The translations under genes and the position numbers were made by a program. Positions 1 through 64,000 of a DNA stretch of 64,000 nt are shown here, piece by piece. The notes under the pieces are model-generated. The model was not told the DNA's origin, searched no databases, and was given only the letters and a program-made list of their open reading frames with translations. The stretch is from Klebsormidium nitens (lineage: Eukaryota; Plantae; Klebsormidiophyceae), in assembly GCA_000708835.1 (NCBI GenBank), contig DF237034.1, positions 124,001-188,000 on the forward strand. Reading direction: 5' to 3'. The number at the start of each line of letters is the position of its first letter. Within the stretch, counting starts at the first letter, position 1.

Positions 1-419
1 AATCCTCGAGCATCCGTTCGAACGTGCAGCTCACCACGTGCATGCCTTGCGTACTGGCACTGTACTCTGGCAATCTGAGCCTCGCCGGCCGTCTCATAAG
101 CTAACGCTTATTCCATAGGTCACTATGGCTTTCTGTTTTGATCATTCGATTGACGGTCCCGACCTAAGCGCTATCCAGCATGTCTGTATGCACCGAGGCA
201 CACTGGCCTGACCAATTCAATGCAGACATCTGATGATCCAGCATGAGTTGATACCTTGTACTATCCGCAGTTGGGTCAGCTGTGCCGAACTTATCCCAAC
301 CCCCTATCATGCCCAGGCTATGCCTCGTGCAGGGGCATCATGTTAGGCAGTAACGTCCGTGACAATTCGGTGATCCGACTGCAGCAGAGCAGATGGACCG
401 TCACATCGGATCCAAGATG

Positions 420-1968
420 CTACACGAGCTTTAAAACGTACCTTAGTCGTTGAAGAAGTTGATCAGCGTTGAGTGCCCCTTCCTGCAAGTAGAACGCACG
501 GGGTTTGCCCGTCATTAGTTGCGAAGCTTTGAATGTATGCCAGCGATCGAGTGTGCAGAATCTGACGAAAGCATGGGCTGAGTGTATTAAAAGGCTCGCT
601 TCAGGTCTGAAGTTGAGCATTCAAAAGAGCGCTTACCACTCTGTCGATTACTTTTCCGTCTTTGAAGAGGACGAGGGTTGGCAAAGCCCTTATGCCGTAC
701 TTGGACGCCAAGACTGGGTACTTCTGGGTATCGATTTTCACCTGTAATCAATGCCCTCCGTCTTAGTTCCTGACCTTCTACACAAACCTTGCAAGACTGA
801 AGTGTCCGCTCTCTCAATGAAGCGACTAGAATAAACTGGGTTACTCAAATGGAGTCGGAGCTTCAAAGGTGCCAACAGACAGCTGAGACATTGAGCGGGC
901 AGGGACGACAAGCATGTCCTCATTGTATGTGACAAACACAAAATCGAGAAGGCTTACCACTTTGAGGTGTGGTTTCAGCTGTGTCCCTACTTCATTGAGC
1001 ACCGGTGTCATCATGTGGCATGGTCCGCAGAAGTCAGCATACCAGTCGACCTGTTGTGTGACAAGAAGCGGATCCCCTGATGATTGTCCAAACAAGAAAA
1101 CGAGGTGATAAGAACTGCGCCAGACCAGAAGTCTCTCAGCAGTTGAGTTGATTATCGAGGAGAAGGCGAAAATAGTGGTTTGCAGAGTTCACTACTCCTG
1201 ACGGTCAAAAGTTGGAAAGAGATACAGAGAGTCTTATGTATATTGTGCCCATGTTTGGCTGCTTCTGCAGGACACGCCCTTGGCCAAGAAAGTCACTCAC
1301 CAGTACAGGCTGCTCGCTGCCCTCTATAAGTTCCTCAAAAGTTCTGAATGTTTTCTTTGCAGCACCCGTAATCTGGAACAAACACAAAAAGAATTACTGT
1401 CAGGCGTGTCAAGATGAAGATCCGTAACTACAGTAGCTTGACGGAAGAAAGCAAACCCAACACTACAAGTTGGATCCTATGCTGGCTGATGGTGGTGTGA
1501 GTGTTTGAACCTTGCTGATAGCGTCACTGAGATCTTTTGCTTGAGATCAGTGACAAGCGCATCACAATCCAGCATCTGAGAAAAGCCAGTAGGATGCTTC
1601 ACACTTTCAGTCGCAGGAGCAGAAAGAGCGGAGTTGTTCGCACCACCGTGCATCGCCGTATTGGCTTTTGCCCACTTCTCTGGTGCCCAATTCGTGGAGA
1701 AGTCAATGATTCCAACCCGCCACTACTTCTCAATCGAGTTTTTGGTCCAATTGCAGCTCTTTGACCCGGCCACGCAGGTGGGCGTGTGCAATCGAGGCAG
1801 ATGGGCAAAGGCGGACTGGTATATCCAGATATGCACAAGCGACGGGAATTGCTGTGGCAATGCTGTGAAGTGGAAACACAGTGCTCTCTTCTCCGGTGTG
1901 CTTCTTGCGGCCTGACGCCGTTCTGAAAGGTGGCTTGCGGCTGCAATTGCCGCATGAGCGGACGCCAT
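420..1968 (-). CDS. TRXy: Plastid thioredoxin, y-type
   Basis: Phase-consistent GT-AG exons 1372-1301 (ITGAAKKTFRTFEELIEGSEQPVL), 1050-958 (VDWYADFCGPCHMMTPVLNEVGTQLKPHLKV), 741-637 (VKIDTQKYPVLASKYGIRALPTLVLFKDGKVIDRV) and 482-420 (EGALNADQLLQRLRYVLKLV*). The KKTFxxFEEL..S..PVLVD, VKIDT.KYP and EGAL...QL.QR pattern is typical of Trx-y. The likely start is ATG 1968 (MASAHAAIAAASHLS, transit-like); the 5' exon boundary is unresolved. Confidence 0.88.
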
Positions 1969-2643
1969 TCGAAAGGACTGAACTTGGAAGTTGAAGTGCG
2001 AGCTAGGTAGTATCTTGCGCCACTCACAGAGTCGGAGCTTGCGCACTTTTCGCCGCCTGCATGTACCGGTACTCAGAGTTCAACCGCCAACCTAAAATCC
2101 ATGATTATTTCCTTGCTATACGAGCATGGTTGGTTTGCTCGGCACAACTCCAACCACGAGCACCGCCGGACGCGCAGTTGCCCGGGGATTGAACTTCGAT
2201 TCAATAGCTTATTTGACTACTTCACTGATTTCACTTTGCGGCCTCGCTAGCTGCTTCGCAGCCTTGTTTCTGCCATGCTCTGCCAAGTCACAAGTGCCCT
2301 GCGGCGGCCCCTGCCACACCAGCTCAGCTGAGGTCCACCCAGGAGGTTTGCTGCAGCACCAGAAGAGCCAGTGGAGGAGGGCCCGTTCGAGCTGGAAAAG
2401 CGGGAGGTTCCGAGGTTTCGATTCTGGAAGCAGGATTATCAGATGCACGGATTGGAGGATGCAAGGAATTAGGAGGTGCTGCACTTGAGGCCAGCAATTT
2501 TCGTAGGCGGTCTTTGTCTACCTGCTCATACTCTGCCACTTGCTCAAAGCAGTGCCAATTGTCGAGGCAAGCCAGTGATGTGGCTTGATCCATGATCAGA
2601 AAGACTTGAATTATCTCTCCAAGTAGTTCCTGTGGTTGTAAAA

Positions 2644-5975
<3,332 letters not shown>

Positions 5976-6985
5976 GTGGCTGGATAGCTTCCATCGATAC
6001 GTTTGTCGGAACGCCTTTAGCACGTATGTTTGTACATGTTTTTAGTGCAACGAATCTTCTAACTCTTGCACGTTCTCGGTAGTCTTGATAGTCCAAGTTG
6101 GAGCGTGATTCTTCTTATAAGCAATCCAATTATGTGCCATATGAGCTCGAATCATTGCCATCTTAATTGCAAAGAACCGTATATGCCATTTCGACTCGGT
6201 TCCCCAAGCTTGCAGCTGCCTTCGAATGCGCCTTGACGCATGAAAATCGTCCAAGTTCAACCATGATAGAGGATCTTGATATGCATCAACAGGCAGAATA
6301 TGTTTTGAATGCCGGCTGGTATGTGAACCCAAGGCCTCCGCAACTAAGCATCATATATGATGCGCCGCTTTGGTTTCAACAAAATTGGTCAAAGACCGAC
6401 GTGTCGTCACTTCATCTGAGCATGGCTTCGAGTAGGGTAGCTTATACTGCTCAGGCTCATTGCTTGCTGAGGCTAGTAGTGGTATCATGGTGCATACCTA
6501 TGGATAACTTACTCTATATACTTATCTAAGTTATAGTGACGGTTTGCTCAAATTACAGAGTGACAAAGTTAGAAACAGTTTTGTGAGATTTCTTAGTAGT
6601 AGGATAGACTTTTAGTGGAAGTTCCTATTATGACCTTGGACGCAAAGCGGAAATAAGCGACTACTGTGGGGGCTTGCTGCACGCGCGAACACACCGAGTC
6701 TGCAGGCTTCACATCAGCCAGCCGCCACCCAGCTCCCTGGGCCTTTGATGTTCTTGATTAGACGATCGAAGGTCCCTGCGGCTTGTCCGAAAAGGTTGCT
6801 TTACACCGTTCAATAGCGGCTGCAAAGATGGTATCTACGGCTAGATGCTTGCAGTCTCATGCACGTGGTTTGTCGACGTATTGTATGGGTCATCCGGCAC
6901 GGAATCCTGGTCAGAATCCGTCACAGCACACTTGTCAGCCTCATCTGGGGTTTGAAAGCGACGGATCGAAAGAAAACGGAAGTGT

Positions 6986-7795
6986 NNNNNNNNNNNNNNN
7001 NNNNNNNNNNNNNNNNNNNNNNNNNNNNNNNNNNNNNNNNNNNNNNNNNNNNNNNNNNNNNNNNNNNNNNNNNNNNNNNNNNNNNNNNNNNNNNNNNNNN
7101 NNNNNNNNNNNNNNNNNNNNNNNNNNNNNNNNNNNNNNNNNNNNNNNNNNNNNNNNNNNNNNNNNNNNNNNNNNNNNNNNNNNNNNNNNNNNNNNNNNNN
7201 NNNNNNNNNNNNNNNNNNNNNNNNNNNNNNNNNNNNNNNNNNNNNNNNNNNNNNNNNNNNNNNNNNNNNNNNNNNNNNNNNNNNNNNNNNNNNNNNNNNN
7301 NNNNNNNNNNNNNNNNNNNNNNNNNNNNNNNNNNNNNNNNNNNNNNNNNNNNNNNNNNNNNNNNNNNNNNNNNNNNNNNNNNNNNNNNNNNNNNNNNNNN
7401 NNNNNNNNNNNNNNNNNNNNNNNNNNNNNNNNNNNNNNNNNNNNNNNNNNNNNNNNNNNNNNNNNNNNNNNNNNNNNNNNNNNNNNNNNNNNNNNNNNNN
7501 NNNNNNNNNNNNNNNNNNNNNNNNNNNNNNNNNNNNNNNNNNNNNNNNNNNNNNNNNNNNNNNNNNNNNNNNNNNNNNNNNNNNNNNNNNNNNNNNNNNN
7601 NNNNNNNNNNNNNNNNNNNNNNNNNNNNNNNNNNNNNNNNNNNNNNNNNNNNNNNNNNNNNNNNNNNNNNNNNNNNNNNNNNNNNNNNNNNNNNNNNNNN
7701 NNNNNNNNNNNNNNNNNNNNNNNNNNNNNNNNNNNNNNNNNNNNNNNNNNNNNNNNNNNNNNNNNNNNNNNNNNNNNNNNNNNNNNNNNNNNNNN
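6986..7795. other. Assembly gap (N run)
   Basis: About 810 consecutive N; ORF calls spanning it are artefacts. Confidence 0.99.
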
Positions 7796-10700
7796 ATTTT
7801 TGCACAAGTTGGGAAAAAGTGCACATCACCTTTGACTTCGCGGGCTGCCACGCGGCACGAGCGGCACGAAAAGGCGGCCACATCAGCACAGCCGAGATAC
7901 CCTCAAATTGTCAGCCTCAAACTCGCAGAAGGAATCCAGCCTTGGGTTTAAGAATTTCGAGGAGAATGATTCCTGCCGGTTGAAATATTCTTTGGCTTCT
8001 GCGAGACCTCCAGACTCCGACAGAGGCCTTTGCAAGCATAATGCTCTCGAGTCTCCGCTCTATAATACCTTCGTGCCCCCACGGCCTCCGCTTGCTCAGG
8101 ACTGTCCTAGCTGTGGAAGCGAGACGCTGCAAAGACGTGAGAAAAAGAGGTGCACACAAACCGCTGCGTTGCAGGATCGCACACCACTGCGTCGCATTAC
8201 AGTCGTGAGCGATAGAAGTCGGACGAGTTTGTCTACAAATGCGCGAGCAGATACGCAGAGCAGAAAACATCGCAAGCGAGTGAGTGTTGGCTTTTTGAGG
8301 TCTGTCCTCGGGCTGTCGAGCAGAATGTGTGAAAGCAGAGCATCACGAGAACCAGAGGTAAGTACGAGAACCCATGCTAGCCCAAGCGGGCCTTGCAGTT
8401 GTTAGGAAACCCTTAAGAATATACACTGAACTGCATTGTAGGGCAGTAAGTGTATGATTGCAGAAACATGTTTAAGTTCCTGGAGCAGTGCTTCTTTGTC
8501 TTTGTTAGAGGATGGGGGTAACTTATCTTTGATCAGGAACAGCTTTTGTCAAGTAGAGGGCCGCCTGGTCCAGACTGCAACTCTCTATTAAACTCCCCAT
8601 CAAATGTTCCTTATCAAGTCACTTAGTTCCTCTACCGAAGCTATGAAGAGCTTAGGAGTCACTGACTTCCGACATGCTGATCTCCTCAGCAGACTCCCCT
8701 AGTCCTGACCCTCAACACTAAAGCTTGGCTCGCCTTCTGCAGGGGAATGCAATGGAGCACTGCAGTACGTCAGGCTCATATGGCAGTGATATGCCAAACA
8801 AGGTCAGCCGCTATCTGTACTGGGCTTTTGAAGTTTGTCAGCTCAGCCCACAGTTCTGCTGAGGGTGGCTGTTTAAATCTGAATGAGTCGACCTGAGGGA
8901 GTGTCTCCTTCTTGTCCTGGGGCACTTCACTTGGAATGTACTGGAGTGAATCATACTTTTGTAAAACTCGTTTCTCAAGAGTATGACCTGCGGTCCCCAG
9001 GAGTTTTTATTGCAAGTGGCATCTCCTTTCCACAGTCTGGAACTGGTAAGGTGAATCCGCTGACTATCTTTACCTTGCTGCAGAGATTCGCTGGAGTTCT
9101 CAAGAACCTGCCTGTGAACTATGGCCCCATGCCACAAGGGAAGCGAGCAGACCTGAGTTTGAACTGTCAAGAGGGGGCGCTCTTGGAAGGTGAGAGTCAT
9201 GGCGCTCTTACAGGCCCTTGAATGCTCCGTTGATCTATGTCTCTCTTAACCTCCTGAAACTGACTCACTATGCATGTTTATATCCAGTCAGTCTGCATAT
9301 GAAAAAAAAGGAACTTCGAATTGGATCGACAGTGCTAGCTGAGCCGAGGAGCCTGAGTCAAGAAACCGATGGATTGGGCGAGCTGACAAAGGGGGACAGA
9401 TTTCTGTATTCCATGATTCATCTCAGCCTTCCTGAAGGGCTCTTAAACCTCTCCATACCATTCTTGACACAGAGGTCGGTACCCTGGGCTACTCAAAGCT
9501 CATTCCAATTTGACACTGACAGTAGCAAAAGTGCTCACAGTAGTTCTACCTTATGCAGATGAGTGCCGGAGCCCGGTTTCCCCTTTCAGCCCCTCCTTCA
9601 AAGGCCCCTATGGAGTGCCTCTGGAGTACGGGGTCCCTTTCAGTGCCAAGAACCCATTGGTACAAGATCTTCTAGCGTCAAGCCACGAGTGTGCACACGA
9701 GTTTGAGAGCAAAGCCACCGCGTTTGGCTGGGTGAGTAACTCGTTGGACCTGCCTTAACGTTGGTTCCTTGAACATGGTCCTGTGCTTATGATGAGCTGA
9801 TAACACATTGGTGCCAAGGGGTCTGCAGATCACTCCCGGGTCTTTCACAGTGACCAAAATTGCGGCTGTGGCCAATAGTGTGGCTGCGGCCCCTGAAAGT
9901 CATTCAGTACAGGTTGCTGTGGCATAGTCGAATTGATGTCAAGCAAATGCTGCAATTTTGCTGGGGCGCCGGTCGATTATTTGCATGTTCCTTGAGAACA
10001 GCGTTTATAGGAGCAGTGGCGTAACTCGGTTGTTGCGCTGCACTGTGCAGGTCTCATCTATCTTGCTCTTTCCGCTGGGCATCCTTTGCCTCTTCATCTT
10101 CACCACAAACCGGTGCATACACTGCAAAGTGCACAAGGACAGCCTGTTCTTGTGAGGCAGCAAAAGTGGCCCAAGTTGAGGACCCCTGCAACCCCAACTC
10201 TTGCGCGAAGTTCTGCTTGACCGCGGACCAGTAGCTAGTTCCGGGATAGAGGGCTGGGCATCCTTCAGTCAACGTGTTTCAGTATGTATCGCTTAGCACT
10301 CAGGCATTGAAAGACGGGCAAAACCATGTTCGCTTCGACTCAGTGTTAGCCATTTTTTTAGCTCTGACAGAGACCCTGCGCTTTAAGTCGTGCTTTCGGT
10401 TGGTCTTAGTTGAAAAGCTTTAGGCAGCTGCTGTCAAGTAATAGCACCCGCTCAACATTGTAACATAGAAATTCGTTGGACACGGTCGCCAATTCTTTGT
10501 CAAAATAGTGAGCTTAGAGAAGGTCGAATCCTATTGGACGACAAGCGTAGAGCTCCCAAGCGGTGCTTGGTCTCGGAACTACTTTTCTTGCTGCGCAGTC
10601 TGGTCAGTGGCGGTGACTCTTATAGCCTGAAAGGACAGTCCGATCGAGACATCCAGCTGCTGCGCGCAGTTTTAACCCTCAGTGCGACATGCAGCCGTTT

Positions 10701-12239
10701 CTTCTGAAAAGCAAGTACCAATTTCACCTCTTCCTTAAATGGAATATCAGCTTAACTTAGCACATGGGTAGTTCGTAGCTGGCCCCCGGATTTAAGTATC
10801 TTTATGTGAGAAGAGGGTACTGAGCTCATGAATCAAGTTAGTATGTGGCTAGACGTGCATGCGGCTTTTGACCACGTAACTTACCGCGCGTTCGATCGGC
10901 GGTAACCCCGTAGCTGTATATATCTGAGAGCATGTTCAGTGCGCACATATCTTGCGGTGGGCCCTTATCTCCACGTTTATAGCGGTATATGCCCGACCCG
11001 GCCAATCCTTGAGAGCAAGCAAAACTGATTTTGATGCACTGCATATATACGCGGTCCAATGGCCGGCGCCCGGCCGAATCAGCCGATCAAGTCATTCAAT
11101 ATGAACCGTCATGGTCACCACAAGGCATGAACACGTACCCCTCGGCTGGCGCCCACCGACAACGTGACCGGTCGTAACCTGACGCCGGACGACTTGCAGG
11201 ACCTGGCCAAATTCCTCTGCGACCGCCTCCGACATCAAGGGCAAGACCCAGGAGTAGAAATGTAGCTTGTCTAGCATAAACAATTAGCCACGATCGTTAG
11301 TCATCACGCCACCCACCGTAGCCGTTTGCATAGCTTACAAAACATACTATACATCCCATCCGTGTGCATGATTTGCTAAGCTGCAGTGTGTTAGTGTGCT
11401 GCTTGTGTTCTGTAGTAATAAACATTGGACATGACTTGCAGCCGTAGCAAGCTCTGCAGAGTCAATTCATTGTATCCCGGTACGTCTCACCGGAGCATTG
11501 CCCGATGGCTCAGCGTGGCCCAGGGTTTATAAGGACATGTGACCATATGTAAAGGGGCCAGATCTTCCATGGTTTTAATCAATCATATTCTACAAGGCCG
11601 GCGGCCAATTAAGCACGTAGCTTGATCGAACTAAGGCGTACCGTGACCGTCTGCACATGCATGCGTTTAGCAAGTGGCATTGCGTGATGGTACGAACGTA
11701 CTCAGCATGCCGCCGGTACTAAATTAAGTTCTGCCACTTGAATTGCACATTGTATCTAGCTGACCGGGCGCCGTACTATTAAAGCTAGCTGACATATGCA
11801 TCAGTATGCCCGCGTGTGAGGAACTCTAGAGCATCGTTCACCTGTATATGGCGAATTGCAAGCAACAGAGCCAGCATACACAGAAGTGCGGGCGGAAGCT
11901 TCCGACCTTCTCATCGGATAAACTAGCTCATTGACTTAATCTAGGTCATTGCTTGACGAGTCCTGCTTACTATCAGTGCAGGCGAGCTAAGACTTACAAC
12001 TCGTCACCACTTCTTCATATCCAGCCCTTCTGAGGCGCTTGTGGGCTGGAAGCTCAGAATCCATTGTGTGCCTATACCCTATTTCAAGACCTGTTACTGC
12101 AGCCTGTTCTCCTACTCGAGACGATGCCCCTCGCTTCCACACTATGTACAAGCGCGAAGAAGAGCAGCATCCTTTGACGAGGTGCTTCGAAGACTTTTCG
12201 AGCCGCATACCTGGTTAGCACCTGTTGCAGCAGCTAACA

Positions 12240-15200
12240 CTACCGGTTCTGTTCGCCCGGAGCAGCCTTGAGGTGGCGCGGTCGTGCGTGCACCTCCCTC
12301 ATTGGGCTGGGCCGGTACGCCTTGTATGCGAGCCTGCCCACTTGCGCGATCACCGCCTCGGCCTCCCGATCGTACTGGCTCTGCAGCTCGAGGGGAATCC
12401 GAGATTAGCCGGTAGCTCTTTTTAGAGAACAGGAGAGCAACGATTCGCGTCGTGAAGCAGCCATAGACTCCTGGAACCTTGCGTTGAGTAACGGGGCCCG
12501 GACTTGCGCCGCCAGAAGAAAAACGCGCAGGGAACGTACCCGAAGCAAGAACAAAAGCCGGCAGCAGGCAGCTGGAAAAGCGCCCGTCGCCTGCAATTGA
12601 GAGAGCAATCACTGCAAACTGGCCGGACGGAAGCCAGGCGGATCAGGGCCGCCCACAAAGAAGCCATAGGTAGGGTCCGCCCGTTCGGGCCCGGGTTTAC
12701 CTTGAGTATTCCCGACACCATGGCCGCGACGACCACCAGGTTGTCGGGGCTGCCCACCTCAATGATGCCCACGTCGTTGCACACCCCCATGATCGTCCCT
12801 GCGCGCGCGACCACCGTGGGAAGGCACCGGTCAGTCTCAACGGCAGCCAAAGGAGGCAGTAGCAGGCGGACTGGCAGCGAATGGCTTGTCGAGAGGAACA
12901 CTTGCCAATGCATGTATTGGACGGTGACGGGTCAGACTGAAAGAACATGCATCCTGCACATTGGCCTCTTCGGGCCGTCTTGACCTAGAAGTAGGCTCCG
13001 CATGGCTCTCATAAGCTCCGCTCGACTGACCCGTTTTGTGGTAGACCCGGGTGTCTCTGGGCAGCCCGCGCGGCAGCCGCCGTTTGCCGTACTGCTGGCG
13101 CGAGAGGATGCCCATGCAGTGGCGGGTCCACTTGGGCCGCAGCAGGGCGCCCTCCGCCAGCCGCCGCAGCAACAGCGCCCTGCACCCACGCCGGAGACAC
13201 GCTGTCAAACGAGGCGAAAACCCAGAGACTCTGCCGCAAAGTATACGGGAAGTAAGGGTATCTCCTCCGGCAGCGTGACCATCAAGTTCGACAATCTCTT
13301 ACCTCTCGAAATAATGGCCTTTCTCAGAAGACGTCCTTTGCATCCTTCGTGGCCCCTTATGTGCATCCCCACCGTCTGTACGTCGATCGGCAAGAGCTTG
13401 GTGCAAACAAACGCCTACTAAAGCTGTCAAAGTTCTTCTCCCAACAAGCATCTGCCGCGTCATTCTAAAAGCAGGCCCCTTCAGACTGGACTGGAATAAA
13501 GACCCGTTGTGCGTGCCTTGTTGTCGAAACAGGATCCCCTTTCTCAGGCCGCTTATCACCGACTTCTTTCCGGGCTGCGCTTTACGAGAAAGGGTCTTCG
13601 TGCCCACCCGCTTACATGTCCTCCGGCGATGCCGTGTTGTCCACCGCTGCCGCCACCGCCATCGAGTCTCGCCGCGCGCTGCGCCCGCCCACCTTGTAGT
13701 TCTCCTCGGCCAGCCGCTCCGCCCCCAGGAACGACTTCACGCTCAGCGCCGTGTTGGCCGCGTCCGCTTCCGCAATGATCGCTGCCCGCTGCGACGCCGA
13801 CATGGCCTCCCATCTGACAGCAGAGGGAGGACGAGTCAAAAAGGCCGGTAAGCGCACTCGGGGGACAGTGGTCGCTGATGGTGGCTGAAGACGTCTCGTT
13901 CAGATCTCTGAAGAGGTGCTCGACCCAGATTACGAGAGACTTGCAGCTTCTTTACAAAGCTTCGCTGGCTAGCTTGTGTCGCCTGAATGTGTTGTATTCA
14001 GAAAGAATAAGAGGGGATCTTTATACGCACTGGATGAACATTGCCGCTTCTCTTGCAATCCAGACCCGTGTGAACAATTTCCGCCCTGTCAGGTGAAGTG
14101 CAGCCGATTCTTTTCACTTTTCGCCCTGTGACTGGCTTCAATGCCGGTTCCAGCATCTTCAGATACTTACACAGCCAAGATCCCCTACTCAGACCACGCG
14201 CCTCACCGTTTTGCGATCTGTGTGGCCGACAGGTCCCTGAACGACGGCGTCATGCCCATGGCGATGAGGAACGCCTGGCGCTGCGAGAGGCAGAGGTCCG
14301 TGTGGTGCAGGCCCTGCTCGCGCAGCAGCGCACGCACGCGGCCCAGCGTCGCCTGCTGCAGGACCAGGTCCGCCGCCGTGTTGTCGCTCACCACGCACGC
14401 CAGCTCCATGCACTCGCCCAGCGTGGCCGTCTCGCCGCTGCAGAAACAAGGAAAACGTTTCGGGCCTGCTACTCAAGTGATTTTAAGAACGAAAGGCGGG
14501 CTTCCGAGCGAAAAAGCGTGAGCTGGGCAGCTACGCGCGGAATCTGAGAGGTTAAGAGGCCTTGAGTTGACGTCCCCCTGTGTTGGATGGCGAGGTTCTC
14601 GACCGACCACCGAGCCGACGAACGAGCCACCGATGTCCAAAGGTCCTTTTTAAACATGAAGAGAGTGCGGGATCGTCCCCCAGTAGCGGGCCGTACCTCG
14701 GCCGCTCGTGCAGCTCCCCCGAGCCGATGCACTTGACGTCCTCCGTGACGCGCAGCCGCGTGGTGAGGCGCACCCCCCGGGGGTCCGCCTCCGCCTCCTG
14801 CAGCTGCTGCGCGGCCGCGATGATGATGGGAACCTTGGCAACACTCGCGAGCGGGAACGGCTCCCTGCCGTTGATGGACACGCGCTCCCCGCTCGGCAGG
14901 TGCTCCACCACCACGCCAACGTGCATCTTCCTGTACAGCGCCACGAGAGGGTGAGAACTGCCTTTGATGTCAAAAGGAACTGAAGAAAGGGACCTTTTTG
15001 CATGCCAACGACAAAGTTGGACAACAGAGCCAACACAAGGCGGCGGGCGGCCGCACTTCGGTCAGCGGTACTTATGAGATTGAGGGGAACTCAAAGAATC
15101 GGGTTCGGGACATGCCTGGCAGATCCTTACAGCCTTGAGCGGACCTGCTGTTTCTCAAACGCGCGCTTTCATGCGTCTCATCTGTGGATAATTCGGAAAG

Positions 15201-16870
15201 AACTGCGGGATTAGGCTGAAGAAGGTCCTGAGTGTTTGCGAATCCCCGACTTCTCCCGCTTCAAAAGGATTTATGACTTAGAGACACGAAAGCCTTGGAG
15301 AAGGTGTGGCGACTCACTTTTTCCGCTCCTGCCTCGCAACAAGCCGCTGAAGCTCCTCCTTCAGTTTCCTGGTTCGCGACATGGCCCCGGCCCTGTTTTG
15401 CCTGCGGAACCACGGCAGGGGCTGAGGCAGAGACTGCCACCACTTGCCGTCCTGATCCCCGCTCTCCAATGTTTCCCACCTGGGCAAGGGGCCCACCGCC
15501 GCCTCGTCCCCAAACCCCTTCTCCTCTTTCTCCTCCATGATGGTGGATTCCAACTCAAGGCCCTCAGCGATGCACTGGGAGGCGGGCGGTGGCACATCGG
15601 CCGGGCCAGACCTCTGTAGAGGGGGAGATTCAGAGATAGGAGACGCATAAAAACACTTGAAAGACACATGCTTCTAAGGGCTGCTGCCCAAAACTGAGCC
15701 CCTCTGCGGGGCCAGTGAAAGGTGAATACACAAGCTATGGACACCGATTGATGATCACCTGTCATGAGCCCAATACTTTTGATGTTGCTACACGCCCCTA
15801 CTATATTCCTTGTCGTAGCAGATGGAGGTACCTGTTTTGAAGGATCGAAGTTGTAGAGAGACGTCCAACTTTCTCATACGATGTTTGCAAGTGATCATGG
15901 ACTGTCATCTGAGGTCAGTAGGATTTCTACTTGGGACTTCACGATCTCCTCCTGACATTGAGAACCTGCCAAAGGACCTCACCGACTCTCCATCGTCTGC
16001 TCGTCGATCCACCGCTTCTCTGAGCTCAGCAGGCCCCAGCTCAAGGGATGTTCCATGCTTGTCATGTGCCAGGCTGACCACTGAAGATGCCGAAGTGGAA
16101 ATTGCTGTGGGAGAAGGATGCACATGCTTGATGCGCACTCCATTCTCAGGGGGCAATACAATCAAATTGTCCAGGATGTGAAAGTCTGGCTCAGGCCTGA
16201 AGGAACTGTGGGAAGCTCCAACTACTTCCTTCTCATTGGTCTAATGCATCTTCTTGTCATCTTTCCCATTGTTGCTGAGAAATGTGAGCTGGTACTGGAG
16301 GTGACCAGATGTTCCTCTGTTCGTAGCCGTGTTCTGATTTCGGCAGTAAGCCTCCTTTCCAAGTGCACCACCCGAAATCCAAGTGTGCCACTTACCTGCA
16401 AAACATCCTGAAGCCAATTCCAGGGCCTGATGGGTTGCCTGGACTCTGCTTCTGGGCTGCAGCAAAAAGGAGGCCACATTTAGTAGACAAAGGTCTTTCA
16501 CTCAACCTCTTTACTGTGTCCGAGTAAAGCCCGGCAAAGTGGGTCTGTGTCACTTGTGCACTACAGCGCGCGATCAAGGCACAAGGAAAGGCGTGATTTC
16601 TTTTGAGACTTGCATTGCATGGTCCAAAGAATGACATGGAATTGCTGCCAGCTAGAAGCGCACCTTCTCTTTCCACCAGAAGATCTCCTGCGCCTCCCTC
16701 ATATGCTGAAGGAGAGTCAGTTGCAAGTTATCTTGGAACTGCAACCAATTCAAATCTTTCATAGCGGCTGGCACCAGCATCAAGACTTTAGTGGACCACA
16801 AGTGGAGGACTTTTCGTCTTGGTTGTGCAAAACCGTTCTGAAGCCAGGCACGCCGCACCACCCTTTGCAT
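12240..16870 (-). CDS. Class A beta-lactamase-like / PBP-like serine hydrolase (multi-exon)
   Basis: Core exons 14930-14698 (FPLASVAK = SxxK), 14437-14207 (CVVSDNTAAD = SDN), 13813-13616 (DNTASPEDM), 13179-13031 (RQQYGKRRLPRGLP..VYHKT), 12798-12701 (GTIMGVCNDVGII, completing KTG) and 12380-12240 (SQYDREAEAVIAQVGRLAYKAY..*) all join in phase with GT-AG sites. Upstream exon 15613-15318 is also in phase. Exons 16104-15983, 16456-16396 and 16870-16664 are phase-compatible but less certain. Confidence 0.86.
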
Positions 16871-17018
16871 CAAAGTTCTCAATGTGTGTTAATGCTCTGC
16901 ATCAAGGTTCTCAAACTTCGAAGTGTAGAGCTCTGCATTGCATTGAAAGATGGGCAATGCACAGCTCTCTTGCAGGTCTGATGGAATTTTGAGAGAGCCT
17001 AAACCTAACTCAAAGCTC

Positions 17019-17025
17019 TATATAA
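17019..17025. promoter_or_regulatory. TATA-like box in the short divergent spacer between the lactamase-like gene and TROL
   Basis: CTATATAAG in an AT-rich stretch about 350 bp upstream of the TROL ATG. Position only; no functional evidence. Confidence 0.3.
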
Positions 17026-17376
17026 GACGGTAATTAATCATTAATATAGCGACTTCAATATCCTGGTTGTTTTAAAACTACTTTGACCATCAAAGTCGGG
17101 AGCTTTTTTCGAAGTTTCTAAGATAATCTGGAAAAATAATTGCCCGCGTATATGCTGGTCACGCTTCTAACCCACCTGGGTCTGAGCGGATCAAGATACG
17201 TGACTGCTCCTGACCCACCAAAGACCAAGTCCAGCTGCAATTCCTGGCTCAGAGTCAGAGCTAGATACTGATCTCTGTCGTCAAAGGCGCTTCTCTTTCC
17301 CAGAATTACACGTTTTGTGTTCAGGGTCTGAGCCCAAAGGAGCTTTTTCTCTAAGGACTTCAGAAAGCTTGTGTCA

Positions 17377-20300
17377 ATGGCGACAACCTCTGTCAAGCCG
17401 TTTTTATCTTCCTCTTTCGCCCCCATCCAGCAAACATTTACGTCTTGTGGCGCGTTGAAGCAGACTGTTTCTAACTGTGTGATTAAGAATAGGCAAAGGT
17501 TCACAGTTCGTGCAAAGACCGGTCTGTCCACTGGTTTACCTGCTGACAATGCTGTGGGAAAGAACGGGGGAAAGTGGAGTCTTCTCCCTCTCATTGCAGG
17601 ACCTCTTGGGGCAAATCTCCTTCTAATCAACAATGCTAGGGCACTGGATGAGGCTGACGCTGTCAGTACATATGACGCGTTTGTCAAAGGCACAACCTCG
17701 GTTGCTGACACAGTAACGTCTGATGGTGGCGACGCCATTGCAAATGTGACAGTGGTGCTGGGGGATAATGCACCCGTCATTGGGGTCGTGGTTCTGCTCG
17801 CAGTTGCAGTCCCAGCTCTAATAAGCACATTTCTAAGGAAAGGGTATGCCGGAAGCGTCAGTGCGGAACAAGCCCTGCGAAAACTAGAAATAGAGGCTGG
17901 CAGTATCCTCATTGATATCCGCTCCAGCAAGGAGATCTCTGAGGAAGGCTCTCCAAAGCTAGCAGCTGGGAAAAAGGCTGTAAGACTCCAATATCAGAAA
18001 GAAAGTGACGGAGCACTCACTGCGGATCCAGCTTTTGTGAGCAAAGTGGCGAAAAGAGCAGCCGAAGATGCCCCCATATATGTAATCGACAAGTAAGTTC
18101 CCTTTTCCTTATCGACACAGATCTACGGTCAAAGTGCAAGTTTTCTGCTGATGGTTTGATTCAGAAACTGCCCCACGTGTCCTCATACAAATGCTGTTCC
18201 CTTGTTTGTTAAAAATGAAGCGGCAAGTCTTGGACACTCCCAGTGGCTTTGGGCGCCAGATTTTTGAGATGCAAATCTCACAATTGCATGGTGGTCAAGC
18301 TGGCCATCACTGTCCTGAAGACGCTCTTTACTTTCGACTTCCAGGACAGGAAGTGTCTCTGTCGAGGCTGCCAAAAGTCTGACGCAAGCAGGCTTCACAA
18401 AAGCGTTCGTTGTGTCCGGTGGCACTGATGCCTGGCTGGTAAGCATCAAGAACTGTGGGGCCTAGAACGGCATATGAATTGCTCCATCTGATTCCGACGG
18501 CTGTTCACAATGCGTGCTCTAATCCTTCAACATGTTTTGCCCGTGGCTCTCTGCAAGCTTGGGCCTATGATAGGACCAAGGTCTACTTTCTTAACGTTTT
18601 CCCTTCGCTCACAGGAAAGTGACCTTCCTTGGTTGAAGCCCACAAACTTCACTCTGGATCTATCGACACTGAGGGAAGCTATTGACGCCACAGTAAAGGT
18701 ACAGTACAATCTTCTGGCGGGTTAGGTTCCTTGGATGTGTATAGGTCCAGCAAGCGGGCAATGAATCGCTCTCAGCATCTTTTTAGCAGCAACCTATTCA
18801 GGTCGAAGGGATTCATTGGGGGTGTTCTGTCATGTCCCTCAAATGTTGACGGACAGGCTCTCCTGCAAGCTGACGTTGGTGTTTTGCATGCAGGAGAACC
18901 CCAACGTTGTTCCAGCTACCCTTGGGATTGCAGCAGCCACCGCGGGGTCCTTCTTGCTGTTCTCTGAGGTAAGTATTTGGTCGTGAGTAGGCGGTCCCTG
19001 GTGTGACTCTCGATCCAAGGAGAGGTACATGTTCGATTAATTTCGATGCCAGATTCTGAGTGCCTGCTGTAATTGTACAGGCAGTGGATCAGACTTCTGG
19101 TCTATCCCTGCAAGAAGCCTGCTGATTGGTGTTGTCCTAGGATTAAAGCAACTTTTCTCTCCATCAAAGCATGGTTGCGTGTTTTGACACGAATTTGCAA
19201 TACATCTTGCACCAAGGTCTGCATGTGTGCAAGGAAAGCGTCTGCTTTTCTCAGAAGAGCCATGGGAGGGGTGCACTCAGGCATTCGAAGATGGCCTTTC
19301 GGTTGTTATCAAAGCAGCCTCGCAACAAAGGAAGTTGCATGTGTTTGCCAGCACTCTTCTCCGATCCGGACCTCATAGCCAGTGTCGAAAGCAGAGTGGT
19401 TAGGACTGACCGAGAGTCGATCTTTACTCAGTGCCCAACATGTGCGCAGGCGGAAACGGCTCTTCAATTGCTAGGGTCAGCCGCCGTTGCTCAGCTTGTC
19501 ATCCAGAAGCTCCTCTTTGCTGAGGTTAGTTCTTCGTCTGGGCGCAAATGTCACAGGAAAGAAGTTGTGCGAATTGTAGTGTCGGGTTGTGCCGAGCGGT
19601 TTGACAGAAGCCTCCCTTGTCATGCTCGTGCTACTTTTTCTCGGACCCTCTGGATGGTGAGCACCAATCTCGCAGTTTGCATTCCCTTCGGCATCAGCAT
19701 GCAGTTCGGCACACCTTCGCAATCTACCCCGTAGTAGACCCCGTAGTTCGGTTGCAGGGCGTTGCTCAAGGTGCGATCCAAGGCCGCATTTGGAGCCAAT
19801 CGGAGGTTTTATAAGACCTGTTGTTGGTCGCAACCAATGGGGACAACCACGAGAGATGCTGTGCTTTTATCTTTTCCGAGACGATCGAAAGAGGATACTG
19901 AGTCCGTTGTGTCGCCTGCAGGACCGGAGAAAAACGATCGAGCAGGTGAAGTCCTTCCTGGACACGAAGGTTGCACCTCAGGAGCTCGTGGACGAGATCA
20001 AGGTACGCGTACGAGTAACCACCATTCTTTGCGTGACAAGTGGAGCCCAATGCTTATGGTGCGCTTCGCTTGCTCAGATTGTGCCGAGGTTCCTTGGCAG
20101 CCAACTTTGTAGCTTGCCGACGACCTCCGACGCTTGTCTTCTGTGCGCGTCCCTGATCCCTTTTGGCAACCCGTATCGCAGGAACTTGGGAATGCACTCT
20201 TGCCAAACGAGGCTGCCGCGGAGGGCACTTCTGCACCTTCGAAGTCAGATCGCAGTGACAAAGCTGCTGAGGCGCCTGTCGCTGCCAAGGCCACGAAAAG

Positions 20301-20766
20301 CTCGGAGCAGCCGAAAAGCTCGGAGCAGGCGAAAAGCTTGGAGCAACCGAAAAGCTTGGAGCAACCTCCAACCCCAACTCCTTCATCCCCCTACAAAAAA
20401 GTAAGGACTGACTATCGAAGCGTTAATGCTACTTGCACAATCGACGTGGACCTCCGGTCGATAAGCGTTCATTGAGCCTTTGTGTGCATCTTTGACCATT
20501 TCGTATGCATCTGGGCTCTGTTGAGTCAAGTTGCGGCTCAAACAAGGAGGCATGTCGTATTTTGTTTGTCAAGTCGTTGGCTATCCCTTACATCTCTTTC
20601 CAGCCTCGTCGAAGCTTCCCTGACCGCTGGCCCGGTCTAAGTTGATAGTCGTTTACAAAAGCAAACGATGGTGCAACCTTAGTTGACGGCGGGTTAACGG
20701 CAGTTCTTTTTGTTGCAGGTGCCAGAGCTGAAGCCACCTGCACCGCGCACGCCTGTGAAACCATAA
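17377..20766 (+). CDS. TROL: Thylakoid rhodanese-like protein (TROL/STR4)
   Basis: Eight phase-consistent exons: 17377-18092, 18345-18438, 18615-18698, 18894-18968, 19450-19524, 19922-20002, 20182-20400, 20719-20766. Transit peptide, TM helix, rhodanese-like domain (LIDIRSS..GSPKL..KKAV), then [51 protein letters not shown], closely matching the plant TROL second TM/stromal segment. C-terminus SSPYKKVPELKPPAPRTPVKP*. Confidence 0.93.
20295..20366 (+). repeat. 18-bp coding tandem repeat x4 (KSSEQP/KSLEQP) in the TROL linker
   Basis: GAAAAGCTCGGAGCAGCC / GAAAAGCTCGGAGCAGGC / GAAAAGCTTGGAGCAACC / GAAAAGCTTGGAGCAACC. Confidence 0.92.
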
Positions 20767-22483
20767 GAAGCTGATAACACGGACGATGTGAGATGGGACA
20801 GAATATGCCCGGAGTTGGTGAGCTTGCCTGCTCTTGGGAGGGGGGATTGTTTCGGCTAGCAGGCAGTAGTGCAGCCGATGAAGTGCTGCTAGGTTGATTG
20901 CCTGATATCCTATAGGCTAGCCAAATAAGGAGACGACAAGCCGCATATGGCATTTGATAATCATAAGAAGGCTCCATGTAGGCTCCGACTCAGGTACAGG
21001 TTAACAAAAAGCGATTTTATCCGTCTAGGCCCATAGATGACGGTGTTGCCTCGATGTGTTGCAAGCGTTGTGCTTTGCTTTGTACAGGGGTCGCGCAAGC
21101 AAAGTTCAAAAACACCGTTAGATTTCACAGAAGCAGAGGTGAATCACTCCAATCCCCAAACCGTCATGGCGTGACGCGCATGTCCCGCTGCAACATCGAC
21201 AGCTGGCATCCTATAGAGATCTGCATACTAGACCGTAAGACGGGGTTCTCCTGATCCTCTACTACATGCCATGCTGACGGTATAATCCTAGTTCAATTGC
21301 TCAACGCAAAATGTATTGATCCGCAATCTACATAATTGCATATACGTGCCTGGTTAAGCCGGCGAGCCGCCCTAGGTGCCCACGGATGGAAATCTAGCTC
21401 TACTATAGGTACTATACTCAGCAGAATAACTATAGCTGCCGAAAATTCTCTAGAGTCTCGGCCATATATTTGCATGCTCACATGCGGTGCACGCGTACCG
21501 TCATGTAATTGTGGCATGGGAGCTGTTGAGATCGGGCTGCATGGCCAACATTCGAAGGACGTCTTCGTGAAAGAGCTCGCTCGATATCTTTTCCAACTTT
21601 TGGACCCGCAAAGTATGATGCAGTCTCTTTTCAAATACGCTCTCATGATCATGTTCGCATGTTTGGCAAAGCTGGAGCCTTGGCTCAAGCTATAGAAGTA
21701 TCTCATGTAGACTAAAGAACAAGATATTCGAAGCTGCACATTGCATGGAAGTGCATATATTAACAATCTCCATGTTACGTAGGATACATCAATGTATAGT
21801 GTGCTGTAACTTTAGTGAGAGATGGTAACTTCCCATTTATCAATTCGCCCTAAGCCACATTAGACTCAGAGCCCCCTTCGAGCCATGGAGCACGGAGCAT
21901 ATAGAGAGATCGGATGTTGGACAACCGACACCTCAGGTCCTCAGCTGTCAAATGTTCAATGACCCTTCTGCTGCCTGCACCACATGGCACCTTGGACAGA
22001 GTCAACAGAGTTATCCATACAAAGACAAACCCATGTTTTTCTAAGGTACCTGTCTGACACTGGGTGAACTACTAGTGGGCTTCTGCAAGCCCTAGCATGT
22101 CCTACCGGTACTGTAGTTCTTGTAGCCAGGCAAACCCAGCCGGCAAACCCGGTTTTGCGGTTGCAATCCTGCCTCAAGCCGAAGGAATTGTGCATTATCA
22201 GCAGCTAGATAGGTAGACTCCAAATTAGGTAGACGTGCCAAAAGCTACAGAGAGCCTCTAGTATTGGAGTTCAGCTGAAGGTTGCTCTTGTTGTGTCTAG
22301 CTCGAGCCAATGCCTTGGGTTTTTGAGAAGAGACCCCAAATGCTCAAATGTCAACTCCTATTACCACCTTATGCAACGCTCACGTGCCAAAAGGTCCAGC
22401 AATACTGATAGTCGCCTTCTGTTAGTGAATATTGTTTTCTTGTCTGAGCTGAACAGTGATGGTTCAGGCTGCGAGAGGTTTTA

Positions 22484-25400
22484 ATGGGCAAAAGGGCGCC
22501 TGAGGAGGATGTGGGGGAGTCAGGACAATACTTTGAGAAAAAGCAAGTGGGTCTCGAAATGTTTGGAAGGGCACCCGCCAGGCCTGAGGATCTTCTCAGT
22601 TTGTACCAAGCGCTGGAGAAGCGTTGGAGAACGAATGTGAGAAGGGCCTTCATCACTTCCAATTGGGCTTCCGGGCATTTTGGTGTTAGCATTTTCCAGC
22701 ACATTGCCCTTCAGCCCCATTGCTGGCAGTAGTCACTTATGCGTACGACCCGCAACAGCTTTGATTTAGTGGTGGGTTGTTCCATCACCACTTGTGTCAG
22801 AGCTGCAATCATACTTTGCATTGTATTTCTTAAACACAAAGGCTTTGATTCATTGGGCGCACCACTTTTCCCTGCAGCCCCCCTTCCTCCACCGGACTCT
22901 CAGCTACAACCTTGCCCCAGAACTGCCCCCTCCCTCTGTCTCGATTACACCACCCCTGCAAACCGCTCACCAGCGCCCCAGCCCCCATCTCAACGCTCCT
23001 CAGCTCAACGGCGCGGGTAACTCTCACGTGAATGCAAACAGTCCTGCGAGAGGGGCAAACGGTGCAGGTCCGAGCGAAGGACACGCGTCTCATTGCAATG
23101 GGCTGAATGGGGTCAGCCACCCAGAGCAGCAGTCGACCTTGTGGGAGCTGGAGGTGACTGCCAGCGTGTGGAATGCTCCCAAGAATCCCCCGCCCCAGGC
23201 CCGCGTCGGAGCAAGGCTGAGTGCTGGGGGGGGCGTGATGCGTCTTCCCATCTTCGTTGGATTCTCTCCAAACCCCCGGAGTCAGGTCAGCCGACTTGTG
23301 GCAACTGTAGCCAGAAGGAGTTATTTTTCGAGTGTCGAAACCAAGTCTCCGTCCGCTTTCCTGGTGGTCTTCGAATGCACTGTTGATCAACACAGCTTCT
23401 GACCAGTCTCCGTAAGACTGCCCTCAAGCAAGACGTCGTCATGATACGCTGAGACAGTGGTATGCCGAGTCCCATCAGTGCAGGAGTCGACTACGGACTC
23501 TTGGGTACGTCAAAATTCCCGAGGTTCTTCCCGTGCAGGGTGACTCTTTCCGAGTGTTCCCTCTGGACTCCATGCTCTCGGGTTGCGTGCCAGTGGTGCA
23601 GTCGGGGGAGGCGGCCAAGCTGCTGCTCAAGCTGCCCGGCCCCGCGGGCCGAACCCCCCAGGGCAAGATCCTCTGTATCGTCTGGGGTAAGCGTTTGCCT
23701 GCGACTTTGCTTAGAAAACAAATTCCTTTGCCATTGTTGTCACTTATCAGATCAAATCTCCCCTTCCGGTTGGCCTTTGTTCAATCGAAGCTGGTGAGTG
23801 GTCAAGAAGCTTGTACTCTGTCCTGATAGAACAGGGTAGGAGATTGTTTGGGTGTCATCCTGACTGCCTGTATCAGTGACGCATACCTAACCCACTTCCA
23901 ATGCTCTCCGTGTCCCACGATGAACCAGATGCAAAAGTGTGACGGAAACCGAAGTGGTCTGCAGATGACCCGGACGATGTTCGTAGAGCGGAGAAAAGGC
24001 CACTCCCGGGCCATGATGCAGTGTCCCCAGAGCAAGGAGTGCCGCTAGGCGGGACGGCGGTATGGTGCGAAGCAACCCTCCCCGCAAAAGAAGGGACCCC
24101 ATCCTCCGCCATGCCCGTCCTGCGGCGGTCTAACATGGTGGTGAGCCGCTGGTCTATGGGTTTGAACAATTGTCGCAAGCTCTGCGCTCACGTTTGACCA
24201 ATCGTCGCTCACCAAAGGCAACCTTTCAGTCCCGCAGGTTCCCTCCTTTCTGCGTTTTGATTTCGCAAACCCAGCCGAAAGGGTCTCTTGCTAAATCGAA
24301 CTGAGAAAGAGTTGGTCGTTTCCAAGTACTACTTTTCACATTGTCCGAAACTTTCCATTCTTGGGGCCACTGCTGTAACACCGCTTTGCCCTCCCCCTTA
24401 AGTTGAGGCGCAAGCAGACACTTCACTGAGCTGCCTGCTGATTCTCTCACTTGCAGTGCAACACAAATGATGACGACTTCGGAACCCACTGTGTCCATGT
24501 CCAGATGACGGCAAATGGGGTCATCCCTGCGGTGAGCACTGTCGCTGCAGATTTTGTACTCCTGTCAGATGTACCTAGCAAATGCTCCTCAGTACTCCGG
24601 TTGTAAAGCAGATTCAGCGAATCGACTCGATGCAAGTTTGTTCGACGGTCAGCTGCTTGGCTGACCAGTAGCTCTTCTTGAATATTGATCACAATACTAC
24701 CGACCGTTGCTTCATAGATCATCCACTCCTATTGCTGCCTTGCAGACTTTGCGACTAAAGCTGTGCCTCAGGAAAAGCACAGTCCCAGCCGACACACCTG
24801 CCGTCCGAAACGGCCACACGAACGGCCACCCGAATGGGGCCCCCACCACCCCCCCCTTGCATCCTCCCAGGTGATACTGCAGCACCCTTTCATCAACGGT
24901 CCATAGCTACACAGCATCGTGACTTGTCAGCTCACGAAATCCTGGAGCTCCGTTATGAAACTCAGACTGTGCCCCTAGACGCACTTCAGGCATCGGGCAT
25001 ACCTGGCTGTACAGGATTCGCAATAAGCCAACTCCATGCGGCTGACGATCCTATTTCACAGCAGCCCTTCGCCACGCCAGCCGGAGAAGCAGGTGGCTTT
25101 CGTTCTCCAGAGCGACAGTGCCGATCTCCGGCCAATACCAGGTAAGCCTCTCGAGAGCACTGCACGAAGCTGATGGGAAGGAGCGCAAAAGCTTCCGGCC
25201 TCTCATGAATCCATGCCCTCTTTAGGATTGAATCGGGAACTAGAGGCAGCGGCCGCCAGTGCTTGACGCCCGTGTGCGCTTGTTCCCTGGCAGAGTTCCT
25301 GTTGGGTTGGCGGTGTGGTGTGTGCCGGCGCTACTCCCGAACATATGAGGTGAGGCTCGACGTCCACAGCAGTTCGTTTCAGTGTATTCGCCAAACGATC

Positions 25401-28400
25401 CGCCGATGCAAGTTCAGAGGCACTGCTCGAGGGCTTCCCGTGAAATTCCCTTCTCAGAAAGGGATTTGTTCGGACTTTCTTCTGGAAACGTCTTGATGCA
25501 TTCGTGGTTTGGTCCCGCATCCCGCGTATCCGCGTCCCCGGCATTTTAGACGTGCTGACTTGGCGTGTCGCCCTTTGCGCACTGCAGGCGCTGCAGCTGC
25601 ATCTCCTGGGCGTGCACGGCCGCTTCGACTTCTTCTTCAAGGTAACTCCACCGTGCTGCCTTGTTTGACCATTCCTCTGGACACGAGCCACCTCAGGGAA
25701 CAGGCTGGCTCAGTTTCGACTACCGGGATTATTGACGCTCCTGGACCAGTCGCTCAGTAGCTTTTCGTATTTTCCTGCAGCACGTTGGTGGGCAACCTGC
25801 TATCCTTGTCCGGCCGTCCGAGGTAAGGGTTGATTCACAAGGGTGAACTTGCTTTCTTTGATGAGTGCTTTGCATTTATATGCAAAAAATCTGCGAGACT
25901 TCTTGGGGCTCCCACTCTTTGCCCATTGGAAAATGGGGCAGAGGAGACCAAGCTTCAACACCACGGCGCATGCCGTCGCCACTTTTCGCATCATACGGAT
26001 CATGTTTTCCCTCAATGTTGAGTTTTGCAGGCTGCGGCATCTCCGTCAAGAGGAGCCTCGCGCCTTGCCTCCCTTGATCCCGGCGCCGAGTTTGTCTACT
26101 GGTAAGCCACTACTCCGCAAAAGCCTTGGCTAAACGGGTTGCGTACAGAGATCCTTCACTTGGATCAACCATCGCAAGCAGAGCTTTCAGTACCAGCGTT
26201 GTATTGACCTTGGAGGCCTGTCCGATCTGCGCTGCACCGAACCCCGCCTTCAGTGCCGCTTGATACTGCATCCTCGGCTCCAGTCTTGCTGCATCTTGCG
26301 GTAGCTTGCTGAGAAAGGATCGACGTGTGGAGTCGATTTGTGCAATCCAAAGTGCTGTTAATCTCATCCATGTTTGACGGATTGCTCGACGAATTTTTGC
26401 TGCCCGTGTCAAACAACACAGCTCTCTGTTTGTAGGAAGCGCGACTGGCGCAGTCGGCGGGATGCGTTCTACACTCAGCTGCGAAGACAGGCAACGAAGC
26501 GGCGGGCACAGCAACAAACGCGGCCTGATACGGCGCCCCCTCGACAGAGCGAAGAAATCGGAGATGAGGAGGAGAGAAGGGCGAAGCGGCAGCGGAGCTC
26601 TCCCCTCGAACCTGAGGCACTGCGAGCGGGGAGCAATACGGAAGGACCGACAGGGGCAGCGACAACAATGCCGGGGCCCAGCAAAGAAAAGCACGGGCCT
26701 GGGGGGATGAATTTAAACGATACTACAGTGGAGCGGCCGACCGAAAAGGGGGTGTGTGGTCACGGGGAAACGGCGGAGGGGCGAGTGCAAGACGCGGGCG
26801 AAGAGCGGGCGCACTGCATGGAGGCCGCACGGCCGCCAGACACGCCGCCCCCGCAGGCAGAGCTGGCGGACCCGTGCCAGTCAGAGGGGCAGGATTTACC
26901 TCCCGCAGTCGATGCCAACGAACAGAACGAGGGGGGTGAGGCGAGGGCATGGCAACATCTGGGGGAGTCTTTGGAGCTGCAGCGGTGCGGGTCAGAGCCG
27001 GCGCCTGTTGGGAGGTCCGCCTCTGTCGGGCCGGCGTCGTCGGCAGGGGACTCGGGGGCGGCGCTTTTGCCGTGGACGATGCGGAGCGGGGAGCGGGGGA
27101 CAGCGGGCGGGGCCGCGGGGGGTAGTGGCAGGGGGGACACGAAGCTGGCGGTAGCCAAGAAGAAGGGGGGCAGCAAGGCGAGGCGGAAACCGATGGACCA
27201 CGACAGGTAGGGTGTGAAGCGGGCAGTCATTCTTCCTTGAAGGGAAAGAAGCTGACGACGGATGCGATTGTGATGTGCCATCAATTATCTGAAAAGGTGA
27301 TATCCCTCTATGCGTGAAACTCGGTGGCTTGACCAGATTACGAAGGGCGCGGATCATAGGATATGAGCAGCTCGGACAAGCGAAAAAGCAAATCGACGGC
27401 CCAGGTTTTGCAGTCGGCACATATGTAAGTTGGGCAAAGCGCCAGATGTGACGACCGGTGGAAGGGGTCAGACAAGGAAGGCCCCGATACCAGTTAGCCG
27501 ACAGCTCTGCGGTCCCTTCGCTCCAAGACTTCTGGAGATGGCCGCTTGGTATCATGCTGGCTCTCGTCAGATGCGCCCTGCTCTGCCCCACCCACCCTGC
27601 CTCACTGCTCCGTCTTCCGCGCAGAAACATGGAGAGCCTGACGAAGCGGACGTTTTACCATTCAAGGACGGGCATGGTAGGTGCAATCGAGCCTTTCGCG
27701 GCCCCAACCTTGCGTGCTGTGCTCGTGGATTCTCCAAGTCGCAAGCCCGTCGAGGTTTTGAGTTCCGCTTCTCGACCCAAAGCAAAGCGACCACGTGCTT
27801 TGTTGGGAGGACCGCTCCCTCCTAAGCTTTCCTTGAGACACAACAGCAGAGCCGTCTCCTGCCTGGATCAACCTCCAATCGCCCAGCAGTTGTCTTCAGT
27901 GCAGCGACACTATCGGTCACTTGGATGTACATGCATTCTTCTCACTCCGCTGAGCTGGCCGGTCCTCTTCGGCTGTTGCAGCCCATGGACCTGGACGACG
28001 TGCTGAGCGGGCTGGACAGCGAGGACGACCTCGACGAGGACGAGCTGCAGCACGACGACAAGCAGGTGCGCCTTCTTACCACTGGTCCAAAGCTCTTGTA
28101 ACAGCTGCGATTTAGAGCGTTGCAAAAGGACAAATGGTGGAAGATCTTCTGCTGTCGACTTTGTTGGTAATCATACTGTAGCGTCGATTCTCCTAAAGTG
28201 CACGCAGGTGTGCCCATCGGCTCCATCTTCCTCTCATGCGTTCGAGTACGGGCGGGTCGAGAGCAGCTTTGGCCCTGTTGCTCGCTCGGCTGCGAAGACA
28301 ACACGTCGCACGAAGCCTGCGCGCGGTTGGCGCACTAGCACACTCCACTGTGCCCGTATCCTGTGACACGTGGCCGGCTGTGTGCAGATGCTCGATGACT

Positions 28401-29185
28401 TCAGTGACGTCAGCACCGAAGAGAAGTTCTTGATGCACCAGTGGAACTGCTTCGCCCGCCAGCAGAGGTGCGCCGCCCCGCCGCCGCGCACCGAGCGCGC
28501 CGGTCACACTCGCTGACGTCATGCCAGCAGTGCTGGGCGGCTGCTTTGGTGATACCATCCAGGACTAAGTTGCAGCCACTTGACTGCATCACAGAGAAAC
28601 ATTCTCAATTGATAGCACTCAATACATGCTGAGCGTGTGCGGTTGTGGGCCGACGTCATCCGATGTCGGCTGACGTTGCGCCTGTCCTGCTGTGGCTCCA
28701 GGATTGCTGCAGATGCGCACATGCCGTGGGCGAGCCGCGCTTTTGCGGCAGTGCACAAGGGCACCATCGGCGGAGATCCGGGCCTCAGGAGGTGAGGCCC
28801 TCAGAACCGCGGATGCACCACGGCCCCCGCTGGCCTACGCCAGATTGTGCTGCATAGCATCGCGCTCTGTCAACGGAATCGTGTCCGCTTCTGTTGTGAT
28901 CGCTGTCAAAAAGCTCAATGTCTACATTCAAGATTACGTTGAACGGACTCTTTCTCTTGTTTGGTTGCATCAACGTAGGCCTCCTGTTAGCCTCCTCTTG
29001 TGGATCGGCTTAAAAGGAGGCGTGCGGAGGTTTGTGTCTGTACTCCTCTTGATGCTGCACTTGCTCCTCGGCTTGCACGCAGGGTATTCATGCTGATGCT
29101 CGTCAAGTTCTGGAACTGCGCACTGATCAGCGCAGAGGACGTCGACGACTGCCTCAAAGTGGTTGACTCGGCATGTGAAGGATAG
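22484..29185 (+). CDS. EMF2: Polycomb repressive complex 2 subunit, EMF2/VRN2/SUZ12 family (VEFS-box, C2H2 zinc finger)
   Basis: Exon 22484-22636 joins 22878.. to give LYQALEKRWRTN|PPFLHRTLSY (SUZ12/EMF2 N-terminal helix). C2H2 finger CGVC-x12-HLLGVH from exons 25294-25349 and 25588-25641. VEFS box from exons 27625-27676 (RTFYHSRTGM), 27982-28065 (PMDLDDVLSGLDSEDDLDED), 28388-28467 (MLDDFSDVSTEEKFLMHQWN), 28702-28791 (ADAHMPWASRAF) and 29083-29185 (KFWN..LI..*). Other exons: 23539-23686, 24049-24140, 24746-24870, 25062-25141, 25781-25822, 26031-26101, 26436-27206. The end of exon 2 (about 23200-23235) is uncertain. Confidence 0.9.
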
Positions 29186-30018
29186 TCTCCGATGTAACGC
29201 CTTACTCTGAGATCGAGCAGGGCGCCTGCTAAACTCTTGGCATGAAATGCCGGATATTATGCTCAACATGCTATGTTAAGAAAGCCCCTTTCTGCCATTA
29301 CCATCTGGGATTGCCACAGTGATTATGCACAAATTGGGCTACGTAGTATGAGTCCTAGTGAGACAGCAGCCAATTGATCCTTTCTACTCGGAAACGTATC
29401 CTTCCACAAGCCGCCGGGATGAAGACCGATGAACATAGAGAATTGTTCCGTCGATCCCCATGGTTGATGTGCTCGATCCCAGGACCTTTTACTGAGTCCG
29501 CGGAATCGCGGATCATGTTACTTCGATCTGTAAAATGGCGCGGCCTCAACTACGGTTGTTGCAATGCAAGGACGCGTGCAGTTAGTAGGACTTATTGTAA
29601 CCAATCTGTACTCCGCGCGGATATTCGGTACGCTTCAATTATGCAGACCAAGGACTGCCTCTTTCGACTCTAAAGTCGATTGCTTAATTTCAGAGTTCAA
29701 TAAGCTGCAGAACCCTATATATTTAATAATATGCAACGTACCGTGTCCATTGACTACAGCTATATGCCCATCTAACATGTCTGTGATTCTAACTTGAATC
29801 ATGTGGGCCACGTACAGAAATTTTGTTTATGTTAAGCGAATGCAACGCCAACATGTGCACATTATATCGCGACTCGATCAGATTCCAACTTGAAACCGTC
29901 ACGGTCCAAATCTAAGCGGGATATCCAGGGATCCCCCGTGCGGGCGCAAAGTCCAAGCTAGCCGCCGCCGCGGCGTCTGAAAGTTGCAGCGTCTTACAAA
30001 CCATAGAGGATCGGCGCC

Positions 30019-30533
30019 TCACCCAGTGCAGCGTGGGAACGGTCCAGCTTGGCCCGCATGTGCTTTCCGCCTCGTCCCGCGAAGGTTCTCCCAGCTTCTC
30101 GTAGTCAGCTGTCGCATGAGGCTCAGCCCACCGAAACCGTGGGTCACGAACCCGTGCTTGCCTGCGAGGAAAAGCCCGGTGCAGAGTCTGTTGCAAAACT
30201 GCAATTATAACTAGGATCCATCCACGACATGACCTTCGTAAGCAGAAAACAATATCAGTCGACTCGCCCAGCAACACATTGGCTTAGAAGCCAGTTTCAG
30301 AACTTCCCATATCCTTTGTCGGTCGGCGACAAAGAGAAGCTGAGCGCACAGACTTTCTGGTGGCGTACAATCCAGCATTCAAATGTGCAATCAATATCCT
30401 CGCAACCAAAGAGTTGACACCCCGTCCCTTACCGGCAAGGGCCGCCCTGGCGGGGATGCCGCAGCGCAGCGGCGCTAGGATGCGCGCCAGCTCGCCTGCG
30501 GGGCTGTCGTCTACGTGGAGCTCGAAGAAGCGG
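30019..30533 (-). CDS. Possible two-exon 3' fragment of an unannotated gene or pseudogene
   Basis: Exon 30533-30433 (RFFELHVDDSPAGELARILAPLRCGIPARAALA) with a GTAAGG donor joins in phase across a 271-nt intron (TTTTCCTCGCAG acceptor) to 30161-30019 (GKHGFVTHGFGGLSLMRQL..RCTG*). GC3-rich. No start exon was identified. Confidence 0.3.
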
Positions 30534-32405
30534 CTAAGAATTTAAGGCACGTGGTAGGGCCTTCCGCCCGCCGTACGTCTCAGGGGAAGGAGGTCACAAG
30601 CTGCAGCCAAGAGTTGCTAACCCAAGAATGAGCGTCAGAGCCTTAGTATCGTGAATGGCGTCGGACGGGCGCTTTGGTTCGGCGCACCTGATTCTGTTGT
30701 CACACTTGCTTGGTGCGATTGACTGTCGACCGGTGGCGATTGGCCGGCGAGGTAAAACGAAGCTAGCGCGTTCACTGAACGCTTCTGCTCGGTTGCAACA
30801 AAGTGCACCGCTATAGCTGTTTGCCTTCGAGACTTCTGACATTGATAAGAGCATCCCAATCTTCATATACCATGCATGTGAATGCTAGGGTTTCTGTAAC
30901 TGAAGAACTGAGGAGGGAGTCTACGATCGCAATAGCGCACATACTGAACGATGATGCTTTGTTGAGCAGTGCCTCTCAACGCAGTTCCTTGAATTGGGAT
31001 CAATCAGCAAATCCCACCGAAAGGCACGATGGAGACCGACACCAAGTAAGACGAAGGATTAGTCGAAGATCAATGCTCCTGGTCCATGCTCAAAGTTAAG
31101 TCACCACCTGCAATTTCAACGAGAAGTGCGCCCACTCCTCACACTTTCGGCGGTTGCGTCGCACCACCTGGTCCAAGCGAGAGCGTCTGCTCCGATGGTC
31201 CACCAAAGCGTCCGCGCTGACCACCCAGGGGGGGGAGAATTCTTGGCACGGCCACCGGTGGAATGTTGGTTTTGATTATCCCGACTGGCAAGTTCAAAGA
31301 TCGAGTGAAAGCTTATAACGTCTGCGCTGTCGACTCGATAATGGAGTGCCGAGCCCATGCAAGCCTGACGGGGGCAAAACTTCTGGCATGCGCATCGGCG
31401 CGGCAACAATCAGGATCGCGGTATCCCTGCCAGCTAGCATGCATTCTCCATCCGACCTAGTTGCTGAGTCAACGCTCAAGGTAGCTAAGTGCTTTAAAAG
31501 CTTATATCTAGTAGAGCGCCCGCAGCGCTGCATGGAAACGAAGGTCGGATCCTAAAAGTCCAGCCTTGTCGGCCGAATTTAATAATCATCAGATGCTCTA
31601 GGTGACCCGACCTGCGCTTACATATGTGGGCATATATTGCTACTCGCTTCCCCGGACTTTTTGCACCTCCATGGCCAGCCCTAGTCCAACTACGTTCAAT
31701 TATGTAGTAGACGATGTATTGCTCAGTGAGCACGCTTTGCGCTGGCAAAGCGATGCTACACCTACCGATGGTTTCTTGTCGTGCAACCCCTACGTGTTTG
31801 GTAGCAGCCTACACTGATGCGGTTCACCCTATAGTGACGAGGTCACATGCTTATGCGATCGCAAGTTGCCTTTCTATGTGTCACTACTACTGTGATCCGA
31901 CTTGTCCCCAACAAACGCAAAACGAAACTGTGATCAGGAGGCTTGCGGCGAGCGACGGCATGCCTCAGTCTCATTCTTCTAACCCGTCTATAAACCCTAT
32001 TCGACAGCTAATCTACTTGGCTCGAAACTACTGCGCAGACCATTCGCTCGTGTCACGCAATTTCTACAAAAACGTCACCTACTGGTGTACGTGACGTTAC
32101 TCTCAATAGCAACCCCAAGCCGCCCTTGCCTTTGTGCATCTAATCCTCAAGCGACTGTCTGTAACCAAGTTCGCAGGCTCTCGTCCTGTTCTTTTCCTAC
32201 TGCGGCGATGGCGATCGGCGCGGCGTCATGGGATGGCTGGCTTCTAACAGAGCGTCCGCCCGGCGGTCCGGCATGTCCATCAGTCTGAGCTCTGCACCGT
32301 CCAAGCACCCATTCGTTAATTTAAACTCGAGAAGGACAATCCAATCAACACGTCTACCGGAAGGCTGACCGTCTTGGCCTCAGATATGCAATCGTGCGCG
32401 AGTCC

Positions 32406-34653
32406 TTAAAAATCTCTTAACAATAAAGTCTTTTCTGAGCGCAAACAGACTGGCCTACCTTTCAGGCGAGGCTTCTCCTCCTGCTCGTCTTCGTCCCCAC
32501 TGTCCGTCCGCGCCCCCTCTTCCGCCTCTGCCACGTCAGCTTCCCCCACTTTCGTCGGGCTACACCTCTCCCCACCCTCCTCCCTTCCCGAGGGCCCCTC
32601 CTCCGCCGGGGGCGGCCCGCAGGGGCTCCCCAGACTGAGCGCCGCAAATGCGGAGGGCGTCGCCAGCACGTCCAGCCGCGGTTTCCTGAACCCGCGCTGC
32701 GGCTCCAGCTCCAAGGCCGCCATGTGCGACGTCGACGCGCTCTTGGGTAGGTGGGGGGGGCTCAACCGGATCCCTGGGTGGGCCGCAAAGGGGAGGAAGT
32801 GGGGGAACCCTGAGGGGGTGGGGCTGGGGTTCGACAGAACATAGGAGGCTGAGGCGCCGGCGGTGGCCTTGGCCATGGCGGTGGTCAGCTTCAGGTACTC
32901 GGCGATGACGTGCTCTCTCAGCTCCGCGCGGCGGGCGCTCCCGTCCGTCGGCTCGCCGCTCGAGTCGCTCTCCGAGGGCAGGGGGGGCGCCCCAAAGGAG
33001 GGCAGGAACTGCATCACCACCGACGCCAGGGCTGCGCTCTCCGGCTGACAGCGCAGCGCCTGGGGCCGGATGGGCTTTACAAAGTGTGCGCCGTTTGGGA
33101 GGTGTGCCCTACTCCAGGGAAAGCCCCGTGGGCTGGCAAGATCACCCGCGCTAGAGAAAGGCCTCCGGGTGGAGAATTCCGCCTCAGGGGAGGTAGACTG
33201 GCTTCGGGGGGGAAGAGATGCAAAGGAGGTAAGGAACCCGCTGTGGGGGGGGTGCCCCGAGGTGTGAGCATGGAACGGAGAGGGGGGGGGCAGGCCAGAA
33301 GAAGCCTCCTGGGGCGGGGAGGTGGAGTTTTGGAGCTCGCTGGGTGGAGGTGAGAAGATGTCGAAAGGAGCGTTTGGGCTGGCCACGTCATTGCCTGCGG
33401 GGGAGGCAAGGAAAGTGTCAGCGTTTATGTGAGGTACTACCTGGGCTAGGCCATGTTTGAACAACAGGGTATTCCTAACTTCCTGCTTCCAGTAGAATCC
33501 TACCAAATCAGCATATGACAATCACATTTTACCCCTGGCTCATTGGCCCCACCATTTGTGCCCCCCATCTACGCTCCTGGCGGCTCACTTTTTATCTTCT
33601 TGTGCAGGTTGCGGTCCCCCTCCCACTGCTGCGACACCCGCTTGGTAGACGGGGACCGGGCGGCCGCCCCTTTGCGCCCCTCCCTGCTGGCGCTCTCCGC
33701 CGCAGGGGGGGTGGCGCCTGGCAGGTCTCGCTGCGCCCCCGGCGCTTTGCGTGCTAGATACGAGTTCCAGTGGTTCTTGATGGCATTGTCCGTCCTGCAG
33801 GATGGGGGAAGGAGTGAGTGGAGGAGCAGGGGCTGGTGTTGTGCTTTTTCCACTGAACGTGCCCTATGATGTGAATGTGTCCAATCATATTTCTTGGCCC
33901 TTGAATGACACCTATGCAGAAAACCTGTAGGCCAAGAGAGGTGGCGGCAGGGCAAATGTCAAGGGCGCTCACCTCCCTGGGAGCTCCTTCGCAATGGCTG
34001 CCCACTTGTTGCCGTGTCGCTCATGTGCTGCCAGCAGGGCGCGGTCTTCATCTGGAGTGAACGGCTCCTTGCGCACCTCGGGGTTCAGTTGGTTGCACCA
34101 CCTGTAGATAGCCACAAGATATTGAGTGCACAACACGACAGAGTACAGAGGAATTCTCCCCTGCCCAATTCTTGTACAACTTGAAAGCGGGCAAGCCGGA
34201 AAGCTGTTGCAACAGCTCCAAAGATACTGAGCGCCCCTATGTCACCCGGAGCAAGCGATTCCCACCTCCTGGACCTCTCACCTGAGGCGGCAGCTCTTGT
34301 TCGACCTGCCGGCAATCTGCTTAGCAATCAGCGACCAGCTCTGGGCGCCGTGCTTCCGCACAAGCTCCACCAGCAGCCGGTCCTCCTGCATACGCAGCCA
34401 AAGAAACTCTCTCAAGCCTCCATTCTCAGCATTGAGGCCCCTCCGGCAGGGGTTTAGCTGCAATAACAAGAAGTCATTGCACATGAAAGAACAGGGAATC
34501 TGTTGTGAGTCCTCTAGCTGAGGTCAGGGCGCTTGCAATTCCCACCTCAGGGGACCATGAGCTCTTGGGTGTCTTGACGCCAGCGGTGGGAGAGTTGGGC
34601 CCCAGGGTCGCCGGCGAGTATGATACACCCAGATCACATGATGTGGCACGCAT
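32406..34653 (-). CDS. R2R3-MYB transcription factor
   Basis: Exons 34653-34546 (..KSSWSPE), 34385-34282 (EDRLLVELVRKHGAQSWSLIAKQIAGRSNKSCRLR), 34101-33973 (WCNQLNPEVRKEPFTPDED..HGNKWAAIAKELPG), 33794-33589 (RTDNAIKNHWNSYL..) and 33394-32406 (Pro/Ser-rich C-terminus) are phase-consistent. The KSCRLRWCNQL pattern resembles the subgroup 22/23-like MYBs. Confidence 0.93.
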
Positions 34654-36491
34654 TGTGGCCAGCGGTCTGTGATCCAACGCTAGCTCTGCTCGCAGCTTAC
34701 GTGCTGCCAGGGGCTGTAGAGGTGGCGCCCGCTCTGGCCTTCCATTCGTCCTAAAGCCTGTCAGACTCAATGCCTCGGCTCAATTGAGCTGGCAAGCAAG
34801 AGGAACTTCTCCTCAGGTCAGATCCTCAAGGCGAGACTTCAATTGCGCTACGGAAGAAAGTTGTGCGCCACCTTGTGCTTCAAAGGCCTCCACACCCAGC
34901 TCAGAGGGATTCGAGATGTCTAGGGACTGGGTTGACTGCCTTTCAAGCCTTCTCTGGTATTGAATGTCGTCCGCAGGCTTTTCCAATCCAATAACAGGAC
35001 CTTTCGACATGTGCAATCACTTGTGTTAAGGAGACCGCTTTGAGCAGCCCTTGCTGCCTGCAGCTGACGTGACAATGATCAAAGTCTGCTCCCCGTCTGT
35101 TCCTGGTTCTGCTTTCCCCTTGACAATCCGGGATCCCTGACGCCAACGGCCTGCAGGACACTCAGTCGGCTGGCACGGCTGCCCAGAAGCAGGCCGGTTC
35201 CCGGCGGCCTCAACTTCAAGTTTGAGCAGCTCAGGCGGCAGCCTGTTGTCCAGCTAGGATTAGAAAGCAGATTCATGCAGCTGAGCACTTCCTTTCGCGT
35301 CACCGGCAGGCTGGTCTCCATGGATGCTGATGGCCCATGGGATGCCAGAGTGTGCCAGCGACGGAGCCCAGCCTGCTGCCCAGGCCCAGGGCTCGCACAC
35401 GGTACCCAAGTAGGTACCGGTATGAAGGCAGGTACGGTGCCCGGTCTTAGCTGAGTGTCATGTCGACCTGTACATCATGCAGGTCGGAGGGGTACCAATA
35501 TTCAGAACTCCCAGTCCGACTGAAGTTGGACTGAGCACGTGGCCCATGAACTACAACATCGACGGTTTGAATAGCAAGAGAAGACTTTTGGGGATATCTG
35601 AACCTTTGGAGCCCGAAAGTACGCGCGCGTCGTGACAACTGCTTTTCCAAGGTTGTTTGTTATGTCAGAGACCATGTCTGATGTCAGACCTCTGACAGAT
35701 CAACCTTGCATGAGTTGAATGATTGAAAACCCTTCGGAACCTCTCGGAAAGTTGGCAAGCGTCACGCGGGTACTGACCTCGCGGCCGCGATTTACCGCAG
35801 TGGCTTGGGGGCCGCCCATCAGTCAGACTCACACCCTATGCGATAGATGCAGTGTAGTAATTCTTCATCTAGCTGTTTGTATCAGTTTGATTGCTTCTTG
35901 GCATGCCGTGGCGCCTGCATGGTGGAGACCGAGCCTAGTCCAACCATCATAGAGCTCCGCGCTGGATTCAAAACAGTGTGAGCGAGGTGGCGCCGATTGT
36001 GGGAACGTTGACGACATACTATCTGTCTGGTAATTGCCTGCCTGCCATTGATTGTTTGGATGAGGGGTATGATCATGCTGACCATTTCTCAGTAGGCACT
36101 CTGATGCTTCAGGCTGATCTCGTTGCTCCACGGGGTAACATAGTGACTTCAGGATTGGATGTAGTATGCTCAGACACTCTGGTAAATGTGATTCTTATTT
36201 GTGTGTGAGGAGAGTGATTGAAAGTTGCTGACTTTTTTGGATCTACACTAGCTCTCATGCAAAGGTACTCTGATACAGTCATGGCGATATAGTGGGTCAA
36301 CATTTTTGAGTGATCTTCTTCAGCAAAGCTGAGTTGCTTCTGAATCTACGAAGGGAAGCAGGAGGATTTAAGGAGGAGTGCTGACCTGCTGTTCCCAAGT
36401 TCTTCAATTTCCACAGTGACTCTGCACAATGGAGTGATCAGCTACACCACCCTGCCAACGCAGTTCCCTGCTCTCTCAGGTGTCTGCCGCC

Positions 36492-39400
36492 ATGACTGCT
36501 GCTGCCGCCGCCCAGTCTGCCCTCCAGGCGGCCTCCCTGGCTGTGGCCGGCACCCCCACTGCCAGCGGCCGCCAGCGCAAGCCACGGGGTGGTGCCAATT
36601 CCCGGGCGTCCTCCGAAGTGCTGGGCCTCGAACCGACCTCCCCCCGCCGCAGCAGCAGGAGGCTCCGGACGGGCGACCGTGACCCGGCAGCCGCTGCGAG
36701 TGTGGCGACGCAGAGCGTGGATGTGAGCCACCACAGCCAGAAGGGGAGCGAGGTGAATAAGGGCGAGGGCGAGCCAGCCAGTCTCAGAGCGGAGCCGCAG
36801 GCAACGGCTGCAGCAGAGGGCAAGGCGGAGAAGCCCCAGTGGTGGGGGCAGCGAGCACAGGGTAGTGTCGTGAATGCTTTCAAGAATCTAGGTGATGCAC
36901 TTGGGGGGGTGCGGGAAGGGGTGGCTGAGGGGGGTGGGGAAGAGGTGGCGGCACCGGAGCAGCTGACGACGCTGGGAGGGTGGTGGACGCACCCCGCCCG
37001 GCCATATGTGGTGTGGACGTTTCTTACGCTGCTGGGGCTCAGCCTGGTGAGGATCCTCCCCTGCGAAATTGAGTGCCAAAGTTCGTTGCCAACATCGGTG
37101 TGAGCCTAGTGGCTGAGCATGCCAGCTGGCGGTAGACAAGGCTGGCTAAGTTTCCTTTTGTCCCACAAGCCTTCGTTAAGCACATCATTTGTGTTCGTCA
37201 GTCGAACGGGCACATACTGACCTAGTGTACCATGGTTGCTAAACTCGTCTCCTGCCTTGTCCAGGCCTGGTCCCTGGTCCGCCCGTCTGCACCTTACCCT
37301 GGCGTCCCCGTCACTGGCGAGGCGGCAGTCCTGCTGCAGTCGCAGCTGAAGCGGCTGGAGGACACGGTGGGCAAGACAGTAGGGGGGCTCCAGGCGCAGG
37401 TGGACGTGCTGACGCGGCGGGACGAGGAGGCGGGCAAGAAAGCAAAGGGCATGGAGAGCAGGCTGGAGGGGCAGCTCAAGAAGCTGGGCAGTGACATGGC
37501 CGACGTGCGGACCAAGGTGCGGCTCGGCTGTGGTGCGCAAATGGGCTCAGCACAACCAGTAGTAGTGGTGGCGCAATGGGTCAACTCGCAAATGGTTGTC
37601 GCTCAACAAGCTTTGACGCCAGCTGTCAGTGTGTATGGGCTGTGCTATCACGCTTGGTCCACTCACTCTGCTTTCGATTGAGTTGGGCAGGGGTGAATAA
37701 ATGAGAGATACATTGAAAAGTCTCGTCCTGCCATTCGCGTTTCGAAATGACCCGACTTACAAAGAAATTTGCGCAAACAGACCTTGCTGTCAAGTTCGTT
37801 CTCTAATCCGACCCTTGGTTGGCGCAAGACCTTATCACAGTCCGCCCTCTAAGACGGCCCCCTTCTCATGTTGCCAGGTGTCAGGTGCGGAGGCGGTGCT
37901 GGCGAAGCTGTCGGTGGAGGGGGCGGTGGTGAGCCGGCAGGAGGTCCTGGCACTGGCCAAGTCCGTGGTCGATCAGCGCGCAGGGGCGGGCAAGGGCGGG
38001 GTGCTGGACTTGGAAGATGTCAGGGCAGCCGCGCGCAGAGTGGTGAGGCGGGGGAAGGAAAATAAACAACCTTCTTTTGCATGAGTGCCCACTCAGCTGG
38101 TGACGTGCTCAAGCTCTTCTTAGAGGTCGACACCATGACGTCTGGAATGGTTGAAAGTCAGAATCCGGGTCTGTAAATGACAGTCGAGACAGGTTTTTAT
38201 CGGCGTGGCTCAAAATTAGGATCTGGGTTGCAGTTGGAGAGTCCTCTAAGAGTTCCTGGCATCTTGTCCCCTTCGCCCAGTAGACTTCCTTCGACTCAAA
38301 ATCTCATCTTCTTGGAAAACATAGACGCACTCTCCATGCGTGACTCCTTACGAGACACTTTCCGATACTCGTTGCCTGGCTTTAGACCAGTACTTCTTGG
38401 CCCCCGCTCGAGTACTTCTCTTCATGAGACGACCTTTCCTGTCCCCCTCACACTCACCCCCCCACCTCCCCCCCGCAGGTCCTGGACGAGCTGGAGCGGC
38501 ACAGTGCGGACCGTCTGGGCCGGCCCGACCACGCAGTGTACTCGAGTGGGGGCCGCGTGCTGGCGCACAGCGCGGCGTGGCACACCCCCGGCTTCGGGGG
38601 CCTGCTGAGTCAGCTGAAGCTGGGCCTGCACCCGCAGGCGCAGCGCGTGGTGCAGCCCAGCCACGGGGAGCCGGGGCACTGCCTGCCGCTCAAGGTGCTC
38701 GACGGCAGCTACGGCCACGTGGACGTCGCGCTGCGGACCAGCGTCGTCCCGGAGGCAATCACGCTGGAACACGTGTCCAAGGTGAGGGGCGGCGGGGAGA
38801 CCTTGCCCGTGAAGAGCGTGTTGATTTCAAGCAGGCTGCAAGGGGCCTTCGTAAAACAATTGGGGACGAAACAGAAGTCGAGTGCCTTGGGCCTGTCGAT
38901 GGTGTCGGCTTCAGGCAGTTGTTCAAAGATTGTTGTCGTGTTCTTGGGTCTGGTTAATGCCCGTACGAAGCTGCTCGTAAAGTATCTGTCGTTGAGGGCA
39001 TTCACCTGGAGAGGAGATTCAACCATTGTCGACTATGAAGGGCCATCTTCAATCCAGTATGCGAAAGCCACGGCAAGCAGAGGCCACCACCACCGCCTCC
39101 AATTCGCCGAACTCGAAAGACTCTGGAAGAGAGCCCCCACCTGGCCATGTCTGTTGGATTGACCGCGATTGGACTGTCGGTAGCTGCCACCTGGGACAAA
39201 GCAATATCTTGATCCTTTCCACAGACCACAGCGTTCGACCTGTCTACCGCCCCCAAGGCGTTCCGCATCTCGGGCTGGCACAACGAGCCGGCCAAGGCGG
39301 CCGAGCCTGAGGTTCTCGGAACTTTCGAGTACGACACCAGCGCAGACTACGCGGCGCAAATGTTCACCGTCAAGCCGGGGCCGTCTGCCGGCATGGCCGG

Positions 39401-39500
39401 ATACAACGTGGTGCGGCTGGAGGTGCTGTCCAACTACGGCAGCGAGGACTTCACGTGCATATACAGGTTGCGGGTGCACGGTATCCCCCTCCGTGCCTAG
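36492..39500 (+). CDS. SUN1: C-terminal SUN-domain inner nuclear membrane protein (LINC complex)
   Basis: Exons 36492-37046, 37265-37516, 37878-38042, 38479-38781 and 39225-39500 are in frame. Basic N-terminus, single TM (YVVWTFLTLLGLSLAW), coiled coil, SUN domain (DHAVYSSGGRVL, PGHCLPL, EAITLEHVSK, STAPKAF, VRLEVLSNYG...TCIYRLRVHG*). Confidence 0.93.
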
Positions 39501-40976
39501 CAGCGGGGCAGAGACAGCGGCACAAGGCGTTTCCAGATGATGCGAGCGGTTTATGAGGACTGAGCGGCTTGTTGTTTGGCTCTATCGAATCTTAAAAAGG
39601 CAATTCTTAGAATATTGCAACCCCTCATCAGGGGCAATAATGCCAGATGGAGGTATCAGAGTACGGGATCCGTGATGATAACCACTTAACATGAGCAGTT
39701 CAAGACTCCTGGTGGCCAGGTTCCTGGACCACCCGGGAGGAGAATGTGGAAGAACCATTTTCACACAGTGAACGGTTTGATGGACTCCACATGTAATTCT
39801 CCCCTTGCTCCATGCATGATGCAAGGTTAGATTTGATTCATTGCATTTGCTACCCAGTACGCTATTGATAGGCATGGTTCCTTGGTTCCATGAACGACGT
39901 CAGATCTAGGTTAAGTTGCTACCCGGTATACGCCAATTGACATGCATGGGTCCAGGTGCACATTATAGCCGCCCATGTCCTCTATACATCATGGGTGAAG
40001 TTGCACTAAGTCATATACTCTATTGTATACTAATCTATTACCATGGCAGATGCTGGATCGCGAAAGCATGATCGACGTATTATCATGCCAGGCTGGCATG
40101 CATCAGCTATATAGTTACCGAGCAGCACATTTACAGAGGTCGCAATCACAGCTGCCTAGATCAACTAGTGAGGCCTGCTATTTTTATAGAAAGTGTTGTG
40201 ACTTGATACCGTTGCAGTCGTGTTCATCTTTGCGCCACAGGTCTTCTGTTTGCACTGTCTTTCAATCAGGTTCAGACTTCAACCACACACTATCAGACAT
40301 CGATAGATATATGACCATATAAAAGTTTGTCATGCTGTCGAACTTGGCTTAGTTGATCAAGTTCCACGGCTATCATTGCACGATCGGCCACCTCTGCATG
40401 AGGTCTATGTGACCTGTAGGCGGCCCACATTTGCTGTCTAGGTTCGAGTATGTTCACTGTGAAACCATTAGCATACCTTCTAAGCAGGCACTTTTGCACG
40501 GGGAAACATGTTTTTCATGTGCATTGAACAAGGAACAGGGGTGTTGTATATAGCTTTCAGATTTTCTCAACATTGGCCTTTGCATTCCCTTGACCTTCTC
40601 TATCAGTGGCAAACCAAAGCTGTTGATGCAGCAGTCAAGCTGACACAACCGTCTGGTACATGAACAAGGATTCGGCCAACAATCTGGTTTGGCTGCATAC
40701 CTTATGTAACACTGCCTATGTGTGAAGACATGCTTGGCGCGCACAAAAACAGAGGCATATTTAGCTAGCCGATCAAAGAGGACAATTGAGAGTAGCACTA
40801 TGACAATCAGTTGCTTGTGTATCATCCGAAAAAACTCCAAAGTTTTTGAGACAAGAGTTTGTCAATGTAGCCCAATATACATAACCTAGCTGCCAAGACG
40901 TATGAACAAACAGCTGGGTCAAATTGCTCGCCGTGTATTTAAGTCACGGACTGCCACATAGCCTTCGACAATGTGG

Positions 40977-41564
40977 CTATAGCTTAGCTTGTGCAGCCTT
41001 TTGGGCTACAATGATGGGAATGTCAGCATACTGAAACAAGAAATATCCGTACGCTCCTCCGCAGCCGAGGAGGGTCACCGCCAAAAGTAACCACCACGCT
41101 GGCGACCTCACCAAGCGTGCCATCCCCGCCGTTCCAGGCACTTGATTCCATGATGGTGGACTACGTTCCGCTTCTGCCGATGCTGGGCCTCCTCTTCTCT
41201 CCTCTTTGTTCGGACCTTGCTCATCCTGCTCTGCTGATTGACAAACGAGTGCCCTTCTTTTCCGAGAGACAGCTACAGGGGGTGAATTCGTCCAGAGTAG
41301 CCGTGAGTAATCTGCGTGGACCACCATCGTCGGACCACTTGATGATACACTCAGAAAACCCACATCAGTGCACTCTCTCTTCTGCAAATGCCGCCAATCC
41401 GTTCCAACCGTCCTACTCTTCTGTGCGGGAGTAAGCTTGACGCTGCATTGCGCTCTCTGAGATCGAATCTGCCGGCCTGCTGTGGGCAATTGCTTGAGAG
41501 GCAAGGAAACCCAACTCGGAGACGATACAGCGCACTGGCAACCGCAGCCACCGGGGACCGCCAT
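40977..41564 (-). CDS. Uncharacterised, probably plastid-targeted small protein with a C-terminal TM helix
   Basis: About 195-codon ORF: Ser/Arg-rich N-terminus ending RKRRALVCQSA, an acidic linker, then PAWWLLLAVTLLGCGGAYGYFLF. The ATG is directly preceded by TTGCAG, so an upstream exon (possibly from ORF 42087-41608) may exist. No family recognised. Confidence 0.45.
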   Translation of the reverse strand: MAVPGGCGCQCAVSSPSWVSLPLKQLPTAGRQIRSQRAQCSVKLTPAQKSRTVGTDWRHLQKRECTDVGFLSVSSSGPTMVVHADYSRLLWTNSPPVAVSRKRRALVCQSAEQDEQGPNKEERRGGPASAEAERSPPSWNQVPGTAGMARLVRSPAWWLLLAVTLLGCGGAYGYFLFQYADIPIIVAQKAAQAKL

Positions 41565-42304
41565 CTGCAATATCTGCACAGCAACTGTCAATTGGCTTCT
41601 GTTGACATCAGAGGGGTGCACTCAGGAGCCCAATTGCACACGAATGCGAGCGCCCAATGGCAACAGCTGCCAGAATGACCCAGCAATGGCAGCATTGTTT
41701 GATTGTGAAACGCCATGTGCTGGGCAAGGGCTCCCCTGAAACTGAGGAGCACGCAATCTCGGCTGCTGACCTGGAATTAATTTGGATTTTGTACGCGCAC
41801 TTTTGCCACGTGGCAGTCCGCAAACCATGGGAGGCGTCAGAAAAGTGCCACGCCGGGCTGGCTCGCAAAAAGGCCACGTCGTTGCCCGCAACTGCCTGGC
41901 CCAGGCAGCCTCCTTGACAAGTTGCTAGCTTGAGCTCCAGCGCCTTCCCGCATGGAGCAGGGTGGTCCAAGTCACAGTGAGTCTGGAAGGGGCGCTTTCC
42001 AGCGGCGTAGGAGCAGCTGGTCGACAGGGCATCGGTGCAGAAGCTGATTGAGGTGCTTTTGCAGCTTTTGGTGAGCTGTTCTTTCATAGGGGCTGAGGTT
42101 TGGCAGGCTGTGTTGAGGATAGCCGGTCGAAATTGGTGGGAAGATTCTTGGCGGCTTCGTTCACAGATCTCAAGCAGCGGCGCTGTCAGCAGGTTTTAGC
42201 GAAGTCAATCGATCAGTTACACGTTCATTTTAGCTGACAGGCGTAGGGATTAATCTTTGTCCGGGTGAAACATTCATAGAAAGGGGGTTGAGGTTGCCGC
42301 AAAG

Positions 42305-54421
<12,117 letters not shown>

Positions 54422-55706
54422 GAGGCTCCTGTACTGCCTTCAGTACATGTGAATTCTCATGACCTTTGTGAAAGATACTGCACCCCAAAATGGGGGTTGC
54501 AGTCTGCTGAAGGTAGTAAGCGGGTTGTAAATAGTTGACAAGAGTAGGCATGATTGACGAGATACATCTTATCCCCGATTCATTGACATCAGGTAATTAC
54601 TTGATACGTTGCTCGCTTGATATCAAATCATCAACGTGTTGCTGTCTCTGAAGCCGTTAGTGTACTTGCTGTAGTTACCAAGAAGTTAAGCCGTTTGGGC
54701 TCGACAATTGATGCATCGATCGATGTTTGCCAACAGCCAGCTTTGGAATCTATTTCCGTTTGCAAATTTTGCATATAGTAGAGTTGCATCAATCTAGATC
54801 GAGCCTGTCATTTGGCACGTGTAGATTTGTAGCCAACATGTGGCACATGAAGTCGATTGATCTAAACCTGGTTGGACGTACTGCTGCACGCGAATGACTT
54901 CCATCGCATGCACACTCAATCAAGGTCTAAGTTGGTCTTGAAGCTTTAGTGCCCTAGCTGAACGCAGGCAAGAATGATAACGTGTGCAGTGGGGGAATCA
55001 CGCAATGCATTCAATGGGCAACATTGTATGTATACCCTGATCGCATGCATGGTCTCTGATCGACGCCGCACTGACATGAAAAGATGCAGACGCGGGCGTG
55101 ATCAAACTAGCTTTTGGTTCTTGCAATGACAATCATTGAAAAGTTCCTGAGTTTAATTGCCGAACTCTGCATGGGTGGCAGGGCCCCAGGCCCAATGCAG
55201 ACGGCCGACCATTGAGGAAGAGCCTGCTGCAATTTCAATCTAGTGAGAGGAGCTGTGACTGAGAAAGTGACGTCCTAACTCATTAAACGGGCCGCCACAT
55301 CCTGCATCTACTGCCACCACAGGTTTCAACGCGAGAAGTGACTATCTTTGGAGAATTGGTCATGCAAAACTCGCAATTAAGTCGAAATTGGAGCAGTGGA
55401 TAGATAGTAAAACATAGGTGGGTTTTGCAGCATGCATCTTGACGTTGCGATCTTGTCATCAAATTGCGGTAGCCCCACATGATACACTGAAACACTCAAC
55501 GGACTTATTCCGTCCAAGATCAGTTCGAAGTGCAAAGGATTTATAGTCAATGATAGCTTCATACTGATCCAGGGCCCTAGTGAGGCTGATCTTACATCTT
55601 GAGGTTTTCATCTCGATTCTATGATGGCACATGTTGCATTTGCGGAGATTCATCCGCTCACTGATTCTAGCTGTCAGTCGTTGGCAACCGTCTAGAACAT
55701 CCTCAA

Positions 55707-56426
55707 TCAGTTTCTATTTTGAGAGTTGAAGCCTTCAGATTTTTGGAGTTTTGAATCTAGTGATTCTTTCCAAGCAACTTCCTGCTTGTAATAGACTCGG
55801 AACTGCTTTGGCAGATAGACAGGCAAAAGGAATCCCAATAGATTGTAAGTCCAAAACGCCAGGTTGCTAAGGGCTAGTAGAGCGTTGATCACTTGCCATG
55901 GCAACGCCCAAGCTGATCGCACCTCTTGTCCGGTAGCTCTTCTGACCCAATGCAATAAAGTGACAAGCCGCTTCGTATTGTAGCTTGCAGGGATGAGGAC
56001 TTTGACAGGAGCGGAAACTGCAGGGTCTACTGAAAACCCCTCTGTAACAATCTGGGCTATCAAGAGGAAGCAATGTGGAACAGCAGACACGACAGCGTCG
56101 CTATCACCCAAGATGAAAGACAGGAGAATGAAGACGGATGGGACTAGAAGACCTATGAATGCCCCAAAAGTGACGTAGTACTTAAAAACCGTGTTTCCTT
56201 TGAATGGATTCTCTGGTGGTTGCTCAGATACTGGAGGGAATATGATTGCTGCAAAAAATATTATGTACAGGGTGCTAGCAAACGGGTAGAGCATGTCCGT
56301 CCAGCTCACAGCACCTGTCATTGCAAGAACGATCATCAGGCAGATCATGTTGACCTGAAAGATGGACAGTCTGTTCCACTGCCGCTGAATGTAAGAAGCC
56401 CCAATGGGCTGACTTCTTGCTGCCAT
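55707..56426 (-). CDS. Intronless plant-family multi-pass membrane protein of unknown function
   Basis: About 240-aa ORF from ATG 56426 with 5-6 hydrophobic helices. The motifs IIFPP, VPHCFLLIAQIVTEG, SAPVKVLIPASYNTKRL and NLAFWTYNLLGFLLPVYLPKQF match, from memory, a conserved land-plant DUF family (Arabidopsis At5g52420-like). Confidence 0.82.
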   Translation of the reverse strand: MAARSQPIGASYIQRQWNRLSIFQVNMICLMIVLAMTGAVSWTDMLYPFASTLYIIFFAAIIFPPVSEQPPENPFKGNTVFKYYVTFGAFIGLLVPSVFILLSFILGDSDAVVSAVPHCFLLIAQIVTEGFSVDPAVSAPVKVLIPASYNTKRLVTLLHWVRRATGQEVRSAWALPWQVINALLALSNLAFWTYNLLGFLLPVYLPKQFRVYYKQEVAWKESLDSKLQKSEGFNSQNRN

Positions 56427-56522
56427 GCCAGATGCTCCTTCAAAATCAACTTCAAGCTCAAGACTGAAGTTCTGAAGAAGTGAGCATTCCAGTTCAATCT
56501 GAACAGTATCAAAGACTTTAAA

Positions 56523-56711
56523 GTACCGTAATACGGTACCGGCTGCGCATTGCGCAATGCCCACTCAGACCGCCTGGGCCTGCCGCCTGTTCAGTGTTGA
56601 CCATTATCCATGCATGCTAGCGGGCTGTACCTATTGCTGGTGATGACCTCAGTTGAGCTGACTCAGTTGCCACATGGCATTGCTGAGAGCGGATTTCAAT
56701 GCACGTGGCAC
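56523..56711. promoter_or_regulatory. Adjacent palindromes and a G-box/ABRE in the divergent spacer between the membrane-protein gene and HXK
   Basis: GTACCGTA-A-TACGGTAC (56523-56539), perfect GCATTGCGCAATGC (56547-56560), and GCACGTGGC (CACGTG/ACGTGGC core) at 56701-56709. Confidence 0.4.
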
Positions 56712-57103
56712 TTACGTCGCATGTGATTGGTTTTCTTGAAAGTAATCATCTGCGTGTGATGTCACAGTTAAATGTGAGCGTGCGAACGCGGTGCACATAT
56801 TCCCAAATTTGGTTTGGGGTCTGTCCGAAACGCTGAGCACTAGCTGCACTGCATGAGCAGCATGCTCTTCTTATCTCGTCCAAAGTTCAGGGCGACATCT
56901 CGGCAGAGACGCCACACGTAGTCTTAGAGGTCCTCCCAGGTGGATCCATCGCTCCGAGGAACGGTTGTGGGGCTGCACCTACTGCCCGCAACATAGCTGC
57001 TGATGACAGCAGCTGGAACTTGAAAGGCTGGAGAAGCCAATTCGCATTCTTCCACCTTGAAATTCTGCATACAGCAGGGAGTGGTGTTGCCTGATCTGCA
57101 AAC

Positions 57104-61391
<4,288 letters not shown>

Positions 61392-62451
61392 GTTCTAGGA
61401 AGGGGTCCAAATGTTTTTGCTAGGATTAGGCATCAGTAACGAGGGGCGGTGTGATTCGCAGGTTACTCGACACCTAGAGAAAGGTAAGCACACAGGGGTG
61501 ACGTTTCTTCCCCAGGTTGAGGTAGCGACCAGCGAGTTGTCCGACAAGTACCGACCGGCCCACTCCGCGTAGGTTTGTTGCTGCAAAATAACGTCAATCA
61601 ATAAGATCTTTACACATGCAGGAGAAGGTGAAGGCAAGGACTTCAATCCTTTTGGCTGCCAGTTGTCGAAAGATAGTAGGTTTTGTTCATGTCGCATTAG
61701 TCAATCATGTGTCTGGCCGTGCAGATCAAGGTGTTCAAACCAGTAATTCTCGACTCGAACAACCAGATTACGCATGCCATCTTGTTCAAACAGAGGCACA
61801 AAGCTATAGATCGCCGATGCACCCATTGATCCAAATACAAAGATTTTTGAATGCCCTACCACCTATAATTAGGCAGAATCGCTAGCCTGCTGCACACAAT
61901 TGTATGCTTATTACGGTTAACCGTTGAGAGAACCTGAAGTTGCCCCCGTGATTGAAAGCTGGTCATTTACGGTCGGTATACCTAGTGAATGTGGACCTGC
62001 ATGACTCAGCCTAGCCTGCACGGACCGGCACGTCTAACTAGGGGTGGGTACTCCCGATCCACGTGGCCGCGGCGGCAACTCTGAGTCATCATTGAATGGA
62101 GAATGTTTCGCGCCAGATATTGCGTGCAAGACCGTCCGAAGTCACACAACTAAGACTTTGGAGGGCCATACTATGAGCAATATTAAAAGTTACAATTCAA
62201 GTTCTGCTCGAACTTCGAAGATCTGCAGCTAGGGCGCCACCCTGGACCGTCTTCGCGTGGCGACGGTAGATTTCAACTTGCCTCAGGCTCAAGAGTCCAG
62301 GTTGCTCAGAGTCAAGGGCGCCAAAGCCTAAGGGGTCCAGAGGGAAGACCCAAGAGCGAGCTCGAGGAGCGTCAGTCCCTTCGCCACACTTACCTCTTGC
62401 TCAGATCAAGCAGAGGAAGTTACGATTGATCGCAGCCACTTGGGTGAAACG

Positions 62452-63437
62452 ATGCATCGTGGCAGTGGTGTGCTCAGAGGCGCCTGGCAGAAGCGGCATG
62501 GCCTTGAAAGAGTGATTGAACAGCATGCGGCCACTTTTCGAACTCGGGCTTTGGCGGCCACGGAGTCCGTGGCAAGGAATGGATCATACCCAACCACTTC
62601 AGCGCAGGTGACGTGCTTCTAAGTTTGCACCTCTTTGTCTTGAGTTGGTGCTTTTCAATATGGTGGTAGTAAGTTGGTAAGGGTTTTGACTGTCTGGTCG
62701 TTTTCAGGGAAGTTGTTGACAATGTTCCGGTGCTGATTTTAATGGATAGCATTGAGATCTATTGATGTGGTCAACCAAAGTGCTTCTCTTTCTCCCTTGA
62801 TTAACTATTGCATCTGCAAATCATTTAGATGTCTGAATTCCGTGCAACCTGAACTTACCCGAGCGCATGCATGCCCAGCATTGCCTTGCTTCGGCAAATC
62901 GGCCAAGTGATTGAACCACTGAGAATAGAATCGGCTCTTAAAGGCTGCCAGATCACAGATCATGCGTTGATCAGTTGCAATGAGCTGAATCTTCTCGGTG
63001 CTGTCTTTATGCAGGCTTACTGCGAGTCCCACCCGCTCCAAAATGTAGGCAGAGCAGGCTCTTTCAGTGCCCCCCAGTCTCTCTCCTCCTTCTCTTCGGC
63101 CTCCTGGGCCAGCCAGCCCTGCATGGCCCCGGCCGCCGATGCTCCGGGCAGCACTGCGGGTGAGTCGCAGACCGGCAATGGCGCCGAGGCCTCAACGTCA
63201 GGAAAGGCGGAAGCATCGGAAGCGCGGGCGAAGGCCGGGCCTGCTGAAGGGCGGGACGTGGATGCCAGCAAGGAGGAGCTGGTGCAGATGCTGGCGGAGC
63301 GCGAGGTGGTGCTGGACGAGCAGGGGGAGCAGATCAAGGAGCTGCAGGAGAAAGTGCTGCGCACGCTGGCGGAGATGGAGAACCTGCGGGAGAGGACGGC
63401 CAGGGAGGCCGACAACACGCGCAAGTTTGCCCTCCAG
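62452..63437 (+). CDS. grpE: GrpE nucleotide-exchange factor, probably mitochondrial (partial; continues past the window)
   Basis: Exon 62452-62607 (Arg-rich presequence) and exon 63015-63437 ending ELQEKVLRTLAEMENLRERTAREADNTRKFALQ|gtcagg, the GrpE coiled-coil signature (LRxxAEMENLRxR). Confidence 0.88.
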
Positions 63438-63814
63438 GTCAGGGAAACGGACAGCCTATCTGGGACCCCCTCACAGTCTGCTACTGTATCCTTTTCCATA
63501 AGAAAATTTTCTTAGCCATTGTGACATGATGAGGGGGAGCTTCGATGCCCCCGCCGCCGGTGAGCAGTCACCCAAAGTGGCGCCATGGTAAAATTGGGTG
63601 GTGGAAAAAGAGGTGTGTGCTCCTGTGGCAAGATATGCAGCATTGCGATGAGGCTGTTCAGATACCAATTACTTTCAAATGTGGAATGATAATGTTGAAA
63701 GCTACTTGGAATATGGATTCCAGCTCTCTTGCTTGTTGTTTCCAATTCATCAAAAGCTGTGTCCCCCTGATGAAGCTGACGGAGCCTTGTGCTTTAGATA
63801 AGGTTGTGTCAGGA

Positions 63815-63861
63815 AACAGCATTGGAACCTAGACAACAGCATTGGGAGCTAGACAACAGCA
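63815..63861 (+). repeat. 20-bp imperfect tandem repeat in a GrpE intron
   Basis: AACAGCATTGGAACCTAGAC / AACAGCATTGGGAGCTAGAC / AACAGCA. Confidence 0.75.
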
Positions 63862-64000
63862 GTCAGAGCAGGCACAATGCCGTTTGTCAGCTTTTTTTAC
63901 TCGTCTAGCATATGAGTTCTTGGTGGTCAGCGAACAAACTCAACCGCTTAAAAAATTTCTGAAGCTGCTAACAAGATGACCGAAGAAGCTGCCACTGCCG

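Follow-up and report, generated by a model that had tools for sequence, protein, structure and literature searches.

In a 64,000-nucleotide stretch of the nuclear genome of Klebsormidium nitens (hereafter the window, to which all positions refer), we identified a transcribed and spliced gene under purifying selection, KFL_000850290 (minus strand), as the source of a class A beta-lactamase-like protein. Its C-terminal ~355 residues constitute a serine acyl-enzyme domain of the class A beta-lactamase fold (PF13354), which, as judged from its sequence, keeps the acylation machinery (S258-x-x-K261, S324-D-N326 and K498-T-G500), with a large helical insert in place of the omega loop. The best reading of the protein, to which our analysis gives about an even chance, is that it is a penicillin-sensitive DD-peptidase of plastid peptidoglycan, and a trimming enzyme for the chloroplast wall is more likely than an antibiotic-resistance enzyme. 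The first-pass annotation had put it forward as the best candidate for an undescribed system in the window: this stands inasmuch as our literature search found no paper on a protein of this type in algae, but the gene itself is already annotated, its public record being that of a “hypothetical protein” with the automatic label ‘Beta-lactamase class A catalytic domain’.

Catalytic domain and omega-loop insert

The whole protein matches the Pfam profile Beta-lactamase2 (PF13354) with 161.3 bits against a gathering threshold of 22 bits (E 2.8e-47, profile 1-212/214), which bears out the family assignment that had been put forward for checking. Three separate exons also match it collinearly (profile 1-66, 73-117 and 140-187; E 3.8e-11, 1e-7 and 2e-9), the first of these being exon 5 and the last exon 8. 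At the level of the spliced gene, all four motifs noticed earlier in the DNA are confirmed in the class A order on the minus strand: FPLASVAK, VSDNTAAD, DNTASP and VYHKTGTI. Exon 5 (14697..14930; residues 229-306) carries S258-V-A-K261 (14845-14834), which supplies the nucleophile and the general-base lysine, along with a family-specific KCIGSG motif (14734-14717) apparent in the alignment. Exon 6 (14207..14437; residues 307-383), in which the insert begins, carries S324-D-N326 (14388-14380) and S358-Q-R360, the latter at the position where class A enzymes have R164/E166. Exon 7 (13616..13813; residues 384-449) is without a Pfam match, codes for most of the insert and ends with the D179-like anchor D442-N443 (13641-13636) of the DNTASP motif (D442 at 13641). 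Exon 8 (13031..13179; residues 450-499) ends in Y-H-K498-T499 and the first base of G500, with the rest of that codon and strands beta-3/beta-4 being encoded by exon 9 (12701..12798; residues 500-532). Thus, the KTG motif is indeed split, as had been claimed, by the intron at 12799-13030, which divides the codon of its glycine, and K498-G500 of VYHKTGTI spans 13037..12797. The SxxK, SDN and KTG residues are invariant in the family alignment and correspond to S70-x-x-K73, S130-D-N132 and K234-T/S-G236 of class A enzymes.

An AlphaFold model of the protein (pLDDT 93, pTM 0.90) recovers LRA-5, 4EWF and PBP-A as top Foldseek matches, with TM scores by target of 0.84-0.90 and by query of just 0.57-0.65. 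The best PDB match by sequence is likewise PBP-A (TLL2115; phmmer E 3e-22), so that the earlier comparison to cyanobacterial PBP-A-like proteins holds among solved structures for both fold and sequence; the weaker PDB matches include ORF12-type class A-like proteins. PBP-A of Thermosynechococcus elongatus (PDB 2J7V/2J8Y/2J9O/2JBF; TM by target 0.86-0.89 for 2J7V/2J8Y) shares with the algal protein the class A fold, the SxxK/SDN/KTG motifs and the absence of Glu166, in whose place it has Leu158 (from the PDB title ‘L158E mutant’). However, identity is just about 22%, PBP-A is without the KCIGSG motif, and it has about 10 residues where KFL_000850290 has 82, such that the alignment falls into two stretches on either side of the insert. 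PBP-A is a penicillin-inhibited DD-carboxypeptidase and DD-endopeptidase (PMC11189452). The top Foldseek match, LRA-5 (PDB 8EO5/8EO6/8EO7; E 3e-18, TM by target 0.87-0.90), is a metagenomic ‘beta-lactamase precursor’ with Val166, which, without Glu166 and the deacylating water, has biologically insignificant beta-lactamase activity (PMC12777564). It differs from KFL_000850290 in its normal-length omega loop, its length of about 290 aa and its origin in a soil bacterium, the two being about 24% identical.

In class A enzymes, the R164-D179 pair closes the omega loop. Arg360 and Asp442 occupy the sequence positions of this pair in the alignment, and the 82 residues from R360 to D442, which replace the 16-residue omega loop, are conserved in both bacterial and algal family members and modelled by AlphaFold with high confidence as a bundle of four helices. 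By sequence register, as opposed to model coordinates, the equivalent of Glu166 is Gln359 after the conserved Thr (Asn in bacteria), or Ala362 in an alternative register, and in none of the aligned family members is the Glu166/Asn170 register so defined, or a position beside it, occupied by an acidic residue. The only invariant charged residues between the SDN motif and the DN anchor are D329 (just past SDN), R360 and E416, none of which falls within the stretch aligned to class A positions 160-170. E416 (13719-13717, exon 7) is situated inside a 32-residue helix of the insert, 26 residues or about 7 helical turns before the D442 anchor; it could in principle supply a catalytic carboxylate, but by simple geometry it should lie about 20 Å or more from the serine. 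Against the NCBIfam class A equivalog model NF033103, whose curated cut-off is 200 bits, KFL_000850290 scores 122.1 bits, its Chlorokybus orthologue 99.9 and a bacterial member 114.8. The canonical class A enzymes of that model (TEM, CTX-M, KPC, PER and others) agree with the algal protein in fold and in the three motifs and their order, whereas the latter has an omega loop five-fold longer, is eukaryotic and encoded by a gene with introns, and bears a long N-terminal extension in place of a signal peptide. By sequence, it is without the Glu166/Asn170 deacylation pair; with this, a score below the cut-off and the insert in place of the omega loop, it does not belong to the canonical class A beta-lactamases.

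Phyletic distribution and proposed function

Within the green lineage, the insert-bearing subfamily is represented in Klebsormidium, Chlorokybus, Mesostigma, three zygnematophytes, i.e., Closterium (two species), Mesotaenium and Spirogloea, as well as in Prasinoderma and a marine green alga, in which the gene adjoins those for NdhM and Tctex-1. No member was seen in core chlorophytes and land plants in searches that were word-limited or used a single exon and have low sensitivity for absence. Mosses retain plastid peptidoglycan, and in K. nitens it was reportedly visualised by Takano and colleagues in 2018; to our knowledge, the peptidoglycan layer around the chloroplast is the only D-Ala-D-Ala polymer in this alga, and the likely role of the protein would therefore be in trimming or remodelling that layer. 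In the mechanism we envisage, Ser258 would attack a peptide bond of the peptidoglycan stem peptide, either that of D-Ala-D-Ala or that of the 4-3 cross-link, following which water would free the shortened peptide, i.e., a DD-carboxypeptidase/DD-endopeptidase activity as in PBP-A; beta-lactams would acylate and block the protein rather than be turned over by it. In line with this reading, the bacterial signal peptide gives way in all algal members to N-terminal extensions of 100-600 residues. The substrate, the penicillin sensitivity and the plastid location are what we infer for the protein.

More generally, plastid peptidoglycan is reported to be ancestral to Chloroplastida, with most Chlorophyta having lost it and Prasinodermophyta retaining it (PMC10784329), and its known toolkit comprises ten synthetic enzymes (PMC10784329, PMC9434261). 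The toolkit lists examined name neither a low-molecular-weight DD-peptidase nor a class A-fold protein. KFL_000850290 would share its polymer with this toolkit and with the plastid PBP1A of Physcomitrium, and would be a beta-lactam target too, but PBP1A, as a high-molecular-weight class A PBP (transglycosylase/transpeptidase), belongs to another family.

Class A-fold members also act on non-peptidoglycan substrates. A less probable but serious possibility is that the algal protein is a serine hydrolase of this fold directed at such a substrate (e.g., a small-molecule ester or amide) in the cytosol or another compartment, in which case the overlap with peptidoglycan-keeping lineages would only reflect the persistence of old genes in green algae that diverged early. 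It would fit with this that the two Klebsormidium sequences share no conserved transit peptide: read from M1, the N-terminus is basic, with 8 K/R against 1 D/E over its first 40 residues, but this stretch is frameshifted in the contig of the related Klebsormidium, and the conserved M37 start yields an acidic N-terminus that does not resemble a transit peptide. The plastid localisation envisaged by the first-pass annotation is accordingly weakened, as the sole presequence-like N-terminus is not conserved in the related species. In the other algal orthologues, the N-terminal extensions are long and rich in Ser, Ala or Arg. Also in line with a different substrate, the insert reshapes the active-site floor in the model and is without a solved counterpart, as seen in the low TM scores by query; the Cys-containing KCIGSG motif is conserved; the bacterial gene neighbourhoods have no consistent peptidoglycan context, with three of the loci having a squalene/phytoene synthase gene nearby; and the ORF12-type proteins feature among the weaker structural matches. 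What favours peptidoglycan over such a substrate is that every motif of the PBP-type set is invariant throughout the family, that among the characterised relatives the nearest is a DD-peptidase, that the bacterial members carry signal peptides and therefore work in the envelope, and that the algal distribution follows plastid peptidoglycan retention, as gauged by the word-limited or single-exon searches.

It is quite improbable that the protein is a working beta-lactamase shielding the plastid penicillin-binding proteins from the beta-lactams of soil microbes, a protective role that had been entertained earlier. K. nitens is terrestrial, the class A fold is present with its SxxK, SDN and KTG motifs, and there is an invariant glutamate inside the insert; yet that residue is probably too distant from the serine, nothing acidic occupies the Glu166/Asn170 register, 122 bits were attained where 200 are required, and the nearest structures, a DD-peptidase (PBP-A) and a nearly inactive ‘precursor’ (LRA-5), are both themselves without Glu166.

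Bacterial relatives and origin

Proteins annotated as ‘serine hydrolase’ from uncultured Eremiobacterota, Armatimonadota and related MAGs (e.g., MBM3461874.1 and MDQ7824567.1) align with the whole domain of KFL_000850290, including the insert, at 35-42% identity and share its invariant residues. They differ in being about 350-400 aa long, in having classic signal peptides and no introns, and in displaying TNR and YN(T/S)-R instead of the SQR and YG(K/R)RR of the streptophyte proteins; none is characterised. In our tree, the insert-bearing clade is supported at 100/99, and the streptophyte algae form a clade (94/80) that includes a Chlorokybus-Mesostigma pair (99/94) and mirrors the species tree in its branching, with Prasinoderma grouping with them (90/87). 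We propose that the family may have entered the green lineage once, early, from a bacterium with the same insert, and would then have been inherited vertically in lineages keeping plastid peptidoglycan.

A phylogeny against cyanobacterial and other bacterial homologues had been suggested as a check on the first-pass annotation. In our tree, the one recovered cyanobacterial homologue falls outside the insert-bearing clade: this protein from Brasilonema (27% identity), which alone among the best 80 matches listed is cyanobacterial, belongs to the insert-less outgroup, split from that clade by a branch with support 98/92. Likewise, the alignments to cyanobacterial Atlas clusters cover only about 266 residues, i.e., without the insert, and all named insert-bearing relatives among the matches listed are Eremiobacterota/Vulcanimicrobiota, Armatimonadota or a ‘Burkholderiales’ MAG. 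Thus, no cyanobacterial affinity of the algal clade was found in the tree or among the best 80 genome matches listed, the nearest relatives among these being insert-bearing proteins from uncultured bacteria outside the cyanobacteria, and KFL_000850290 is not in the cyanobacterial PBP-A clade. The earlier notion of an endosymbiotic (cyanobacterial) remnant, as opposed to a horizontal acquisition from another bacterium, is thereby weakened and appears unlikely, even though the best solved match is cyanobacterial, the family goes back far in the green lineage, as indicated by the position of Prasinoderma, and several bacterial members come from metagenome contigs without a set taxonomy.

Bacterial wall growth and division depend on trimming enzymes such as low-molecular-weight DD-peptidases, and moss has been the subject of work on peptidoglycan hydrolases. 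We tentatively advance, as a possibility that falls short of an even chance, that KFL_000850290 is the missing low-molecular-weight PBP of the green plastid wall, namely a DD-carboxy/endopeptidase of streptophyte and early-diverging green algae that had a non-cyanobacterial bacterial source and arrived before the green lineages diverged, has a hitherto unseen four-helix module for an omega loop and was lost towards land plants. If so, the plastid wall machinery would be chimeric in origin, and beta-lactams would have a second target through which the antibiotic sensitivity of plastid division could be explained. Being expressed and conserved, and present in algae that can be transformed or cultured (Klebsormidium, Closterium), the protein is a concrete candidate that makes chloroplast wall maturation and the full beta-lactam target set of plastid division directly testable. 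As a class A-fold subfamily without a solved structure, whose 82-residue helical replacement of the omega loop is common to uncultured bacteria and green algae, the insert-bearing proteins also bear on beta-lactamase/PBP interconversion. Even if its function were unrelated to peptidoglycan, the gene would still cleanly exemplify how an ancient gene of bacterial origin was passed on vertically in early green lineages.

Gene structure, expression and constraint

KFL_000850290 comprises 10 exons and 9 introns, all of the latter GT..AG, and every junction is seen in spliced RNA-derived contigs from 4 runs in 4 studies, which confirms the splicing that had been predicted from the DNA alone. The orthologue on a contig of a related Klebsormidium keeps every splice site, with nucleotide identity of 87-93% in the catalytic-domain exons versus 53-71% in the introns, and dN/dS is 0.13 for the catalytic domain and 0.15 for exon 4. 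Together with the placement of the gene within a public 224,721-nt K. nitens scaffold, this upholds the view that it is a real, intron-containing host gene of a streptophyte alga and not contamination. A bacterial contaminant, pseudogene or chance ORF pattern, for which the bacterial-type fold is the sole point in favour, is refuted by the RNA splicing of the 9 spliceosomal introns and the conserved orthologue with its low dN/dS, and, with further orthologues in at least seven other green-lineage genomes, has next to no probability.

The CDS, with a GC3 of 0.81, extends from start candidates up to 16870 to the stop codon at 12242-12240 and codes for at most 578 aa. It had been delimited as 12240-15613; the stop at 12240 holds, but 15613 is a mere exon boundary, with three coding exons further upstream in the spliced contigs (15983-16104, 16396-16458 and 16666-16870). 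The start of the SxxK exon was corrected to 14930, versus the first possible acceptor at 14957, and that of the last exon to 12380. Exon 10 (11841..12380), covered by contig pieces over that range, encodes the C-terminal helix (residues 533-578) and continues as a 3′ UTR to about 11841; the junctions 12380/12701 and 12798/13031 flank exon 9, and 14437/14697 and 14930/15318 flank exon 5. Exon 4 (15318..15613; residues 131-228) encodes a conserved acidic segment ahead of the catalytic domain, together with the first helix of the domain itself. Upstream of it, exon 3 (15983..16104; residues 90-130) is delimited by junctions 15613/15983 and 16104/16396, and exon 2 (16396..16458; residues 69-89) by the latter and 16458/16666, in 4/4 runs. 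Exon 1 (16666..16920), where loose contig ends of 123-255 nt map from 16666 on, contains the 5′ leader and the CDS start, for which the translation offers M1 (16870), M31 (16780), M37 (16762) and M57 (16702). Of these, M37 is the start conserved in the related Klebsormidium and M57 that of the public annotation, whose protein is identical to the present gene model from M57 to the C-terminal end. The leader in exon 1 additionally contains a uORF of 7 codons (16902-16879, minus strand).

Gene structure, transcription and conservation of KFL_000850290

The four active-site motifs of KFL_000850290, a class A beta-lactamase-like gene of Klebsormidium nitens, are spread over three minus-strand reading frames in the translation of 12100-15900, and the stretches between them are rich in stop codons and bordered by GT..AG. 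We compared the region 11600-16600 with contigs from four runs, each run from a different study and tentatively labelled "RNA?". Spliced contigs in each of these runs carry the minus-strand GT..AG junctions that join 12380 to 12701, 12798 to 13031, 13179 to 13616, 13813 to 14207, 14437 to 14697, 14930 to 15318, 15613 to 15983 and 16104 to 16396; in a further minus-strand joint, spliced contigs connect 16458 to sequence mapping at 16666. As a form from which nine introns have been removed cannot derive from genomic DNA, the gene is transcribed and spliced. The full mRNA comprises 10 exons with a 578-codon open frame that opens with the ATG at 16870 and closes with the stop codon 12240-12242, and an intron interrupts the glycine codon of the KTG motif. 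The first-pass annotation had proposed an intron-containing gene at 12240-15613 with these motifs in order and a split KTG: its architecture is confirmed by the translation, by three exons that individually match the family profile and by the spliced contigs, and its stop at 12240 stands, but 15613 marks the edge of an exon and not the end of the gene, which is larger, with an ATG as far up as 16870.

The public record of KFL_000850290 is a 522-aa "hypothetical protein" (P0085) on a 224,721-nt scaffold, identical to our 578-aa model from Met57 to the end. An initial gene model placed the start at 15538 and the acceptor of exon 5 at 14957; both were overruled by the RNA junctions, which put this acceptor at 14930. 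In one run (X1), exon 7 also has a minor alternative acceptor that lies 8 nt further upstream (window 13607/13615, minus strand); the resulting joint of 13178 to 13607, at a depth of 11.7 versus 44.9 for the main form, would shift the frame. Several introns are also covered by low-depth contigs, which probably represent unspliced RNA or traces of DNA. The ORFs flanking the gene in the window have no Pfam match. Elsewhere, 6986-7795 and 52111-52704 are runs of N (assembly gaps) that account for the low-GC bins of the composition profile; these bins are not AT-rich islands.

An orthologue that keeps every splice site is present on a 7.5-kb genomic contig of a related alga (L082), reached via a fragment of 86 aa that shares 91% identity with exon 5. 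Nucleotide identity between the two is 87-93% in the catalytic-domain exons and 53-71% in the introns, with Nei-Gojobori dN/dS values of 0.13 for the catalytic domain and 0.15 for exon 4. Together with the spliced RNA contigs, this orthologue and its dN/dS rule out a contaminant or a pseudogene, and the gene is a domesticated one, as had been proposed. The ratio is 0.48 for residues 37-130 (numbered by the 578-aa model) and 0.64 for residues 1-36, and the related contig is frameshifted within the latter region; thus, the basic, presequence-like N-terminus that begins at M1 is not conserved. The first ATG conserved between the two algae is M37, the public model begins at M57 (16702) and the RNA contigs extend to at least 16897-16920. 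The 5′ leader contains a 7-codon uORF (16902-16879, minus strand) that precedes M1, the first in-frame ATG (16870). At L082:4302-4445 a 6-nt gap in exon 8 appears to remove two codons (Val-Tyr) of the orthologue immediately before HKTG; it could be either a real deletion or an error in the assembly of that contig.

Fold, active site and predicted activity

Profile searches place the whole protein in the Beta-lactamase2 family (PF13354) with 161 bits against a cut-off of 22, and three exons match this profile one by one and collinearly (profile positions 1-66, 73-117 and 140-187; E-values 3.8e-11, 1e-7 and 2e-9); the exon that lies between the last two of these has no Pfam match. Single exons used as queries against the Atlas and the PDB likewise recovered generic PF13354 and class A matches only. 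The class C-type LACTB family was rejected, as PF00144 scores 19 bits, under its cut-off of 27. The AlphaFold model of P0085 residues 150-522, a confident one (pLDDT 93, pTM 0.90), has as its top Foldseek matches LRA-5 (8EO5/6/7), the Sphaerobacter protein 4EWF and PBP-A (2J7V and related entries), with TM-scores of 0.84-0.90 by target and 0.61-0.64 by query, the latter being low because some 85 residues remain unmatched. The closest solved relative by sequence is PBP-A (TLL2115; E 3e-22), and the stretches aligned with it flank residues 298-385 of P0085 on both sides.

These additional residues correspond to an 82-residue helical insert (R360 to D442) that replaces the class A omega loop, modelled as four helices that include one of 32 residues. 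Among the residues that are invariant in the family alignment are the Ser and Lys of SxxK, SDN and KTG, as well as R360 and D442-N443, which occupy the places of class A R164 and D179. In the stretch corresponding to class A positions 160-170, acidic residues are absent from every member of the alignment; the position of Glu166 itself, assigned from the sequence and not from model coordinates, is taken by Gln359 (Asn in bacteria) or Ala362, depending on the register. A family-invariant Glu, E416, does occur in the middle of the insert; in the model it sits on the 32-residue helix, 26 residues ahead of D442, and by helix geometry should therefore be far from Ser258.

Since the acylation motifs are present and the deacylation base is absent, the protein is expected, by analogy with its relatives, to act as a penicillin-binding DD-peptidase rather than a beta-lactamase. 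PBP-A is a DD-carboxypeptidase and DD-endopeptidase blocked by penicillin (PMC11189452), and LRA-5 lacks Glu166 and a deacylating water, its beta-lactamase activity being biologically insignificant (PMC12777564). The earlier suggestion of a beta-lactamase protecting the plastid wall machinery is thus unlikely, given the missing acidic residue, these two relatives and a score of 122 bits on the NCBI class A beta-lactamase equivalog, below its cut-off of 200.

Distribution and origin of the insert-bearing family

An exhaustive HMMER search with exon 5, supplemented by profile and word searches, recovered bacterial members of 350-400 aa with signal peptides, the same insert and 35-42% identity. 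Those that could be named come from Armatimonadota and Eremiobacterota MAGs; the best loci among the matches listed from 185,579 species genomes belong to a "Burkholderiales" MAG, an unclassified bacterium and Eremiobacterota/Vulcanimicrobiota. Among eukaryotes, members were found in Chlorokybus, Mesostigma, two species of Closterium, Mesotaenium, Spirogloea and Prasinoderma. A compact marine contig carries a copy without introns (L083:1877-3217) between genes for NdhM and a Tctex-1 dynein light chain, which marks its host as a green alga and suggests a small-genome marine form keeping both the NDH complex and the insert-bearing enzyme. All algal members have 100-600 extra N-terminal residues in place of the signal peptide. 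No land-plant member was seen, which cannot be read as absence because the word searches missed even members of the query alignment and Spirogloea was at first overlooked.

A transcript-like sequence of 482 aa (P0053), 50% identical to the KFL_000850290 protein and grouping with it in the tree, may be an orthologue from a related alga or a second class A-like gene of K. nitens; its N-terminal sequence is shared by a 250-aa fragment from a genomic contig (P0020). Five bacterial proteins of 600-700 aa matching exon 5 (P0003, P0012, P0015, P0017 and P0046) have tandem PF13354 pairs.

The bacterial neighbourhoods, which feature genes for DUF885, a ClpB-like ATPase, squalene/phytoene synthase and lipoprotein processing, offer no consistent functional clue. 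The squalene/phytoene synthase gene (PF00494) immediately precedes the insert-bearing gene in two Vulcanimicrobiota MAGs (L004:1845-2933 and L005:2313-2960) and about 6 kb from one in an unrelated metagenome contig (L081:14551-15633); this proximity may reflect coincidence or a conserved link to envelope lipids.

In a tree of 46 sequences (LG+C20), the insert-bearing clade has a support of 100/99, the streptophyte algae 94/80, these with Prasinoderma 90/87, Chlorokybus with Mesostigma 99/94, Mesotaenium with Closterium 93/88, and all eukaryotes together 66/11. The streptophyte branching broadly follows the species tree, with the exception of Spirogloea, which falls in an unresolved group with Klebsormidium and not with the other zygnematophytes; this pattern of branching argues for a single ancient acquisition followed by vertical inheritance. 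An endosymbiotic descent, the other origin previously entertained, is not supported: the tree holds no cyanobacterial signal for the donor, and the sole cyanobacterial homologue among the matches listed is placed in the insert-less outgroup. The first-pass annotation was thus half right: the protein is a PBP-A-like, class A-fold enzyme of bacterial type domesticated in the green lineage, while a protective lactamase is unlikely and a cyanobacterial source lacks support.

A possible link to plastid peptidoglycan

Plastid peptidoglycan is reported to be ancestral to Chloroplastida, with loss in most Chlorophyta and retention in Prasinodermophyta (PMC10784329), and has reportedly been visualised in K. 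nitens itself by Takano and colleagues in 2018. The plastid-peptidoglycan literature that we examined mentions neither a DD-carboxypeptidase nor any protein with the class A fold, and our literature search linked neither PF13354 to algae nor beta-lactamases to Klebsormidium in this sense. The distribution of the family fits the plastid-peptidoglycan pattern, as judged from presence data, these searches being unable to establish absence elsewhere. In Closterium, chloroplast division is blocked by beta-lactams (PMC3398972). A putative role for the enzyme in the plastid wall is a reasonable inference.
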